NCBI GenBank assembly: GCA_001805465.1 | Contig: MHGH01000005.1 | Location: forward strand, 1 to 49,952 | Source of the DNA: Omnitrophica WOR_2 bacterium RBG_13_41_10 | GTDB taxonomy: Bacteria > Omnitrophota > Gorgyraeia > Gygaellales > Profunditerraquicolaceae | Length of the DNA stretch: 49,952 nucleotides | Direction: 5' to 3' | Part shown: piece by piece, positions 1-49,952 of the stretch | Position numbering within the stretch: the first letter of the stretch is position 1 | How the letters are laid out: every line of letters starts with the position of its first letter | Made by a program: the position numbers and the translations under genes | The notes under the pieces: model-generated | The model's database searches: none | Seen by the model: only the letters and a program-made list of their open reading frames with translations | Told to the model about the DNA's origin: nothing

Positions 1-603
1 CCTGAGTTTAGTGCGCAAGACTTTAAGTCCTGCATCAAATATATGGAATCTATTGAACGGGAGTCCACCCGTTGTAAAGGAATAGTGGAGAGCTTACTAA
101 AGTTTTCCAGAAGGCCGATTTCCCCGCAACCAGAATTGATAGATCTAGCTTTGGCTATTAACGAGACCTTGACCATCATCAGTCATCAGCTAAAGCTAAA
201 GAATATCACCTTGACCACCGATATTCCAGAGGGCCTGGGCAAGGTGCTTGGGATTACTAACCAGCTCCAACAGGTCTTTACCAACCTCATCCTCAATGCC
301 CAACAGGCCATGCCTGAGGGAGGCCAGCTAAAAATTGCTGCTCGGAATATTCTGGGTGAGAATAAGGTAGAGATAGAGTTTAAGGACAAGGGTTGCGGCA
401 TCTCCGAAGAAAACCTCAAGCATATCTTTGAGCCTTTCTTTACCACTAAACAAAAAGATAAAGGCACTGGCCTGGGTCTCGCCGTAAGTTACCAGATCAT
501 CCAGGAACACAAAGGCACCATAGAGATCAAGAGTGAAGTAGGCAAAGGCACGACGATAAGAGTTATTTTACCTCTAGCCGAGAAAGAGCACACAGTTACT
601 TAA
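1..603 (+). CDS. Sensor histidine kinase, C-terminal HATPase_c catalytic part (5' end lies outside the window)
   Basis: Frame 1 is open from base 1 ([14 protein letters not shown] precedes the listed Met). N box [10 protein letters not shown]1 DKGCGI, F box FEPFFTTK, G2 GTGLGLAV. Confidence 0.85.
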
Positions 604-639
604 TTATATAGCTTTTAAGAACTAATAATAAGTAAGGTG

Positions 640-668
640 TTGATATTTAGGGTGTGAAGTTATATAAT
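640..668 (+). promoter_or_regulatory. Sigma70-like promoter candidate for the response-regulator genes
   Basis: TTGATA (640-645), 17-nt spacer, TATAAT (663-668). It lies 50 nt upstream of the strong SD AAGGAGG and the ATG at 720. Confidence 0.5.
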
Positions 669-719
669 TACAGCCATAGATAGATATCAAAAAAGGTTTT
701 ATAAAAAGGAGGAATATTT

Positions 720-1103
720 ATGCATCCTGGAGTTAATATTTTAGTAGTGGATGACGAAGAGATCATGCGCAATCTCTTTACCGACATCCTGCATGATGAG
801 GGCCATCAGGTAACTACTGTTTGTAATGGAAAAGAAGCACAACCAAAGGTGCAAAATTCATTCTTTGATATTGCCTTTGTAGATGTGCATATGCCGGTAA
901 TGGATGGAATAAAAACATTGAAGATGCTCAGAGAAGCCAGCCCCGACACTAATATAGTAATGATGGATAGCCTGCCTCAGTATGCCCTTGATGAATTCAT
1001 AAAAGAAGGGGCAGTGAGCTGTATCCATAAGCCCTTTAATATAACGGAAGTCAGGGCAGTGGTAAGTAAGATTATCAAAAAAGGAAAACCCGATGGCCAA
1101 TGA
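720..1103 (+). CDS. Single-domain response regulator (CheY-like receiver)
   Basis: ILVVDDEE acidic pocket, FVDVHMPVMDG phospho-acceptor Asp context and a conserved Lys (IHKPF). SD AAGGAGG is upstream. Confidence 0.85.
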   Translation: MHPGVNILVVDDEEIMRNLFTDILHDEGHQVTTVCNGKEAQPKVQNSFFDIAFVDVHMPVMDGIKTLKMLREASPDTNIVMMDSLPQYALDEFIKEGAVSCIHKPFNITEVRAVVSKIIKKGKPDGQ

Positions 1104-2613
1104 AAATGTCTTGGTTATCGACGATGAATTAGTACTCTGCGAACTCCTCAATGATTTATTAAAAGATAGAGGCTATAGCGTGAAATATGCCTTATCAGGA
1201 AGAAACGGCATTAATACCTTTAAGGGGGGCGGTTTTGATCTGGTGATGCTGGATTTAAAGATGCCTGATATGGATGGCATAAACGTGCTAGAAGAGATTA
1301 AAGGGTTTGATCCGGATAGCGCGGTGATTATTATGACCGGGTACCCCTCTTTTGAGACTGTCCGGGCGGCATTAAGAGGGGGGGCCTATGATTATGTTAC
1401 CAAGCCCTTTAATATAGAAGAGATATCTTTTGTGATAAAAAGGGCAGTTGACTTTAGGAATCTTTCTCTTACTAACAAGAGCTTAATGAAAGAGCTGGAA
1501 GAGCAGAATAATAAACTGGAAGAGATGGTAAAAGAAAGAACAAGAGAGCTGATCCTGCTTTATAGAATAGGCAAAGACATGTCCTCTAGCCTGAAGCTAG
1601 ATGAGGTATTAGAGATTGTTGTAGATAATATGAGTAAAATCATGGATTCGGAAATATGTTCTATCCTCTTATTAGACAAGAATACTGAAGAATTATCAAT
1701 TGGATATGCTCAGGGATTAGAAGAGAATATTGTTCGCCAGACAAGAATGAGAAAGGGAGATCCGATCTCAGGGTGGGTGGTGGAACACGGCGAACCGCTT
1801 TTAGTAGATGATATTGAGACCGACCCTAGATTTATGAAAAAGAATCAAGAGAAATATTATACCAAATCTTTAATCAGCGTACCTTTATTAGTTAAGGATG
1901 AGGTTATCGGAGTAATCAATATTAACAATAAGAGGACAAAGACGCCTTTTACTAAAGATGATTTGAGATTCGCAAAAGGGGTAGCTACTGAAGCTGCCAT
2001 TGCCATAGAAAATGCCCGGTTATTTACTTCACTTGAAGATAGCTACATGCGTACGGTTCTAGCTTTGACTTCGGCTATCGATGCCAAAGATCATTATACC
2101 AAGAGTCATTCCGAACATGTTTCTAAATATGCGGTAGGTACGGCTATGGAGCTTGGACTTTCGGATAAGCAAATAGAAGATATTAAAGAAGCCTGCCGTT
2201 TGCATGACTTAGGTAAAATAGGGGTACCCGATGATATCCTGACTAAAACGGATAAACTAACAGCCAACGAGTGGGACCAGATCAAATTGCATTCCTTAAA
2301 GAGTGCAGAGATATTAAGGCCGCTGATTTTTTTAGGCGACGTTATTGATATAGTTGAGCAGCATCATGAGCGCTACGATGGAGCCGGTTATCCGCACGGA
2401 CTTAGAGGAGAACAGATACATATGGGTGCCAGAATTTTGGCGGTCTGCGATTCCTTTGATGCCATGACCACAGATAGGCCTTATCGTAAAGCCCTTTCTC
2501 AAGATGAGGCCGTGGCCGAAATTAAGAAATGCAGCGGTAGTCAATTTGATCCTAAGGTGGTAGAGGCCTTTTTGCGACTATTAGAAAAAAACCCGGAGAT
2601 TGCAAAAAATTAA
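1093..2613 (+). CDS. Response regulator with REC-GAF-HD-GYP architecture (putative c-di-GMP phosphodiesterase)
   Basis: N-terminal receiver (VLVIDDE, MLDLKMPDMDG, TKPF), a central GAF-like region, and C-terminal HDLGKIGVPD plus HHERYDGAGYPHGL (HD-GYP signature). It overlaps the upstream receiver gene by 11 nt. Confidence 0.85.
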   Translation: MANENVLVIDDELVLCELLNDLLKDRGYSVKYALSGRNGINTFKGGGFDLVMLDLKMPDMDGINVLEEIKGFDPDSAVIIMTGYPSFETVRAALRGGAYDYVTKPFNIEEISFVIKRAVDFRNLSLTNKSLMKELEEQNNKLEEMVKERTRELILLYRIGKDMSSSLKLDEVLEIVVDNMSKIMDSEICSILLLDKNTEELSIGYAQGLEENIVRQTRMRKGDPISGWVVEHGEPLLVDDIETDPRFMKKNQEKYYTKSLISVPLLVKDEVIGVININNKRTKTPFTKDDLRFAKGVATEAAIAIENARLFTSLEDSYMRTVLALTSAIDAKDHYTKSHSEHVSKYAVGTAMELGLSDKQIEDIKEACRLHDLGKIGVPDDILTKTDKLTANEWDQIKLHSLKSAEILRPLIFLGDVIDIVEQHHERYDGAGYPHGLRGEQIHMGARILAVCDSFDAMTTDRPYRKALSQDEAVAEIKKCSGSQFDPKVVEAFLRLLEKNPEIAKN

Positions 2614-2642
2614 AATGAGATTTTATTTTAAGGAGGCAGACA

Positions 2643-3128
2643 ATGGATGAAATATTGGAGATTTTAGAAAAAGATGCGCGGATTACCCCGGAAGAAATCG
2701 CCAAGATGCTAAAAGAACCGGCCCAAAAGATTAAAGAGACAATAAAAAAGTATGAAAAAGAAGGAGTGATATTAAAATATAAGACGGTCCTGAATAAGCA
2801 ATTATTTAAAGACGAGGATACTAGCGTCAGGGCCTTAATCGAGGTCAATATTACCCCGCAAAAAGACGTGGGTTTTGACAAAATTGCCGAACGCATCTAT
2901 TCGTTTGCGGAAGTCACCAGCTGCTATCTTATTTCAGGGACATATGATCTTTTGGTGGTAATAGAAGGCAAAAACATCCATGCGGTTTCTAATTTCGTAG
3001 CGGAAAAACTTTCTTGCCTGGAAAATGTGCGAGGTACGGTAACGCATTTTTTACTAAAAAAATACAAAGAAGACGGAGTAGTTTTAAAACATAAGGAAGA
3101 AAATAAAAGGATAGCAATATCGTACTAA
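2643..3128 (+). CDS. Lrp/AsnC family transcriptional regulator
   Basis: N-terminal HTH (ILEILEKDARITPEEIAKML) plus a C-terminal RAM/AsnC-type ligand domain. The stop abuts the start of the aminotransferase gene (TAA ATG). Confidence 0.8.
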   Translation: MDEILEILEKDARITPEEIAKMLKEPAQKIKETIKKYEKEGVILKYKTVLNKQLFKDEDTSVRALIEVNITPQKDVGFDKIAERIYSFAEVTSCYLISGTYDLLVVIEGKNIHAVSNFVAEKLSCLENVRGTVTHFLLKKYKEDGVVLKHKEENKRIAISY

Positions 3129-4289
3129 ATGAAAAATATTATTTCTAAAAAAGTTCAAGAGATGCAGCCATCCGGCATCCGGGCATTTTTTGACCTGGTG
3201 CTAGGGATGAAGGAGGTTATCTCTTTAGGAGTAGGAGAGCCGGATTTTGTTACCCCTTGGCAGATCCGCGAGGCAGGGATATCTTCTTTGGAGGAGGGAT
3301 TTACTTCTTATACCTCTAATAAAGGCCTTTATAAATTAAGGTTAACTATCAGTAACTATTTAAAGAATAGGTACGGCTTAGAATATTGCCCAGATGAAGA
3401 AATTCTCATTACCGTCGGAGTAAGTGAAGGCCTGGATTTAACCTTAAGGGCAATTGTGGAACCCGGCGATAAAATTATTGTGCCGCAACCTAGTTACGTC
3501 TCTTACGGCCCGGTAGCAGAATTAGCAGGGGCAGAGGTTACCTATATTGATACGCAAAAAACCAACTTTAAGCTCACACCCGGCCTATTAGAAAAACATA
3601 TTGATAAGAAGACCAAGGCCATCATTTTAAATTATCCCAATAACCCTACCGGAGTCTCTTATAATAAAAAAGAACTAAGCCAAATCCACAAAGTTCTATT
3701 AAAACATAATGTGCTTTGTATTTCTGATGAGGTATATGGAGATTTGACTTATGATTTTTCGCACATCCCTTTTCCTACGTTTCCTAAGGCAAAAGAGAAT
3801 ACTATGTATCTGAACGGATTCTCCAAGGCTTATGCTATGACTGGTTGGCGCGTAGGCTACGCTTGCGGCCCCAAAGAAATAATCGCAGCCATGACGAAAA
3901 TACATCAGTACACTATTATGTGCGTTTCTATCACCAGTCAAATGGCAGCATGCGAAGCACTGCATTCAGGTAAGAGGTCCTTAGAAGAGATGAAACGCGA
4001 ATATCGTAGGCGTAGGGAATTCGTAGTAGACAGATTTGGTGAAATAGGCTTAGAATGTAGAAAACCGCAGGGTGCTTTTTATGCTTTCGTTTGCATAAAA
4101 AATAGCGGCCTTAAGGCATTAGAGTTTGCCCGGAAACTGCTCAAAGAAGAAAATGTCGCGGTTGTTCCGGGGACTGCTTTTGGCAGTCAATTCGACGATT
4201 ATATCCGCGTATCTTATGCCTCCAGCTACGATAACTTAAAAGAGGCATTGGCAAGAATAGAAAAATTTGTAAAGAAAATCAAAAGATAG
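3129..4289 (+). CDS. Class I/II PLP-dependent aminotransferase (aspartate/alanine aminotransferase-like)
   Basis: YPNNPTG motif and the PLP-lysine motif SKAYAMTGWRVGY. About 386 aa, typical for the family. Confidence 0.85.
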   Translation: MKNIISKKVQEMQPSGIRAFFDLVLGMKEVISLGVGEPDFVTPWQIREAGISSLEEGFTSYTSNKGLYKLRLTISNYLKNRYGLEYCPDEEILITVGVSEGLDLTLRAIVEPGDKIIVPQPSYVSYGPVAELAGAEVTYIDTQKTNFKLTPGLLEKHIDKKTKAIILNYPNNPTGVSYNKKELSQIHKVLLKHNVLCISDEVYGDLTYDFSHIPFPTFPKAKENTMYLNGFSKAYAMTGWRVGYACGPKEIIAAMTKIHQYTIMCVSITSQMAACEALHSGKRSLEEMKREYRRRREFVVDRFGEIGLECRKPQGAFYAFVCIKNSGLKALEFARKLLKEENVAVVPGTAFGSQFDDYIRVSYASSYDNLKEALARIEKFVKKIKR

Positions 4290-4300
4290 GAGTTAAAGGC

Positions 4301-5629
4301 ATGAAGCCAAAAACCAATAGTGATGTTATGAAGTTAGTAAAAGAGAAAAAAGTAAGGTATATCAGGTTGTGGTTTACCGACGTATTGGGGTTCTTAAAAG
4401 GGTTTACCATAACTGTAAATGAACTGCCGCGCGCTTTAGGCGACGGCATGGGTTTTGACGGCTCTTCTATTGAAGGCTTTGCGCGCATAGAAGAATCTGA
4501 TATGATTGCCCGGCCTGATATAAGCACCTTTAAAATACTACCTTGGGAATCTAAAGAGCAGCCGGTAGCGCGCATGTTTTGCGATATTTATACCCCTGGC
4601 GGCAGGCCTTTTCCAGGGGACCCCCGCTATATTTTAAAAAAGAATTTAGGGCGCGCTAAAAAAATGGGATATACCTATTATGTGGGCCCGGAATTAGAAT
4701 ATTTTTATTTTAATAACCCCAAGAATGCCATTATTCTGGATAAGGGAGGGTATTTTGATTTAACCCCTTTAGATCTTGCCCAGAGTGTGCGCAATGAAAC
4801 CGTCAATGCCCTGGAAGATTTAGGCATTATCGTAGAATACAGCCATCACGAAGTAGCCTCCAGCCAGCATGAAATTGATTTAAGGTATTCCGAGGCCTTA
4901 TCTATGGCAGACAATGTGATGACTTATAGATTAGTGGCCAAGGAGATTGCGCAGGCAAAGGGCTTACACGCTTCCTTTATGCCTAAGCCGGTTTATGGGA
5001 TTAATGGTTCGGGTATGCACACACACCAATCGTTATTTAAAGGTTCAGCCAACGCCTTTTTCGATAAAAAAGAAAAATACCATCTTTCCAAGATTGCCAA
5101 GCATTTTATCGCCGGCCTGTTAAAACATTCTCCGGAGATAGCCTCGGTGACTAACCAATGGGTTAATTCTTATAAGCGCTTGGTGCCGGGTTATGAAGCG
5201 CCGGTATATATCTGTTGGGCGCAGATGAACCGCTCGGCATTAATAAGAGTACCGATGTATAAGCCGGGAAAAGAAAAAGCCACGCGCATGGAGTATCGTT
5301 CACCTGATCCGGCTTGTAATCCGTACCTGGCATTCTCCGTCATGCTTGCAGCAGGCCTGGAAGGAATGGAAAAGAAATATTCGCTTCCTGACCCGGCAAA
5401 CGATAATATTTATCATATGAGCGAGGAACAGAGAGAGCGTGCCAAAATAAAATCCCTACCAGAAGACTTATTGGAGGCAATTAAATTAACGGAGAAATCC
5501 GAGCTTGTGAAGAAGACGCTAGGGGAAGAGCTGTTTAATTTCTTTATCCGTAATAAAAAAATGGAGTGGGATGAATACAAGGCACAGGTGACCCAATACG
5601 AAATAGACAAGTACCTGCCGATATTATAA
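4301..5629 (+). CDS. glnA: Glutamine synthetase, type I
   Basis: FDGSSIEGF, NGSGMHTHQSL, and a conserved C-terminal catalytic region. 442 aa. Confidence 0.93.
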   Translation: MKPKTNSDVMKLVKEKKVRYIRLWFTDVLGFLKGFTITVNELPRALGDGMGFDGSSIEGFARIEESDMIARPDISTFKILPWESKEQPVARMFCDIYTPGGRPFPGDPRYILKKNLGRAKKMGYTYYVGPELEYFYFNNPKNAIILDKGGYFDLTPLDLAQSVRNETVNALEDLGIIVEYSHHEVASSQHEIDLRYSEALSMADNVMTYRLVAKEIAQAKGLHASFMPKPVYGINGSGMHTHQSLFKGSANAFFDKKEKYHLSKIAKHFIAGLLKHSPEIASVTNQWVNSYKRLVPGYEAPVYICWAQMNRSALIRVPMYKPGKEKATRMEYRSPDPACNPYLAFSVMLAAGLEGMEKKYSLPDPANDNIYHMSEEQRERAKIKSLPEDLLEAIKLTEKSELVKKTLGEELFNFFIRNKKMEWDEYKAQVTQYEIDKYLPIL

Positions 5630-6361
5630 ATGGCCAAAAGAAAAAATAAAAAAAGTTATCAGATTTATTTAAAACAGATTGAAGCAATTTCTAAGGTAGC
5701 TAATCTGATTACTTCAGGTTTATATTTAGAGGAGCTTTTACGCCTTGTGGTCCAGGTTACTGCAGAAACTATGAATTCAAAAATCAGTTCCCTTATGCTG
5801 CTTGATCCTGACACCAAAGAACTGGTAATTAAAGCAACGCAGTCGGTTTCAGAAAGCTACAACAAGAAACCCAATCTAAAGTTAGGCGAAGGCATAGCCG
5901 GGTTAGTGGCAAAAGATAATAAAACCATATGCGTTCTAGATATCCGGGAAGATAGCCGTTATCTAAACAGAGAGGTCGCTAAAAAAGAAAATTTATGTTC
6001 TTTAGCCAGCGTGCCTCTGGCGGTAAAGGCCAGAGTAATCGGAGTACTAAACTGTTATACATCTAAGAAACATAAATTTACTAAACCGGAATTAGATGTC
6101 TTAACTGCTTTAGCTAATCAGGCAGCAGTAGCTATTGAAAATGCAGAATTAAACTTAAGGGCGCTTAGTGCTGAAGAAGCATTGACGACCCGTAAACTTA
6201 TTGAACGGGCAAAGGAGATACTTTCTCAGGAAGCGAATATTTTACCATCCGAGGCTTATCGGCTGATTCAGAAACAAAGCATGGACAGCCGTAAATCTAT
6301 GCGTGAAATTGCCGAGGCCATAATTCTAGCTAAGGATATAAAATTAAAGAATAAGACATAA
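5630..6361 (+). CDS. GAF domain plus ANTAR RNA-binding (antitermination) domain protein
   Basis: N-terminal GAF (GEGIAGLVAKDNKTICVLD, SVPLAVKARVIGVLNCY). C-terminal ANTAR-like helices (LTTRKLIERAKEILSQE, AYRLIQKQSMDSRKSMREIAEAII). The start abuts the glnA stop. Confidence 0.8.
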   Translation: MAKRKNKKSYQIYLKQIEAISKVANLITSGLYLEELLRLVVQVTAETMNSKISSLMLLDPDTKELVIKATQSVSESYNKKPNLKLGEGIAGLVAKDNKTICVLDIREDSRYLNREVAKKENLCSLASVPLAVKARVIGVLNCYTSKKHKFTKPELDVLTALANQAAVAIENAELNLRALSAEEALTTRKLIERAKEILSQEANILPSEAYRLIQKQSMDSRKSMREIAEAIILAKDIKLKNKT

Positions 6362-6371
6362 GGAGGAAGGC

Positions 6372-6614
6372 ATGCGCGAACACCTAGGTTTTTTAAGAAC
6401 TTCCAGTATGGTAGTCAAGATTGCGGCTTGGGTTTTTTTATTTTTTGGCATAACCGGAGGCATCGCCATTATGTTAGGGCGGGTCCCCGGCACCCCGCCC
6501 ATTAGGGGATTAATAGGTTTAGGGTTATATGCATTTGCTTTCTTTTTCTTTTATCTGATTGCCAAGATCGCGGATTTGTTGATTAAGATAATCAATGAGA
6601 TAAAAAAAGAATAA
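6372..6614 (+). CDS. Small integral membrane protein, unknown function
   Basis: 80-aa ORF with two hydrophobic spans. SD GGAGGAAGG is upstream. No recognisable family. Confidence 0.5.
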   Translation: MREHLGFLRTSSMVVKIAAWVFLFFGITGGIAIMLGRVPGTPPIRGLIGLGLYAFAFFFFYLIAKIADLLIKIINEIKKE

Positions 6615-6627
6615 GCGCAAAGATTTC

Positions 6628-6655
6628 TTGACAAAATAAGGTTTCATGTTAATAT
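6628..6655 (+). promoter_or_regulatory. Strong sigma70-like promoter candidate with an extended -10
   Basis: TTGACA (6628-6633), 16-nt spacer, TGtTAATAT (TG at 6647-6648, hexamer at 6650-6655). Confidence 0.55.
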
Positions 6656-6681
6656 CTTACTAATTTAGATAAAGGACGAAG

Positions 6682-6719
6682 GCGTCCACAAATCAAAGTG
6701 GGCGCTTTTTATTTTTTTT
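6682..6719 (+). terminator. Intrinsic terminator. Either the gdhA leader attenuator or the terminator of the glnA operon
   Basis: 8-bp stem GCGUCCAC/GUGGGCGC (one G-U pair), 8-nt loop, then TTTTTATTTTTTTT. An alternative hairpin GGACG-AAGG-CGTCC (6674-6687) overlaps the 5' arm. Confidence 0.7.
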
Positions 6720-6729
6720 AAAGACCTGT

Positions 6730-6744
6730 GCCTATTTAATAGGC
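6730..6744. promoter_or_regulatory. Perfect 15-bp palindrome, operator-like, just upstream of gdhA
   Basis: GCCTATT-T-AATAGGC, a 7-bp inverted repeat around a single central base. It lies 40 nt upstream of the gdhA ATG and next to TATAGT/CATAAT -10-like hexamers. Confidence 0.4.
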
Positions 6745-6757
6745 AATTAATGTATAG

Positions 6758-8122
<1,365 letters not shown>

Positions 8123-8180
8123 TTGAATTTGCAAATCTCAAACTATATATTATAATAATATACATAGTGGTTAAGAAGAC

Positions 8181-9704
8181 ATGAAAAGAATAGGTTTTGA
8201 TAATGAAAAATATTTAAAAGAACAGACTGCCGCTATTTTAGACAGGGTAAAAAAATTCAATAATAAACTGTACCTGGAGTTCGGCGGAAAGCTCTGTTTT
8301 GATTATCATGCCGCCAGGGTCCTGCCGGGGTATGACCCCAATGTAAAGATAAGATTGCTGCAGCAGTTAAAGGATAAAATAGATATAGTCCTGTGTATTT
8401 ATGCCGGCGATATTGAAAAGGGCAGGGTACGCGGAGATTTTGGCATAACTTACGACGCCGCAACCTTAAAGTTGATTGATGATTTAAGAAAATGGGGCTT
8501 GGATATAAGGGCAGTCGTGATTACGCGTTTTAATAACCAGTCAGCGGCAGTTATTTTTAAAAATAAATTAGAACGGCGTAGCGTAAAGGTATGCCTGCAT
8601 TATCCTATTGAAGGTTACCCCACAAGTATAGATTTCGCAGTAAGCGAAAAAGGTTTTGGTAAAAATGAATATATAGAAACCAAAAATCCCATTGTGGTGG
8701 TTACAGCACCCGGGCCGGGTAGCGGAAAATTAGCCGCTTGTCTTTCACAATTGTACCAAGAGCATAGACGGAGAATAAATGCCGGCTATGCTAAATTTGA
8801 GACTTTTCCTATCTGGAACCTACCCTTAAAACATCCAATAAATATTGCTTATGAAGCAGCTACTGCAGATATTCAGGATTTTAATTTAGTGGACCCATTT
8901 CATCTCAATCAATATAATAAAACAGCCATAAACTATAACCGCGACGTGGAAAGTTTTCCTATACTAAGGTTAATCTTAAATAAGATATTTGATAAGGGCT
9001 CTATCCTACCGATGTATAATTCTCCTACTGATATGGGTGTTAACCGTGCAGGTTTTGGCATTGTAGACGATAAAATAGTACAGGAAGCAGCAAGGCAGGA
9101 ATTAATCCGCCGCTATTTTAGGTATAATACCGAATATGTGTTAGGGATAGAAAGGAAAGAAACCGTAGAGAAAGTAGAACTTTTGATGGAAGAGCTGGGG
9201 GTTAAGATTTCCGATAGGATCACGGTAGAGGTAGCCAGAAAAACAGCACAAGACGCAGAAGCCAAGGGTAAAGGTAACGCCGGAATATATTGCGGAGCAG
9301 CAATTCAGCTAAATGACGACCATATGATTACAGGCAAAAATTCTAAACTGATGCATGCGGCCTCAAGCGTAGTCTTAAATGCCATCAAGACCTTAGCCAA
9401 TATTCCCGATGAGATTTTATTGCTTTCCCCTCACATTATAAATCAGATTGCCAAACTGAAAGAAGGGATCCTCAATGCAGAATCCGAGAGCCTGGATTTA
9501 GAAGAGACTCTCATTGCTCTGTCTATCAGCGCTACCACTAATCATACCGCTGAGCTTGCCATGAATAGACTTGTAGAATTAAGGTCCTGTGAAATGCATA
9601 TGACGCATATCCCCACTCCGGGAGATGAGGTAGGCCTGAAGAGATTAGGAGTGAATCTTACTACCGATGGGAAATTCTCCTCCCGCAACCTCTTTGTAAC
9701 CTAA
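8181..9704 (+). CDS. DUF1846 / UPF0371 family protein
   Basis: About 500 aa. The N-terminus GFDNEKYLKEQTAAILDRV is recalled as characteristic of the UPF0371 family. Function unknown. Confidence 0.6.
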   Translation: MKRIGFDNEKYLKEQTAAILDRVKKFNNKLYLEFGGKLCFDYHAARVLPGYDPNVKIRLLQQLKDKIDIVLCIYAGDIEKGRVRGDFGITYDAATLKLIDDLRKWGLDIRAVVITRFNNQSAAVIFKNKLERRSVKVCLHYPIEGYPTSIDFAVSEKGFGKNEYIETKNPIVVVTAPGPGSGKLAACLSQLYQEHRRRINAGYAKFETFPIWNLPLKHPINIAYEAATADIQDFNLVDPFHLNQYNKTAINYNRDVESFPILRLILNKIFDKGSILPMYNSPTDMGVNRAGFGIVDDKIVQEAARQELIRRYFRYNTEYVLGIERKETVEKVELLMEELGVKISDRITVEVARKTAQDAEAKGKGNAGIYCGAAIQLNDDHMITGKNSKLMHAASSVVLNAIKTLANIPDEILLLSPHIINQIAKLKEGILNAESESLDLEETLIALSISATTNHTAELAMNRLVELRSCEMHMTHIPTPGDEVGLKRLGVNLTTDGKFSSRNLFVT

Positions 9705-9712
9705 ATCTGTTT

Positions 9713-11107
9713 ATGTCAATAAGTATAAAATTTTTAGGCGGGACAAGGACTGTTACCGGCTCCAGCCACCTCGTTTTGACCGATAAATCGGAAGTTTTAA
9801 TAGATGCGGGGTTGTTTCAGGGGCATCGTGATGCCTTTTACGAGGTTAATACTACTTTCAATTTTAACCCTCACACCATAGATGCGCTTATTTTATCTCA
9901 TGCCCATATTGACCATTGCGGGAATATACCTACCTTGGTTAAAAGGGGCCTACGCTGTAAAATCTATACTACTTCGGCAACACGCGATTTATCAAAATTA
10001 ATGCTGATGGATTCAGGAAAAATTCAGGAAGAAGATATAAGGTATATCAATAAGATCAATAAGAAATTAGATTTGCCTTTAAGAAAACCCCTTTATACTG
10101 CAAAAGATGCAATCAAAGCTGCTAAAAGGTTTCGCGCTATTTCTTACGGCCAGAAATTCTGTGTCACCAAAGATATATTCGTTACCCTATATGATGCAGG
10201 CCATATTTTGGGGTCCGCGATTATAGTTTTGGATATAAAACAAAAAGATAATGATATACGCTTAGGATATGCCGTGGATTTAGGCAGAAAGAGCCTGCCC
10301 ATCATTAAAGATCCGGTGGCACCTAAGGAGTTAGATTATTTAATTTTAGAGACTACCTACGCAGGGAGATTCCATCCGTCCATTGAAGAGGCCAAAGGAA
10401 AACTTAAAGAGGCGATCAATCGCACGGTTGGGCGTAATGGCAAGATTCTGATACCCGCCTTTAGCTTGGAGCGTACGCAGGAGGTGCTTTATTTTTTAAA
10501 CGAGCTCTTAAAAGAAAAGGCTATTCCTACTATTGCCGTATATGTGGATAGCCCTTTGGCCTTAGACGTCACCGAAGTTTTTAAAACACACGCTTCTTAT
10601 ATGAACGCCAAGACTAACCTAGCTATCGAGGGGGGCCATAGCCCTTTTGAATTTTTAAATTTGAGGTTTGTGCGCAGCCAAGAAGAATCCAAGAGCCTTA
10701 ATAATAATAAGCGGCCGATGATTATTCTGGCAGGTTCGGGAATGTGCGAATCCGGAAGAATTTTGCATCATTTAAAAAACAATATAGAAGATTCGCGTAA
10801 TACTGTTTTGGTTGTCGGCTACATGGCCCAGGATACTCTCGGTAAACGAATCGTCGAGAAGATGCGTTATGTGCGCATCTTCGGAGTAGAATACGAATTA
10901 AATGCAGAAGTGGTAGTGATAAATGCATTCTCAGGCCATGCTGACCAGAATGACCTTTGTGATTTTATCAGCGCCTGCCTTCCTTTAAAACGCATCTTTT
11001 TAGTGCACGGAGATTTAGACCAGGCTCAAAACCTTTCAAATAGGCTGATCACGCAAAACCTCAATATATATATTCCTTCTAAGGGTGAAGAAATCTTGCT
11101 TAATTAG
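9713..11107 (+). CDS. MBL-fold metallo-hydrolase of the beta-CASP (RNA-metabolising, CPSF/RNase J-like) type
   Basis: HAHIDHCG metal-binding motif, beta-CASP-like middle region, C-terminal SGHADQND motif. 464 aa. Confidence 0.78.
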   Translation: MSISIKFLGGTRTVTGSSHLVLTDKSEVLIDAGLFQGHRDAFYEVNTTFNFNPHTIDALILSHAHIDHCGNIPTLVKRGLRCKIYTTSATRDLSKLMLMDSGKIQEEDIRYINKINKKLDLPLRKPLYTAKDAIKAAKRFRAISYGQKFCVTKDIFVTLYDAGHILGSAIIVLDIKQKDNDIRLGYAVDLGRKSLPIIKDPVAPKELDYLILETTYAGRFHPSIEEAKGKLKEAINRTVGRNGKILIPAFSLERTQEVLYFLNELLKEKAIPTIAVYVDSPLALDVTEVFKTHASYMNAKTNLAIEGGHSPFEFLNLRFVRSQEESKSLNNNKRPMIILAGSGMCESGRILHHLKNNIEDSRNTVLVVGYMAQDTLGKRIVEKMRYVRIFGVEYELNAEVVVINAFSGHADQNDLCDFISACLPLKRIFLVHGDLDQAQNLSNRLITQNLNIYIPSKGEEILLN

Positions 11108-11164
11108 AGATTGTATGTTAATATTACTTTTTGCATATTCAGTATAAATTTAAGGAGGATAAAA

Positions 11165-11407
11165 ATGACAGGCGGCAAAAAAACACCCCGGGAAGACCGC
11201 AGAGGAATAAAAATTTGCGGTGGGCAGAAAGTAGAAACCGGAAAAATTATAGGAAGAAGCATGAGCCTTTATAAGGCAGGTAAAAATGTCTCAGGTATAA
11301 ATACTTTATTTGCCTTGTGTGACGGGACAATTTATTTTTCTAAGAAAAAGACCAGCCACGGAAGGGTAAGAACCTACATCAATATCATGCCCGCAAAGAA
11401 AGCCTAA
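11165..11407 (+). CDS. Divergent ribosomal protein L27-like protein
   Basis: By eye, RRGIKICGGQKVETGKIIGRS...KAGKNVSGINTLFALCDGTIYF aligns to the L27 core (RLGVKRFGG..V..GSIIVRQRG..F.AG.NVG.G.D.TLFA..DG.V.F). A strong SD AAGGAGG lies 6 nt upstream of the ATG at 11165. The track's start at 11111 adds an implausible hydrophobic leader. Confidence 0.65.
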   Translation: MTGGKKTPREDRRGIKICGGQKVETGKIIGRSMSLYKAGKNVSGINTLFALCDGTIYFSKKKTSHGRVRTYINIMPAKKA

Positions 11408-11413
11408 AAAAGC

Positions 11414-12514
11414 TTGGAACAGGAAATATTCCACAGAGCCAAAAGATACTCCGCAACAAAATATTTCTTAGCACTTTTTGACATAGCGTATCTATTATTG
11501 TTGCTTTTTCTTTTTTTAAAGACAGGCCTATCAAAAATTTTAGTAAGTAATATCTCTAAATTTTTAGCTTATCCTTTACTTATTCCTACCTATATAATAA
11601 TCGCTTCCTTAGGATATTATATTTTGGATTTTCCTTTCAACTTTTATCGCTCATTCTTGTTAGAGCACAAATTTTCTTTGAGCACGCAGAAGGTTACGGA
11701 TTGGCTGAAAGACCAACTCAAACAATTTGGCCTATCTTATGTTATTTCCTTTATCTTGGTTGCGGCATTTTATTTTATCTTGGGGAATCTCCCCAAGATC
11801 TGGTGGCTGATAGTTTCGCTATTCTGGATATTCTTTAGCCTGATCCTAGCAAGGCTTACCCCTGTAATAATTATCCCCCTATTTTTTAAATACAAAAAAC
11901 TCTCTGATGAAACACTAAGGATGAGAATTTTAAATCTAGCCCAGAAAATGCGGGTAAAAATCTTGGATTGTTTCGAAATAGATTTCAGCAAAAAAACCCT
12001 AAAGGCCAATGCCGCTTTTGTGGGGATAGGTAAGACCAGGCGGGTGATTTTAGCCGATACCTTAAAAGATAAATATACCCATGATGAGATTGAAGTAATC
12101 CTGGCGCATGAATTTGCGCATTATAAGTTAAAGCATTTACTTAAGTTGATTTTAATTAATTCTTTAATAACAGTACTATCTTTTTATTTAATTTTTAAGA
12201 CCAGCGATTATACATTACGCTTTTTTGGTTTTGTTTCGCTGTCACAGATTGCTGCTCTGCCGGTTATCTTGATTTATTTTACGTTCTTTGGTATTATTAC
12301 CCAGCCGATAGAAGCTTACCTTAGCCGCTGTTTAGAAAGAAATGCCGATAAAATGGCATTAGAGGCAACCGGTTTAAAAGATGCTTTTGTTTCCATGATG
12401 GAGAAATTGGCTGCGCAGAATCTGGCCGATAGATCACCGCATCCCGTTATCAAGTTTTTCTTCTTTGACCATCCGCCTATCGACGAACGCATCGCCTTCG
12501 CAAAATCAACGTAA
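11414..12514 (+). CDS. M48 family zinc metallopeptidase (Ste24/HtpX-like, multi-pass membrane)
   Basis: HEFAHY zinc motif, multiple TM segments, C-terminal FFFDHPPIDERI. The predicted start is TTG. Confidence 0.82.
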   Translation: MEQEIFHRAKRYSATKYFLALFDIAYLLLLLFLFLKTGLSKILVSNISKFLAYPLLIPTYIIIASLGYYILDFPFNFYRSFLLEHKFSLSTQKVTDWLKDQLKQFGLSYVISFILVAAFYFILGNLPKIWWLIVSLFWIFFSLILARLTPVIIIPLFFKYKKLSDETLRMRILNLAQKMRVKILDCFEIDFSKKTLKANAAFVGIGKTRRVILADTLKDKYTHDEIEVILAHEFAHYKLKHLLKLILINSLITVLSFYLIFKTSDYTLRFFGFVSLSQIAALPVILIYFTFFGIITQPIEAYLSRCLERNADKMALEATGLKDAFVSMMEKLAAQNLADRSPHPVIKFFFFDHPPIDERIAFAKST

Positions 12515-12523
12515 TCTCTATAT

Positions 12524-12709
12524 TTAGCAGGTCCTGGCTTGGTTTGTTTCTCGCGGGGACGCTCTCCCCGCCCCTGCGAGGCGGAGATTCGCTCCCCTGC
12601 GGTGTCTCGCTCTCACCGACTATCTTTTAGCAGGTGAACCATGCCCGCTCGTCATCCTCGGAGGCCCCGTTCGAAATCAAACCAAGCCACCCGCTAAGAC
12701 CAGTTTTTT
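12524..12709 (+). ncRNA. Candidate structured ncRNA of unknown class (GC-rich, ~175 nt). Strand is tentative
   Basis: A perfect 12-bp closing helix (12535-12546 pairs with 12678-12689) extends outward with irregularities to 12524/12697. The interior is far more GC-rich than the flanks and holds the hairpin GCGGGGA-CGCTC-TCCCCGC (12553-12571). A T6 run lies at 12704-12709. A possible promoter is TTCGCA (12497), 16 nt, TATATT (12519). Confidence 0.35.
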
Positions 12710-12830
12710 ATTGACAGGGAATTATGCAGCAGTAAAATAATATTTATTGTAGAGGATTTATTCTAGATAATGTAGTGGCTGTATAATAGAGTGGTGCTTT
12801 GGAATATCTCATAATGGAGGAGGCGAGCAT

Positions 12831-13247
12831 ATGTTAACAGAGAAAGAAAATAAAATTATAAGAAACATTGTGAATGGAAGAATGCGTAGGATTAGAATTT
12901 ATTCTTCTGTATTTATGGCCACGGTATTTTTAATATTATTGGTATTTTCGTTAAATGTAAAAAATAAGACATCGGGCATTTTAGAGAGAACATTCGGACG
13001 ATCAGAATCTTCTTTAATGAAAATAGAAACTAAAACTAAATTGGAAGAGCGCTTAAAATCTATGTTATCAGAATCCGATAACGAATTAAAGAAGATGACT
13101 TATGCTGTTATAGTTGCAAGCATTACTTGGCGACTCATTTGGTTTGGAACTATATTTTTTATGGCAATCTTAGAACTTTGGAATTTAAATATCTTTGAGA
13201 GAATAATAAATAAATTACAGGAAGAAAGAGAAATGCGACAGGTTTAA
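12831..13247 (+). CDS. Hypothetical membrane protein
   Basis: 138-aa ORF with SD GGAGGAGG, two hydrophobic segments, and no recognisable family. Confidence 0.5.
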   Translation: MLTEKENKIIRNIVNGRMRRIRIYSSVFMATVFLILLVFSLNVKNKTSGILERTFGRSESSLMKIETKTKLEERLKSMLSESDNELKKMTYAVIVASITWRLIWFGTIFFMAILELWNLNIFERIINKLQEEREMRQV

Positions 13248-13336
13248 ATTTACTTAAGCTTAAATTTATTCCTTTTTGCCAAATTGTTAACAGATTTTAA
13301 ATTGACCATTTTCACTTAAAGTGATATTTTATAAGT

Positions 13337-13684
13337 ATGCAAGAACGCCGAAGGTTTGTCAGAATTCCGGAGAATTTGCAGATATCCTACGAAATTATGC
13401 CGAGCGTAAAAAGCGGAGCTTTTATTACCAAAAATATCAGCCAGGGCGGGATAAGATTTTTTGTCCACGATCTCATTCCTAAAAATAGTCTTTTAAAAAT
13501 AAAACTCACCATTAAAAATATACCTTTCTCTTTTGATGCCATGGTGAAACTTATCTGGATTAGAGAAGAGCCTCAGAGTGAAAGATATGAAATCGGTGTA
13601 GAATTTGTAAACCTGCCTAAAAAATCCGCAAAAACCCTTATTGCTTATATAAAAGATATCTTAGAAGTAAGTCATCGTGCATAA
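13337..13684 (+). CDS. PilZ domain protein (c-di-GMP receptor candidate)
   Basis: RRRFVRIP (RxxxR) and NISQGGIRF (D/NxSxxG) motifs at the spacing expected for PilZ. 115 aa. Confidence 0.75.
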   Translation: MQERRRFVRIPENLQISYEIMPSVKSGAFITKNISQGGIRFFVHDLIPKNSLLKIKLTIKNIPFSFDAMVKLIWIREEPQSERYEIGVEFVNLPKKSAKTLIAYIKDILEVSHRA

Positions 13685-13686
13685 GT

Positions 13687-13737
13687 TTCGACCACCCTTC
13701 CATCGACGAACGCATCGCCTTCGCAAAATCTTCGTAA
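13687..13737 (+). pseudogene. Orphan copy of the last 16 codons plus stop of the M48 peptidase gene
   Basis: It reads FDHPSIDERIAFAKSS*, against FDHPPIDERIAFAKST* at 12465-12514. The 29-nt core is identical (13702-13730 equals 12479-12507). No upstream ORF is joined to it. Confidence 0.8.
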
Positions 13738-13753
13738 TTTAATTATTTTCTGG

Positions 13754-13823
13754 GTAAATGGGGTCAGAATTATTTTTTCAGTAAATGGAGTCATAGGAAA
13801 AAAATAATTCTGACCCCATTTAC
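13754..13823. terminator. Long perfect inverted repeat (25-bp stem, 20-nt loop). Probable bidirectional terminator and a member of the GGGGTCAGAATTATTT repeat family
   Basis: 13754-13778 pairs perfectly with 13799-13823. T/A runs sit at the inner ends of the stem arms. It lies at the convergent junction between the plus-strand genes and lpxB, and the right arm overlaps the lpxB stop codon. Confidence 0.7.
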
Positions 13824-14959
13824 TTCTTGAGGAAGTTGAGGATGGTTTTGGCGGCGCGAAGAGATGCCCCTTTTTCGCCAAGCCGAGATTTGACTTGTAT
13901 AAGATTCTTTTTGATCTCTTGAAGGCGGTTAGAGTCAGCGAGAATCTTTAGGGCTTCTTCTGAGATATTGCGAGGGGTGGCTTGAAACTGGATAAATTCG
14001 GGGATAATTTTTTTACCCGCCACAATATTTACCATGCCGATATAAGGGAGCCTTACCTGTGGCCGGTAAAGCAGGTAATTTAAAAGGCTAAGTTTATAGA
14101 CTACGATAAAGGGCTTTTCTAAGATTGCAGTCTCAAGAGTGGCTGTGCCGGAGGCTACCAGGCAAAAATCAGCGGCGTTGATACAATTATAGGTTTGGCC
14201 CTCGACGATTTTTAAATCTAAATTTATTCCTTTAACTATACGCTGGTAAATACTCCATTCTACCTGCGGGGATTTAGCGATCACAAACTGCGCATTAACG
14301 ATTTTATTTTTCATTAAAAGGCACGATAACAACATTACCGGTAAAATATTTTCTATCTCTGCTTTGCGCGAACCGGGTAGAAGCGCGATTGTAGTTTTGC
14401 CTTCGGCTAACCCTGCTTTTAACAGGAACTCTTTTTTGTTTGTATCGGCTGTGATGATATCTAAAAGCGGATGCCCAGTAAATTCAACATCCACCCCGTA
14501 TTTTTTATAAAACTCCTGTTCGAATTTAAACAGCACGATCATCTTATGGATATATTTTTTAATAGTTTCAATTCTGCCAGTGCGCGATGCCCAGACTTGA
14601 GGGCCGACATAATAAATAGTAGGAATAGTTTTACGGATAGCCTTGGCTAGCCTTAAGTTAAATCCGGAAAAGTCTACCAGGATGATGGCATCCGGTTTTT
14701 CGGTGGCGATTTTCTCAAGGATAAGTTTTTTTAAGGCGAAAAAGCGGGGTAGTTTCTTTAAGACGTCAAAAAGGCCGATGACTGCTAATTCTTTTATGTC
14801 GCAGTAAATCTCTTGAGCATTTTGGCGTAACAGTGTTCCTCCGACGCCGGATATTTTTATGCGGGGGGATACTTCTTTAATGGCTTTGGCGAGTGCCCCG
14901 GCATTAAGATCGCCGGATGGCTCTCCACAAATGATCATAATCTGTTTTATTTCTGCCAT
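13820..14959 (-). CDS. lpxB: Lipid-A-disaccharide synthase
   Basis: N-terminal IICGEPSGDLNAGALA (the GE(A/P)SGD motif), GT19-like length of 379 aa, and lipid A/msbA neighbourhood. Confidence 0.9.
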   Translation of the reverse strand: MAEIKQIMIICGEPSGDLNAGALAKAIKEVSPRIKISGVGGTLLRQNAQEIYCDIKELAVIGLFDVLKKLPRFFALKKLILEKIATEKPDAIILVDFSGFNLRLAKAIRKTIPTIYYVGPQVWASRTGRIETIKKYIHKMIVLFKFEQEFYKKYGVDVEFTGHPLLDIITADTNKKEFLLKAGLAEGKTTIALLPGSRKAEIENILPVMLLSCLLMKNKIVNAQFVIAKSPQVEWSIYQRIVKGINLDLKIVEGQTYNCINAADFCLVASGTATLETAILEKPFIVVYKLSLLNYLLYRPQVRLPYIGMVNIVAGKKIIPEFIQFQATPRNISEEALKILADSNRLQEIKKNLIQVKSRLGEKGASLRAAKTILNFLKK

Positions 14960-15876
14960 ATTTGGTTTTGTATGGTAAGTGCCACAGCAAGTGCATCTTT
15001 GGCCACCGTTCCCGAAACCAGGGGCTCTTTATGTTCGATTACACAATTCAGGAATGATTCCAGCTCTTTTTGCAACGGCTGTTCTTTTTCAATGGGGAGG
15101 TTTTCTTTGCTGATAGAAAGGAGATTTTTTCTATAAACACAGGCTTTTGCCTCTTTGTAATCTAAGGATATATAGGTATTTTCCTGAAATATCCTGATTT
15201 TTCGCATGGTTTCATCCGAGACACGGCTGGCGGTAAGGTTTGCTACACATCCGTTTTCAAAAGTAATGCGGGCATTGGCAATATCTTCGAATTTTGTTAA
15301 AACCGGCACTCCTACTGCTTCGATTTTACTGACAGCGCAGTCTACTAACCCCAAAACAATATCAATATCGTGAATCATGAGGTCTAGAACTACCCCGATA
15401 TCAAGTGAGCGGTTGGGGAAAGGGCTTAAGCGGTGGCATTCGATAAATTTGGGGTTTTTGATTAGTTTATGCGTAGCATTGAATGCGGAATTAAATCTTT
15501 CTATATGGCCGACCTGCAGGATTAAATTATTTTCTTTAGCAGTTTGGATAAGTAAATCTGCCTCTTTAAGGTCTGCGGTAAAGGGTTTCTCTACCAGCAC
15601 GTGAATTTTTTCCTTTAGGAACTCTTCGGCTATTTTGTAATGCAGCTTGGTAGGTACAGCGATGCTTACTGCCTCTACCTGAGTGAAAAGTTCCCGGTAA
15701 TCCGTTTTGCCGGGTACAGCGAGGGTTTGGGATATTTCCTTCAGCCGGTTTTTATCGGTATCACAAACAGCCGCTAAATTACAGTTTTGGCTGGCTTTAT
15801 ATATTTTGGCATGGAGGCTGCCTAGATGCCCTACTCCTATTACCGCCACATTAGGTTTACGCATGAAAAAAATCAT
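14947..15876 (-). CDS. Gfo/Idh/MocA family NAD(P)-dependent oxidoreductase (possibly UDP-GlcNAc 3-dehydrogenase GnnA-like)
   Basis: N-terminal Rossmann fold VAVIGVGHLGSLHA and an EKPF motif. It overlaps lpxB by 13 nt. An alternative start lies at 15864. Confidence 0.8.
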   Translation of the reverse strand: MIFFMRKPNVAVIGVGHLGSLHAKIYKASQNCNLAAVCDTDKNRLKEISQTLAVPGKTDYRELFTQVEAVSIAVPTKLHYKIAEEFLKEKIHVLVEKPFTADLKEADLLIQTAKENNLILQVGHIERFNSAFNATHKLIKNPKFIECHRLSPFPNRSLDIGVVLDLMIHDIDIVLGLVDCAVSKIEAVGVPVLTKFEDIANARITFENGCVANLTASRVSDETMRKIRIFQENTYISLDYKEAKACVYRKNLLSISKENLPIEKEQPLQKELESFLNCVIEHKEPLVSGTVAKDALAVALTIQNQIWQK

Positions 15877-15886
15877 AGCAAACTAC

Positions 15887-15915
15887 TCGACAAAAGTCAA
15901 TCAATATGATAAAAT
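15887..15915 (+). promoter_or_regulatory. Promoter candidate for msbA in the divergent intergenic region
   Basis: TCGACA (15887-15892), 17-nt spacer, TGaTAAAAT (hexamer at 15910-15915). Confidence 0.4.
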
Positions 15916-15941
15916 GAAACACTTTTGGATAGGAGCAAAAG

Positions 15942-17723
15942 ATGCGTGATTACCTAAGGTTACTTAAATTTGTCAGGCCATACACCAGCACGTTTATTTT
16001 GGCAATAGTTTGCATGGGGTTTTCTGCTATTTTTGACGGAGTGACCCTGACTATGATGGTGCCTTTGGCAGACAAGGTTTTAACTAATAAAAGCATAATT
16101 ATCCCGTCTAAATTACCTCTTTTTCTTTCCAGATTCATCGATACCATTAACAATCTTAGCCCCGCGACTTTATTGAATTATATGGTTATAGGCATGGGGG
16201 CATTGTTTCTGCTTAAGGGGTTATTTGGTTTTCTGCAAGGATATTTAATGTCAGATATCGGCCAGCGTGTAATTAAGGATATCCGGGCTAAGTTATATGC
16301 GAAACTGCAAAGTCTGTCTTTAGATTATTTTACCCAAAAAAGAGGAGGGGAGCTGATTTCGCGTATCACCAATGATGTCAGGCTGGTAGAAAATGCGGTT
16401 TCCTATGGTGCGACTGACCTTATTTATCAGACTATGCAGGTAGCGGTATTTACGCTATTGACTTTCTTTATTTATTTCAAGATGGCGCTGGCAGCTTTTG
16501 TGCTTTTGCCGTTAATAAGCTTCCCGATTATTGCAGTAGGCAGGGTCTTAAGGAAACTCTCTAAGAAATCCCAGGAGAAGATGGCGGATATAAATTCCCT
16601 GCTTTATGAAACTATTATCGGCACCAGGATTGTCAAGGCCTTTAATATGGAGGATTATGAAATCGCCAGATTCAACCATATAAACCGTGACTATTACAAG
16701 CTTTCTATGAAATCCATAAAGCGCATGCTTGCCTTAGGCCCGAGTACGGAGTTCTTAGGGGCTATCGCCGGAATAGTAGTTTTTTTCTGGGGGGGCAAGG
16801 AAGTGATTGCCGGAAGGATTTCTTTTGGCGTATTCGGCTTATTTTTAGGGTCTCTGTTATCTTTGATCAGGCCTTTTAAGAAATTAAGCCAGGTAAATTC
16901 CCTTAATGAACAGGCAATAGCAGCCAGTGAGCGTATTTATGAAGTCTTAGATACCAAACCCACGGTGCAGGAGAAGTCAGGTGCCGCGGAATTAACCGGA
17001 TTTAGAGAGTCAATAGTCTTTGATAAGGTTTGGTTTAGTTATGGCAGCCAGGATATACTGAAAGATATAAATTTAACCGTAAAAAAAGGCGAAATTGTCG
17101 CTATAGTAGGCCCTAGCGGCGTAGGTAAGACTACCCTAGTAGATCTGATCCCGCGTTTTTATGATCCCAAGAGAGGAGGAATGCTTATCGATGGTACAGA
17201 TATAAAAGAATTTACTTTCAAATCCTTGCGCCAGCAGATTGCCATAGTGACACAGGAGACTATACTTTTTAATGATACTATCAGGGCTAATATCGCCTAC
17301 GGAAAAGCCGATGCTAAGCAAGAACAAATAGTCGCGGCTGCGCGAGGAGCCCATGCCCATGATTTTATTATAAAAGCTCCTTTAGGCTATGAGACAATTA
17401 TAGGGGACAGGGGCACAAAACTTTCAGGAGGCGAGCGCCAAAGGATTGCCATTGCCAGAGCTTTGCTGAAAAACCCGCCTATTTTAATCCTCGATGAGGC
17501 CACGTCACAACTGGATACTGAGTCAGAGCATGTTGTTCAGGAAGCCTTGGAGGTGTTGATGCAGGGGCGCACCGTATTTATCATTGCCCACAGGCTTTCT
17601 ACGGTCAGGAACGCCCATAGGATAGTAGTCTTTGATAAGGGTATGATTGTAGAAGAGGGCAGCCACGAAGAATTACTGCGCCATAACGGGTTATATAAAA
17701 GGCTTTATCAGGTACAAAATTAA
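15942..17723 (+). CDS. msbA: ABC transporter permease/ATPase, lipid A exporter MsbA-like
   Basis: Six-TM N-terminal domain, Walker A GPSGVGKTT, signature LSGGERQRIAIARAL, Walker B ILILDEATS. Adjacent to lpxB. Confidence 0.85.
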   Translation: MRDYLRLLKFVRPYTSTFILAIVCMGFSAIFDGVTLTMMVPLADKVLTNKSIIIPSKLPLFLSRFIDTINNLSPATLLNYMVIGMGALFLLKGLFGFLQGYLMSDIGQRVIKDIRAKLYAKLQSLSLDYFTQKRGGELISRITNDVRLVENAVSYGATDLIYQTMQVAVFTLLTFFIYFKMALAAFVLLPLISFPIIAVGRVLRKLSKKSQEKMADINSLLYETIIGTRIVKAFNMEDYEIARFNHINRDYYKLSMKSIKRMLALGPSTEFLGAIAGIVVFFWGGKEVIAGRISFGVFGLFLGSLLSLIRPFKKLSQVNSLNEQAIAASERIYEVLDTKPTVQEKSGAAELTGFRESIVFDKVWFSYGSQDILKDINLTVKKGEIVAIVGPSGVGKTTLVDLIPRFYDPKRGGMLIDGTDIKEFTFKSLRQQIAIVTQETILFNDTIRANIAYGKADAKQEQIVAAARGAHAHDFIIKAPLGYETIIGDRGTKLSGGERQRIAIARALLKNPPILILDEATSQLDTESEHVVQEALEVLMQGRTVFIIAHRLSTVRNAHRIVVFDKGMIVEEGSHEELLRHNGLYKRLYQVQN

Positions 17724-17732
17724 GAAAAATAG

Positions 17733-17762
17733 TTGTATTTTATAAAAAATTTGTGTTATACT
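17733..17762 (+). promoter_or_regulatory. Promoter candidate for the rpsB-tsf-pyrH-frr operon
   Basis: TTGTAT (17733-17738), 18-nt spacer, extended -10 TGtTATACT (hexamer at 17757-17762). Confidence 0.45.
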
Positions 17763-17830
17763 TATTGTTTTAACAAGGGTAAAAACATGGTATTTTAAGG
17801 CGTTTTTGTCAATGAAAGGGGGGTGTTGTT

Positions 17831-18709
17831 TTGCCTACAGAATTAATTAAACAGTTTTTAGAAGCAGGGGTGCATTTTGGCCACCGTACCTCACGTTGGA
17901 ACCCCAAAATGAAAGAGTTTATCTTTGGGCAGAGGAGCGGCATTTATATTATTGATTTGGAAAAAACCGAGGAGTATTTTAATAAAGCCAGGGATTTTCT
18001 TCTGGATATAACCGCAAAAGGGGAAATGGTCATGTTTGTAGGGACTAAGAAACAAGCCCAGGCCATTGTCCAGGAGCAGGCCATACGTTGCGGTATGTAT
18101 TATGTAACTGAGCGCTGGCCGGGTGGTTTGCTGACTAACTTCTCAACCATAAAGAACAGTATTAATCGCCTCAAAGAAATAGAAAAAATGCGGGAAGATG
18201 GCACTTTCCAGAAGCTTACTAAGAAAGAAGTAGCCTCTCTTGAGACAGAGTACGCAAAATTAAAGAAAAATTTCTCCGGGATCATTCAGATGGAACGTAT
18301 GCCTAAGGCTATATTTATCGTGGACACCAAGAAAGAAGAGACTGCGGCCAAAGAAGCAAAGCGCCTGAATATCCCGATTGTCAGCCTGATAGATACTAAT
18401 TCGGACCCCACAGCCGTGGCCTACCCTATTCCGGGCAATGACGATGCTACTAAATCCATAAAGCTCATTGTCGGTTTGATTGCCGAGGCAGTAATCGAAG
18501 GAAGAAAGAAATTCTTATCGTATCTGTCGGAAAGCGGAGTTGCCGTGGAAAAAGAAAAGGAAAAACAGGAGTTACCGGTAATACTTTCCGAGGAAGAGGT
18601 AAAAATAAAAGAAATCGGGGAGATGATAGAGACTGCGGTAATCCCTCCCGAAGAAGCCAAGCCCGTTAAGAAGGGGCGCGTTAAAGAAACGTATCGCAAG
18701 AAAGAATAA
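17831..18709 (+). CDS. rpsB: 30S ribosomal protein S2 with a C-terminal E/K-rich extension
   Basis: AGVHFGHRTSRWNPKM and the rest of the conserved S2 core. TTG start. The ~60-aa acidic/lysine-rich tail lies beyond the usual end. Confidence 0.93.
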   Translation: MPTELIKQFLEAGVHFGHRTSRWNPKMKEFIFGQRSGIYIIDLEKTEEYFNKARDFLLDITAKGEMVMFVGTKKQAQAIVQEQAIRCGMYYVTERWPGGLLTNFSTIKNSINRLKEIEKMREDGTFQKLTKKEVASLETEYAKLKKNFSGIIQMERMPKAIFIVDTKKEETAAKEAKRLNIPIVSLIDTNSDPTAVAYPIPGNDDATKSIKLIVGLIAEAVIEGRKKFLSYLSESGVAVEKEKEKQELPVILSEEEVKIKEIGEMIETAVIPPEEAKPVKKGRVKETYRKKE

Positions 18710-18732
18710 ATAGATAGAAAGGAAAATAGGTA

Positions 18733-19257
18733 ATGAAAGTATCTTTAGATGCCATTAAGGAATTACGGCAAAAAACCAATGCCAGTATTTCCGACTGCCG
18801 GAAAGCCCTGGAAGAGGCTGGCAGCGATATCAAGAAGGCGGTTGAATTATTGCGTAAGCGGGGCCTGGAGATAGCGGCAAAAAAACAGGATCGCCTGGCC
18901 AAAGAAGGCAGGATTGAGGCCTATGTGCACCACGGCAATAAGATCGGCGTCTTATTAGAGGTAAGCTCCGAGACGGATTTTGTCGCCCGCAACAGCGACT
19001 TCTGCCAATTTACTAAAGACCTAGCCATGCAGATTGCCGCCTGTAATCCCCAGTACATAAAAAGAGAAGACGTGCCCGCTGGTGTCATAGAAAAATATAA
19101 AGATAAAGAACAGTTTTATAAAGAGCATTGTTTATTGGAACAAGCCTTTATTAAGGATCCCGCCCTTACCATCAAAGATTGCTTAGGGTCTTTGATCGTG
19201 AAGGTCGGGGAGAACATAGTTATACGCAGATTTACACGTTATAAAGTGGGCGAGTAA
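18733..19257 (+). CDS. tsf: Elongation factor Ts (short form)
   Basis: N-terminal UBA-like [37 protein letters not shown] and a conserved core. 174 aa. Synteny rpsB-tsf. Confidence 0.9.
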
Positions 19258-19979
19258 TGTCTAGGCCTGTTTATAAAAGAATAGTTTTAAAGTTAAGCGG
19301 CGAAGCCCTCCAGGGTAAAAGATCCCACGGTATAGAGCATGCGGTTTTAGTTTCTATTGCCCGCCAGATAAAAGAAATAAGAGATTTAAATGTGGATGTG
19401 GCAATTGTGCTGGGTGCTGGTAATATTTTTCGCGGCCAGGAAAACACCGGTTCCCTGGGCCTAGATATGGACAGGTCCGTAGCCGACTATATGGGCATGA
19501 TCGCTACAGTGATAAACGGCCTGGCCTTGCAGAATGTTTTGGAAAAAATGAATATGCCGACCAGGGTGATGACGGCAATAGAGATGCAGAGGATTGCCGA
19601 GCCATATATCAGAAGAAAGGCCATGCGGCACCTAGAAAAGGGGCGGGTAGTTATTTTTGTCGCCGGTACAGGCAACCCCTATTTTACTACTGATACCGCA
19701 GCAGCACTAAGGGCGATGGAGATAAGCGCTGACGCTATACTTAAGGCCACCAAGGTAGGGGGGGTTTATTCCGCCGATCCTTTGAAAGTAAAAAATGCAA
19801 AGAAATTTTCTAAATTAAAATACATAGATGTATTAAAAAAGGGCCTCAAGGTTATGGATGCTACCGCCGTTACTTTATGCATGGATAACAATCTGCCTAT
19901 CGTTGTTTTTAATCTGAATAGGCAGGGTAATATCAAGCGCGTAGTATTGGGCAAAAAAATAGGAACCGTAGTAAGATAA
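19257..19979 (+). CDS. pyrH: UMP kinase
   Basis: [36 protein letters not shown]. 240 aa. Confidence 0.93.
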
Positions 19980-20022
19980 AACTAAATTTGGAATTTAGTA
20001 ATTAAGAAAACCGGAGGTGGTT

Positions 20023-20583
20023 ATGACGGTCAGAGAAATCTTGCATCAGACAGAGGAAAAAATGAAAAAAGCCTTGGAGTCTGTAAGGCGGGAGTTTTCT
20101 GAAGTGCGGACCGGTAGGGCCCACCCCGGCCTAGTCGAAGGCTTGCATATTGATTATTACGGGACCCCTACTTTGCTTAAAGGGTTAGCTTCTATTACCA
20201 CCACCGACGTCCATCTTATTACCATACAGCCGTGGGATATTTTGGCAATACCGGATATTGAAAAGGCGATTATGAAGTCTAATATCGGAATCACCCCTTC
20301 TAATGACGGTAAGTTAATTCGCCTAACAGTGCCGCCTTTATCACAAGAGAGGCGCCAGGAACTTGCCAAGACAGTGCATAAGATGGCTGAGGAAGGAAGG
20401 GTATCGCTGCGTACGATAAGAAGAGACGCCAAAGAATCCCTGGAAAAGTTAGAAAAAGACAAGGGCATTTCCGAGGACGATAAATTTAGAGGCATTGATG
20501 AACTGCAGAAACTCGTGGATAAACATATTGCCGAAGTCGACGAGATATTAAAAAATAAAGAAAAAGATATTTTGGGGTCTTAG
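20023..20583 (+). CDS. frr: Ribosome recycling factor
   Basis: Conserved RRF sequence (VRTGRAHPGLVEGL, RLTVPPLSQERRQEL, IRRDA). The ATG at 20023 sits 6 nt after GGAGG and is preferred over the GTG at 20017. Confidence 0.92.
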   Translation: MTVREILHQTEEKMKKALESVRREFSEVRTGRAHPGLVEGLHIDYYGTPTLLKGLASITTTDVHLITIQPWDILAIPDIEKAIMKSNIGITPSNDGKLIRLTVPPLSQERRQELAKTVHKMAEEGRVSLRTIRRDAKESLEKLEKDKGISEDDKFRGIDELQKLVDKHIAEVDEILKNKEKDILGS

Positions 20584-20603
20584 ATATTTTGTTCATTGAT
20601 AAT

Positions 20604-20940
20604 GGGCCACTAGCTCATCTGGTAGAGCACCACCCTCTAATAAGGGGGCGCTGCCGGGTAACTGGTAGTAGAAAATCTTGTAAATTGCGGGAAAATCTGT
20701 GTATTTCAAGATACTCTAAATATAGAGTAACAATTTTTGAATGCAGATAATCCGCAGCCAAGTCCGCCGATAATTATAGCGGAAAGGTTCAACGACTATA
20801 ATCAAGACGCCCTACCGTTTTTATCCAAAAGCGTTATTCTAAAAACGGTAGGGCGATGGGATAGTCTGATCTGTATGGCGACATACAGTTAACACAAATG
20901 TTTAAGGTGGGTGTGCCGCGTTCGAGTCGCGGGTGGCTCA
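20604..20940 (+). tRNA. tRNA-Lys(UUU), interrupted (exon 1 at 20604-20636, exon 2 at 20901-20940). No encoded CCA
   Basis: The joined exons give a 73-nt cloverleaf. Acceptor GGGCCAC/GUGGCUC (one G-U pair), D arm GCUC-AUCUGGUA-GAGC, anticodon stem CCACC/GGUGG with loop CU-UUU-AA, variable loop GUGUG, T arm CCGCG-UUCGAGU-CGCGG, discriminator A. The architecture closely parallels E. coli tRNA-Lys. Confidence 0.85.
20637..20900 (+). ncRNA. Group I self-splicing intron (tRNA-type, IC3-like, no internal ORF) in the anticodon loop of tRNA-Lys
   Basis: - Conserved elements: P AUUGCGGGAAA (20684-20694), Q AAUCCGCAGC (20749-20758), R GUUCAACGACUAUA (20787-20800), S GGGAUAGUC (20858-20866).
- P1: exon CCCU pairs with GGGG (20644-20647), with U.G at the 5' splice site.
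- The terminal G at 20900 precedes exon 2.
- P8 is a 14-bp hairpin (20809-20854).
- P9 is CUGUAUG-GCGA-CAUACAG with a GNRA loop (20871-20888). Confidence 0.85.
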
Positions 20941-21041
20941 TAAATTTAGTAATCCGCGGCGGGTAAATCTTGCGTTCTCCCGCCAGGTGATTAATGGAAT
21001 AGGGCGGGATCCCGCCAGCGTATAAGATGTGCTTGGCGGGA

Positions 21042-21058
21042 GAGTCGCGGGTGGCTCA
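21042..21058 (+). repeat. Direct repeat of the 3' end of tRNA-Lys (T-loop through discriminator)
   Basis: GAGTCGCGGGTGGCTCA is identical to 20924-20940. The downstream flanks are also similar (TAAATTTAGT versus ATAAATTAGT). Confidence 0.85.
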
Positions 21059-21064
21059 ATAAAT

Positions 21065-21099
21065 TAGTTCATAGTTCATAGTTAATAGTCCATAGTTAA
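21065..21099 (+). repeat. Five tandem heptamers (consensus TAGTTCA)
   Basis: TAGTTCA TAGTTCA TAGTTAA TAGTCCA TAGTTAA, contiguous, between the tRNA-Lys region and tRNA-Leu. Confidence 0.8.
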
Positions 21100-21139
21100 G
21101 AACTAGAAGAGAGGATTGTTTTTGTTGAGGGTAAGAAGA

Positions 21140-21221
21140 GGGCGGATGGCGGAATTGGCATACGCGATAGCCTTAGGAGCTATTGGGGAAACCCTTGGAG
21201 GTTCAAATCCTCTTCCGCCCA
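21140..21221 (+). tRNA. tRNA-Leu(UAG), class II with a long variable arm
   Basis: Acceptor GGGCGGA/UCCGCCC, anticodon arm AUAGC-CUUAGGA-GCUAU (anticodon UAG), variable arm UGGGGAAACCCUUG, T arm GGAGG-UUCAAAU-CCUCU, discriminator A. Confidence 0.88.
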
Positions 21222-21262
21222 TTCTTAAAAAAATGAGCGGGGAGGTTATTAAAGCCGATACT

Positions 21263-21334
21263 GCGGCGGTAATTCAGCGGTAGAATGCCTGCTTGCCAAG
21301 CAGGATGTCACGGGTTCAAGTCCCGTCCGCCGCT
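21263..21334 (+). tRNA. tRNA-Gly(GCC)
   Basis: Acceptor GCGGCGG/CCGCCGC, anticodon arm CCUGC-UUGCCAA-GCAGG (anticodon GCC), T arm ACGGG-UUCAAGU-CCCGU, discriminator U followed by a T run. Confidence 0.9.
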
Positions 21335-21383
21335 TTTTAAATTTAAAAAATAAAATAGTTTGGTAAAAACAAAAGGAGAGGGT

Positions 21384-21854
21384 ATGAAGATTATGGATTT
21401 TCTTTCTAAGAAAGCAATACTCACAGATTTAAAATCCGCTAAAAAAGAAGATGTGATTAAAGAGCTGGTCGAGGGATTAATCAATGCCGGCGAAATCGAA
21501 AAACGCTACCGTAATAAATTAATAGAAGCGCTCATGGCCAGAGAAGCCTTAGGCTCGACAGCCATCGGCCAAGGAATAGCCATTCCCCATGCCAAAGCCG
21601 ATTGCGTAGAGAAATTAGTCGCAGCCTTTGGTTTATCCAAGAAGGGAATAGATTTTGATTCTTTAGATGGAGAGCCGGTCTATATATTCTTTCTCTTAGT
21701 TGCTCCGCAGGATTCCGCAGGGCCACATCTAAAGGCGCTAGCCCGTATTTCGCGCCTCTTAAAAGATAAGTATTGCCGTGATAACCTGCGCGCCTGTACA
21801 GACGATAAATGCGTAATAAAAATAGTCAGCCAGGAATATGAAAAAAAGATCTAA
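21384..21854 (+). CDS. ptsN: PTS EIIA (fructose/mannitol/Ntr type), PtsN-like regulatory protein
   Basis: GQGIAIPHAK phosphorylatable-His motif. About 156 aa from the ATG at 21384, which follows GGAGAGGG. No EIIB/EIIC gene is nearby. Confidence 0.82.
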   Translation: MKIMDFLSKKAILTDLKSAKKEDVIKELVEGLINAGEIEKRYRNKLIEALMAREALGSTAIGQGIAIPHAKADCVEKLVAAFGLSKKGIDFDSLDGEPVYIFFLLVAPQDSAGPHLKALARISRLLKDKYCRDNLRACTDDKCVIKIVSQEYEKKI

Positions 21855-23097
21855 AACAAATTTCAGGCAAATCCAGGGTTTATTCAAATGGCTTTATCCG
21901 GGGATGGGTATTAAGCGTTGGATTATTCTGGGCAGTTTTGGGGTAGTCTTAGTAATTATCGGCTCCGGATATTTACGGACCGAAGAATACTGGATAGCCC
22001 AAATTTTAGACGCAATAGTAGTCTTGTCCGGTATCATAATTTTAATATTAGGGATTAAATATCTCATGCGTTCTTACATCGCTGCCTTTATGCCTTCTTC
22101 GCGGGGTTCGGATTTCGTAGATACTTTTATTCAAAGAAGGCATCTTGCCCGCGGCCCCAAGATTGTCACCATTGGCGGGGGGACAGGATTATCTGTACTT
22201 TTAAGCGGACTTAAAGAATACACCTCTAATATTACCGCCATAGTTACGGTAGCCGATGACGGGGGTTCTTCCGGAAGATTAAGAAGAGAATTTGATATTT
22301 TACCGCCGGGGGATATACGTAACTGCCTAGTTGCCTTAGCAGATGCGCCGGCGTTGATGCGCGATTTATTTCAATTCCGTTTTGATACAAATTCGGAGTT
22401 ATCGGGCCACAGTTTCGGCAATCTTTTTATTACTGTGATGACCAGGTTAACAGGAGATTTTGAAAAAGCTATCAGAGAGACCAGTAAAGTTTTAGCCTTA
22501 AGAGGCCAGGTAATCCCCTCTACATTAAATAACGTAACCTTGGTAGCAGAACACAAAGACGGTTCCGTTACCGAAGGAGAGGATAAAATACCCAAGGCGC
22601 ACTTACCGATAAAAAAAGTTTATCTTCGGCCCCTAGAGCCGGTGGCAACCCCAGAGGCAATAAAGGCCATAGAAGAGGCACAGATCATTGTTTTGGGCCC
22701 GGGTTCATTATACACCAGTATTTTGCCCAATCTTTTAATAAAAGAAATAACGGAGAAGATAGCCAGTTCCGCAGCCATTAAGGTTTACGTCTGTAATATC
22801 ATGACCCAGCCGGGGGAAACCGATAATCTTAAAGCATCCGAACATATCAGGACGCTGCTTAAGCATAGCCATCCCCGTATATTTGATTACTGTATTGTAA
22901 ATACCGCGCAGGCTTCTCTAAGCCTGCTTAAGCGCTATGCCCAAGAGAAATCTCACCCCGTGATTAATGACACTGATAATATCCAAAAGATGGGCTATAG
23001 GGTAATCGGAGACGATGTTCTGCTTAGCGGAGATGTGATTCGCCACGACTCCGCAAAATTAGCTAGAATTATATTAGGGTTTATTGAAGAGATTTAA
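21838..23097 (+). CDS. YvcK/CofD-like (UPF0052, 'gluconeogenesis factor') protein with an N-terminal two-TM extension
   Basis: IVTIGGGTGLSVLLSGLK and VADDGGSSGRLR motifs. The first ~90 aa contain two hydrophobic helices that are absent from the classical cytosolic YvcK, as far as recalled. Confidence 0.8.
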   Translation: MKKRSKTNFRQIQGLFKWLYPGMGIKRWIILGSFGVVLVIIGSGYLRTEEYWIAQILDAIVVLSGIIILILGIKYLMRSYIAAFMPSSRGSDFVDTFIQRRHLARGPKIVTIGGGTGLSVLLSGLKEYTSNITAIVTVADDGGSSGRLRREFDILPPGDIRNCLVALADAPALMRDLFQFRFDTNSELSGHSFGNLFITVMTRLTGDFEKAIRETSKVLALRGQVIPSTLNNVTLVAEHKDGSVTEGEDKIPKAHLPIKKVYLRPLEPVATPEAIKAIEEAQIIVLGPGSLYTSILPNLLIKEITEKIASSAAIKVYVCNIMTQPGETDNLKASEHIRTLLKHSHPRIFDYCIVNTAQASLSLLKRYAQEKSHPVINDTDNIQKMGYRVIGDDVLLSGDVIRHDSAKLARIILGFIEEI

Positions 23098-23098
23098 G

Positions 23099-23362
23099 AT
23101 GCCAATGGTAACAAAAAAGATAATCATAAGAAATAAACAAGGGTTGCATGCCCGTCCTGCCGCATCGTTTGTGCAGATAGCTAATAAGTTTGCCGCCAGA
23201 GTAACCGTTAAGCGCGACGGAGAAGAAGTAAACGGAAAGTCTATCATGGGTATTCTCATGCTCGGTGCGGAGCGAGGCAGCCAAATTATAATCGAAGTTG
23301 AGGGAGACGACGCGCAATTAGCGCTATCGGAATTAGAGAAGATTGTCACTAGCGAGGAGTAG
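23099..23362 (+). CDS. ptsH: Phosphocarrier protein HPr/NPr
   Basis: GLHARPAA (His15 site) and GKSIMGILMLG (Ser46 site). The ATG at 23099, just after the yvcK-like stop, is preferred over the TTG at 23084. Confidence 0.88.
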   Translation: MPMVTKKIIIRNKQGLHARPAASFVQIANKFAARVTVKRDGEEVNGKSIMGILMLGAERGSQIIIEVEGDDAQLALSELEKIVTSEE

Positions 23363-23370
23363 TTAGGTTT

Positions 23371-25113
23371 ATGCTGAAACTCAAAGGTATAGCAGCAGCT
23401 TCAGGAATAAGCATAGGGCCGGCATATCGCCTGAATAGAGAGGAGTTTGTGGTACCTAAACAGGAGATCACCGAAGACCAGATTCCTTTACAGATCCAGC
23501 TTTTTGAAGAAGCCTTAATCCAGACCCGCAAGGAGATCCTGGAATTACAGAAAAGAATCTCTAGCGATATGGGGCAGGAAGAGGCCCAGATTTTTGACGC
23601 TCACCTTTTGGTTTTAGAAGACCGTATGCTTATCGAAGAGGTAATCTCTCGTTTGAAGAAAGAGCATCTGGGTGTAGTTTATATATTTTCTCAAGTTTTA
23701 AAGAAGTATATTGAAGTATTCTCTAAGATAGAAGATGAGTATCTAAAAGAACGTACTGCCGATATTAATGACGTAGGCAAACGTATCCTGCGCAATTTAT
23801 TAGGCAAGAAAAGAAGAGACTTCCAAGATTTAAAAGAAAAGGTCGTGGTGGTGGCACACGAACTTTCTCCTTCCGATACAGCGGCAATGCACAAGCAAAA
23901 TGTCTGTGGATTTGTCACGGATGTAGGAGGAAAGACTTCCCACACTGCGATTATGGCCAAGTCTTTAGAGATACCGGCAGTAGTGGGCTTACAGGAAGTA
24001 ATAAATAAAATTAAAACCGGGGATATTTTGATCGTAGACGGAAGCACGGGTGTTGTTATCGTAAACCCCGATAGTGATGCCTTAAGTTTTTATAGGCAGG
24101 AACAACAGAAACTTAAAGGCATAGCTGAGAGATTCTTCTTGGTAAAAGACCTGGAGGCAGTGACTCTTGACGGTAAAACCATAGAGATAAGCGCAAATAT
24201 AGAGTTACCCGAAGAGGTGCCGTCGATAAAGCTGCACGGCGGCCAAGGTATAGGCCTGTATCGCTCGGAGTTCTTTTATATGAACAGAAAGGACCTGCCT
24301 TCGGAAGAGGAACATTACCAGGCCTATAAGTACGTAGCAGAACAAATGAACCCCTACCCCGTAGTTATCCGAACCCTTGATTTAGGAGGGGATAAATTTT
24401 TATCTCAATTTGCCGCACCCCATGATATGCAGCCTTTTTTGGGATGGCGGGCAATCAGGTTTTGTCTGGCTCGCCCTGATATATTTAAGACTCAGCTGCG
24501 GGCTATCTTACGGGCTTCGGTGCACGGTAAATTAAAATTAATGTATCCGATGATTTCGGGTATCGAGGAACTTAAGCAGGCCAACAGTATATTGAACGAA
24601 GTAAAGGAAGAATTAAGAAAAGAAGAAGTACCCTTTAATAATAATATTGAGGTAGGGGCGATGATTGAAGTGCCCTCTGCCGCTATGACTGCTGACCTTT
24701 TGGCTGCGGAAGCGGATTTTTTCAGCATTGGCACGAATGATTTGATTCAATATTCGCTGGCAGTTGACCGCGCAAATGAAAAAGTGGCATATCTATATGA
24801 ACCGACACACCCGGCGGTTTTAAGAATGATTAAAAATATAATTGAATCCGCGCATAATGCCGGTATTTGGGTGGGGATGTGCGGTGAAATGGCAGGGGAG
24901 CCTTCTTTAGCATTAATACTTTTAGGGTTAGGCTTGGATGAATTTAGCATGCCGCCGTTACTTATTCCGGAAGTAAAATATATTATTCGCTCAGTTACTC
25001 TAAAGCAGGCCAAGACCATTGCCTTGGAAGCTTTGAAGTTATCTACGGGAAAAGAAGTAGAAGAATACAGCCAAATCAGGCTAAGGGAGTTATTGGGATG
25101 GGAAAAGGCATAG
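23371..25113 (+). CDS. ptsI: Phosphoenolpyruvate-protein phosphotransferase (Enzyme I)
   Basis: GGKTSHTAIMAKSLEIPAVVG (catalytic His), SIGTNDLIQY and CGEMAG motifs. 580 aa, with no N-terminal GAF domain. Confidence 0.93.
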   Translation: MLKLKGIAAASGISIGPAYRLNREEFVVPKQEITEDQIPLQIQLFEEALIQTRKEILELQKRISSDMGQEEAQIFDAHLLVLEDRMLIEEVISRLKKEHLGVVYIFSQVLKKYIEVFSKIEDEYLKERTADINDVGKRILRNLLGKKRRDFQDLKEKVVVVAHELSPSDTAAMHKQNVCGFVTDVGGKTSHTAIMAKSLEIPAVVGLQEVINKIKTGDILIVDGSTGVVIVNPDSDALSFYRQEQQKLKGIAERFFLVKDLEAVTLDGKTIEISANIELPEEVPSIKLHGGQGIGLYRSEFFYMNRKDLPSEEEHYQAYKYVAEQMNPYPVVIRTLDLGGDKFLSQFAAPHDMQPFLGWRAIRFCLARPDIFKTQLRAILRASVHGKLKLMYPMISGIEELKQANSILNEVKEELRKEEVPFNNNIEVGAMIEVPSAAMTADLLAAEADFFSIGTNDLIQYSLAVDRANEKVAYLYEPTHPAVLRMIKNIIESAHNAGIWVGMCGEMAGEPSLALILLGLGLDEFSMPPLLIPEVKYIIRSVTLKQAKTIALEALKLSTGKEVEEYSQIRLRELLGWEKA

Positions 25114-26144
25114 ATAAATCCAATATGTTGGAACTGCTTTTAGATTTTCCCTTACAGTGTAAGACAGCGCAAAGTCTAGCTGGAGGCGCCACTGTATCAA
25201 TAGAAAAGAAAAATTTTAGCAAAATAGTCTTTTGCGGTTTAGGGGGTTCAGCTATTGGAGCGGATCTAGTGAGGTCTTATTTATATTTTGAAAGTAAATT
25301 ACCTATTATTGTCTGCCGGGAATACCAACTACCTGCTTATGCAGACGAGTTAACCTTGGTTTTTATCGCGAGTTATTCCGGGAATACCGAGGAGACCGTT
25401 AGCGCCTACCAGCAAGCTAGAGAGAAAGGCGCTAATATAATTGTTCTTACTTCGGGCGGAACATTAAAAGAATATGCCCAGAAGGACAAGATTGATTTTA
25501 TTCAAATACCCGCTGGTTTACCGCCGAGAAATGCCTTAGGGTACTTAAGTATTATCCCTTTGTGTATCCTCACCCGCTTAGGGCTGATTAAAGATCTAAG
25601 CAGTTCTATTTATCAGGTAGTAAAAACCCTGGAAGATTTAAAAAATAACCATCTTCATCCGCGCATAGCAGTAAAAGATAATATTTCCAAGTATGTCGCA
25701 AAAAAATTACTGAACAAATTCACTATAGTTTATTCCGGCTCTATAAATTTTGATGTGGTGGCTACGCGTTTTAGAGGGCAACTGGCGGAAAATAGCAAGG
25801 CCTTGGCCTCCAGCCATGTGTTTCCGGAAATGAACCACAATGAAATCGTCGGCTGGCAAAACCCTAAAAAATTATTTAAGCATTTTGCGGTAGTGATGTT
25901 TAAGGATAAGGGCCTCTATCCGCGGGTAGCCAAAAGAATGGCAATTACCAAGGAGTTGATTGAAAAAGAAGGCGTACCGGTCATAGAGATTAATTCGCAG
26001 GGTGAGGATCTTTTAAGCAGGATATTTTCCTTGATATATATCGGAGATTTTATCTCTTATTATTTGGCTTTGCTTTATGGGATTGATCCGACGCCGGTAG
26101 GTAAAGTTACTTATCTAAAAAATAGATTAGCACAAACCAACTAA
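25098..26144 (+). CDS. Bifunctional phosphoglucose/phosphomannose isomerase (SIS domain family)
   Basis: SIS motif CGLGGSAIGADL and a PGI/PMI-type C-terminal domain. About 348 aa. It overlaps ptsI by 16 nt. Confidence 0.7.
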   Translation: MGKGIDKSNMLELLLDFPLQCKTAQSLAGGATVSIEKKNFSKIVFCGLGGSAIGADLVRSYLYFESKLPIIVCREYQLPAYADELTLVFIASYSGNTEETVSAYQQAREKGANIIVLTSGGTLKEYAQKDKIDFIQIPAGLPPRNALGYLSIIPLCILTRLGLIKDLSSSIYQVVKTLEDLKNNHLHPRIAVKDNISKYVAKKLLNKFTIVYSGSINFDVVATRFRGQLAENSKALASSHVFPEMNHNEIVGWQNPKKLFKHFAVVMFKDKGLYPRVAKRMAITKELIEKEGVPVIEINSQGEDLLSRIFSLIYIGDFISYYLALLYGIDPTPVGKVTYLKNRLAQTN

Positions 26145-26882
26145 ATGAAGGCATTAATTCTGGCAGCTGGTTATGCCACCCGGCTTTACCCTTTAACCAA
26201 GGATTATCCCAAGTCGCTCCTAGCAATAGGCAGGCGCCCTATAATCGAATACATCATAGACAAGCTTCAGGCGCAAGAACAGATAGATGAGATTATCGTG
26301 GTCACTAACGGTAAATTTATCCGTTGCTTTAGAGAGTGGAAGCGCTCTTTAAAGATTAAAAAAAGATTGACCCTGATAGATGATTTGACTATGGACCTTG
26401 ATGATAGGCGCGGTGCCATCGGCGATATAGATTTTGTAATCAGAAAAAAGTATAACAAAGATGACTTACTGGTAATCGGAGGGGATAACCTCTTTGACGG
26501 AGGCCTAAAGGTTTTTTTAAATTTTGCTAAATCCAAAAAACCCCACCCTGTGATAGGGGTCTTTAATATAAAAAACAAATTAGAGGCCAGGCAATACGGA
26601 GTGGTAAAGTTAGATAAGAATAAAAGGATCGTTGATTTTGCAGAAAAACCCAAGGCCCCTAAGACAAGTTTAGTGGCAATGTGCCTGTATTATTTCCCCA
26701 AAGGAAAATTAAAATTGATCAGGGAATACCTAAGTAACAGGAATAACAAAAATGACGCTACCGGTTTTTATATAGATTGGGTAAGCAAGAAAGAAGCGGT
26801 TTACGGCTTTATCTTTGACGGCCGTTGGTATGATATCGGCCACCATAAGTCGTATAACGAAGCCAAAGGAAAAATTTTCTAA
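26145..26882 (+). CDS. Sugar-phosphate nucleotidyltransferase (NDP-sugar pyrophosphorylase)
   Basis: N-terminal MKALILAAGYATRLYPLT signature of the NTP_transferase fold. Confidence 0.8.
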   Translation: MKALILAAGYATRLYPLTKDYPKSLLAIGRRPIIEYIIDKLQAQEQIDEIIVVTNGKFIRCFREWKRSLKIKKRLTLIDDLTMDLDDRRGAIGDIDFVIRKKYNKDDLLVIGGDNLFDGGLKVFLNFAKSKKPHPVIGVFNIKNKLEARQYGVVKLDKNKRIVDFAEKPKAPKTSLVAMCLYYFPKGKLKLIREYLSNRNNKNDATGFYIDWVSKKEAVYGFIFDGRWYDIGHHKSYNEAKGKIF

Positions 26883-26907
26883 TCAGTTTATTTTTTAAGG
26901 GGGTAAG

Positions 26908-28077
26908 ATGAAAGCTCGTAAATATTTTTTTACTTCAGAGTCGGTATCAGAGGGCCATCCCGATAAACTCTGTGACCAGATATCCGACGGTGTATTGGAC
27001 GATGTATTAAGGCAGGACCCTTACGGAAGAGTTGCCTGTGAAACTTACGTGACCATGGGGCTTTTAATTGTGGGGGGAGAGATTACTACTACCGCCTACG
27101 TAGATATACAGAAATTAGCCCGCAATATTATTAAAGAAATAGGGTACACTCATCCTAAGTACGGTTTTGATTATCATACCTGCGCGATTGTCAATACTAT
27201 CAACAGCCAGTCCCCGGATATCGCTCAAGGCGTAAATAAGGGTGGAGCAGGCGATCAGGGTCTGATGACCGGTTATGCCTGCCGAGAGACCAAGGAGTTG
27301 ATGCCGCTACCGATTATGATGGCGCATAAATTAGTATTACGCATGACTGAAGTAAGAAGACAGGGGGTATTAAAATACTTAGGGCCAGACGGTAAATCAC
27401 AGGTAAGCGTAGAATATCATGACGGTTCCCCTAAAAGAATAGACTCAGTAGTCTTGGCTTGCCAACATACCGAAGATATACTGGATAAGACAGGCGAACG
27501 TATTACTAAAAAGGCGTGCCAGGAGATTATTGATGTCATTGCCAAGCCCATATTAAAGGGATACATCGACAAAGATACCAAGTATTATGTGAATGAAACA
27601 GGCAAGTTTGTCATCGGCGGGCCGCAATCCGATACCGGTATGACTGGAAGAAAAATTATCGTGGATACTTACGGCGGCGTAGCAGCACCCGGCGGAGGGG
27701 CATTCTCTGGAAAAGATCCCACAAAAGTAGACCGCTCCGGAGCATATATGAACAGGTATATTGCTAAAAATATTGTGGCCGCAGGCCTTGCAGATAAATG
27801 TCTGTTGCAAAGCGCTTATGTGATTGGCAGGGCAGATCCTTTAGCTATAATGGTAGATACTTACGGAACAGCAAAGATTCCCGAAGCTGCCTTTGAAAAA
27901 TTAATCAGGGATAATTTTGAATTAACCCCTCAAGGGATGATTAAGTCGCTGGATCTTTTGCGGCCGATTTATAGAAAGACTGCTTGCTATGGCCACTTCG
28001 GTAGGACAGAACCGGAATTTAGCTGGGAGAGTATTGATAAGGCAGCGACGCTGAAAAAGCAGGCAGCGAAATTGTAG
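26908..28077 (+). CDS. metK: S-adenosylmethionine synthetase
   Basis: [36 protein letters not shown]. Confidence 0.95.
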
Positions 28078-28088
28078 AAAGGACTATT

Positions 28089-29345
28089 ATGAATTACGAT
28101 ATCAAAGATATAAAGTTAGCCAAGAAGGGGGCATTAAGGATTGAGTGGGCGGAAAATAACATGCCGGTGTTAAAACTTATCGCCCAGCGTTTTAAAAAAG
28201 AGCGGCCTTTAAAAGGCCTGAAAATTGCCGCTTGCTTGCATGTGACTACGGAAACCGCAGCTTTAATGCAGGTGCTAAAATTAGGCGGGGCAGGAGCTAC
28301 TGTATGCGCCTCTAATCCTCTTTCTACGCAAGATGATGTGGCAGCTGCTTTAGTGAAAGACCTGAAAATTCCGGTGTTTGCCATTAAGGGAGAAAATAAT
28401 AAAACTTATTATCAGCATATCAAAGCGGTTTTAAGCACCAGGCCCGATATCACTATGGATGACGGCGCAGATTTGGTAAGCGCTGTACACCGTACCCCGT
28501 ACTCCGTACACGAAAATATCATTGGCGGGACAGAAGAGACTACTACTGGGGTGATTAGGTTAAGGGCGCTGGCAGAAGAAGGGAAATTACGTTACCCGAT
28601 CATTGCCGTAAATGACGCCCAGACTAAACATTTATTTGATAACCGTTATGGCACGGGCCAGTCAACTATAGACGGTATTATCCGCGCCACAAATAAATTA
28701 TTAGCAGGGGCAAATTTTGTAGTCTGCGGTTATGGTTGGTGCGGCAGGGGTGTGGCTATGCGGGCTAAAGGCATGGCAGCAAAAGTAATTGTAGTAGAAG
28801 TAGACCCCTTACGCGCCTTAGAAGCTACCATGGACGGCTACGAAGTAATGCCGATAAAAGAAGCAGCAAGAATAGGAGAAATATTTGTCACTACTACCGG
28901 AGATACCAGCATTATCCGCCGGGAACATTTTCTTCTCATGAAGGACGGGGCGATTTTATCTAACGCCGGGCATTTTAATGTAGAGATTGATATTCCGGCT
29001 TTAGAAAAGTTAAGCAAAGCAAAAAGGCGTATTCGCGATTTTGTAGATGAATATACCTTAAGAGGCGGACGCAGGATTTATCTGTTGGGAGAAGGCCGCC
29101 TGATTAACCTGGCGGCGGCAGAGGGCCATCCGGCACAGGTGATGGATATGTCTTTTGCCAACCAAGCCTTAAGCGCAGAATATATCAGCAAGCACCGTAA
29201 AGAGTTAAAAATAAATGTATTCGCGGTCCCTGAAAAAATAGACCGCAGCATCGCGGATTTAAAATTAAAATCCATGGGGATAAAAATAGATAGTTTAACG
29301 GGTCAGCAAAAAAAATATCTGGCTAGTTGGGAATTGGGAACATAA
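28089..29345 (+). CDS. ahcY: Adenosylhomocysteinase
   Basis: EETTTGV, NAD fold [12 protein letters not shown] and a conserved C-terminus. Adjacent to metK. Confidence 0.93.
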
Positions 29346-29350
29346 TTAAA

Positions 29351-30316
29351 ATGGAAATTAAAAAAATTGGTATCTTAACTTCAGGCGGAGATGCTCCCGG
29401 CATGAATGCGGCTATTCGTTCAGTAGTGCGTTATTCCCTATACAACAAAATAGAGGTAATGGGGATTTTCCGCGGCTGGTGGGGTTTAATTAATGAAGAA
29501 CTAAAAGTATTGGACCACCGCTCTGTATCAGGAATCATCAATCAAGGCGGCACTATTTTAAAAACTGCGCGCTGTCCTGAATTTCATAGCGATGAAGGAA
29601 AGAAAAGGGCATACGAGACTTTAAAGAAAAATTCCATTGACGGAATAATCGCTATCGGCGGTAACGGCAGTTTCGAAGCACTTCATGAGTTTTATAAAAA
29701 ATATCAGGTTCCTTGTATTGGTATTCCCGCTTCCATTGATAACGACGTCAATGGTATAGATGCAACTATAGGAGCAGATACGGCCATAAATACAGCGCTA
29801 GCCGCCATTGATAATATCCGCGACACTGCTACTTCCATGGAGAGGATATTCGTAGTAGAAGTGATGGGCAGAGAGTTTGGATTTATTGCCTTGACCGTGG
29901 CTTTGGCAGGAGGTTGTGAAGAGGTCATTATTCCGGAAAGGAAATTTGACTTACAGGCTATCTGCCATGATATTGTAGAGGGAAATTTAAGAGGCAAAAT
30001 GAGCTGGATTATTGTAGTGGCTGAGGGGGCAGGCCATGCTGAAGATATTGCTAAGAAAATAACCGAGATGACGGATTTAGAAACACGGACAGTAGTTTTG
30101 GGCCATGTCCAGAGGGGCGGCCGTCCCACTGCCTTAAGCCGCGACTTAGCTTTAAACTACGGCAAGGCAGCCGTTGATTGCTTATTAAGGGGCGAAACCA
30201 ATAAAGCGGTAGGGTTATATTGCAATAAAATAGTTACGATAGATTTAGAGGTTGCAACGCAGAAAAAAGAATTAAAAATCGAAAATCTTTATCACTTAGT
30301 GAAGATATTAACCTAA
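29351..30316 (+). CDS. pfkA: ATP-dependent 6-phosphofructokinase
   Basis: GILTSGGDAPGMNAAIR, IGGNGS, GIPASIDND, MGR. The ATG at 29351 gives the canonical N-terminus. Confidence 0.92.
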   Translation: MEIKKIGILTSGGDAPGMNAAIRSVVRYSLYNKIEVMGIFRGWWGLINEELKVLDHRSVSGIINQGGTILKTARCPEFHSDEGKKRAYETLKKNSIDGIIAIGGNGSFEALHEFYKKYQVPCIGIPASIDNDVNGIDATIGADTAINTALAAIDNIRDTATSMERIFVVEVMGREFGFIALTVALAGGCEEVIIPERKFDLQAICHDIVEGNLRGKMSWIIVVAEGAGHAEDIAKKITEMTDLETRTVVLGHVQRGGRPTALSRDLALNYGKAAVDCLLRGETNKAVGLYCNKIVTIDLEVATQKKELKIENLYHLVKILT

Positions 30317-30330
30317 GGAGGATATGTTTT

Positions 30331-31656
30331 ATGGGAAGAAGGCCGCAAGACATCGATAAGATTGCAATGGATTTAGCCATGAGCGATGATATCAATACCA
30401 AAAAAGAGCTGGGCAAGAAAATTTTTGACATCGCTTACAAAAAAGGGATTTATCCTTCCAGTATTCATGATTTTTATCTGGCACGCGGTAGATTGGAATT
30501 CGGGGGTTTTACCGTGCCGGCGATAAATTTAAGAAGCATGACCTATGATTTAGCGCGCGCCATATTTAGAGTGGCCAAGATTAATAATTCCGGGGCTTTT
30601 ATTTTTGAGATCGCCAAATCCGAGATGGGATATACTGCTCAACCGCCCATAGAATATTCTAGTATAGTTCTGGCAGCGGCGATTAAAGAAGGTTATGCGG
30701 GTGCGGTCTTTATCCAAGCAGACCATACACAGGCCAATGCCAAAAAATTTCAGGAGAACCCCGATAAAGAAATAGAAACATTACAGGCTGTAATTAGAGA
30801 TGCCATTGACAGCGGATTTTATAATATTGATATTGATTCCTCGACCCTGGTAGATTTATCTAAACCCAGTATCAAGAAACAACAGTATTTTAATTACGAG
30901 GTTTGCGCAAAGCTCACCCAGTTTATCCGGCGCATAGAGCCAAAAGGGGTTACGGTTTCCGTAGGTGGAGAAATTGGAGAAGTTGGGCACAAGAATTCTA
31001 CTCCCGAAGACCTGCGCGCCTTTATGGAGGGTTACAAAGAAAGATTACGCAAAGGATTAATCGGGATAAGTAAAATCTCCATTCAGACCGGGACTTCTCA
31101 CGGCGGAGTAGTTTTACCCGACGGGACAGTGGCGCAGGTAAAATTAGATTTCGATACTTTAAAAAATATTTCTGAGATTGCCAAAAAAGAATACGGCCTG
31201 GCCGGTGCAGTGCAGCATGGTGCATCAACCTTATCGGCTGAGGCATTCCACAAATTTGTAGACTCTGATGCCTGTGAGGTGCATTTGGCCACGGAATTCC
31301 AGAATATGATTTATGAAAACAAGCATTTTCCTGAAAGCCTAAAGGCAAAAATTTATGAATGGCTAAAAGCGAATGCTGCTTCGGAAAGAAAAGAAGGGGA
31401 AACCGAAGAGCAGTTTATTTATAAGACGCGTAAAAAAGCCTTAGGCCCTTTTAAAAAAGATATCTTAGGCCTTACCCAAGAAATAAGAGATGCTATTACC
31501 AAAGAAATCGAAGAGAAATTTGATTTTCTCTTTAAGCAGTTAAATACGGTGAATAATAAAGAATTAGTAGATAAGTATGTAGCTTTAAAAAGGGTGATCA
31601 GCCGTAAACACAAAGACGCCCAGGCAGTGCATCACGACGGAGAAGGAGCAGATTAA
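30331..31656 (+). CDS. fba: Class II fructose-bisphosphate (ketose-bisphosphate) aldolase, long form
   Basis: IQADHT, GTSHGG and VQHGAST metal/substrate motifs of the class II aldolase fold. 441 aa. Confidence 0.78.
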   Translation: MGRRPQDIDKIAMDLAMSDDINTKKELGKKIFDIAYKKGIYPSSIHDFYLARGRLEFGGFTVPAINLRSMTYDLARAIFRVAKINNSGAFIFEIAKSEMGYTAQPPIEYSSIVLAAAIKEGYAGAVFIQADHTQANAKKFQENPDKEIETLQAVIRDAIDSGFYNIDIDSSTLVDLSKPSIKKQQYFNYEVCAKLTQFIRRIEPKGVTVSVGGEIGEVGHKNSTPEDLRAFMEGYKERLRKGLIGISKISIQTGTSHGGVVLPDGTVAQVKLDFDTLKNISEIAKKEYGLAGAVQHGASTLSAEAFHKFVDSDACEVHLATEFQNMIYENKHFPESLKAKIYEWLKANAASERKEGETEEQFIYKTRKKALGPFKKDILGLTQEIRDAITKEIEEKFDFLFKQLNTVNNKELVDKYVALKRVISRKHKDAQAVHHDGEGAD

Positions 31657-31668
31657 AAGGAGAAAATA

Positions 31669-33321
31669 ATGCGCTCGGATAAAATTAAGAAAGGTTTGGA
31701 ACGCGTTCCGCATCGTGCGCTTTTACATGCTACTGGGTTATCGAAAAAAGACTTAGGAAGGCCTTTTATCGGCATCGCTAGTTCTTTTACAGATTTAATT
31801 CCCGGCCATATCGGCATGCGGGATTTAGAGCGCTACATCGAACGGGGAGTCTGTTACGGTGGCGGGGTGCCATTTTTATTTGGCGTGCCGGGAATCTGCG
31901 ACGGTATTGCTATGGGCCATTTAGGAATGTGCTATCCATTGGCCTTAAGAGAAATAGTGGCAGATACTATTGAAACTGTCTGTAATGCCCATCAGTTAGA
32001 TGGGATTGTCTGTTTGACTAACTGCGATAAGATTACTCCCGGTATGCTTATGGGTATTGCGCGTTTGAATATTCCGGCGATCATTGTTACCGCTGGTCCT
32101 ATGTTATCCGGCCGTTACAATAAAAGAAAATTAGCCTTTGTGCATGATACCTACGAGGCATTAGCACGGGCAAAGAAGGGCGAAATTTCTCCAAAAGAAT
32201 TAGCTTGTTTAGAGATGGAGTCTTGTCCCGGCGCTGGTTCATGCCAGGGCCTATATACTGCCAATACTATGGCATGCCTGACAGAAACTATGGGGATGTC
32301 TTTACCGGGTTGCGGTACAGCATTAGCCGGCTCTGCCAAGAAACGCCGGATTGCCCAGGCAAGTGGCGAGCGCATTGTGGAATTGGTGAAGAAAAATATT
32401 AATCCTTTGAATATTATCAATAAACAATCTTTGGAAAATGCTATTGTGGTGGATATGGCTTTGGGTGGCTCTACTAATACGGTTTTACATTTGATGGCGA
32501 TTGCCCATGAGGCAAAGATAAAATTAGACCTCGCTACCTTTGATAGAATCAGTAAAACCACCCCGCATATTACTAATTTAGAGCCGGCAGGGCCGTATTT
32601 TATGGAGGATTTAGAGTATGCCGGCGGCATCCCTGCGGTTTTAAAGCGCCTAAAAAAGAAGTTACATAATACTAATACACTGAGCGGTAAGAAAATATTT
32701 GAGATTACTGATGGGGCTTGCATTTTTGATCAAGAGGTGATCCGGCCGTTAAATAAAGCCTATCATAAGCAGGGCGGTATTGCGGTTTTATACGGCAACC
32801 TCGCTCCTTTTGGCGCAGTGGTAAAGCAGGCGGCAGTGAGTGCTAAAATGATGAAATTTAAAGGTAAGGCAAAAGTCTTTAACCGTGAAGAAGAAGCTAT
32901 GCAGGCAATATTGGCGGGGAAAATCAAAAAAGGCGATGTGATTGTCATCCGCTACGAAGGCCCGGCAGGTGGGCCGGGTATGCGTGAAATGCTTGCACCG
33001 ACTTCTGCAATTGTGGGTATGGGCTTAGCAGATTCTGTGGCCTTGATTACCGACGGAAGATTCTCCGGAGGTACCAAGGGTCCTTGTATTGGACATATTT
33101 CGCCTGAGGCATATAGCGGTGGAGAAATTGCTATTTTAAAGAACTCTGATATAATCGAGATAGATATAGCGAAAAGAAAGATAGAGGTTAAGTTAACCAA
33201 ATCCGAAATAGAGAAAAGATATAGAGGATGGAAGCCCATCCCGCCAAAGATTAAAACCGGTTACTTAGCGCGATATTCTAAGTTGGTGAGCTCGGCGGAT
33301 AAAGGAGCGGTTCTCTTATAA
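31669..33321 (+). CDS. ilvD: Dihydroxy-acid dehydratase
   Basis: [10 protein letters not shown] and [15 protein letters not shown] Fe-S cluster motifs. 550 aa. Confidence 0.95.
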
Positions 33322-33441
33322 ATGTTACTAAATGTTACTAAAGGTTACAAGAGGTTACTAAAAGTTACAAAGGCTTAACTTTAAATTAAATGTAACTTCT
33401 GGTAACATCAAGTAACCTTCCGTAACCTAGAGTAACTTTTA
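33319..33441. repeat. Dyad-symmetric array: five GTTAC then five GTAAC motifs, each set at exact 10-bp spacing
   Basis: GTTAC at 33324, 33334, 33344, 33354 and 33364. GTAAC at 33392, 33402, 33412, 33422 and 33432. The symmetry centre is 33380. About 40 of 51 arm positions are Watson-Crick complementary. The array fills the whole ilvD-ilvB spacer. Confidence 0.9.
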
Positions 33442-33446
33442 AAAAT

Positions 33447-35111
33447 ATGACTGGTGCACAGATATTAATTGAGTGTTTAAAACGCGAAGGGGTGAAAGTG
33501 ATGTTTGGCTATCCCGGCGGACAGGTTCTGCCTATTTTTGATGCGCTTTACGATGCGGATATCAAATTCATCCTGGCGCGTCATGAGCAGGGGGCAGCCC
33601 ATGCCGCAGACGGCTATGCCCGGGCTACCGGAAAAGTGGGAGTTTGTATTGCTACTTCTGGGCCGGGTGCTACCAATTTAACTACCGGTATTGCCAACGC
33701 CTATATGGATTCTATTCCCATGGTGGCGATTACCGGTCAGGTAAAGACTTTTCTTATCGGTAATGATGCCTTTCAGGAAGCAGATGTAACCGGCGTCACC
33801 CGGCCGATTACCAAACATAATTTTTTAGTCAAAGATGTCAAGGATCTGGCGCGGATTATCCGGGAAGCTTTTTATATTGCCTCAACCGGCAGGCCCGGCC
33901 CGGTCTTAATTGATATTCCTTCGGATGTACAGATGCAGGATACAGAATTTATTTGGCCTGAAGAAGTAAAAATTCGCGGATACAATCCTACTTATTTTGG
34001 CCATCCTGGGCAAATTAAAAAAGCCGCTAAATTAATCAAGCAGGCCAAAAGGCCTATTCTTTATACCGGCGGAGGAATTATTACTTCAGGGGCAAGCCCA
34101 GAGTTAAAAGATTTAGCGGAAAGAATTCACATTCCCGTAACTAATACCCTGATGGGGTTAGGTGGATTTCCTGGAACGCATGAACTTTTCTTAGGCATGC
34201 TTGGTATGCATGGCACTGCCTATGCCAACCACGCTATTATGGGGTCAGATTTAATTATTGCAGTGGGTGCGCGTTTTGATGACCGGGTTACCGGCAGATT
34301 AGATGCCTTTGCGCCGGGTGCCAAGATTATCCATATTGATATTGATCCAGCATCGATAAGCAAAAATGTAAAAGTGGATGTACCGATAGTGGGTGATGCC
34401 AAGAATATTTTAGGACAATTATTAGAGGAGATTAAAAAAGTCCCTGATACTACGGAGTGGTTAAAAACGATAGATAGCTGGAAGAAGAAATATCCTTTAA
34501 AATACAAAGAGGAAGGCAAGATTAAACCTCAATATGTTATCGAACAGATTTATCAAGCCACTAAAGGAGAAGCCATTATCACTACTGAAGTTGGGCAAAA
34601 CCAGATGTGGGCCTGTCAGTGGTATAAATATACCTCGCCCCATACTTTTATTTCTTCGGGAGGGCTCGGTACTATGGGTTTTGGTTTTCCGGCAGCAATG
34701 GGCGCTAAGCTGGGTTGCCCGGAAAAAATTGTCTTCGATATCGCCGGTGATGGTTCGATTCAGATGAATATTCAGGAATTAGCCACCTGCGTCTGTAATA
34801 AAATAAATGTCAAGGTGGCGATATTAAACAACGAATATTTAGGGATGGTCAGGCAATGGCAGGAACTATTCTATAAGAAACGCTATTCTTACACCACATT
34901 ATACAATCCGGATTTTGTGAAATTAGCCGAAAGTTTCGGCGCAGTGGGTATCCGAGTGACCAAAAAAGAAGAGGTGCGCCCGGCCATTGACAAGGCGCTG
35001 GCAATAGATAACACAGTGTTTATTGATTTTCATATTGAACCGGAAGAAAATGTCTATCCTATGGTGCCGGCGGGGGAGGCGATAAATAAAATGTTAGGGG
35101 GCTTAGCTTAA
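33447..35111 (+). CDS. ilvB: Acetolactate synthase (acetohydroxyacid synthase) large subunit
   Basis: [14 protein letters not shown] and the ThDP motif [16 protein letters not shown]...[12 protein letters not shown]. 554 aa. Confidence 0.94.
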
Positions 35112-35112
35112 A

Positions 35113-35586
35113 ATGCGTCATACCATTTCTGTTTTAGTAGAGAATAAGTTCGGAGTCCTGGCGCGGGTAGCAGGTTTGTTTAGCGCCCGGGGATATAATA
35201 TTGCTTCTTTATCGGTTTCCGAGACACAAGATCCGGATACTTCCTATATGACTATAGTAGTAGAAGCCAAGGATGAAAATGTCTTGGAGCAGATTAAGAA
35301 ACAACTGAATAAACTTATCGACGTAATCAGCATTACCGACTTTACCAAGAAGGAGCACGTAGATAGAGAGCTTATTCTTATTAAAGTAAAATATTCTGCC
35401 AAAGAGAAAAGTAAATTAGAGAATATCTTGAATAAATATGTGGCTAAGATAATCCAGCATAAAGGGGATACTGCCATTGTTGAAGCTGTAGGGGAACAAG
35501 CTCAGATTAAGCAGCTTTTGGATTCCTTAGGGCAATTGGGGATTAAAGAATTAGTGAGGACCGGACGAGTAGCGATTAGTTATTAG
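35113..35586 (+). CDS. ilvN: Acetolactate synthase small (regulatory) subunit
   Basis: ACT domain HTISVLVENKFGVLARVAGLFSARGYNI. Positioned directly after ilvB. Confidence 0.92.
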   Translation: MRHTISVLVENKFGVLARVAGLFSARGYNIASLSVSETQDPDTSYMTIVVEAKDENVLEQIKKQLNKLIDVISITDFTKKEHVDRELILIKVKYSAKEKSKLENILNKYVAKIIQHKGDTAIVEAVGEQAQIKQLLDSLGQLGIKELVRTGRVAISY

Positions 35587-35604
35587 GAAGAGGGAGGATT
35601 AATA

Positions 35605-36597
35605 ATGCTAAAGATTTATTATGATCAAGACGCGGATTTAAATCTTTTAAAAGGTAAAACCATTGCCATTATCGGTTACGGCATACAGGGCCGCGGCCAG
35701 GCACTTTGCCTACGCGATTCCGGTTGTAGTGTGGTAGTTTCCGAAATGGAAGGCACCCCAAATTATGAATTAGCCAAAAAAGACGGGTTCAGTCCTGTTT
35801 CCGCTGCCGAGGCAGCCAAGGCCGGGGATATAATTCAAATCTTAACCCAGGACCATGTGCAGGCCAAAGTATATAAGGAAAGTATTAAGCCGAATTTAAA
35901 AAAAGGCAAAGCCCTTTGTTTTTCCCACGGTTTTAATATCAGGTTTAAACAGATTAAACCACCGAAGAATGTGGACGTATTTATGATTGCCCCTAAAGGC
36001 CCGGGTGCATTAGTGCGCAGAATGTATGAAGAAAGTAAGGGTGTGCCGTGTTTGGTGGCAGTATTTCAGGATGCCAGCGGCCAAGCAAAACAATTAGCCT
36101 TAGCTTATGGAAAGGCCATAGGCGGAACACGCGCCGGAATCATTGAGACTACCTTTGATGAAGAAACTGAAACTGATCTATTTGGCGAGCAGGCAGTGCT
36201 TTGCGGCGGTGTAACAGAATTAATCAAAGCCGGATTTGATACATTGGTAGAAGCAGGGTATCAGCCGGAGATTGCTTATTTTGAGGTTTTGCATGAATTA
36301 AAATTGATTACGGATCTCATTCAGGAATTCGGTATTAGCGGCATGCGTCGAAGAGTTTCTAATACTGCCTGTTACGGAGATTTAAGCCGTGGCCCGAAAA
36401 TTATTACCGAAAAGACCCGCAAGGTGATGAAAAAATTATTAAAAGATATCAAATCAGGAAAGTTTGCCCGTGAATGGATAAAGGAAAATGAAACCGGCCG
36501 GACAAATTTCGATAGTTTATTAAAAGCCGGGGATGACCACCAGATTGAAAAAGTCGGACAGCAATTACGCCAAATGATGCCGTGGATGCGCAAATAG
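35605..36597 (+). CDS. ilvC: Ketol-acid reductoisomerase
   Basis: [21 protein letters not shown] and a conserved class I KARI core. 330 aa. Confidence 0.95.
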
Positions 36598-36661
36598 GTG
36601 TTAGGTGTTGGGTTTTAGGTGTTAGTTAGAACCAAAGACCTAACACCAAAAACCAAGAACC
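36595..36661 (+). repeat. Five tandem heptamers (TAGGTGT-like) that form the 5' arm of an extended hairpin
   Basis: TAGGTGT TAGGTGT TGGGTTT TAGGTGT TAGTTAG (36595-36629). GGTGTTAG (36618-36625) pairs with CTAACACC (36640-36647), and the helix extends imperfectly to 36604/36661. Confidence 0.8.
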
Positions 36662-36666
36662 CATAT

Positions 36667-38172
36667 ATGGATAAGATAATAATTTTTGATACTACGCTAC
36701 GCGACGGAGAGCAGGCTCCGGGAGCAAGCCTTAACCCCAAAGAGAAATTAGAAATCGCCCATGCGCTTTCGGATATGGGGGTGGATATTATTGAGGCAGG
36801 GTTCCCTATTGCCAGTAAGGGTGAGCTTTTGTCAGTGCAGCAAATTGCCAAAGCCATTAAAGGCCCGGTAATCTGCGGATTAGCCCGCGCCATCAAAGCA
36901 GATATTGATGCTGCGCATGAGGCAGTAAAACACGCCAAGCATCCGCGTATCCATGTATTTTTGGCGACTTCCAAGATTCATATGCAGTATAAATTGAAAA
37001 AAGCCGAAGATGAGATCTTGCGCCTGGCAGTAGAATTTACCAAATATGCCAAGCGTTTTTTCCCTGACATAGAATTTTCTCCGGAAGATGCTTCACGCAC
37101 AGAACGAGAATTTCTTTTTCAAGTGGTAGAAGCAGTAATTGATGCCGGAGCCACTACCGTGAACATACCGGATACTGTCGGATATACTGAGCCTGCGGAG
37201 TACGGTTGTTTAATCAAGGCAATCAAAGAAAATGTCCCTAATATCGATAAGGCTATTATTTCCGTGCATTGCCATAATGATCTGGGCCTGGCAGTGGCTA
37301 ATTCTCTGGAAGCGATAAAGAATGGGGCTCGTCAGGTTGAATGCACCATCAATGGAATCGGCGAACGCGCAGGGAATGCCTCTATGGAAGAAATAGTGAT
37401 GAGTATTCGTACGCGTAGAGATATCTTTAGTGATGTCGATACCCAGATTAAGACGAACTCTATCTATAAGGTTTCGCGCCTGGTAAGTAAATTAACCGGT
37501 TTTGTAGTCGCTCCCAATAAGGCCATTGTGGGCGGTAATGCCTTTCGTCATGAATCAGGCATACATCAGGATGGTGTGCTCAAAGAGCGCTCTACCTACG
37601 AAATCATTAAACCTGAAGATGTAGGGTTTACCGGAACGGGAATTGTGCTAGGGAAGCATTCCGGCCGCCATGCCTTAGCCGAGCGGTTAAAAGACTTAGG
37701 TTTTAATCTCACAACAGAACAACTGAATACTGTCAGCGAGCGTTTCAAAGCCCTGGCTGATAAAAAGAAGACTATTTTTGACGATGATTTAATTTCCATA
37801 GTAGAGGATGAAATTAAACAGATTAAGCCAGTCTGGAAACTGGAAGGTTTTGTTACTAATTCCGGGACAAAGATTACTCCTACGGCAGAGGTAGAGTTAA
37901 AATATAAAAATAAGTCCCTTTCTGCAAAATCCAGCGGCGACGGCCCGGTAGATGCCTGTTTTAAGGCTATTGATAAGATTACCGGTATCAAAGGTGAGCT
38001 GCAGGATTACCGTATTGAAGCCGTTACTAAAGGTAAAGATGCCCTCGGTGAGGTGAGCCTGAAATTAAAAGCCAAAGGCAAGATAGTGACAGCGCGCGCT
38101 TCCAGCACCGATATTATCGAGTCATCGGTCAGGGCTTACATTAATGCCCTCAACAAAATAGAAAGCCTCTAA
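36667..38172 (+). CDS. leuA: 2-isopropylmalate synthase
   Basis: IFDTTLRDGEQ, HCHNDLGLAVANSL, and a C-terminal LeuA dimer/regulatory domain. The ATG at 36667 gives the canonical N-terminus. The track's GTG at 36619 lies inside the repeat hairpin. Confidence 0.9.
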   Translation: MDKIIIFDTTLRDGEQAPGASLNPKEKLEIAHALSDMGVDIIEAGFPIASKGELLSVQQIAKAIKGPVICGLARAIKADIDAAHEAVKHAKHPRIHVFLATSKIHMQYKLKKAEDEILRLAVEFTKYAKRFFPDIEFSPEDASRTEREFLFQVVEAVIDAGATTVNIPDTVGYTEPAEYGCLIKAIKENVPNIDKAIISVHCHNDLGLAVANSLEAIKNGARQVECTINGIGERAGNASMEEIVMSIRTRRDIFSDVDTQIKTNSIYKVSRLVSKLTGFVVAPNKAIVGGNAFRHESGIHQDGVLKERSTYEIIKPEDVGFTGTGIVLGKHSGRHALAERLKDLGFNLTTEQLNTVSERFKALADKKKTIFDDDLISIVEDEIKQIKPVWKLEGFVTNSGTKITPTAEVELKYKNKSLSAKSSGDGPVDACFKAIDKITGIKGELQDYRIEAVTKGKDALGEVSLKLKAKGKIVTARASSTDIIESSVRAYINALNKIESL

Positions 38173-38187
38173 CATTTATCCAAAATT

Positions 38188-39042
38188 ATGGATAAAGCGT
38201 TTCCTTTACGAATCTATGGTTTAATAGGATATCCTGTTAAGCATAGCCTCTCGCCGTTAATGCACAATGCTGCATTTTCCGCACTAAAGATAAATGCCGA
38301 ATACAAACTATTTGAAGTAACCCCGCTTGATTTAGAGGATTTGTTGCGTTCTGTCACAAAAAAAAATATTTACGGCTTTAATATCACCGTACCTTACAAA
38401 GAAATGGTTATGCGTTTTTTGCATAAGGTATCCAGGGAGGCGAAATTAATCGGGGCGGTAAACACGGTCAAGGTTTCCCGCGGGAAATTAGAGGGGTTTA
38501 ATACCGACGGAGCCGGATTCTTTCGGCATTTAACTGGAAGTTTAAAGTTTAATCCTAAAAATAAAAGAATAGCGGTAGTAGGGGCAGGAGGAGCTAGCAA
38601 GGCAGTTACCATATATTTAGCTAAGGCCAGGCCCAAATCCATCTTTATTTTTGACTTAGATACGCCTAAAGCAGATCATCTGGTAAGGTACCTCAAAGAT
38701 AATTTTAAGGTAGTGGATTTTCAGTCTATCCATAAAATCGAAAAGCTGGGTATTGCTGACTGCGATTTGTTAGTTAATGCTACACCGGTAGGCTTAAAAG
38801 AAAATGACCCTCCCTTAATAGAGCCCGGATTTATCCACGGCAATCTTTTAGTTTACGACTTAATCTATAATCCGCCCCAGACAAAATTAATCAAAATAGC
38901 TAAAGAAAAAAAAGTAAGAGCCTCCAATGGCTTAGGTATGCTTTTATATCAAGGCGCACTATCCTTTGAATTATGGACGCATAAGAAAGCCCCCATACCA
39001 ATAATGAAAGCGGCATTAGAAAAAGGAGTAGAGAACCTATGA
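38188..39042 (+). CDS. aroE: Shikimate dehydrogenase
   Basis: YGLIGYPVKHSLSPLMHN and the NADP fold VVGAGGASKAV. Confidence 0.9.
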   Translation: MDKAFPLRIYGLIGYPVKHSLSPLMHNAAFSALKINAEYKLFEVTPLDLEDLLRSVTKKNIYGFNITVPYKEMVMRFLHKVSREAKLIGAVNTVKVSRGKLEGFNTDGAGFFRHLTGSLKFNPKNKRIAVVGAGGASKAVTIYLAKARPKSIFIFDLDTPKADHLVRYLKDNFKVVDFQSIHKIEKLGIADCDLLVNATPVGLKENDPPLIEPGFIHGNLLVYDLIYNPPQTKLIKIAKEKKVRASNGLGMLLYQGALSFELWTHKKAPIPIMKAALEKGVENL

Positions 39043-39848
39043 TTGATAAAATTATAGTATTTATCTTTGGTTCTATAGTAGGCAGTTTCTTAAACGTCTG
39101 TATCCACAGGATGCCTTTGGGTGAATCGGTGGTCTGGCCGCGTTCGCATTGCCCTAAATGCAAAAAAAGAATTCCCGGTTACGACAATATCCCTTTTTTA
39201 AGTTATATACTTTTAAAAGGCAGGTGCCGTTTCTGCAAAGAAAAGATTTCGCTGCGATATTTAATAGTAGAGTTCCTTACTGCGTTTATCTTCCTGGTCT
39301 TTTATTATCGTTACGGATTAACCTTTGATTTCTTTTTCTATATATTTTTCGCCTCTAATTTAATTGTCGCTACTTTTGTGGATATCAAACACCGCATTAT
39401 TCCGGATGAGATATCTATCGGCGGGATGATTTTGGGGTTTATTCTTTCTTCCGTCAAGGGAGTGAATCTGGGGCCGTTTAACTATAATTTTTGGCCGATG
39501 CTTAATTCGTTTTTAGGAATCATTATCGGCGGAGGGGTAATTTATTTAACCGGGATTATTTTTGATTTAATTTACTTTAAATTAATGAAAAGGCCCCCTA
39601 TTCAGGGAGAAACCGAATCCATGGGAGGAGGAGACGTAAAGCTACTGGCGATGATCGGGGCTTTTTTAGGTTGGCAAAAGGCCCTTTTAACTTTTTTCCT
39701 GGCGCCTTTCTTTGGGGCAATTATTGGCACCATAAACCTTATTATCAAGAAGGACCATACTATTCCTTACGGCCCCTTTTTATCGGTGGCAGCGATTATG
39801 TCTCTTTATTGGGCTGACAGAATAATCTATTTAATATTTCTTAGATGA
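39039..39848 (+). CDS. pilD: Prepilin (type IV) leader peptidase / N-methyltransferase, A24 family
   Basis: CPKC...CRFC zinc motif, multi-pass membrane topology, GGGDVKLLA catalytic Asp motif. ATGA overlaps at both ends. Confidence 0.88.
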   Translation: MIDKIIVFIFGSIVGSFLNVCIHRMPLGESVVWPRSHCPKCKKRIPGYDNIPFLSYILLKGRCRFCKEKISLRYLIVEFLTAFIFLVFYYRYGLTFDFFFYIFFASNLIVATFVDIKHRIIPDEISIGGMILGFILSSVKGVNLGPFNYNFWPMLNSFLGIIIGGGVIYLTGIIFDLIYFKLMKRPPIQGETESMGGGDVKLLAMIGAFLGWQKALLTFFLAPFFGAIIGTINLIIKKDHTIPYGPFLSVAAIMSLYWADRIIYLIFLR

Positions 39849-41638
39849 AGGAAGCCGGGAGTAAATGGCAGAGAATTGGCGAGGCTAAAAGGGCCGGGGT
39901 TTTGGTACCTTTATTTTCGGTATATTCCCGCCAAAGCATAGGTATTGCTGATTTTAGTGACTTAAAATTAGTGGTAGATTGGAGTGAGCGTAGCGGTAAC
40001 TCCATTATACAACTTCTTCCTTTAAATGAAGTAGGCTCTTATTTTTGCCCTTACGATTCCTTAAGTTCTTTTGCCCTGGAACCTGCCTATATTTGCCTAG
40101 AAAATATCCCTCATCGCAACAAAGATGCTATTAAGTTTAAGATTAATAAAATAAAAGAAGCCTATCCTCTGGGCGGCCATGTAGATTACCGGATCAGAAA
40201 AGAAAAAATCAACCTCTTGCGACAGATATATGCCCAAGAGGAGGAATTTGTCCATCCTGACTTTAGGAACTTTAAGGAAAAAAATACTTACTGGCTGGAA
40301 GATTTCGCGCTTTTTAAGGTGATTAAGGAATATTTTAAGGGAAGGGCCTGGTATGAATGGGAGGATGGCTACAAAAGGCGCGATAAAACATTATTGGATA
40401 TTTTTAAAAAACAATATTCCAAAGAAATTGATTTTCAGGTCTGGGCGCAGTGGCATCTTTATCAACAACTAAAAGAGGTAAAGCAATATGCCGCCAAGAA
40501 AGGCGTATTGCTCAAAGGAGATTTACCGATTCTGGTTTCTCGCGATAGCGCGGATGTCTGGGCGCACCCGGATTTCTTTAAATTAGAATTTTCCGCCGGA
40601 GCGCCACCTGATATGTATTGCGCCAAGGGCCAGCGCTGGGGTATGCCTACTTATAATTGGGAGAAAATAGCTCAAGATGATTACAGGTATCTTAAGGAAA
40701 AACTGCATTATGCCCAGGAGTTTTATCATATCTTACGCATAGACCATGTAGTAGGATTATTTCGCATCTGGAGTATACCTTATCAGGAAACAGAAGAAAA
40801 CAGAGGCCTAAACGGATTTTTTGATCCTGCGGATGAAAAGGCCTGGGGTGAACACGGCAGAAAAATATTATCCGTGATGTTAGAAAACACGGATATGCTT
40901 TTGTGCGCCGAGGATTTAGGCATTATACCGAAGGCCTGCCCCCGGACCCTTAAGGAATTAGGTATTCCGGGAAATGACGTGCAGCGTTGGGTAAAAGACT
41001 GGGCAGTGAAGCATGATTTTCTGGAGCCTGACAAATACCGTGCCTTGACCGTGGCAATGTTATCCACACACGATACCACTAATTGGGCAGCCTGGTGGGA
41101 GCATGAGGCCGGCACAGTAGATGAAGCGCTTTTTATCAGCAAATGCCGGGATCGCGGCATAGATTATATTCATATCAAAGACCAGCTTTTTGATTTGAAT
41201 TTTCCCTGCCGCACCAGATTACGTTGGTTAAACAGCGTAAACTCCGTAGATAAACTAGTGGGAACTTTGGGAAAGAGAAAAGAAGAGGTCAGGGATTTTA
41301 TTGATATGTATGAGAATACCTATCAAGAAAAGGAAAAGCTTTGGAAACATCTGGGCTTCGTGGGGAAAATGCAGGAGAAGGCGGATGCAGAAATCGTCAG
41401 GGCGGCCTTAAAAATAACCTTGGATTCACAGGCCATATTCTGTATTCAGTTAATCATAGATTGGCTGATGTTATCCGATATCTTTAAAGGGGATCCTTAC
41501 GAATACAGGATTAATATCCCCGGCACCATCAGCCCTTATAACTGGTCGCTGACCATTCCTATTCCTCTTGAAGATTTGCTCAAACATAAAGTCACAGAAG
41601 ATATCCGCGCGTTGATAAAAGAGGCGGGTAGAATTTAG
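39845..41638 (+). CDS. malQ: 4-alpha-glucanotransferase (amylomaltase, GH77)
   Basis: RIDHVVGLFRIW, CAEDLG and STHDT catalytic-region motifs. 597 aa. Confidence 0.88.
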   Translation: MKEAGSKWQRIGEAKRAGVLVPLFSVYSRQSIGIADFSDLKLVVDWSERSGNSIIQLLPLNEVGSYFCPYDSLSSFALEPAYICLENIPHRNKDAIKFKINKIKEAYPLGGHVDYRIRKEKINLLRQIYAQEEEFVHPDFRNFKEKNTYWLEDFALFKVIKEYFKGRAWYEWEDGYKRRDKTLLDIFKKQYSKEIDFQVWAQWHLYQQLKEVKQYAAKKGVLLKGDLPILVSRDSADVWAHPDFFKLEFSAGAPPDMYCAKGQRWGMPTYNWEKIAQDDYRYLKEKLHYAQEFYHILRIDHVVGLFRIWSIPYQETEENRGLNGFFDPADEKAWGEHGRKILSVMLENTDMLLCAEDLGIIPKACPRTLKELGIPGNDVQRWVKDWAVKHDFLEPDKYRALTVAMLSTHDTTNWAAWWEHEAGTVDEALFISKCRDRGIDYIHIKDQLFDLNFPCRTRLRWLNSVNSVDKLVGTLGKRKEEVRDFIDMYENTYQEKEKLWKHLGFVGKMQEKADAEIVRAALKITLDSQAIFCIQLIIDWLMLSDIFKGDPYEYRINIPGTISPYNWSLTIPIPLEDLLKHKVTEDIRALIKEAGRI

Positions 41639-41643
41639 AGATA

Positions 41644-41810
41644 TTTTATGGTTTCGCTTTTCGCGTGCTGAAATTTTTTGCCGTGTACTTCGGTTTACGG
41701 CTCTCTCTCGGAGAGACCTTACACGGGAGCACAATCCTCCGTTCGCCGTAATCCCTCATACACTTTTGCCAAAAAATTTCTAATGCACGCTCTAAGCGAA
41801 ACGCATAAAA
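41644..41810. repeat. 167-nt element bounded by ~37-nt terminal inverted repeats, with a GC-rich structured core (MITE-like or ncRNA)
   Basis: 41644-41680 pairs with 41770-41810, about 33 bp with one bulge and one 3x3 loop. The core contains a C(UUCG)G-capped hairpin (41681-41700) and CUCUCU/GAGAGA (41704-41718). Confidence 0.6.
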
Positions 41811-41961
41811 TTTTAATTATAGCAATTGGCTAAAACCTCCATTCGCTCGTAAAATCGCCAGCTTCATTTTGTAAAAGAATAAAAATGAAGCTGTTATAAT
41901 CTAGGGTAGTACTCTTGGGAAAACGTCTCCATAACCCTATAGAGCGATGATTTAATTAGTA

Positions 41962-41990
41962 TTGACAAGAGAGGAATTCTGTGATACATT
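41962..41990 (+). promoter_or_regulatory. Sigma70-like promoter candidate upstream of the NYN gene leader
   Basis: TTGACA (41962-41967), 17-nt spacer, extended -10 TGaTACATT (hexamer at 41985-41990). Confidence 0.5.
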
Positions 41991-42028
41991 TTAATTGTCA
42001 TCCCGATAGAACCTAAAGTTTTATCGGC

Positions 42029-42059
42029 CCCGGGCTCCTGAGAGTTCGGGATTTTTTTT
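42029..42059 (+). terminator. Intrinsic terminator inside the leader of the NYN gene
   Basis: 9-bp stem CCCGGGCUC/GAGUUCGGG (two G-U pairs), CUGA loop, then A plus T8. It ends 15 nt before the ATG at 42075. Confidence 0.7.
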
Positions 42060-42074
42060 AGAGATCAATAAGTT

Positions 42075-42686
42075 ATGAAGAAAGTTATAGCCTTAGTTGA
42101 CGGATTCAACATCTACCACTCATTAGATGAAAATCAATCTTTTCGTAAATATAAATGGCTAAATCTTAGAAGATTAACAGAACTTTTTATTGGGAAAGAT
42201 GAAGAATTAGGAGATGTTCTTTATTTTTCCGCATATGCTTTTTGGGAGCCAGATAAAGTTGCGAGACATAAGATCTATATAAATGCTCTAATGACAGCAA
42301 ATGTAACACCTATTCTTTCAGAATTTAAACAGAAAGATAGAAAATGCAAAGAGTGTGGCAAAGTATATAAGAGTTATGAAGAAAAACAAACTGATGTGCA
42401 AATAGCAATAAATTTATTTAAAGTAGCAATTGATGGTATATATGAAAAGGCAGTAGTTATTTCAGGAGATAGCGATTTAATTCCGGCGCTACGAGCAGTA
42501 AAAGCAAAATTCCCCTTAAAGAAGATACATCTCTTATTCCCGCCGAACAGAGCAGGCGAGTCATTAAAGAGAGTCGCCGATTCGTATTCCAGGATCAGAG
42601 AAAAACATTTAGCAGGCGCTCAATTCCCCGATGTTATTGATTTAGGAAACAACCAGACTTTAACTAAACCTTCTGAGTGGAAATAG
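42075..42686 (+). CDS. NYN (LabA/DUF88-like) domain nuclease with an inserted Cys-pair element
   Basis: VDGFNIYH, EKQTDVQIAI and ISGDSDLIPAL acidic motifs typical of NYN/PIN-like RNases. A CKECGK pair lies between them. Confidence 0.7.
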   Translation: MKKVIALVDGFNIYHSLDENQSFRKYKWLNLRRLTELFIGKDEELGDVLYFSAYAFWEPDKVARHKIYINALMTANVTPILSEFKQKDRKCKECGKVYKSYEEKQTDVQIAINLFKVAIDGIYEKAVVISGDSDLIPALRAVKAKFPLKKIHLLFPPNRAGESLKRVADSYSRIREKHLAGAQFPDVIDLGNNQTLTKPSEWK

Positions 42687-42796
42687 CCTGTGTCCAAAAC
42701 GCGTCCATTCAATTTCATAACTATTTCTTAAATCCGCGCTATAAAAATCCCTGTTAGATTTCCTCATTTCTTACGTCTATTAACGCCTTAAATCCA

Positions 42797-42825
42797 TTAC
42801 CATTTTGAAATGGAAGTGGTATAAT
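42797..42825 (+). promoter_or_regulatory. Promoter candidate for the thioesterase gene
   Basis: TTACCA (42797-42802), 17-nt spacer, extended -10 TGgTATAAT (hexamer at 42820-42825). Confidence 0.5.
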
Positions 42826-42855
42826 TGGAAAAGCAATAGTTAACAAAAGGAAAAT

Positions 42856-43272
42856 ATGGGTAATATTAAATTGGAGGATGATAAGAATTGTTTTGTTTGT
42901 GGCGATAAGAACAGCTACGGACTCCGGCTTAGGTTTACAATTGATAAAGATAATACAATGCATACAGAGTTTATGCCCCAAAAACATCATCAGGGTTTTA
43001 AGGATATTGTGCATGGTGGTTTAATCGGACTTATCTTAGATGAAATTATGGTTAATCTGGCATGGAAAATGGGGAAGAACGTTGTTACTGCTGAGTTTAA
43101 TGTTAGGCTAAAGAGAATAGCTAAAGTTCAAGAGAAACTTTTATTTAGAGGATGGATAGATAGAGAAGACAACAAGATAATCTATACTAAAGCTGAAGCA
43201 AAAAATGAGCATGGAACAATTATTGCTCTTGCAAATGCAAAGTGTTTCAAAGTAAAGGAGCAATTTAAGTAA
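42856..43272 (+). CDS. Hotdog-fold (PaaI-like) thioesterase
   Basis: CFVCGDKNSYGLRLRF and HGGLIGLILDEIM, typical of PaaI/4HBT-type thioesterases. 138 aa. Confidence 0.65.
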   Translation: MGNIKLEDDKNCFVCGDKNSYGLRLRFTIDKDNTMHTEFMPQKHHQGFKDIVHGGLIGLILDEIMVNLAWKMGKNVVTAEFNVRLKRIAKVQEKLLFRGWIDREDNKIIYTKAEAKNEHGTIIALANAKCFKVKEQFK

Positions 43273-43328
43273 TTATTGTAGCGGGTGGGGAGGAATAGGT
43301 TCAAGCGGGGCGGAGGTAAGGAGGAAGG

Positions 43329-43571
43329 ATGGAGAAGAAGCTAAATAAAGATTACGTCTGCATATACCGAACACCATCTCATGACCAACTGGCTATTATA
43401 AAATCTTTATTAGATTCCAATGAAATTCCTTACTTTATTGAAAACGAACACTTTGCTTCTTTAATCGGCGTATCAGATGGGGCTGTGAATTTTGGCATTA
43501 TGATTAAAACAAGCTATTCAGAAGAAGCAAAAGAATTATTAAATGAGATTATACAACCAAAAGATAAGTAA
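43329..43571 (+). CDS. DUF2007-like small protein ('putative signal transducing protein')
   Basis: The pattern CIYRTPSHDQLAIIKSLLDSNEIPYFIENEH resembles DUF2007 N-termini. 80 aa. SD GGAGGAAGG. Confidence 0.5.
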   Translation: MEKKLNKDYVCIYRTPSHDQLAIIKSLLDSNEIPYFIENEHFASLIGVSDGAVNFGIMIKTSYSEEAKELLNEIIQPKDK

Positions 43572-43584
43572 GATAGAGAATAAT

Positions 43585-43633
43585 GGGGTCAGAATTATTT
43601 TCTGCCCTAGTAAATAATTCCGACCCCGTTTTT
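43585..43633 (+). terminator. Hairpin-terminator repeat, copy 2 of the GGGGTCAGAATTATTT family
   Basis: GGGGTCAGAATTATTT (43585-43600) pairs with AAATAATTCCGACCCC (43612-43627), one A.C mismatch, followed by GTTTTT. The conserved 16-mer CTAAACAGCGATAAAA lies at 43644-43659. Confidence 0.75.
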
Positions 43634-43674
43634 ACTATTTTTACTAAACAGCGATAAAAAAGGAGGTAGTAAGA

Positions 43675-44205
43675 ATGAAAAAAATAACTGTATACAGCTT
43701 AGTAGTGGGATTATTGTTGTTTCCTGTAGCTGTGGCATTAGCCCAAGGTAAAGGAACAGGAGCTAGGACAAGCGGGTTTCATCAACAACAGAGACAAGAA
43801 AGGCAAGCCTTTCAGAAACAGGAAGGGCAAGAACGCAAAGATTTACGTGAGAGCTTACAAGGGAAAACTTCCGAGGAAAAGCAGGCAGCGATCAAAGAAT
43901 TTCATGCAGAACAATCTCAAGAAAGAAAGGCGTTCAATCAACAACAACATCAAGAAAACATGAATTTTCTAAAACAAAGATTAGCTAATAATCCAAAACT
44001 CACCGATGCCCAGAAGGAAGAACTCAGTAATTTATTTGAGAATCAATACAAGAAGAATGTTTCTTTTCGCAACACCCAGCACAGTGAAAATGTGGCTTTT
44101 TTTGAGCAGGTAGCCAATAATCCCAATATGACTCAGGAGCAAAGGAAAAAGGCCATTAGAGCACATTTTCAGGAGCAGAAAACAGAGAATAAGGAGAAAA
44201 GATGA
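43675..44205 (+). CDS. Secreted Q/E/K-rich repeat protein with LTXXQ-like motifs (Spy/CpxP-like, tentative)
   Basis: Signal peptide MKKITVYSLVVGLLLFPVAVALA. Internal repeats (FHQQQRQERQAF / FHAEQSQERKAF), and LTDAQ and MTQEQ motifs. Confidence 0.5.
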   Translation: MKKITVYSLVVGLLLFPVAVALAQGKGTGARTSGFHQQQRQERQAFQKQEGQERKDLRESLQGKTSEEKQAAIKEFHAEQSQERKAFNQQQHQENMNFLKQRLANNPKLTDAQKEELSNLFENQYKKNVSFRNTQHSENVAFFEQVANNPNMTQEQRKKAIRAHFQEQKTENKEKR

Positions 44206-44582
44206 AAAAGAAAACATCAGTAGTTTTACTAGTAGCAATAACCTTAAGTTTTTACGGCTTTGCTTTTGCGGAAACTGAAAAAGAAAAAGCTGCAAAGGAA
44301 TTTCAGGAATTAAAAGCTGATTTTGAAACTGAAATATCCTATCCTCCTTACTCAGACTATACCTTTACTAACAAATATTGGAACTCGGAATCCGGTCAAA
44401 AAATTATTGCTATGGGCAAAAGAGCCTTGCCGTTTATCATGGAAGAAATAAAAAACGGGAAATCTTGGTTTGTTGTTGCGGCAGAGAGGATTACCGGTAT
44501 TAAAATGAGGGGCCCGGAAGCAGATGACCTAACCGAACAATGGTTAGATTGGTGGGAAGAAAATAAGGAACAGTTTAAATAA
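44202..44582 (+). CDS. Secreted small protein, unknown function
   Basis: Signal peptide MKKKTSVVLLVAITLSFYGFAFA. 4-nt overlap with the upstream gene. No recognisable family. Confidence 0.5.
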   Translation: MKKKTSVVLLVAITLSFYGFAFAETEKEKAAKEFQELKADFETEISYPPYSDYTFTNKYWNSESGQKIIAMGKRALPFIMEEIKNGKSWFVVAAERITGIKMRGPEADDLTEQWLDWWEENKEQFK

Positions 44583-44591
44583 GGAGGCAGA

Positions 44592-45140
44592 ATGGATAAA
44601 GAAAGATCAATGGGAGTAACGGTATTTGGATGGTTATTTATTATTGGTGGCATATTGGGTATTTTGGGAAAGATATCCGCAGCTATGCGAGCTAGCGCAA
44701 TGCTAGATGTGAAATATATTTTAGCTTTTGTAATCTCAGCATTGTGCTTAACCTGCGGAATATATCTATTGAAATTAAGGCCCTGGGCAAAACAATTAGC
44801 GATTGTTTTAGCCGGTATCAATACTATTTACGCTTTAATTATTTTTAACGGCCTTGCTAAAACAGATTATAGCAAGATGATGGATTATGCCTCCAAAAAA
44901 CAGGAGCAAATGGTTCAGGAGCAATATAAACCTGAATATCAGAAAAAAGCTTTAGAAGCAATTGAAAGGCAGAAACAGATTACTGAAAAAGCTATGCCTA
45001 TACTTTTTGCAATCGTTACCGGAATTACTATTGGGTGGAATATAATTATAATCTTTTTTTTCACCCGCCCCAAAGTGAAGGAGCAGTTTACTGGAGCGGA
45101 ATCCCCGCAGCGAAGCGGAGGGGATCAAGGAGCAGTTTGA
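44592..45140 (+). CDS. Integral membrane protein, unknown function
   Basis: About four hydrophobic spans. SD AGGAGG upstream. No recognisable family. Confidence 0.5.
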   Translation: MDKERSMGVTVFGWLFIIGGILGILGKISAAMRASAMLDVKYILAFVISALCLTCGIYLLKLRPWAKQLAIVLAGINTIYALIIFNGLAKTDYSKMMDYASKKQEQMVQEQYKPEYQKKALEAIERQKQITEKAMPILFAIVTGITIGWNIIIIFFFTRPKVKEQFTGAESPQRSGGDQGAV

Positions 45141-45153
45141 ATAAGGTAATAAA

Positions 45154-45202
45154 GGGGTCAGATTTATTTTCTGCCCTAATAAATAATTCCGACCCCGTTT
45201 TT
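45154..45202 (+). terminator. Hairpin-terminator repeat, copy 3 of the GGGGTCAGAATTATTT family
   Basis: GGGGTCAGATTTATTT (45154-45169) pairs with AAATAATTCCGACCCC (45181-45196), followed by GTTTTT. The same loop core CTGCCCTA occurs as in copy 2. The 16-mer CTAAACAGCGATAAAA lies at 45223-45238. Confidence 0.75.
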
Positions 45203-45239
45203 CTTAAACTCGACAGGGTCCGCTAAACAGCGATAAAAT

Positions 45240-45890
45240 ATGCTTTACTTATATTTAGATGAAAGCGGAGATTTAGGTTTTGATTTTATAACCAAAAAGC
45301 CATCAAAATTCTTTACTATAACAGTTCTTTTAATTAAAGGGCAAAGTAATAACCGGATATTAATAAATGCTATTAAACATACCTTAAAGCGTAAATTAAG
45401 AAAGAAGAAGCTTTTTAAGAAATCTTCTTGCGAATTAAAAGGAAGTAAAGTTTCTTTTGAGGTAAAGAAATATTTTTATGGGCAAGTAGAAAAGCTGGAT
45501 TTTAAGTTATATGCCCTTACTTTGAATAAAAAAAGACTATATAAAGACTTGATGAAAGCAAAAGAAAGAATTTATAATTACATAGCAAGGTTAGTTTTAG
45601 ATCAGATAAACTTTGACGATGCGCAAGCAAGAGTTATTTTGATATTAGATAAAAGTAAAGGTAAGCCAGAAATCGCCGATTTTAATTCCTATATTTTTAG
45701 TCAAATTAAAGCTAAGATCAATCCAAGAATACCTTTAGACATTTATCATGGTTTGTCGCATGAAAATTTAGGGTTGCAAGCAGTTGATGTGTTCGCGTGG
45801 GGAATATTTAGGAAGTATGAAAAACGGGATTTAGAGTGGTTTAATGTGTTTAAGGGCAAAATTACTTATGACGATGTTTATCTCCCCTAA
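45240..45890 (+). CDS. DUF3800 domain protein
   Basis: The N-terminal LYLDESGDLGF motif is characteristic of DUF3800. 216 aa. No SD precedes the ATG. Confidence 0.65.
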   Translation: MLYLYLDESGDLGFDFITKKPSKFFTITVLLIKGQSNNRILINAIKHTLKRKLRKKKLFKKSSCELKGSKVSFEVKKYFYGQVEKLDFKLYALTLNKKRLYKDLMKAKERIYNYIARLVLDQINFDDAQARVILILDKSKGKPEIADFNSYIFSQIKAKINPRIPLDIYHGLSHENLGLQAVDVFAWGIFRKYEKRDLEWFNVFKGKITYDDVYLP

Positions 45891-46041
45891 AATAAAAACG
45901 AGCGTGCCCTACAGGTTTTTAACGTTTAGGCTCTTGCCCACCATACGGAGGGGAACACCTAAAACAACCCATAGCGGTCTTACCGCTCAACAATAAGTAT
46001 ATTCGGTAAAGTGTATTTTGTCAAGAAATTTATTCTAAAGA

Positions 46042-47121
46042 ATGAAAAGGATTCTTTTATTTATTTTTTTACTTTCTTTCTTAAGCCTTACCTCAAAGAC
46101 TATAGCACAGGACCTATTGCAAGATGAGATGACAGGAGAAAGCAGTCCATTTGGAGTGTTGGAGTTTCTGCCTTGGGACCATAGTTGGAATAACTATAAA
46201 TATCCGGATGAGAATTCTCTCAAGAAGGCTGTGGCATTAATGCAGCAGGCGAATATCAAATGGGTAAGGATGGATTTTTTGTGGGAGGATATTGAACCGG
46301 AGAAAGGAAGCCGTAATTTCAAAAAGTATGATTATATAGTTGATTTATTAGCCAAAAATAATATCAACATCTTGGGTTTATTAAGCTATAGTGTATCTTG
46401 GGCTGGGCCAGCCTGGAATTCTCCTGCCTATGACGATAAATCCTTCGTTAATTATGTATCCTACGTTATCAGTCGTTATAAAGATAGAGTAAAATACTGG
46501 GAGATTTGGAATGAGCCGGATGATGAGCAGTATTGGACGCCTCAGGATGGTATGGTACGCTACACCCAACTGTTAAAAGAGGTGTATATCAAAGCCAAAG
46601 AGATTGATCCTGATTGCAAAGTATTAAACGGAGGTTTATCTAAGGCCATAACTCTATCCTTGAAGAAAATATATAAGAATGGTGGAAGGGAATATTTTGA
46701 TATCTTAGCCATTCATCCCTTTGTAAATCCCCTAAATGAAGGAGATGTGGCTAGAGTAAAAGGGTTGTATCTCGGTTGCAAAAAGATTATGAGGGAGAAT
46801 ACGGATGACAAGAAGATATGGTTTACAGAATTAGGCGCTCCCGGCGTAGGGTCTCCTTCGCAAATAAACGCTTGGTGGGTGGGCATGAGCCCTACTGAAG
46901 AACAACAGGCGGCATGGGTCAAAAGAATTTACACCCAGATACTCATTGAATTACCGGATTGCGATAAGATATTCTGGGCTTTTTTCAGAGATTGCAAGAA
47001 TCACTGGGGTAACGGAATTGATTATTTTGGGCTGGTGCGATGGGATTTTTCCAAAAAACCATCTTTTAATGCCTATAAAGAATCTGCGCAGCAATGGAAT
47101 GTAAGAAATATAAAGGATTAA
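46042..47121 (+). CDS. Secreted clan GH-A glycoside hydrolase (GH5/GH39-like (beta/alpha)8 barrel)
   Basis: Signal peptide, WEIWNEPD (acid/base Glu) and WFTELG (nucleophile Glu) at the spacing expected for clan GH-A. Confidence 0.65.
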   Translation: MKRILLFIFLLSFLSLTSKTIAQDLLQDEMTGESSPFGVLEFLPWDHSWNNYKYPDENSLKKAVALMQQANIKWVRMDFLWEDIEPEKGSRNFKKYDYIVDLLAKNNINILGLLSYSVSWAGPAWNSPAYDDKSFVNYVSYVISRYKDRVKYWEIWNEPDDEQYWTPQDGMVRYTQLLKEVYIKAKEIDPDCKVLNGGLSKAITLSLKKIYKNGGREYFDILAIHPFVNPLNEGDVARVKGLYLGCKKIMRENTDDKKIWFTELGAPGVGSPSQINAWWVGMSPTEEQQAAWVKRIYTQILIELPDCDKIFWAFFRDCKNHWGNGIDYFGLVRWDFSKKPSFNAYKESAQQWNVRNIKD

Positions 47122-47122
47122 G

Positions 47123-47842
47123 ATGCCAGTTATGGAAGGCGTAGAGTTTTATATTTCCAAGCGCGTAGGAAGAGCGATTATGGACTACGGGATGCTTGCC
47201 GACGGAGATAAGATTGCGGTAGCGGTGTCCGGCGGTAAAGACAGCCTGACCTTGCTTAGGGTATTGAAAGATCGCCAGAAATTCGTTCCGATAAAATATG
47301 AGATTTTGGCAGTACATATTGATTTGGGTTATCCGCGTTCCTGCGCTAAGAAGCTAGAGGCTTATTTTAAAAATTTAGGGGTAAAATACCATATTGAGAA
47401 GGTGGATGTATTAAAAGAAACTAAACCCAGCGATATTAATTGTTTTTGGTGTTCTTGGAATAGAAGAAAAGCTCTCTTTGAAACAGCTTATCGCTACGGT
47501 TGCACCAAAGTTGCCCTTGGCCATCACAAAGATGATATTGTAGAGACAGTCCTTCTGAATATGTTTTTTCAGGGAGAGATTTCTGCGATGAAGCCGGAGC
47601 AGGAATTGTTTAAAGGCAAAATTGTGATTATCCGGCCTTTGGCTTATGTGGAAGAAAACTTGATCCGTAAGTTCGTCAAGGTAGAGAAATTTCCTCTATA
47701 TGACTGTATCTGTCCTAATATCTTTGTTTCTAACCGCACAAAAGTCGGGAAAATGATTAAAGAGTTGGAAAAAGTTTGCCCGGAGGTAAAAACCAATATT
47801 TTTAGAAGCCTAAAGCGCATCAAAAAAGATTATTTGCTTTAA
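47123..47842 (+). CDS. ttcA: tRNA 2-thiocytidine(32) synthetase TtcA-like PP-loop ATPase
   Basis: PP-loop AVSGGKDS, a CFWCSWNRR cysteine pair and a second Cys pair CICPN. Confidence 0.8.
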   Translation: MPVMEGVEFYISKRVGRAIMDYGMLADGDKIAVAVSGGKDSLTLLRVLKDRQKFVPIKYEILAVHIDLGYPRSCAKKLEAYFKNLGVKYHIEKVDVLKETKPSDINCFWCSWNRRKALFETAYRYGCTKVALGHHKDDIVETVLLNMFFQGEISAMKPEQELFKGKIVIIRPLAYVEENLIRKFVKVEKFPLYDCICPNIFVSNRTKVGKMIKELEKVCPEVKTNIFRSLKRIKKDYLL

Positions 47843-47890
47843 AAAAACAGCTTATAGTGGTATACTCTTTTTTAGGTAAAAGGAGGGGCA

Positions 47891-48856
47891 ATGATTTGGA
47901 TGATTGCGGCAATTATTACGGCAGGAATATTGATTGTCGTTCTTTTAGTATTTAAAATTTCATCCCAACTAAACCAACAACTGAATACTCTTACTCAGCA
48001 GTTTAATGAGCGCCTCAAAGAGACAACCTTGGCCTTACGGGATACGCATAAGACAGTAGGTGATAGGCTAGATTCAGCAACAAGAGTTTTTGGCGAAGTG
48101 CAAAAGAGCCTCGGCCGTTTGGAAGAAAGCTATAAAGAGATCAGTGAAATCAGTAAGGATATCTCCAGTTTACAGGATTTACTGCGCGCCCCTAAATTTA
48201 GAGGGGAAGTAGGGGAAACTCTTTTGAAAAAACTATTGGAAGATATCCTGCCGAAAGAGAATATCCAGTTGCAGTATCGTTTTAAAAGCGGGGATATAGT
48301 GGATGCGGTAATAGTCGTCGGGAAAAATTTAATTTCCATAGATGCTAAATTTCCTTTGGATAATTTTAGAAAGGCAACCGAGCTTCATTCTGAAGAGGAA
48401 AGACAAGGGTATTACCGCACTTTTACGCGCGATATAAAGGAGCGCATTGATGAGGTAGCCGCTAAATATATCTTACCTGACGAAGGGACTTTTGATTTTG
48501 CCCTGATGTATGTACCAGCAGAAGCAGTGTATTATCATATTGCTAAAGACGATGAATTAGCTTCCCACGCAAGATTAAAAAAGGTTATTTTTGTTTCACC
48601 AAATACTTTTTATGCCTATCTTCAAGCAATCCTCTATGGGCTAAAGGGAATGAATGTCCAGCGTAATATCCAAAAGATCCTCTCGGAATTAGGCGGGGTG
48701 CAATTGGATTTTAAAAAGTTCGAAGAGGGTTTTGAGGTAATCGGTGTACACCTAGGCAATGCCGCAAAGAAATACCACGAAGCCAGAACTAAACTTGGGC
48801 AGCTCAACGAGAAGCTGGCGCTAACTACGCAAAATAAACAAATCGAATCTAACTAA
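47891..48856 (+). CDS. rmuC: DNA recombination protein RmuC family (short form)
   Basis: N-terminal TM segment plus coiled coil, then a conserved RmuC core (RGEVGETLLKKLLEDILP, DAVIVVG...ISIDAKFP, ALMYVPAEAVY). Confidence 0.75.
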   Translation: MIWMIAAIITAGILIVVLLVFKISSQLNQQLNTLTQQFNERLKETTLALRDTHKTVGDRLDSATRVFGEVQKSLGRLEESYKEISEISKDISSLQDLLRAPKFRGEVGETLLKKLLEDILPKENIQLQYRFKSGDIVDAVIVVGKNLISIDAKFPLDNFRKATELHSEEERQGYYRTFTRDIKERIDEVAAKYILPDEGTFDFALMYVPAEAVYYHIAKDDELASHARLKKVIFVSPNTFYAYLQAILYGLKGMNVQRNIQKILSELGGVQLDFKKFEEGFEVIGVHLGNAAKKYHEARTKLGQLNEKLALTTQNKQIESN

Positions 48857-48879
48857 AAGAGTTATTTTTTTCTTCCAAA

Positions 48880-49098
48880 GTGATCCTGAATATCAAGGTT
48901 ATACCCAAATCTAGCAAATCTCTGGTTAAAAAAGAAAATGATACCCTCAAGGTTTATCTGACCAAGCCTGCGCAGGATGGCCTAGCCAACAGGCAATTAA
49001 TAGAATTATTAGCCAAACACTTCGGCGTAAAAAAATACCAGATTAGTATTATTTCCGGAGAGAAATCCAAAAATAAAACTATTCGTATAGATGCCTAA
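48880..49098 (+). CDS. DUF167 (YggU/UPF0235) family protein
   Basis: KVIPKSSK...LKVYLTKPAQDGLANRQLIELLAKHFGVKK...ISGEKSKNKTIRI matches the DUF167 pattern. GTG start. Confidence 0.7.
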   Translation: MILNIKVIPKSSKSLVKKENDTLKVYLTKPAQDGLANRQLIELLAKHFGVKKYQISIISGEKSKNKTIRIDA

Positions 49099-49813
49099 GA
49101 TTAAAGATTTTCCCGATACTGGAGTAGTTTATGCTTTTAGTATTCGTAGCGACGGCAATATGTCTTTACGCTATGGTAATACCGAAAACTCATTAAATAA
49201 TCGAAAGAATTTTCTTGGTGGTTTAGGCATTAATTACAAGGATTTAATTTGTGTCCAACAGATCCATGGTAACCAAACCAGATACGCTACCGGAAAAGAT
49301 AAAGCAAGAGGGGCATTGACTTATGAGAGCGCCATAGCCGATACCGACGCCTTGGTCACTGATAGAAAGAATCTGCCTTTGGCCGTATTTACCGCGGATT
49401 GCCTTCCTATATTTTTATATGATCCCCAAACCCCAGCTATCGGCTTGGTGCATGCTGGTTGGCGTAGCACCCAAGAGAATATTGTTACTGTAGCTATCCA
49501 GTTAATGCAGGAAGAATTTAATACCCGGGTTAAAGACCTCTGTGTAGGTTTCGCTCCGGCAATAAGAGAGTGTTGTTATGAGGTCGAGGAAGATTTTAAA
49601 AAATTTTTTCTCATTGGAATAAGCGAGAGAAACAGCCGTTATTATCTAGATTTAATCAGGATTAATAAAAAACAGATTTTAGATTTAGGGTTGAAAGAAA
49701 ATAATATCTTTGACTCTGGGATATGCACTGTCTGTAACAACAAAGATTATTTTTCATATCGCAAGGAAAACGAAGCAAGCGGTAGGATGATGTCGGTGAT
49801 GATGTTAAGGTAA
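49091..49813 (+). CDS. pgeF: Peptidoglycan editing factor PgeF / YfiH (DUF152, laccase-domain) family
   Basis: FTADCLPI, VHAGWRS and C..C motifs of the YfiH family. 240 aa. Confidence 0.82.
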   Translation: MPKIKDFPDTGVVYAFSIRSDGNMSLRYGNTENSLNNRKNFLGGLGINYKDLICVQQIHGNQTRYATGKDKARGALTYESAIADTDALVTDRKNLPLAVFTADCLPIFLYDPQTPAIGLVHAGWRSTQENIVTVAIQLMQEEFNTRVKDLCVGFAPAIRECCYEVEEDFKKFFLIGISERNSRYYLDLIRINKKQILDLGLKENNIFDSGICTVCNNKDYFSYRKENEASGRMMSVMMLR

Positions 49814-49828
49814 GGGGAGGGGTTAATT

Positions 49829-49952
49829 ATGGCAGGGGCATTAGTAATTTATTATTCGCGAAGCGGCAACACCAAAAAAATGGCAGAATCTATTATGGAG
49901 GGGATGAAAAACCAAGGCTTAAATGCGGTTTTAAAAGATGTAAAAGATGTCA
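49829..49952 (+). CDS. Flavodoxin-like protein (3' end lies outside the window)
   Basis: ATG at 49829 after GGGGAGGGG. The N-terminus LVIYYSRSGNTKKMAE is the flavodoxin FMN-phosphate loop (S/T-x-T-G-x-T type). The frame is open to the window end. Confidence 0.65.
   Translation, partial: MAGALVIYYSRSGNTKKMAESIMEGMKNQGLNAVLKDVKDV

Follow-up and report, generated by a model that had tools for sequence, protein, structure and literature searches.

Why does the end of an intact M48 peptidase gene recur as an orphan fragment just ahead of the convergent lpxB gene, and how did the DNA between the two copies come to lie there? The locus is part of a 49,952-nt stretch of Omnitrophota DNA (contig MHGH01000005.1), here called the window, and its features are collected in Table 1. 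A sequence-only reading had seen in it a single small islet that entered the 3′ end of the gene and supplied a replacement gene end, perhaps by a new mechanism.

Table 1. Features of the M48-lpxB region in the window
Feature	Position	Strand	Remarks
M48 (Ste24/HtpX-type) peptidase gene	11414..12514	+	Intact, 366 aa; Pfam PF16491 and PF01435
Repeat copy 1	12464..12525	+	Final 17 M48 codons with the stop and the next 11 nt
29-nt core	12479..12507	+	Identical to 13702-13730; identical in L001 too
GC-rich structured element	12519..12705	+	Resident copy of a ~180-nt dispersed repeat family, not islet-specific cargo
ORF138 module	12698..13233	+	Predicted promoter and small membrane protein gene; shared recently with the L094-type species
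ORF138 promoter TTGACA-16-TAAAAT	12711-12738	+	Predicted from sequence
ORF138	12831-13247	+	Two hydrophobic segments
PilZ module	13290..13684	+	Own predicted promoter and single-domain PilZ gene
PilZ promoter TTGACC-17-TATTTT	13302-13330	+	Predicted from sequence
PilZ gene	13337-13684	+	Pfam PF07238, E = 9e-14
Orphan M48 3′ end (FDHPSIDERIAFAKSS, then stop)	13687..13737	+	Probable displaced gene end, now non-coding
Perfect 25-bp-stem hairpin	13754-13778 / 13799-13823	.	Overlaps the lpxB stop (13820-13822)
lpxB	13820..14959	-	Convergent with M48; synteny kept in 74 loci

The duplicated gene end and its position

The duplication of the M48 end is genuine. A repeat search of the window returned a pair of 62 nt (12464-12525 and 13687-13748) that is 82% identical at a spacing of 1223, and the 29-nt core ATCGACGAACGCATCGCCTTCGCAAAATC within it has exactly two occurrences, which none of 100 shuffles matched. 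Both the recurrence of the gene end and its identical core had been noted in the sequence-only reading, and the alignment of 12464-12515 with 13686-13738 that it proposed bears them out. Elsewhere in the window there are no more copies of the core or of the end of the GC-rich element. A 30-nt match between 12135-12164 and 13248-13277 (73%) was dismissed as chance in AT-rich sequence.

The orphan lies outside every ORF of at least 40 aa and is matched at E = 2.9e-6 by a profile of 173 M48 3′ ends. It agrees with the M48 tail of L001 at 41 of 44 nt and has no exact match to any other M48 tail. Compared with copy 1 it carries five synonymous third-position and two first-position changes, has no indel and retains the stop codon; a synonymous share of 5/7 has a p of ~0.013 by a binomial estimate against a neutral synonymous fraction of 0.25. 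Given largely synonymous changes, no indel and an intact stop codon, the two copies would have diverged as working alleles and not by neutral decay. A profile search of 181 loci found no second M48 body and no longer homology upstream of the orphan in any relative, and for this reason we reject a decayed tandem M48 paralogue, the alternative that the sequence-only reading had set against its own proposal. Secondary M48 tails were found in this search only in the window (51 nt) and in the L094 type (109 nt).

The gene order RMMBL-L27-M48> <LpxB-GFO is present in 74 Omnitrophota loci with a median M48-lpxB gap of 111 bp, which answers in the affirmative the question whether M48 directly converges with lpxB where the islet is absent. 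In 28 of these loci, the window included, the gap measures 271-3606 bp, and this group of Omnitrophota has a hypervariable hotspot in the spacer between the two convergent genes. A search of 27 other loci with a gap of more than 250 bp found no M48 tail of their own downstream. The closest relatives, L001 and L004 (89% and 77% aa identity to the window M48, respectively), are without ORF138, PilZ, orphan and hairpin; in L001, which shares the gene order of the window, the neighbours within ~6 kb are housekeeping genes.

The hairpin beyond the orphan, which belongs to a conserved family of terminator-like hairpins (GGGGTCAGAATTATTT), drew only chance miRNA-like matches in Rfam searches, run with gathering thresholds and with E up to 10. 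In L022 and L141 the M48 stop is followed at once by the same hairpin motif and then by lpxB. The orphan before the hairpin thus occupies the M48 stop position of these two loci, its ancestral position, in agreement with the earlier suggestion that it sits where a gene convergent with lpxB should end, just ahead of the 25-bp-stem terminator. Two more places in the window, 43583-43633 and 45152-45202, have related hairpins.

These observations bear on an origin within a single genome, in which a stretch reaching from the M48 tail as far as PilZ was duplicated in tandem, the cargo of the second copy was then deleted and the orphan tail has decayed since. Tandem duplications with a later deletion are frequent in bacteria, and a tail copy would be expected directly after the last duplicated gene. 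However, the mostly synonymous, indel-free differences between the copies are those of functional alleles, and the orphan holds the ancestral position relative to the hairpin. We regard this origin as quite unlikely, also in view of the second case described below.

Separate histories of the intervening DNA

The 1.17 kb between the copies does contain the GC-rich element, ORF138 and PilZ, as the sequence-only reading had it, but these do not constitute one discrete islet, because the GC-rich element is resident in L001 while ORF138 and PilZ differ in their closest partner and in their divergence. The GC-rich element has a GC content of 0.59 and is structured on both strands, with RNA fold z values of −4.65 (+ strand) and −5.44 (− strand) and compensatory changes at 19 of 31 pairs. 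It is 91.6% identical to L001 7170-7348, a locus with none of the remaining islet, and L004 has the ends of the element. The family to which it belongs gave 51 nhmmer matches in 44 loci; Rfam, searched with the same cut-offs as for the hairpin, has no family for it.

The ORF138 module is 94% identical at the nucleotide level to L094 7867-8405. Between the window and L094, ORF138 has a dS of 0.14 and a dN/dS of 0.21, against a dS of ~2 for M48 of the same pair, and these values show that the module was exchanged horizontally, and recently, with another species. Among 5.8 billion proteins ORF138 has one homologue cluster only, and the L094 type, known from 22 contigs, is the only other lineage that carries it. 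The orphan M48 end is found there too; the two lineages with orphan tails are the two ORF138 carriers, and none was seen elsewhere among the 181 loci. The presence of M48 ends on both sides of ORF138 in each carrier could mean something more specific than chance recombination. Pfam, PHROG and PADLOC gave no significant match to ORF138, and since phage collections, plasmid collections and IMG/VR gave no match either, a phage or plasmid origin is unsupported.

PilZ is present at the M48-lpxB site in five scattered lineages, and its closest homologue (79% aa identity) occupies the same site in L085-L087. The dS of PilZ between the window and L085 is 0.39, with M48 and LpxB of this pair saturated, which shows horizontal exchange of this gene between species as well. 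Its only Pfam match is the PilZ domain, and PHROG and PADLOC returned nothing significant. M48 itself has a dS of 0.63 against L001, above the 0.22-0.40 of the flanking genes; this would fit an import of M48 but is suggestive only, and a sliding identity profile of the window against L001 has no sharp breakpoint.

Of the islet ORFs only two, ORF138 and PilZ, are at least 60 aa long, and no recombinase domain is present in either. No recombinase was found in the islet ORFs with Pfam, PHROG or PADLOC, and no integrase or transposase is present among them, as already noted from the sequence. The islet is not bounded by inverted repeats. A transposon, IS or MITE was rejected: their target-site duplications are of 2-14 bp and identical, while the repeat here is 52-62 nt long and 82% identical.

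A filled and an empty site in a second lineage

The L094-type structure occurs on 22 contigs from several samples in JGI, ENA and Logan assemblies, and the near-identical L088 is an empty site. M48 of L094 is 87-99% identical to that of L088 in 90-nt windows (mostly at least 93%) as far as ~165 nt ahead of the stop. The last ~165 nt are only 71-78% identical to L088 but 88-89% identical to L004, that is, donor-type. Relative to L088 the insert measures 910 nt and bears donor-type M48 sequence at both ends. The orphan of ~110 nt is L088-type, hence resident, save for 26 donor-type nt at its 5′ end, and orphan, spacer and PilZ are all L088-type. Judged against L088 and L004, M48 of L094 is a mosaic of a resident 5′ part and a donor 3′ end, followed by foreign DNA. 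The L094/L088 pair shows a clean natural before-and-after example of M48-end displacement, and the proposal that the insertion brought a replacement M48 end finds its support in this comparison of filled and empty sites. A duplication within one genome cannot give a resident-type orphan next to a foreign intact tail.

The two cases differ in their repeats. In the window the repeat is ~52 nt long with an identity block from −36 to −8 relative to the end of the stop codon, and in L094 it is ~110 nt long with a block from −110 to −85, ~60 nt upstream of the core of the window, inside which the two L094 copies differ; the insertions share no crossover core. This weighs on the possibility that the window holds a small integrative element, or what is left of an island, whose site-specific integrase, since lost or acting in trans, recognised an attB within the 3′ end of M48 and whose DNA carried the replacement end. 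Direct repeats with an identical 29-nt core do flank the insert in the manner of attL and attR, the insert re-creates the gene end, relatives without it exist, and an orphan 3′ pseudogene of this kind is documented for e14 in icd (icdC; PMC13626634). The islet is, however, without a recombinase, the GC-rich element beside the repeat is resident in islet-free relatives, and ORF138 and PilZ have different histories. Moreover, donor-type sequence in the intact gene of L094 reaches ~55 nt farther left than the start of the orphan, which a single exchange at a fixed core cannot yield. A site-specific element therefore seems improbable to us, and the parallel with tRNA-targeting islands drawn in the sequence-only reading is not upheld, given the missing integrase and a second case with another repeat length and identity block. 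The identity of the 29-nt core, found in L001 too, may perhaps reflect conservation and is not required to mark a crossover. The core could now permit loss of the islet by recombination.

It is also conceivable, if unlikely, that ORF138 with its promoter forms a minimal selfish cassette without an integrase, which carries a copy of the conserved M48 end on each side; with these as portable homology arms, host recombination would install the cassette in M48 of diverged species, and the gene would stay active. Such a cassette would account for the restriction of M48-end duplications to the two ORF138 lineages among the 181 loci and for the donor-type M48 sequence at each end of the L094 insert, and ORF138 has crossed between species whose M48 proteins are only 67% identical. 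Yet there are two cases only, their repeat boundaries are unlike, and in the window ORF138 is separated from the orphan by PilZ. In addition, the left edge of the module coincides with a common repeat element, itself a possible source of homology, and no sign of excision or circular forms was seen.

The arrangement in the window is known from a single metagenomic contig, and short repeats can mislead assemblers. A chimera of two strains is nevertheless very improbable, as the junction between PilZ and the orphan lies outside the common 29-nt core, the orphan equals no other M48 tail exactly and the analogous L094 structure is found on 22 contigs of JGI, ENA and Logan assemblies.

Probable displacement of a resident gene end and its counterparts in known systems

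We consider that the orphan represents the 3′ end of the original, resident M48 allele, stranded there when DNA of a related Omnitrophota recombined into the locus, and assign this reading a probability of roughly 0.65. The resident allele would have ended in ...AAATCTTCGTAA directly before the hairpin. The donor DNA, from a related lineage, would have contained an M48 3′ end, or perhaps the complete gene, and behind it the GC-rich element, ORF138 and PilZ. On the left side it would have recombined with the chromosome through M48 homology, and its right end would have joined ~55 nt before the resident stop codon and not past it, so that the last 17 resident codons were displaced and not replaced; they still adjoin the original bidirectional terminator hairpin. 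The event could have proceeded by homology-facilitated illegitimate recombination (HFIR) of a linear fragment, by a Campbell-type single crossover of a circularised fragment, or by a double crossover with a donor that already carried the repeat. No integrase is needed, since all three routes use the host recombination machinery, and a new mechanism, as had been entertained, becomes unnecessary, since recombination of related DNA by the host accounts for what is seen. For L094 simple Campbell integration was rejected, the intact copy being donor-type to the left of the orphan start.

We infer both that the process seen in L094 acted in the window and the exact route that it took. A scan of JGI metagenomes for the window species returned only L102, which groups with L001 (89%), and neither an empty-site nor a donor allele turned up. 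Since no empty-site allele of its own species was found, and since L001 carries a different repeat element where the hairpin would be, the pre-event state of the window is a reconstruction. The proposed donor is likewise hypothetical, because no genome was found with the order M48-GC element-ORF138-PilZ-lpxB and no orphan. Microhomology of 3-10 bp could not be clearly assigned at the junction of PilZ and the orphan (13685-13687) or at L094 8440. DNA transfer in these uncultured Omnitrophota is visible by its outcome only, the cross-species exchange of ORF138 and PilZ. The locus provides sequence-level evidence that they swap small promoter-bearing modules across species by recombination that is anchored in a conserved housekeeping gene, and it defines the convergent M48-lpxB spacer as a hotspot of repeated exchange. 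It also illustrates that a duplicated gene end alone is insufficient to infer an integrase-type island.

The displacement of gene ends has several precedents. In Rhs, CDI and T6SS effector loci the 3′ ends of genes are displaced and orphan 3′ fragments are left, for which HFIR has been proposed (PMC5361080). There, as in the M48 locus, the conserved 5′ gene body serves as an anchor, the incoming DNA brings a new 3′ end with extra genes, and the former 3′ end is shifted farther downstream and becomes an orphan, with no integrase involved. M48, in contrast, is a housekeeping protease whose two ends encode nearly the same peptide, with no diversification of toxin and immunity; the cargo genes encode a small membrane protein and a PilZ protein, and the orphan comprises only 17 codons. 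In E. coli, a single crossover of circles carrying a truncated homologous fragment produces duplications of 109-950 bp that flank the insert, and HFIR typically inserts ~1 kb and deletes ~1 kb (PMC3240628). Common to these experiments and the M48 locus are a direct duplication flanking the insert, the use of host recombination and inserts of ~1 kb (PMC3240628). The repeat here is shorter (~52-110 nt), the partners are natural diverged alleles, and a linear and a circular route are indistinguishable. Prophage e14, in the passage of PMC13626634 that cites Hill et al. 1989, lies in icd and leaves the orphan pseudogene icdC. As in M48, the insertion is in the 3′ end of a protein-coding gene, a replacement end is supplied, the original end persists as a pseudogene on the far side, and excision would produce a chimeric gene. 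However, e14, a prophage of 15 kb, brings its own site-specific recombinase and has a fixed att core, whereas the M48 inserts are of 0.9-1.2 kb, have no recombinase and vary in their junctions. Set beside these systems, the displaced M48 end is most likely a known kind of recombination scar and not the mark of a new mobile element or mechanism.

A second M48 end downstream of the PilZ gene

The M48 peptidase gene has its last 17 codons repeated 1223 nt downstream, behind the PilZ gene. This duplication, claimed in the sequence-only reading, was confirmed by a repeat search of the window (12464-12525 against 13687-13748, 62 nt, 82% identical), by the 29-nt core ATCGACGAACGCATCGCCTTCGCAAAATC, present at exactly two sites of the 50-kb window where shuffles predict none, and by a profile made from 173 M48 3′ ends, which detects the second copy (the orphan) at E = 2.9e-6. 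The orphan lies outside any ORF and its translation reads FDHPSIDERIAFAKSS followed by a stop codon. The coding parts of the two copies differ at seven positions: five third-position differences are synonymous, and two fall in the first position (P>S, T>S). There is no indel between the copies, and the stop codon is in register. According to our own calculation this synonymous excess has a p of ~0.013 relative to a neutral synonymous fraction of ~0.25. Since the differences are mostly synonymous, without indel and with the stop kept, the copies probably diverged while they were functional alleles of separate lineages and not through decay of an in situ duplication. A decayed tandem M48 paralogue likewise fails to account for the orphan, because the profile search found no relative with more M48 homology at this position.

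In L022 and L141, the M48-lpxB loci of two relatives, the hairpin motif of the window (AAATGGGGTCAGAATTATTTTT) comes immediately after the M48 stop, with lpxB next; orphan and hairpin in the window are thus laid out like an ordinary M48 end. The terminator-like motif (GGGGTCAGAATTATTT...AAATAATTCYGACCCC, then a T run) is conserved and recurs at several intergenic sites; stretches of 22-24 nt match at 100% in genomes that share only 65% identity in the M48 protein. The orphan itself is best regarded as a scar without function. It matches the M48 tail of the closest relative (L001) at 41 of 44 positions. Between the window and L001, dS is 0.63 for M48 and 0.22-0.40 for the flanking genes, an excess compatible with import of M48 itself, although no sharp breakpoint is visible in this comparison.

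Coordinates of the features discussed (window positions unless a relative's locus is named)
Feature	Location	Remarks
M48 peptidase gene, intact	11414-12514	
GC-rich element	12519-12705	GC 0.59; fold z -4.65 (+ strand), -5.44 (- strand)
ORF138 promoter	12711-12738	near-consensus
ORF138	12831-13247	two hydrophobic segments
PilZ promoter	13302-13330	
PilZ protein, single-domain	13337-13684	Pfam E = 9e-14
Orphan M48 end	13687-13737	
Hairpin, perfect 25-bp stem	13754-13823	3′ of orphan; overlaps lpxB stop
Further sites of the hairpin motif	43583-43633, 45152-45202; L022 6089-6137; L141 1863-1911; L042 3064-3125	
Further GC-family copies	L001 7168-7355; L103 8540-8776; L115 5138-5324 and 6097-6278; L034, L053, L083, L176, others	
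el4 family	L004 2140-2385; L094 7630-7866; window 41644-41814	
Third repeat family	L001 7346-7600; also L154, L168, L053; window 41826-41868	window match partial
Orphan M48 end of L094	L094 8441-8550	~110 nt, reading MEKLAAQNLADRNPHPVIKFFFFDHPAIDERIALAHSL...; between ORF142 and PilZ; E = 3e-28 (M48-tail profile)
Group I intron	20605-20945	Rfam RF00028, 116 bits, 20627-20888
DUF3800-V RNA motif	45895-45994 (- strand)	Rfam RF02964, 72.9 bits; adjoins ORF 45240-45890

A hypervariable spacer of mosaic origin

The M48 homologues come from Omnitrophota, and the order RMMBL-L27-M48> <LpxB-GFO is kept in 74 loci from genomes and metagenomes. The first check called for in the sequence-only reading comes out in its favour: M48 is normally directly convergent with lpxB (median gap 111 bp) and the islet genes are not universal. 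The gap reaches 271-3606 bp in 28 loci, the window included, and is a hypervariable spacer between conserved convergent genes. It measures 490 bp in L001 (M48 89% aa identical, flanks ~92% nt) and 439 bp in L004, the next closest relative (M48 77% aa); ORF138, PilZ, orphan and hairpin are all absent from these two M48-lpxB loci. The RMMBL (beta-CASP) gene between DUF1846 and L27 is present in the window, L001 and most other relatives, and missing in the L094/L088 species (L094-L101 compared).

The GC-rich element directly follows the M48 stop in L001 (91.6% identical), while L004 holds its ends. It belongs to a dispersed family (51 nhmmer matches, both strands, 44 loci), about half of whose members lie 0-66 nt (one slightly overlapping) past the stop of a co-oriented gene. 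Compensatory changes occur at 19 of 31 predicted pairs, and no Rfam match was obtained. The element is resident at the window site and not cargo. The family members (~180 nt, intergenic in many Omnitrophota genomes, on either strand) could be a non-coding RNA not yet described or a repeat of MITE type. In L001 the M48 stop is separated from the complete element by a solo copy of the left end (TAGTTAGCAGGGTCTGT..., 7105-7170), which points to further rearrangement at the hotspot. A second structured family, el4 (closing stem TTTTATGGTTTCGC...GCGAAACGCATAAAA), is nested within a GC-family element in L004 and L094 and has a free copy in the window directly after an ORF ending at 41638. A third, bounded by inverted repeats (ATTAATGAAGCTGGCG...CGCCAGCTTCATTAAT), occupies in L001 the lpxB-adjoining space where the window has ORF138, PilZ, orphan and hairpin. 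Elsewhere in the window, the group I intron appears to split a tRNA-like gene (flanks GGGCCACTAGCTCATCTGGTAGAGCACCACCCTCTAAT / ...GGTGGGTGTGCCGCGTTCGAGTCGCGGGTGGCTCA), for which ARAGORN gave no call, just upstream of tRNA-Leu(TAG) and tRNA-Gly(GCC).

ORF138 has one homologue cluster only among 5.8 billion proteins (P0183, 93% aa). Its module (12698-13233), including the ORF's own promoter, shares 94% nucleotide identity with L094 7867-8405 at a dS of 0.14, whereas M48, PilZ and LpxB of the same genome pair are 66-67% identical in amino acids and the M48 dS is ~2. ORF138 was therefore recently exchanged between species, and with a dN/dS of 0.21 it stands under purifying selection. PilZ, a c-di-GMP-binding domain protein, has its closest homologues exactly at the M48>PilZ> <LpxB site of other lineages, with amino acid identities to the window of 79% (L085-87), 67% (L088-90), 66% (L094 type), 61% (L132) and 54% (L110). 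Its distribution is patchy, since the carrier lineages are mutually as distant as any in the set (M48 identity 65-70%), L088 and the L094 type, 90% M48-identical to each other, being counted as one. Between the window and L085 the PilZ dS is 0.39 and M48 and LpxB are saturated, so PilZ was also exchanged, with a partner lineage differing from that of ORF138. The islet is a mosaic and not one element; the single inserted element initially proposed does not hold, given a resident GC-rich element and different exchange partners for ORF138 and PilZ.

A second insertion and the probable scar in the window

The L094 type (22 contigs from several JGI, ENA and Logan assemblies) contains the only other ORF138 carriers, and an orphan M48 end is found there too. 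Its near relative without the insert, L088, has an M48 dS of 0.12 to L094 over the first 930 nt, and the two genes are 87-99% identical in 90-nt windows (mostly at least 93%) until ~165 nt before the stop. The final ~165 nt of L094 M48 are only 71-78% identical to L088 but 88-89% to L004, from the clade of the window. Relative to L088 the insert comprises 910 nt: the donor tail, an L004-like structured element and ORF142, the ORF138 counterpart. The orphan, spacer and PilZ that follow are of L088 type, save for the orphan's initial 26 nt, which match the intact donor-type copy exactly. The inserted DNA thus brought M48-tail sequence at each end, and on either side it recombined within M48 homology. 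The intact gene has donor-type sequence further left than the point where the orphan starts, which argues against one exchange at a fixed core.

The repeat is 110 nt in L094 and ~52 nt in the window, the identity block lies at a different position, and many mismatches separate the two L094 copies inside the 29-nt core of the window. All of this favours homology-driven or illegitimate recombination over a site-specific att core. An integrase-mediated insertion, like that of e14 in icd with its icdC orphan (PMC13626634), fails on the lack of a fixed core and of any recombinase in the islet; transposition fails because the repeat is too long and too diverged and the islet has no bounding inverted repeats. 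ORF138 might be a selfish cassette using the M48 gene end as portable homology arms, in that M48-end repeats occur in both ORF138 carriers and nowhere else among 181 loci; with only two cases of differing anatomy, we consider this improbable. An assembly chimera is unlikely as well: the window arrangement is known from a single contig, but the shared core does not include the PilZ/orphan junction, and many contigs reproduce the L094 structure.

The window arrangement is most likely a scar left by recombination at a hotspot. An insertion with a replacement M48 end, as proposed from the sequence alone, is thus retained, while the new integration mechanism suggested with it is not. In the simplest history, a resident M48-hairpin-lpxB arrangement would have received related DNA carrying M48 (or its end), GC element, ORF138 and PilZ, anchored on the left by M48 homology and joined at its right end ~55 nt ahead of the resident stop. 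Recombination across the identical 29-nt core could, by its sequence, lead to loss of the islet.

Homology-facilitated illegitimate recombination (HFIR) has in experiments produced a ~1 kb insertion together with a 1 kb deletion, and circular molecules with a truncated homologous fragment gave direct duplications of 109-950 bp by a single crossover (PMC3240628). A natural pattern analogous to the displaced M48 end of the window is described for Rhs, CDI and T6SS loci, where the orphaned 3′ ends that follow a conserved 5′ body have been attributed to HFIR (PMC5361080).

Follow-up and report, generated by a model that had tools for sequence, protein, structure and literature searches.

The GC-rich segment at positions 12524-12697 of the window (the whole stretch of DNA analyzed, 49,952 nucleotides) belongs, with a probability of about 0.95, to a dispersed, structured, multi-copy family and is not a gene of the 6S type. 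It is best read as one copy of a new family of structured repeats, non-autonomous and self-propagating, whose members settle directly downstream of genes. The fold of the family is under strong selection, its copies have been gained, lost and inverted at orthologous sites, and their preferred seat is the short spacer just past a stop codon. The family is apparently undescribed: it matches no Rfam 15 model, and no description of it was found in the literature searched.

Fold and covariation of the element

The original prediction placed a GC-rich structured rod of about 175 nt, of no assigned class, right after the stop codon of an M48 peptidase gene. This rod-like element is really there, and it folds well beyond shuffled sequences. 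Its G+C content is ~0.60, compared with ~0.41 for the genome. The + strand has a folding energy of -75 kcal/mol against -55.9 +/- 4.0 kcal/mol for dinucleotide shuffles (z -4.75), and the - strand forms the stronger fold, at -86.7 kcal/mol (z -4.88); on either strand, none of 200 shuffles equalled the folding energy of the element. The prediction had named folding no better than that of shuffled sequences as a way in which it could fail, and the values obtained lay at a z of about -4.8 on both strands. Positions 12522-12699 were matched by the covariance model R1 with 178.5 bits. The architecture was derived from covariation and mutual information, and its features in the window copy are as follows.

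12524-12697, + strand: whole element, TTAGCAGG ... CCCGCTAA; 174 nt, ~60% G+C; limits set by conservation among aligned genomic copies
12524-12531, + strand: 5' strand of H1, TTAGCAGG, pairing with CCCGCTAA at 12690-12697; one A.C mismatch in the window copy; each of its 8 pairs shows double changes among copies
12535-12550, + strand: 5' strand of H2, pairing with 12673-12689; includes the 12-bp helix; 13 pairs, all covarying
12553-12558, + strand: 5' strand of H3, GCGGGG pairing with CCCCGT at 12665-12670; CGGGG/CCCCG is replaced by CAGCA/UGCUG and others
12561-12592, + strand: hairpin A; closing pairs G12561-C12592 and C12562-G12591, stem 12566-12572 / 12580-12586, loop CCTGCGA at 12573-12579
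12594-12606, + strand: 5' strand of H5, pairing with 12651-12664; MI pairs 71-139, 72-138, 81-128 and 82-127
12607-12612, + strand: junction strand TCGCTC, with cross-phylum conservation of at least 90%
12613-12637, + strand: hairpin B; TCACC (12613-12617) pairs with GGTGA (12633-12637); 15 to 70 nt in other copies
12638-12650, + strand: junction strand ACCATGCCCGCTC, conserved more than any other segment of the family
12576-12578 with 12642-12644, + strand: proposed tertiary or pseudoknot pair, GCG in loop A with TGC, from covariation

From the outside inward, the fold runs through H1 (UUAGCGGG / CCCGCUAA), H2, H3 (CGCGGGG / CCCCGCG), a three-way junction with hairpin A (loop CCCCAGCGAGG), H5 and an apical junction, UCGCUC-[hairpin B]-AACCNUGCCCGCUC, where conservation within the family is highest. 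Two modules make up this arrangement, an outer irregular rod and an inner core that is kept across phyla. In Omnitrophota, the outer rod consists of conserved arms, TTAGCGGGTCCTGTCTTGG ... CCAAGCCACCCGCTAA, which form terminal inverted repeats; conserved bulges lie on the 5' strand of H2, with TCC preceding the helix.

Covariation among the aligned sequences supports six helices and a predicted tertiary pair between a loop and a junction. Among 103 distinct Omnitrophota copies, 94.7% of cells hold standard pairs, compared with 33-50% when the 3' partners are slid by 1-3 columns. Double changes occur in 43 of the 46 pairs in this set, and the observed values were reached by none of 500 shuffles. 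The cross-phylum set is 91.9% paired, with double changes in all 39 modelled pairs. Hairpin A has four different compensating stems among the copies of the window's own genome. H5 is weak in the window copy, where its pairing comprises the ends 12594-12595 / 12663-12664 plus 12601-12606 / 12651-12656; the duplex energy of its two linkers is -9.2 kcal/mol for cognate and -4.7 kcal/mol for non-cognate combinations. The pair between loop A and the 3' junction is G:C in 91 copies and C:G in 11, with zero exceptions, and spans at least three subfamilies. Beside it stand an invariant C:G and a third pair that is G.U in 98 of 102 copies. An apparent identity covariation among own-genome copies, AGC-X-GGUGAACC-X-UG, was abandoned once hairpin B was seen to vary.

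Much of the pairing seen in the original prediction agrees with this model. Its perfect 12-bp helix (12535-12546 / 12678-12689) is exact in the sequence, its CGGGG/CCCCG pairing (12554-12558 / 12665-12669) is a true conserved helix, and so is its CUCC/GGAG pairing (~12593-12596 with 12660-12663, mapped through the consensus to 12594-12595 / 12663-12664). The proposed GCGAG/CUCGU pairing found no support, and the competing hairpin GCGGGGA-CGCTC-TCCCCGC is a subfamily-specific accident that is not kept in other copies.

Distribution and genomic setting

The window's own genome, a 1.3-Mb Omnitrophota MAG in 22 contigs, contains ~13 copies at 73-92% identity, found by BLAST and nhmmer. They sit in tight spacers of ordinary housekeeping genes, one of them with 25 nt to the preceding gene and 16 nt to the following one. 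Copies occur within operons and in both orientations; inverted pairs are frequent (e.g., C15:59067 with C15:59271), one pair lies tail to tail, and another repeat has cut some copies short. We ran a covariance model derived from ten own-genome copies on 201 sampled Omnitrophota genomes; it detected the element in 90 of them, most with several copies and with many matches at contig ends. Orientation relative to flanking genes is random in Omnitrophota (18 same, 12 opposite), as is orientation relative to GC/replication skew in the own genome (8 agree, 5 oppose).

The element is also found well outside this phylum. We searched 596 Gb of sequence with the core pattern CTCGCTC-N15-45-AACCNTGCCCGCTC, for which ~34 chance matches are expected by calculation; a few hits in GC-rich genomes are therefore probably noise, and those confirmed by the covariance model are not. 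The pattern retrieved contigs of Saccharibacteria and other CPR/Patescibacteria, Aminicenantes, WOR-3 and Margulisiibacteriota, and also Krumholzibacteriales, Desulfaltia, one Thermotogae MAG and Clostridia-labelled MAGs. Full-length matches in contigs of other phyla were confirmed by the covariance model, and all 15 tested genomes of other phyla carried the element, in 1 to at least 67 copies each. The highest copy numbers (at least 67, 56 and 42) were found in three 3-Mb MAGs, and a 0.8-Mb Saccharibacteria MAG had 16. In these phyla the sequence of the outer rod differs and the core is nearly identical. Of 45 copies there, 33 share the strand of the gene upstream, and their starts often fall -5 to +25 nt from its stop. 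The core pattern occurred once in 2.9 million viral contigs; 28 exact 16-mer matches to viral contigs were all attributable to chance and included no covariance model hit.

The surroundings of the window copy contain the following features.

11414-12514, + strand: upstream Peptidase_M48 gene; stop codon 9 nt before the element
12705-12710, + strand: T6 run flanking the element; outside the repeat and not seen at other copies
12711-12738, + strand: strong promoter-like TTGACA-16-TAAAAT (11/12) flanking the element; outside the repeat and not seen at other copies
12831-13247, + strand: membrane ORF of 138 aa, cargo of a lineage-specific islet
13337-13684, + strand: PilZ-domain ORF, cargo of the same islet
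13687-13748, + strand: orphan copy of the last 16 M48 codons, 82% identical to 12464-12525; right edge of the islet
13754-13823: REP-type palindrome following the orphan M48 end

In five relatives, M48 and lpxB converge and abut, with neither islet nor element between them. Here ~1.3 kb separates the two genes, made up of the element, the T6 run and promoter-like site, two ORFs, the orphan M48 end and the palindrome. The islet may have arisen through homology-anchored acquisition of donor DNA that already carried an M48 3' end and the element, or through an old site-specific integration. The window copy would be part of the 3' untranslated region of the M48 mRNA; it probably came together with, or before, the 1.2-kb islet and would have no 6S-like role.

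Two readings of the window copy as a locus-specific feature can be weighed against this distribution. In one, it would be a gene for a trans-acting small RNA of the 6S type, transcribed from the promoter-like pair TTCGCA-16-TATATT to the T6 run, and the length of ~175 nt, the closing rod and the two flanking signals all fit such a gene. Both signals noted in the original prediction do exist (the promoter-like pair, a 9/12 match, at 12497-12524), and neither recurs at other copies. The likeness to 6S RNA that the prediction drew from size and shape did not hold. An Rfam 15 cmscan of the whole window at the gathering threshold and of 12450-12800 at E<=10, a comparison of the kind the prediction had suggested with 6S/SsrS in mind, matched no family, 6S (RF00013 and relatives) included, and eight cross-phylum loci were likewise without a match. 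A 6S gene is expected in a single copy, whereas the element is dispersed over hundreds of genomes, in ~13 copies here and up to 67 or more elsewhere, and copies lie 16-25 nt from flanking genes inside operons. Covariation also places two hairpins on a three-way junction, plus H5, at the center of the element, and not an open bubble. With no Rfam match, many copies and no central bubble, a 6S-type gene is in practice refuted. Hardly more probable is the other reading, that the element is an att-like recombination site or a functional component integral to the 1.2-kb islet behind M48. The islet, which five relatives lack and which a duplicated M48 3' end brackets, does have the element at its left edge; however, twelve other own-genome copies and hundreds elsewhere stand between housekeeping genes without any islet. 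The duplicated segment (12464-12525 / 13687-13748) falls outside the element, and islets are missing at the other copies; the element is therefore the neighbor of the islet and not its recombination site. The fallback of the original prediction, an element-borne RNA or a recombination site, thus pointed in the right general direction, and the tie to the islet that it assumed is without support.

Proposed mobility and candidate enzymes

Orthologous sites gave examples of copies gained, lost and inverted. The leuB-asd spacer of one genus is occupied in two species (G127 and G189), where the element has ~90% identity and points in opposite directions relative to the genes; the same spacer is ~15 nt and empty in three other species (G125, G159 and G095). 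The filled and empty sites are too diverged for a clean junction to be reconstructed. Internal-deletion derivatives and chimeras with the cores of other repeats also exist. Mini versions of 45-78 nt retain only the arms (H1 and H2), and end-to-end lengths among 118 loci fall into only two classes, ~70 nt and ~170-216 nt. One chimera, at C3:39225-39464, has the same arms around a different core, that of the repeat family found at 41644-41810 of the window.

No copy had an ORF between its ends, and the ends were never 0.5-6 kb apart around an ORF at any of the 118 loci. Direct repeats of at least 5 nt were no commoner in the flanks than in permuted flanks. The only possible target duplication is a TA inside the palindromic TTA..TAA. 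Inverted flanks specific to the single copy seemed striking at a few copies of the 67-copy genome (G231), and overall they were not above control. Recurrent neighboring genes were found neither around the copies of single-copy genomes nor around 45 loci of other phyla, and no recurrent ORF was found around 20 loci (25 copies) of G231. The own genome is without any multi-copy protein gene.

We also compared enzyme profiles between 27 element-rich and 20 element-free Omnitrophota genomes, with these results.

IS630-type DDE_3: 2/27 element-rich, 3/20 element-free, none in the own genome
TnpB (PF07282): 2/27 element-rich, 1/20 element-free, none in the own genome
Reverse transcriptase (RVT_1, PF00078): 7/27 element-rich, 3/20 element-free, none in the own genome
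IS110 DEDD recombinase (PF01548): 5/27 element-rich, 2/20 element-free, none in the own genome
Y1/RAYT (Y1_Tnp): 22/27 element-rich, 16/20 element-free, 4 genes in the own genome

In these phylogenetic profiles, the element was not associated with DDE_3, TnpB, RVT_1, IS110 or Y1_Tnp. The counts for TnpB, the DEDD recombinase and PF00078, together with the lack of all three in the own genome, led us to reject an omega RNA of TnpB, a bridge RNA of IS110 and an RNA borne by a retroelement (retron, group II or DGR), respectively.

DNA or RNA, and the place of the family

The element may well spread as DNA by a mechanism that acts on its folded single strand, a reading to which we give roughly even odds. 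The folded single-stranded intermediate would be handled by an enzyme supplied in trans, and the fold would be selected because only copies that keep it propagate. G.U pairs (GU+UG) were no commoner than A.C mismatches (AC+CA): one count gave 40 against 59, another 29 against 44, and the inner helices had 9 G.U and 12 A.C, of 802. The rarity of G.U, together with the random orientation in Omnitrophota, hints at a constraint at the level of DNA or on two strands. The inversion in place between species and the stronger fold of the - strand likewise favor DNA or a constraint on both strands. Against mobile DNA, no mobilizing enzyme, coding version or target duplication was found, and the conservation of the core across phyla, the tertiary G.U and the 33 of 45 same-strand copies fit an RNA better than the ends of a transposon.

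A different reading, to be regarded as a serious minority view, takes the element for a cis-acting RNA module, co-transcribed with the preceding gene at its 3' end, with the + strand core active and copying secondary; possible roles include protection or processing of the 3' end, or a new self-cleaving or protein-binding RNA. It would account for the same-strand copies in phyla other than Omnitrophota, with their starts -5 to +25 nt from the stop, and for the start of the window copy 9 nt past the M48 stop. The junction sequences, single-stranded in the model, are conserved across phyla, the pair between loop and junction covaries perfectly next to an invariant G.U, and no transposase, target-site duplication or coding version came to light, all of which suit an RNA. 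Yet G.U pairs and A.C mismatches are equally rare, an unusual finding for an RNA selected on one strand; copies in Omnitrophota are randomly oriented (8 versus 5 in the own genome), the - strand folds better, the element has been inverted in place between species, and the conserved unpaired bases of the + strand are almost all pyrimidines. A further reading gives the mobilizing role to one of the genome's RAYT (Y1 HUH) transposases, which would act on folded single-stranded DNA and make the element a repeat of the REPIN/BIME kind. Y1_Tnp is the sole transposase-like family common here (38 of 47 genomes), other REP-RAYT pairs are present in the own genome, G.U is not preferred, and the ends of the element start with TTAG, resembling the GTAG of REPs. 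We nevertheless consider this improbable. Of the four RAYT genes in the own genome, three have other REP families at their flanks and none has the element, and the 25 Y1_Tnp loci sampled in other genomes had no copy within 1.5 kb. Some carriers of the element also lack RAYT, namely 5 of 27 element-rich Omnitrophota genomes and 6 of 15 element-bearing ones from other phyla; genomes without the element have RAYT just as often, and the element has no orientation bias relative to replication.

The element has partial counterparts among known systems. The 127-bp ERIC/IRU repeats are likewise imperfect long palindromes in dozens of copies in transcribed intergenic spacers of operons, lie in either orientation, are conserved far beyond one species, have internal indel variants, and lack both coding capacity and a known transposase. 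Unlike them, the element has a branched core with two hairpins, a three-way junction, a tertiary pair and invariant single-stranded motifs, and its family spans many phyla; the two share no sequence relation, and the TA duplication could not be demonstrated for the element. REP/BIME/REPIN sequences are also dispersed, GC-rich, intergenic hairpin repeats, often in inverted pairs and long-lived in lineages; the element is five times longer and branched, is not beside the sampled RAYT genes and is present in genomes without any Y1 transposase. Like MITEs, it is shorter than 300 nt and has many copies, deletion derivatives and presence/absence polymorphism, and its Omnitrophota form has terminal inverted repeats. 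It differs from them in having no target-site duplication above control and no autonomous parent that we could find, and IS630-type enzymes are absent from the own genome. Moreover, its interior is conserved across phyla and its ends are not, other phyla having other arms.

Integron attC sites offer a parallel in the logic of a folded single strand, without preference for G.U, in a structure more conserved than the sequence of its stems, and in a seat right after or overlapping the preceding stop codon. However, the element shows no RYYYAAC / GTTRRRY boxes by eye, lies between housekeeping genes and not in cassette arrays, and has a strongly conserved core sequence. HEARO and the omega RNAs of IscB and TnpB are multi-copy structured non-coding RNAs of 150-250 nt in many phyla, with some stand-alone copies; the element has no Rfam match, its genomes rarely encode TnpB (2 of 27 element-rich ones), and its two ends pair together, so there is no free guide. 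The 6S RNA (SsrS) shares a length of ~180 nt and a closing rod, and its single-copy gene, central open-promoter-like bubble and Rfam 6S match have no equivalent in the element.

It is also conceivable, though we hold this only tentatively, that the core (H3, hairpin A, H5, the apical junction and the tertiary pair) represents a new cross-phylum class of active nucleic acid. Such a core could be a small ribozyme, or a module for RNA processing, that carries its rod along with it, or a folded single-stranded DNA substrate of an unrecognized recombination system. The latter, if true, would explain how a non-coding element of 170 nt reaches dozens of copies without a known transposase.

The combination of features in this family is unusual: a fold of 150-200 nt, six covarying helices, invariant junctions, dozens of copies per genome, and occurrence in many phyla. 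If the element is mobile DNA, it spreads without the usual enzymes, by a route of mobilization yet to be found. If it is an RNA, it would be among the most widespread unclassified structured RNAs of uncultured bacteria. On the practical side, the element breaks MAG assemblies and inflates intergenic spacers, and single copies can be mistaken for locus-specific regulatory RNAs, as happened in this window. The window copy is an ordinary member of its family, and it is the family itself that merits study.

Resident REP families and RAYT genes

A second repeat family in the genome that carries the studied element (its contigs are prefixed C) is a palindrome based on ACGGGGTCAGAATTATTTT. On C16, these palindromes bracket a gene for a RAYT-type Y1 transposase on both sides, and together the palindrome and this gene are a classical REP-RAYT pair.

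Window 13754-13823, 34236-34261, 43579-43633, 45148-45202: ACGGGGTCAGAATTATTTT-palindrome repeats
C16:30036-30728: ACGGGGTCAGAATTATTTT-palindrome repeats and RAYT-type Y1 transposase gene

Two copies of the studied element are truncated by a ACGGGGTCAGAATTATTTT-palindrome repeat (C12:24872 and C3:16800), and another copy, on C10, has its 5' arm cut off by a run of N that stands for withheld sequence (about 37948-38080). Additional RAYT genes, at C10:14980-15462 and C14:36023-36700, are each flanked by a separate REP family of their own, these families being GTAGGGACAC...GTGTCCC (at least 11 copies) and GTAGGGGACGGTTCTATTTTT; the flanks of a fourth Y1_Tnp gene (C1:58082-58909) are without repeats. 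The genome also has an extreme gene-strand bias that tracks GC skew: in the 20-kb neighbourhoods of 13 sites, the G-rich strand carries ~90% or more of the coding sequence, and the skew is about +/-0.1.

Local contexts and orientation

Behind the M48 gene lies an islet that is missing in five relatives, in which M48 and lpxB abut. The final 16 codons of M48 are present twice around it, in copies that are 82% identical. Window 12711-12738 contains a strong promoter-like site.

Window 12464-13748: 1.2-kb islet with a membrane ORF and a PilZ ORF

In the leuB-asd spacer of two species of one genus, the element occurs in opposite orientations (L160:2220-2394 in genome G127, inverted relative to L161:5162-5332 in genome G189), while the flanks have the same orientation. 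Either the element was inverted in place across its long inverted arms, or it was inserted independently at the same spot in the two genomes.

At another locus (L159, G119:C3:3500-10000), two direct element copies enclose a 1.8-kb segment of small accessory genes which, judging by eye from their translations, look like genes for a toxin of the RelE/ParE type and a protein with an ORF6N domain; the second copy is followed by what appears, also by eye, to be a HigB/HigA-like pair. Another short repeat, translated as ...MHASPKPESLYGWWL, recurs at this locus.

Modules shared between repeat families

A third family of structured repeats, TTTTATGGTTTCGCTT...AAGCGAAACGCATAAAA, stands alone in the window and is nested within the TTAGCGGG arms of the studied element family on C3, which shows that modules mix between repeat families.

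Window 41644-41810: TTTTATGGTTTCGCTT...AAGCGAAACGCATAAAA repeat, alone
C3:39225-39464: same repeat, within TTAGCGGG arms
C21:76760-76960: same repeat

The Omnitrophota-type arm motif, CGGGTCCTGTC...GCCACCCG, is also present in MAGs labelled Eubacteriales and Aminicenantes.

L283:1388-1520: arm motif
L343:138-302, left flank: arm motif

In these MAGs it encloses other interiors or adjoins core-bearing copies, and the arm module may therefore itself be widespread.

Follow-up and report, generated by a model that had tools for sequence, protein, structure and literature searches.

REP/BIME elements of Enterobacteria and Pseudomonas, including REPINs, are short non-coding hairpins that are dispersed in the intergenic and intercistronic spaces of operons, where they are co-transcribed. 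Their movement is commonly ascribed to a trans-acting protein, and their effect on mRNA stability is regarded as incidental. Ordered sets of short sites also occur in the parC centromere of plasmid R1, which has two sets of five 11-bp iterons that are bound by ParR.

Tandem short-unit dyads are barely described as a class of element; a single genome paper, on Geobacter, lists them and offers no explanation. The 'putative global regulator binding sites' of Geobacter metallireducens, classes 1-3, are paired tandem-repeat sites (Aklujkar et al. 2009, PMC2700814). The pairs are multi-copy and lie on opposite strands, with 3-5 tandem repeats of 7-9 nt, and their motifs include GTTGCTYN x4, TCTCCGTSY x3, and MTYCTGA x5 (PMC2700814). 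Their sites are variably separated and occupy intergenic or intercistronic positions, such as that between proB and proA; the authors suggested binding of an IHF/HU type, without any test (PMC2700814). Intergenic heptamer repeats have been reported as the STRR type of cyanobacteria, as TAACTGA in Beggiatoaceae (PMC4679880), and in Nostoc (bioRxiv 10.1101/2022.06.06.494920). Their motifs are lineage-specific and crowd just upstream of start codons, and links to translation have been suggested (PMC4679880; 10.1101/2022.06.06.494920).

Here, we describe an array in the spacer between ilvD and ilvB of Omnitrophica WOR_2 bacterium RBG_13_41_10. The stretch of DNA analysed, hereafter the window, is 49,952 nucleotides long (contig MHGH01000005.1). 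An ordered array in an amino-acid operon resembles the site of a bespoke regulator; for annotation, we read it instead as a lineage-wide repeat element.

Architecture of the array

The genes around the array, assigned by Pfam, follow the order ilvD, ilvB, ilvN, ilvC, leuA. An Lrp/AsnC-family gene (Pfam) is also present in the window, at 2643-3128. The features of the ilvD-ilvB region, in window coordinates, are as follows.

31669-33321, + strand: ilvD (dihydroxy-acid dehydratase), Pfam ILVD_EDD_N and ILV_EDD_C, product 100% identical to a protein of Omnitrophica WOR_2 bacterium RBG_13_41_10, with its stop codon TAA at 33319-33321
33324-33368, + strand: 5' arm, an invariant GTTAC core in each of five 10-bp units, separated by A-rich N5 spacers (repeat family D2)
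33369-33391, + strand: apical region, comprising an A/T-rich loop and a sixth unit in degenerate form (CTTAA, 33374-33378)
33392-33436, + strand: 3' arm, an invariant GTAAC core in each of five 10-bp units, separated by pyrimidine-rich N5, mirroring the 5' arm about 33380
33437-33446, + strand: linker to the ilvB ATG, A/U-rich TTTTAAAAAT, whose TTTA pairs with the stop-codon region
33447-35111, + strand: ilvB (acetolactate synthase large subunit), Pfam TPP_enzyme_N, M, and C

The GTTAC cores start at 33324, 33334, 33344, 33354, and 33364, and the GTAAC cores at 33392, 33402, 33412, 33422, and 33432. All mirrored core pairs add up to 66760, which places the centre of symmetry at 33380. Direct motif search thereby confirms the motif positions, the 10-bp phasing, and the dyad centre given in the first-pass annotation of this DNA. 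TRF recovers a period-10 array at 33319-33373 and a partner array at 33411-33436, while an inverted-repeat search returns 54-nt arms (33316-33369 and 33391-33444) that are 78% complementary. The first two units of the 5' arm are identical to each other (TAAATGTTACT), which points to a recent unit duplication.

Across the window, GTTAC is at chance level (49 occurrences, 48.9 expected); GTAAC occurs 30 times. Recurrence of either motif at N5 spacing is confined to the two arrays between ilvD and ilvB, and the 50-kb window contains one GTTAC dyad.

Turnover at the ilvD-ilvB junction

Among the relatives compared, only the nearest (L083, 96% IlvD identity) has the array, of about 120 bp, in common with the window. 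The flank AAAAATATG of the linker is common to both, and the two arrays differ by 10 nt in length. The junction reads TAAAATG, with the array absent, in L081 and L082 (94% IlvD identity) and in L084 (92%). The spacer is 3 nt, also with no array, in L326 (89%), and the two genes overlap or abut in L325 (87%) and in L001 and L002 (83 and 81%). Across insert-free relatives, the ilvB ATG lies 1-3 nt past the ilvD stop or overlaps it. L328 (89% IlvD identity) has a different dyad at this junction, as do L008 and L025, where the dyads are likewise unrelated to GTTAC. A further IlvD search of genome contigs served mainly as a control set, the matches listed being mostly from distant phyla.

These comparisons show that the array was inserted into the ilvD stop/ilvB start junction in the common ancestor of RBG_13_41_10 and its nearest sampled relative, and that the junction was originally about 1 nt long. 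Between filled and empty sites, no target-site duplication is recognisable, nor are any terminal inverted repeats outside the arrays. The first-pass annotation had framed the array as an element of the ilv operon. This framing is contradicted by the absence of the array at 94, 92, 89, 87, 83, and 81% IlvD identity, against its presence at 96%, and by the occurrence of dyads with unrelated motifs in many intercistronic spacers, for example between ilvC and leuA.

GTTAC dyads at other loci

Dyads of five GTTAC and five GTAAC cores, with variable N5, are found between secY and adk (L161), tpiA and gap (L177), larB and larC (L193), and a UPF0047 gene and fpg (L120). Further GTTAC dyads occur in L170, L119, and L187, and L017 carries a copy upstream of ilvD; L161, L193, and L017 belong to Omnitrophota. 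In most members, each arm has about five units in exact 10-bp phasing, and the unit consensus, derived from 71 family units, is W-A-A-A-G-GTTAC. Folding energies of -35 to -49 kcal/mol at nine or more independent loci place a hairpin at several unrelated intergenic sites. In five of eight members, the first core is 0-6 nt away from a stop codon, and a start codon follows the last core by 10-20 nt.

Presence/absence polymorphism among close relatives is seen at three of these junctions, namely ilvD-ilvB, secY-adk, and larB-larC. The secY-adk spacer of L161 holds a dyad of 113 nt, where relatives with 93% identical SecY have a spacer of 12-18 nt. At larB-larC, a CACAGAT-type dyad in L331 (larC 98% identical in nucleotides) takes the place of the GTTAC dyad of L193, L329, and L330. 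Elements of the GTTAC design sit at unrelated operon junctions in other members of the phylum and are gained and lost between close relatives. Since the same design recurs at unrelated junctions and turns over in this way, a role as an ilv-specific regulator is not supported. The ilv-specific reading of the first-pass annotation does not hold, because the design is found at secY-adk, tpiA-gap, larB-larC, and UPF0047-fpg, and not just beside branched-chain amino-acid genes.

A relaxed search for degenerate copies found no more in about 150 kb of the closer relatives' ilv-region loci. Autonomous copies, with arrays on both sides of a gene, were absent from the loci searched, and no candidate binding protein or transposase for GTTAC dyads was identified. 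An origin in phages or plasmids has no support; a pattern of four GTTAC-N5 units matched viral contigs 120 times, with essentially no dyads of the GTTAC/GTAAC kind.

Dyads with other motifs

The window contains two further tandem-repeat features.

36595-36661, + strand: second dyad, in the ilvC-leuA spacer; TAGGTGT-type heptamers followed by a partial complement, folding at -27 kcal/mol
21065-21097, + strand: TAGTTCA heptamer array of 4.7 copies, upstream of tRNA-Leu

In relative L082, the ilvC-leuA spacer is 3 nt long and holds no dyad. The TAGTTCA heptamer also forms three dyads in L325. Solo arrays, which have no inverted partner, occur at 21065-21097 of the window and at 5761-5818 of L325, while several spacers of a single operon are dyad-filled in both L008 and L325. 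With a conservative detector that combines periodicity and alignment, Omnitrophota loci totalling 208 kb gave 12 tandem-repeat dyads, and loci totalling 730 kb from other phyla gave 4, so that dyads are about ten times denser in Omnitrophota (p = 1e-5).

Conservation of cores, spacers, and pairing

The cores and the spacers of the array have diverged to different extents. Between the window and L083, identity is 94% in the cores (47/50) and 51% in the N5 spacers (23/45), compared with 69% at fourfold sites; the cores are conserved above fourfold sites (p = 1.8e-5). The GTTAC/GTAAC core does not vary among the 71 units, with the caveat that most members had been picked by the core in one of their arms. 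N5 spacers resemble each other more inside one element (0.48) than from element to element (0.36), and equally so for the same arm and across arms. In-place amplification of a single unit would also fit this likeness.

Pairing leaves little comparable trace. In the hairpin register, spacers are 46% complementary; shifting the register by 10 or 20 nt gives 41-50%, and these values show no sign of pairing selection on a structured RNA. No compensatory changes were seen, and just two core changes in L083 are wobble-compatible.

Judged from sequence, GTTAC dyads have the invariant core, helical phasing, and free spacers that would be expected of a duplex-DNA binding array, and the phased cores are probably recognition sites of a putative protein. 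The first-pass annotation had proposed a protein that reads GTTAC once per helical turn. That part of the proposal fits the invariant cores, the free N5, and the fixed copy number of about 5+5, and can be kept, while its ilv-specific role cannot.

Folding and stop/start geometry

The + strand RNA folds at -40.8 kcal/mol (z = -4.9), with none of 200 shuffles as stable, into a hairpin of 43 pairs, one of which is G-U. The - strand RNA folds at -44.2 kcal/mol, making the antisense strand the more stable at this junction; folded as DNA, the + strand reaches -22.3 kcal/mol. Across ten elements, the sense fold is the better in six, with a mean difference of -2.6 kcal/mol, and on average both strands are alike. 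The elements also have a polarity: six of them have GTTGC as their innermost 5' unit, and each time it lies sense to the flanking genes (p = 0.03).

The basal helix takes in the ilvD stop codon (33319-33321), and the helix ends at 33440, 6 nt ahead of the ilvB ATG (33447). The fold therefore bears out the earlier description of a hairpin that reaches from the ilvD stop to 6 nt before the ilvB ATG. The accompanying remark, that this ATG has no Shine-Dalgarno sequence, is correct insofar as GGAG, GAGG, and AGGA are all absent ahead of it. The same crude test finds a Shine-Dalgarno sequence at only 22 of the 47 ORF starts in the window, so the missing one at ilvB is less telling than had been implied, and confers no special status.

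Rfam returns no matches to the spacer at gathering thresholds, and at E <= 10 gives just spurious long hairpins of the miRNA-precursor type, far under threshold. A promoter and terminator scan found nothing promoter-like in or near the spacer and nothing terminator-like within it; among GTTAC dyad members, the 3' flank shows no conserved U-tract. An intrinsic terminator or attenuator was also considered and rejected, the array having no G+C-rich stem with a U-run.

Origin and possible roles of the array

On balance, we consider it probable that the array is a copy of a dispersed, non-coding, palindromic repeat of Omnitrophota, the GTTAC decamer dyad, which is REP/MITE-like in character. A trans-acting protein would spread or maintain the element by recognising the phased cores, and this reader would contact GTTAC once per helical turn in each arm. 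In the operon mRNA, the element would fold into a hairpin of about -40 kcal/mol that holds the ilvD stop in its base and leaves 6 nt to the ilvB ATG. Inserts that fold on themselves in this way may be tolerated at tightly coupled junctions because stop and start stay near each other. A ribosome terminating on ilvD could conceivably melt the basal helices, thus freeing the ilvB start region. A generic intercistronic RNA effect of the hairpin, whether on stability, on processing, or as a translational gate, is possible.

A more specific alternative, which we think unlikely, is an intercistronic RNA element selected by the host, acting as a 3' stabiliser for ilvD, an RNase III site, or a gate for ilvB, with the cores kept as helix formers. 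Such selection would account for a fold much stronger than its shuffles (z = -4.9) and for a hairpin that extends exactly from the stop codon to the start region, a geometry approached by the five of eight members with a stop 0-6 nt before the first core and a start 10-20 nt after the last. It would also suit the two A-to-G core changes in L083, both of which retain G-U pairing on the sense strand, and the GTTGC units, all six of which lie on the sense strand. The secY-adk dyad replaced a spacer that bore a Shine-Dalgarno sequence, though adk should be essential, and the array has been retained across about 31% fourfold-site divergence. Against it, spacer complementarity is not partner-specific, compensatory changes are lacking, and sense and antisense folds are equal on average, with the antisense better in the window. 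In the heptamer dyads of L325, and in three of the four copies of L008, the wobble-compatible strand is the antisense one relative to the genes; relatives manage without the array at ilvD-ilvB, and there is neither an Rfam match nor a U-tract terminator.

Still less probable is a neutral by-product of replication, in which slippage multiplies a short unit where the junction is AT-rich and a template switch within the strand adds an inverted copy of the array, with no sequence-specific factor or function involved. The identical first two units, the 10-nt length gap to L083, which resembles the gain of one unit, and the solo arrays (window 21065-21097; L325 5761-5818) are all compatible with this process, as are the many unrelated motifs and periods among dyads and the closer resemblance of spacers within an element than between elements. 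However, slippage does not readily explain why the core, the period, and a copy number near 5+5 are the same at unrelated loci of divergent Omnitrophota, why GTTGC is biased in orientation (6/6), or why TAGTTCA and TAGGTGT heptamers recur at different loci of different genomes. Furthermore, slippage copies entire units, so spacers would homogenise along with cores, whereas the cores are held far above fourfold-site conservation while the spacers decay (p = 1.8e-5).

The operator proposed in the first-pass annotation, a duplex-DNA site through which an oligomeric regulator such as the Lrp/AsnC protein (2643-3128) controls ilvB and the downstream ilv genes, draws on the placement of cores on one helix face by the 10-bp phasing, on core constraint, and on the presence of an Lrp/AsnC-family gene in the window, but is very improbable and largely refuted, as the array is missing from all relatives with the ilv operon except one, unrelated dyads hold the same junction in L328, L008, and L025, a promoter-like site is absent in or near the spacer, and the GTTAC design at the non-ilv secY-adk, tpiA-gap, larB-larC, and fpg junctions leaves an Lrp/AsnC operator without support.

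Beyond the repeat-element reading of this one array, it is conceivable, albeit speculative, that Omnitrophota harbour an undescribed modular system of intercistronic dyads, with several motif families in each genome, in which each motif family would have its own sequence-specific reader protein to put in, swap, or keep the dyads at stop/start junctions, and the dyads would serve as Shine-Dalgarno-independent bridges that couple translation, the GTTAC 5+5 design being the first such family. The GTTAC family is a tractable one, with an invariant 5-bp core, exact 10-bp phasing, fixed 5+5 architecture, and gain, loss, and replacement in near-identical strains. It makes two subjects testable in an uncultured phylum: the reader of the repeats, and the tolerance of compact operons for hairpins of about 120 nt at translationally coupled junctions.

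Comparison with known systems

The array resembles REP/BIME elements in being a short non-coding hairpin that is dispersed in intergenic and intercistronic operon spaces, co-transcribed, and present in some relatives while absent from others. It departs from them in the build of its arms, each a phased series of five 10-bp units that share an invariant core of 5 bp, where REP is a single GC-rich palindrome of 20-40 nt. It is also A/T-rich and, unlike REP sensu stricto, does not have a GTAG-type head; no RAYT-type gene was seen in the loci compared.

With MITEs, the array shares its size (about 100-150 bp), its non-coding and palindromic nature, insertion polymorphism at conserved sites, and membership of a family that extends across genomes. 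In contrast to MITEs, GTTAC dyads vary in unit number and loop length, and within a small sample of elements whose ends are ill defined, they have no distinct terminal inverted repeat, target-site duplication, or parent insertion sequence.

In its numbers, the array parallels the plasmid R1 parC centromere, whose 5+5 short sites are spaced by roughly one turn of the helix and are read cooperatively by a small DNA-binding protein. However, parC consists of ten direct iterons around a plasmid promoter, whereas the GTTAC sets are inverted, chromosomal, intercistronic, and multi-locus. Integron attC sites (RYYYAAC ... GTTRRRY) were rejected as a match, the order in the array being GTT...AAC on both strands and its flanks being housekeeping operon genes. 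OmpR/PhoP-type direct repeats and the TTAC target of IS608, which we take to mismatch the array in orientation, context, or architecture, were rejected or kept as leads.

The TAGGTGT and TAGTTCA arrays of the window are of the same kind as the heptamer repeats of cyanobacteria and Beggiatoaceae. Those repeats are mostly direct, with a period of 7 and no inverted partner, while the GTTAC dyad is inverted, has a period of 10, and combines a conserved core with free spacers. Finally, the paired sites of G. metallireducens differ from GTTAC dyads in phylum, motifs, and periods, but the array has their architecture, matched by description only: two convergent arrays of short units, on opposite strands, at several loci.

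The array between ilvD and ilvB

The GTTAC dyad, which follows ilvD and precedes ilvB, ilvN, ilvC and leuA in the operon, is real and highly non-random. All ten of its cores stand where the first-pass annotation had placed them, symmetrically about position 33380:

33324, 33334, 33344, 33354 and 33364, + strand: starts of the GTTAC cores of the 5' arm
33392, 33402, 33412, 33422 and 33432, + strand: starts of the GTAAC cores of the 3' arm

Both pentamers occur near chance level in the whole window (GTTAC 49 and GTAAC 30 times, against 48.9 expected), and it is only in these two arrays that either recurs there at N5 spacing. The period-10 arrays are called by TRF, and a repeat search returns inverted arms of 54 nt each that are 78% complementary. 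The imperfect hairpin described earlier is upheld by folding: the + strand RNA forms 43 pairs at -40.8 kcal/mol (z = -4.9), with the ilvD stop codon inside the basal helix, which ends 6 nt 5' of the ilvB ATG. The - strand folds at -44.2 kcal/mol, and the + strand folded as DNA at -22.3 kcal/mol. By a crude test, ilvB indeed has no Shine-Dalgarno sequence, but this is little special, as the same test finds one at only 22 of the 47 ORF starts in the window.

The junction in relatives

The IlvD of the window matches that of Omnitrophica WOR_2 bacterium RBG_13_41_10 at 100% identity, and more than 100 IlvD homologues with 84-96% identity occur in Omnitrophota. The initial reading of the array as an ilv regulatory element did not survive comparison with relatives carrying the same operon, in which it is present at 96% IlvD identity and absent at 94-81%.

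The ilvD|ilvB junction of the relatives, with IlvD identity
L083, 96%: GTTAC array
L081 and L082, 94%: TAA-A-ATG (1 nt)
L084, 92%: TAA-A-ATG (1 nt)
L326, 89%: 3 nt
L328, 89%: CGGTAAT heptamer dyad, unrelated to the GTTAC array
L325, 87%: ilvD and ilvB overlapping
L001 and L002, 83% and 81%: abutting or overlapping

Two more distant Omnitrophota (L008 and L025) carry still other heptamer dyads here. The array, shared only by L083 among the tabulated relatives, is therefore a derived insertion of ~120 bp rather than a conserved operon feature. Elsewhere in the operon, L325 has an inserted GAF/HD-domain gene that separates ilvB from ilvN (13390-14823), and L003 has a ~1.4 kb gap at the matching place (8433-9906); thus, whole genes also interrupt the operon in some Omnitrophota.

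GTTAC dyads at other loci

A metagenome scan with a pattern of four GTTAC cores at N5 spacing returned at least 120 loci. Among the matches listed, several contigs (overall G+C 0.38-0.56) carry the full design, in which a loop of 1-55 nt joins about five GTTAC-N5 units to about five GTAAC-N5 units that follow, with spacers that vary from unit to unit. Every dyad with both flanks visible fills the spacer of two co-directional genes, and the operons are unrelated.

Other loci with a GTTAC dyad
L161: secY|adk
L177: tpiA|gap
L193: larB-like gene|larC
L120: UPF0047|fpg
L170: HEAT-repeat gene|unknown
L017 (GTDB Omnitrophota MAG): upstream of ilvD

L161 is assigned to Omnitrophota by its SecY (93% identity), and the best named matches of the L193 LarC (~50% identity) are a PVC-group bacterium followed by many Omnitrophota. 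Viral contigs scanned with the same pattern held essentially no dyads of the GTTAC design. A separate GTTAC family, which has no inverted arm, consists of a T or A run followed by four to five direct GGTTACYNNN repeats and, after these, a CGTTAACG-like sequence (metagenome contigs L098, L104, L106, L116, L122, L171, L183, L200 and L203).

Closely related sequences differ in these spacers. The secY|adk spacer measures 12-18 nt, with a Shine-Dalgarno sequence, in relatives whose SecY is 93% identical, whereas in L161 it is a 113-nt dyad without one. At larB|larC, the GTTAC dyads of L193, L329 and L330 are identical, while in L331, whose larC matches at 98% of nucleotides, a CACAGAT-type dyad unrelated to them (-48 kcal/mol) takes this place. 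Synonymous differences are concentrated in the first ~45 nt of larC (L329 1133-1180, L331 334-380), where 33 nt hold nine differences, compared with 2% overall. This concentration beside the swapped dyads suggests an exchange of old spacer alleles through recombination.

Heptamer dyads and other spacer elements

Dyads of unrelated motifs, too, fill many other intercistronic spacers, including ilvC|leuA in the window, which again counts against the reading as an ilv regulatory element. Heptamer units in the window include:

36595-36661: TAGGTGT-type heptamer dyad, ilvC|leuA spacer (3 nt in the relative L082)
21065-21097: TAGTTCA array

L325 has TAGTTCA dyads in three spacers, one CTTGATA dyad and one TAGGTGT array; L326 has one GTAATTG dyad; and all four ilv spacers of L008 hold dyads from a single heptamer family. 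With a conservative detector, 12 dyads were found in 208 kb of Omnitrophota loci against 4 in 730 kb from other phyla (p = 1e-5). Systematic transitions separate the two arms of heptamer dyads, so that one strand is fully paired via G-U or G-T; this is the sense strand in some and the antisense strand in others. In several (L328 11647-11660, window 36595-36600, L325 9913-9920), the stop codon of the upstream gene (TAA or TAG) lies within the first repeat unit, and with a period of 7 such arrays have a stop in all three reading frames.

Further elements were noted in the window and related loci:

20606-20950: tRNA gene split by a group I intron (no ARAGORN call for the intron-containing tRNA)
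20627-20888: group I intron (Rfam RF00028, 116 bits)
20925-20941: 3' end of this tRNA (GAGTCGCGGGTGGCTCA)
21041-21057: second copy of that end, ~115 nt downstream, directly preceding the TAGTTCA array and tRNA-Leu
45895-45994, - strand: DUF3800-V RNA motif (RF02964, 72.9 bits), between two + strand ORFs
12515-12830 (a 316-nt gap); L084 5260-5458; L325 8446-8586; L326 14804-14907: second kind of recurrent intergenic element, strongly folded (-34 to -102 kcal/mol) and with termini resembling TAGCGGGTCCTG...CCACCCGCTA, filling the ilvC|leuA spacer of L084 and L326 and the pfk|fba spacer of L325
13741-13819 and 45141-45200; L326 19950-19995: GGGGTCAGA...TCTGACCCC-type hairpins recurring downstream of genes, apparently a terminator or repeat motif common to them

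Constraint on the cores

Between the window and L083, the cores are identical at 47 of 50 positions (94%) and the N5 spacers at 23 of 45 (51%). Relative to the fourfold-degenerate sites of ilvD (69% identity), the cores are more conserved (p = 1.8e-5) and the spacers less (p = 0.009). Of the three core changes, two are A-to-G substitutions that preserve G-U pairing on the sense strand. Ten elements together give the unit consensus W-A-A-A-G-GTTAC. Their spacers are no better paired in the true hairpin register (46% Watson-Crick) than after a shift of 10 or 20 nt (41-50%), and they resemble one another more within an element (0.48, whether compared along one arm or across arms) than from element to element (0.36). 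Arms of about five units are kept by most family members. GTTGC forms the innermost 5' unit of six elements, and in all six it runs in the sense direction of the genes on either side (p = 0.03); on average, sense and antisense folds are equally stable. As judged from these alignments, purifying constraint acts on a 5-bp core phased at the helical repeat, does not reach the intervening bases and is not partner-specific for pairing. Such a pattern is the apparent signature of repeated recognition sites, not of an RNA helix maintained by compensation.

Origin and consequences

Taken together, the junction states, family loci, turnover and wider class indicate on sequence grounds that the array is not an ilv-specific operator or leader, and that it belongs to a dispersed palindromic repeat family colonising Omnitrophota operon junctions. 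From the core-only, pairing-independent constraint, we infer a putative trans-acting protein that would read the cores and drive the spread or maintenance of the elements.

Elements may arise by transfer between loci; in favour of this, loci that are unrelated share one design, relatives gain or lose it, and near-identical strains can have one dyad in place of another. They may also arise in place by local amplification, with which the unit flavour specific to each element, the recent duplication of a unit and the existence of solo arrays are consistent. Comparison of filled and empty sites revealed neither a target-site duplication nor terminal repeats, and a search for gene-flanking arrays found no autonomous copy.

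In the transcript, the hairpin would bring the ilvD stop codon to within a few nt of the ilvB start, and melting of the basal helices by a ribosome that terminates at the end of ilvD would expose the ilvB start region. If so, self-folding inserts may be the sole kind tolerated at tightly coupled junctions.

Comparison with known systems

As first framed, as an ilv regulator, the array is of low interest; the element family is moderately interesting and experimentally approachable. A literature search found no published description of such elements in Omnitrophota. The design of 5+5 decamers with an invariant core is absent from REP/BIME elements, MITEs, Geobacter paired sites and heptamer repeats alike. 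Among well-studied systems, REP/BIME elements and MITEs behave most like this family. Its architecture is nearest to that of the 'paired' tandem-repeat sites which the genome paper on Geobacter metallireducens (PMC2700814) lists and which are unexplained, and its unit arrays are nearest to the heptamer repeats found between genes in cyanobacteria and Beggiatoaceae (PMC4679880; bioRxiv 10.1101/2022.06.06.494920).

Follow-up and report, generated by a model that had tools for sequence, protein, structure and literature searches.

The window analysed here is a stretch of 49,952 nt from an Omnitrophota genome (G000; 1.3 Mb, 22 contigs, 80% complete). Five nucleotides past the stop codon of malQ lies a 168-nt element, which we found to be a member of a hairpin repeat family, family A, and which folds as one long imperfect hairpin (Table 1). 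Its 5′ and 3′ ends read TTTTATGGTTTCGC...GCGAAACGCATAAAAT, and an A/T-rich run follows on the 3′ side. The initial annotation had described AT-rich arms, pairing almost perfectly in blocks, around a GC-rich core, and this description is sound: on the plus strand, paired blocks of 8 (7) + 9, 6 and 11 bp are interrupted by a single bulge, a 3x3 loop and a 1x4 loop, and the arms have a GC content of 35% and 34%, compared to 54% in the 89-nt core. On either strand, and whether RNA or DNA parameters were used, none of 200 dinucleotide-preserving shuffles folded as well as the element (z = -8.95 on the plus and -9.24 on the minus strand with RNA parameters, -7.85 and -9.52 with DNA parameters). The covariance model of the family (CM R1) scores the window copy at 155 bits (E = 6.5e-32). 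An Rfam search, which had been proposed as a check, gave no family within 41644-41811, whether the gathering threshold or E <= 10 was applied. A scan of both strands found neither promoter-like nor terminator-like sites in or beside the element; it listed no intrinsic terminator (G+C-rich stem plus U tract) there, and the stem is AU-rich at its base.

Table 1. Coordinates of family-A and family-B features in the window and elsewhere in its genome (G000), with the neighbouring genes
Feature	Coordinates	Strand	Remarks
malQ	39845..41638	+	GH77 4-alpha-glucanotransferase, 597 aa; upstream neighbour
Whole family-A hairpin repeat	41644..41811	+ (family-model orientation)	as a single strand, the window minus strand folds more stably
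Outer stem, 5′ arm	41644..41659	+	partner 41794-41811; sequence differs between genera, pairing preserved
Helix 1, 5′ strand GCGTGC	41663..41668	+	partner 41785-41790; covaries as CGYRC/GYRCG
Helix 2, 5′ strand GAAATTTTTTG	41670..41680	+	perfect 11-bp match to 41770-41780
Helix 3, 5′ strand GTGTAC	41683..41688	+	partner 41758-41763
Invariant core, 5′ side TTCGGTTTAC	41689..41698	+	consensus T-W-C-G-G-T-T-T-A-C; includes the 'UUCG' of the initial annotation
Apical variable domain	41699..41747	+	subfamily-specific hairpins, deletions, insertions in other copies
Invariant core, 3′ side GTAATCCCTC	41748..41757	+	family consensus GTAA-N-N-C-C-T-Y
Invariant asymmetric loop CTAAT	41780..41784	+	3′ side, junction of helix 2 and helix 1; alignment columns 266-271
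Outer stem, 3′ arm	41794..41811	+	one bulged G
NYN-domain gene (42075-42686) and 4HBT thioesterase gene (42856-43272)	42075..43272	+	between A and the putative B remnant
Family-B 3′-arm remnant (tentative)	43275..43311	-	faces A at 1.46 kb, directly past the 4HBT stop codon
Full family-A copies in G000	C5:41644-41811 (window); C21:76904-77071; C3:39273-39439		C21 96% and C3 77% identical
Lone right arm of family A in G000	C12:28465-28504		
Family-B sites in G000	window 12524-12709; C15:96728; C15:59069; C3:49515; C21:75656; C18:31130		

A search for further copies, also proposed initially, showed that G000 carries three full copies of family A and one remnant. The apical domain of the C3 copy differs from that of the window copy. 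The flanks of the three full copies are unrelated (malQ and the NYN gene, MurJ and DUF5677, Fic and a hypothetical gene), including those of the C5 and C21 copies, whose near-identity shows a recent duplication and begins and stops exactly at bases 41644 and 41811. The suggestion that the element is MITE-like is thereby borne out, in that it is multi-copy, dispersed and non-coding, has long inverted arms and recurs nearly unchanged between different flanks. We built a covariance model from 24 copies and searched 61 related genomes: family A is present in 30 of these, belonging to six families of the order, with 1-14 copies each, and has no copies in many near-complete relatives. Nearly all full matches are 160-190 nt long and a few with inserts reach about 250 nt; the covariance-model matches in the 61 genomes include no long version that carries a gene, and 164 loci yielded no orphan half-sites. 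The core pattern occurs at at least 120 sites in public assemblies, and among the matches listed most are titled Candidatus Omnitrophota, the rest being uncultured Planctomycetales or bacterium. The same pattern had no match in IMG/VR, and a literature search on Omnitrophota repeats found no description of such elements.

Family A also decays, leaving remnants and hairpin-deletion derivatives. One copy (locus L037) lacks exactly the apical domain. There are also 67-nt 'mini' derivatives (G011:C3:150385-150451, G011:C3:140342-140408 and G021:C15:26836-26899), consisting of the outer stem and helix 1 only, around a TGAAAATTTTCTAAT loop, with the entire interior deleted between both AAAATTTT arm segments. 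Apical and interior deletions of this kind are what slippage across a DNA hairpin would yield.

We examined covariation in 106 aligned copies over four modelled helices (28 pairs), with 500 shuffles and slid controls. In the helices 97.7% of the cells are paired, double changes occur at 21 of the 28 pairs and 394 cells are compensated; none of the 500 shuffles reaches these values and the slid controls come nowhere near them. Helix 3, for instance, reads GTSYRC/GYRSAC across the family, with many double changes. Family A thus keeps a precise rod fold by strictly Watson-Crick compensation around about 20 unpaired bases that do not change. Between the helices, C50, T58, C60, GG, TTTAC, GTAA, CCT and the CTAAT loop are invariant, with T58, C60, G61, G62, T64 and T65 identical in 104-106 of the 106 copies, and the outer stem and the apical domain vary freely. 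The changes go almost entirely from one Watson-Crick pair to another: excluding one position, at which an invariant G stands opposite any base, we counted 2814 Watson-Crick, 15 G·T and 15 A·C cells (0.5% each). Since the small bacterial SRP RNA (RF00169), which was matched in 11 of 14 control genomes, gave no match in any of the 61 Omnitrophota genomes at E <= 1e-5, we used 41 tRNAs from the same genomes and loci as the control for wobble pairs. Their stems contain 4.2% G·U and 1.3% A·C, and the wobble frequency differs from that of family A (Fisher p = 2e-11). As G·T is no commoner than A·C on either strand, family A is unlike ordinary structured RNAs, as would be expected of a DNA hairpin. 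Independently of family A, the SRP RNA of Omnitrophota may be divergent or of another type.

The two strands of the element are not equivalent. On the window plus strand every conserved mismatch sets a pyrimidine against a pyrimidine; on the minus strand the same positions are purine-purine and include tandem G·A opposite repeated TCGCT motifs. The minus strand is the more stable one in 127 of 140 copies (mean -63.1 vs -56.5 kcal/mol); hence, one specific strand seems to matter. Covarying stems around invariant loops are also expected of a functional RNA, and tandem purine-purine mismatches stabilize RNA as well as DNA. The initial annotation had taken a C(UUCG)G tetraloop in the core as a sign of selection at the RNA level. 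The CCGUGUAC-UUCG-GUUUACGG hairpin can be drawn in the window copy, as can a CUCUCU/GAGAGA hairpin; in the family alignment, however, the segment is CTWCGG, in which CTW is part of an internal loop and GG pairs with CC, and no tetraloop is formed. The cUUCGg hairpin is incidental, since its ACGG partner is confined to one subfamily. With the tetraloop unconserved across the family, the UUCG offers no evidence of RNA-level selection. Wobble pairs are unenriched on either strand.

Compared with both flanking genes, 66 copies have the same orientation, 36 the opposite one and 19 are mixed. Co-directional genes flank most copies, which often lie 5-40 nt past a stop codon, and most adjoin housekeeping genes on both sides; no recurrent neighbouring protein was found among these neighbours. 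The flanks hold no conserved sequence apart from pieces of other repeats: two flank motifs, TTTTCTCGCTC and GAGCGGGCA, were considered as extensions of family A and rejected, as they are pieces of a second family (family B, below). Because neither the outer 20 nt nor the flanks are conserved, the copies do not share a promoter. A strict replication-strand bias was likewise rejected, since both orientations occur within 30-60 kb on single contigs; the local GC skew merely mirrors gene orientation.

Some junctions recur. An element lies between cysS and tmk in five genomes, antisense every time, and past malQ in three genomes including G000, sense every time. The comparison of the malQ downstream region that had been proposed found the same junction and orientation in two other genomes, and a metagenome scan found no malQ allele without the element. 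The same junction and orientation in several genera could mean that the element has a cis function in transcripts. In a tree of family A, copies cluster by genome and not by locus, even at the cysS/tmk and malQ junctions, which suggests re-insertion or gene conversion among copies. No target-site duplication or conserved target was seen at the near-identical copies in G000 and G021; an automatic search for the ends, in which the fold was extended, was noisy and brought up no duplication that recurred consistently.

The overall plan of the element had been likened to that of a stretch at 12524-12709 of the window. This stretch, on the plus strand, is a full copy of the second hairpin family, family B (about 175 nt, arms TTAGCGGGTCCTGGCTTGG...CCAAGCCACCCGCTAA), and does not match the covariance model of family A. 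Family B has 10 BLAST matches in G000 and matches in 27 of the 61 relatives. The kinship is real but takes an unexpected form, in that B is the usual facing partner of A. Among the 36 A copies with a B hit in the same locus, 31 are followed on their 3′ side by a B on the other strand (binomial p = 2e-14, with four equally likely arrangements as the null). In 24 of these facing pairs the two hairpins are 13-99 nt apart, and in the other seven 0.6-1.9 kb apart, enclosing one or two accessory ORFs; the cargo includes DUF5677 and Fic (both in G000), an HNH protein and several ORFans. Family A therefore habitually faces B across either a short spacer or a slot with one or two accessory genes. Pairs of A copies within 1 kb are convergent in four of four cases. 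B shares the strand asymmetry of A, its minus strand being the stronger one in 31 of 32 copies; a doublet therefore has one strong hairpin on each strand, both running away from its centre.

The doublet also appears to move as such. The MurJ junction of one genome holds an empty doublet, A and B separated by 54 nt, and that of G000 reads B-DUF5677-A. G021 contains several A-spacer-B doublets in which the 17-nt spacer is identical and the flanks differ, and the doublet has thus been copied as a unit. The C21 and C3 copies of A are nested inside B-type outer arms. A cassette-array-like layout was seen at positions 2530-5465 of locus L162 (MAG SRP098346_co1_343), downstream of a Macro/NUDIX gene, where ORFs of 131-167 aa alternate with three A copies that share one strand and are each enclosed by B-like outer arms. 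In the window, the putative B remnant facing the element is a weak match (27 of 37 positions identical to the reverse-complemented B ends; E = 1 in nhmmer for the window as a whole). By analogy with the seven A-cargo-B cases, the NYN and 4HBT genes may tentatively be regarded as the cargo of such a bracket.

We looked for an enzyme that could mobilize these hairpins. Y1/RAYT proteins (PF01797) are encoded in 45 of the 61 genomes, with four genes in G000, and are absent from 11 of the 30 genomes carrying family A, including three with nine A copies each. The four Y1 genes of G000 are flanked by their own short REP-like hairpins, without a match to A or B. With neither co-occurrence nor a flanking relation, Y1/RAYT was rejected as the mover of A, although the copies may be fossils that outlived a lost RAYT enzyme. 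An integron integrase was also rejected: TIGR02249 passes its cut-off in one of the 61 genomes. That sole bona fide integron integrase (G024:C84:10544-11503, 402 bits) lies in a genome with one A copy and seven B matches. No protein gene was found in G000 in the multiple copies expected of an insertion sequence, the paralogue pairs checked by Pfam being only glutamine synthetase and response regulator, and no parent insertion sequence with ends matching A was found in the 61 relatives or the 164 loci. As a separate observation, inverted 35-nt hairpins (GGGACAC...GTGTCCC) flank a Y1_Tnp gene of G000 (C10:14871-14912 and 15490-15531; L196 372-413 and 991-1032); they have at least 13 copies in this genome, have a classical REP-RAYT look and are unrelated to A or B.

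Taken together, the element past malQ is probably a copy of an Omnitrophota-specific, non-autonomous single-stranded DNA (ssDNA) hairpin interspersed repeat of the MITE/ERIC/REPIN kind, as its family occurs in both orientations relative to neighbouring genes and shows no promoter-like site. The selected form would be a hairpin extruded from one single DNA strand, since the conserved mismatches are of one class on each strand. A trans-acting protein would recognize this hairpin and copy or move either it or the A-spacer-B doublet, with insertion into short intergenic gaps and without an obvious target duplication. The window copy would have been inserted in this way 5 nt past malQ. It and the decayed B arm at 43275-43311 may be the two sides of a bracket around the NYN and thioesterase genes, on the margin of a low-GC accessory stretch. 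An effect on the malQ mRNA (3′ stabilization or partial termination), if there is one, would be a by-product of the insertion.

More speculatively, and with well below even chances, A and B could be the two ends of a previously unknown Omnitrophota ssDNA mobile system, whose mover would be neither Y1/RAYT nor an integron integrase. Each end would be a rod of ~170 nt, its strong strand pointing, 5′ to 3′, away from a slot in the middle. In its empty state (A-spacer-B, about 350 nt) the system would spread in a REPIN-like manner, and in its loaded state it would carry one or two accessory or defence-type genes (Fic, DUF5677, HNH, NYN).

The most serious alternative is that the hairpins are cis-acting structured RNA modules in read-through transcripts, selected as 3′ stabilizers, processing sites or cistron insulators and comparable to REP/BIME in E. 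coli mRNAs. The facing arrangement of A and B would then provide transcripts from either direction with one 'strong-strand' hairpin, and each cargo ORF in the A...B brackets does end at such a hairpin. The stems that covary around invariant loops, the many copies shortly past stop codons between co-directional genes and the junctions preserved with their orientation in several genera are all consistent with this possibility. However, G·U-type wobble is as rare as A·C in family A (0.5% each), compared to 4.2% G·U in tRNAs, and a lone A copy presents its weaker strand in two thirds of the would-be transcripts. The patchy distribution, with absence from many near-complete relatives, and the clustering of copies by genome rather than by locus also argue against it, and we regard a cis-RNA role as the selected function as unlikely.

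Distinctly improbable, in our view, is that the hairpins are attC-like sites, that is, ssDNA substrates of an integron- or Xer-type tyrosine recombinase, and the A...B brackets gene cassettes. The imperfect palindrome, invariant unpaired bases, variable tip and strand bias would fit, as would the many A copies directly past ORFs, the alternation of three same-strand copies with small ORFs at L162 and the accessory-type cargo (Fic, DUF5677, HNH and ORFans). Against this, the integrase passes its cut-off in a single genome, the stem base carries no RYYYAAC/GTTRRRY boxes and is conserved least of all, most A copies are solitary and between housekeeping genes, and 165 nt exceeds known attC lengths.

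The element could also belong to a family of independent sRNA genes with their own promoters, encoding a rod RNA (6S-like or Y-RNA-like) that is an RNP component. Its size, rod shape and invariant internal loops fit such an RNA, which, having no Rfam match, could be new; this reading is nevertheless very improbable, given the lack of promoter-like and terminator-like sites in or beside the element on either strand, the unconserved outer 20 nt and flanks, a copy number per genome that ranges from 0 to 14, the unenriched G·U and the persistence of core-less deletion derivatives. That the element is an oversized intrinsic terminator of malQ and nothing more is hardly credible: it does start 5 nt past the stop codon and is followed by an A/T-rich run, but the dispersal of the same element over more than 140 unrelated sites in both orientations contradicts it, as do the AU-rich stem base, a scan that finds nothing at the 3′ side and a separate canonical terminator at 42029-42050.

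Returning to the ssDNA-repeat reading, family A is closest in kind to MITEs, ERIC/IRU and REPIN/BIME, and differs from each in what defines it. Classical bacterial MITEs, e.g., Correia/NEMIS of Neisseria, resemble family A in being non-autonomous, 100-300 bp long and intergenic, with terminal inverted arms and both orientations; the same holds of family A, whose multiple copies are short and non-coding, lie dispersed and end in inverted repeats. In contrast, neither a target-site duplication nor, in the 61 relatives and the 164 loci, a parent insertion sequence with a transposase was found for it, and its terminal bases are its least conserved part. Two copies of either can bracket a gene, as in MITE-flanked composite units, integron mobilization units among them (PMC10969869). 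The ERIC/IRU elements of Enterobacteriaceae and Vibrionaceae, intergenic imperfect palindromes of about 127 bp (PMC3184786, PMC2759123), share with family A the gene-less palindromic form of 100-200 nt, intergenic and often co-transcribed positions, a core conserved across genera with internal deletion and insertion variants, the lack of a known transposase and a low to moderate copy number. Family A occurs in a different phylum, has no sequence similarity to them, and differs by its strict Watson-Crick covariation, its invariant unpaired bases, its facing partner B and the cargo brackets.

REPINs and BIMEs consist of hairpin repeats in inverted pairs, set apart by a short spacer, and are associated with RAYT (TnpA-REP) transposases (PMC3116915, PMC3337134, PMC2817692). 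As with these, the A/B doublet duplicates as a unit, hairpins combine in mosaics and one-strand recognition is presumed; an inverted hairpin pair as the mobile unit is seen in the 31 of 36 A-B and four of four close A-A arrangements and in the common spacer of G021. On the other hand, each hairpin is 165-175 nt long (the A unit 160-190 nt) compared to 20-40 nt for REP, the two members of a doublet usually come from different families, and no cognate RAYT flanked by its own REPs accompanies A, PF01797 being absent from 11 of the 30 carriers. The derivatives of IS200/IS605 (PATEs), which rely on Y1 TnpA in trans and have their left-end and right-end hairpins on one strand beside a fixed tetra- or pentanucleotide target, are a poor fit too, as family A shows no Y1 association, the strong hairpins of the doublet are on opposite strands and no flank is conserved. 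With attC sites, family A shares a single-strand hairpin logic, the conservation of structure and unpaired bases over stem sequence, a variable tip and the position past ORFs; it differs in having no R or L boxes (R″/R′), in being mostly solitary and in that 60 of the 61 genomes have no integron integrase.

Taken alone, the copy past malQ is an ordinary member of family A. Its setting is of wider interest, since Omnitrophota have small, tightly packed genomes with almost no insertion sequences, yet they carry several families of large, precisely folded hairpins. Watson-Crick-only covariation and invariant loops, judged against tRNAs of the same bacteria, provide a simple yardstick for telling an ssDNA element from an RNA gene, which should keep such rods from being annotated as new small RNAs. 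If it is true that A/B pairs define slots for accessory genes, they would represent a gene-moving route in an uncultivated phylum, with a hairpin-recognizing enzyme to be found.

The element had further been proposed to mark the left border of an accessory stretch, and this holds in part. The GC content falls from about 0.43 before the element to 0.35-0.38 right after it, and accessory-looking genes come next: the low-GC stretch extends to about 46 kb and contains the NYN, 4HBT and DUF2007 genes, three ORFans and a DUF3800 gene. Most A copies elsewhere, however, lie between housekeeping genes.

Several smaller features lie in this part of the window. About 50 nt past the element, at 41859-41893, is a perfect inverted repeat of 12 bp (CAGCTTCATTTT / AAAATGAAGCTG) around an 11-nt loop, which was not flagged as a terminator. 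It is followed, at 41962-42058, by a near-consensus promoter (TTGACA-17-TACATT with TG) and then a strong intrinsic terminator, at 42029-42050 plus T8, just upstream of the NYN start codon at 42075; promoter and terminator may form a leader or attenuator. A short hairpin at 43586-43634 (GGGGTCAGAATTATTT...AAATAATTCCGACCCC) is probably a REP of a RAYT system, because it is like the ACGGGGTCAGAATTATTTTT repeats around the Y1 (RAYT-like) gene on C16 (L197). The last of these features, at the distal end of the low-GC stretch, is a DUF3800-V RNA motif (RF02964, 72.9 bits) at 45895-45994 on the minus strand, directly past the DUF3800 gene (45240-45890), which is on the plus strand.
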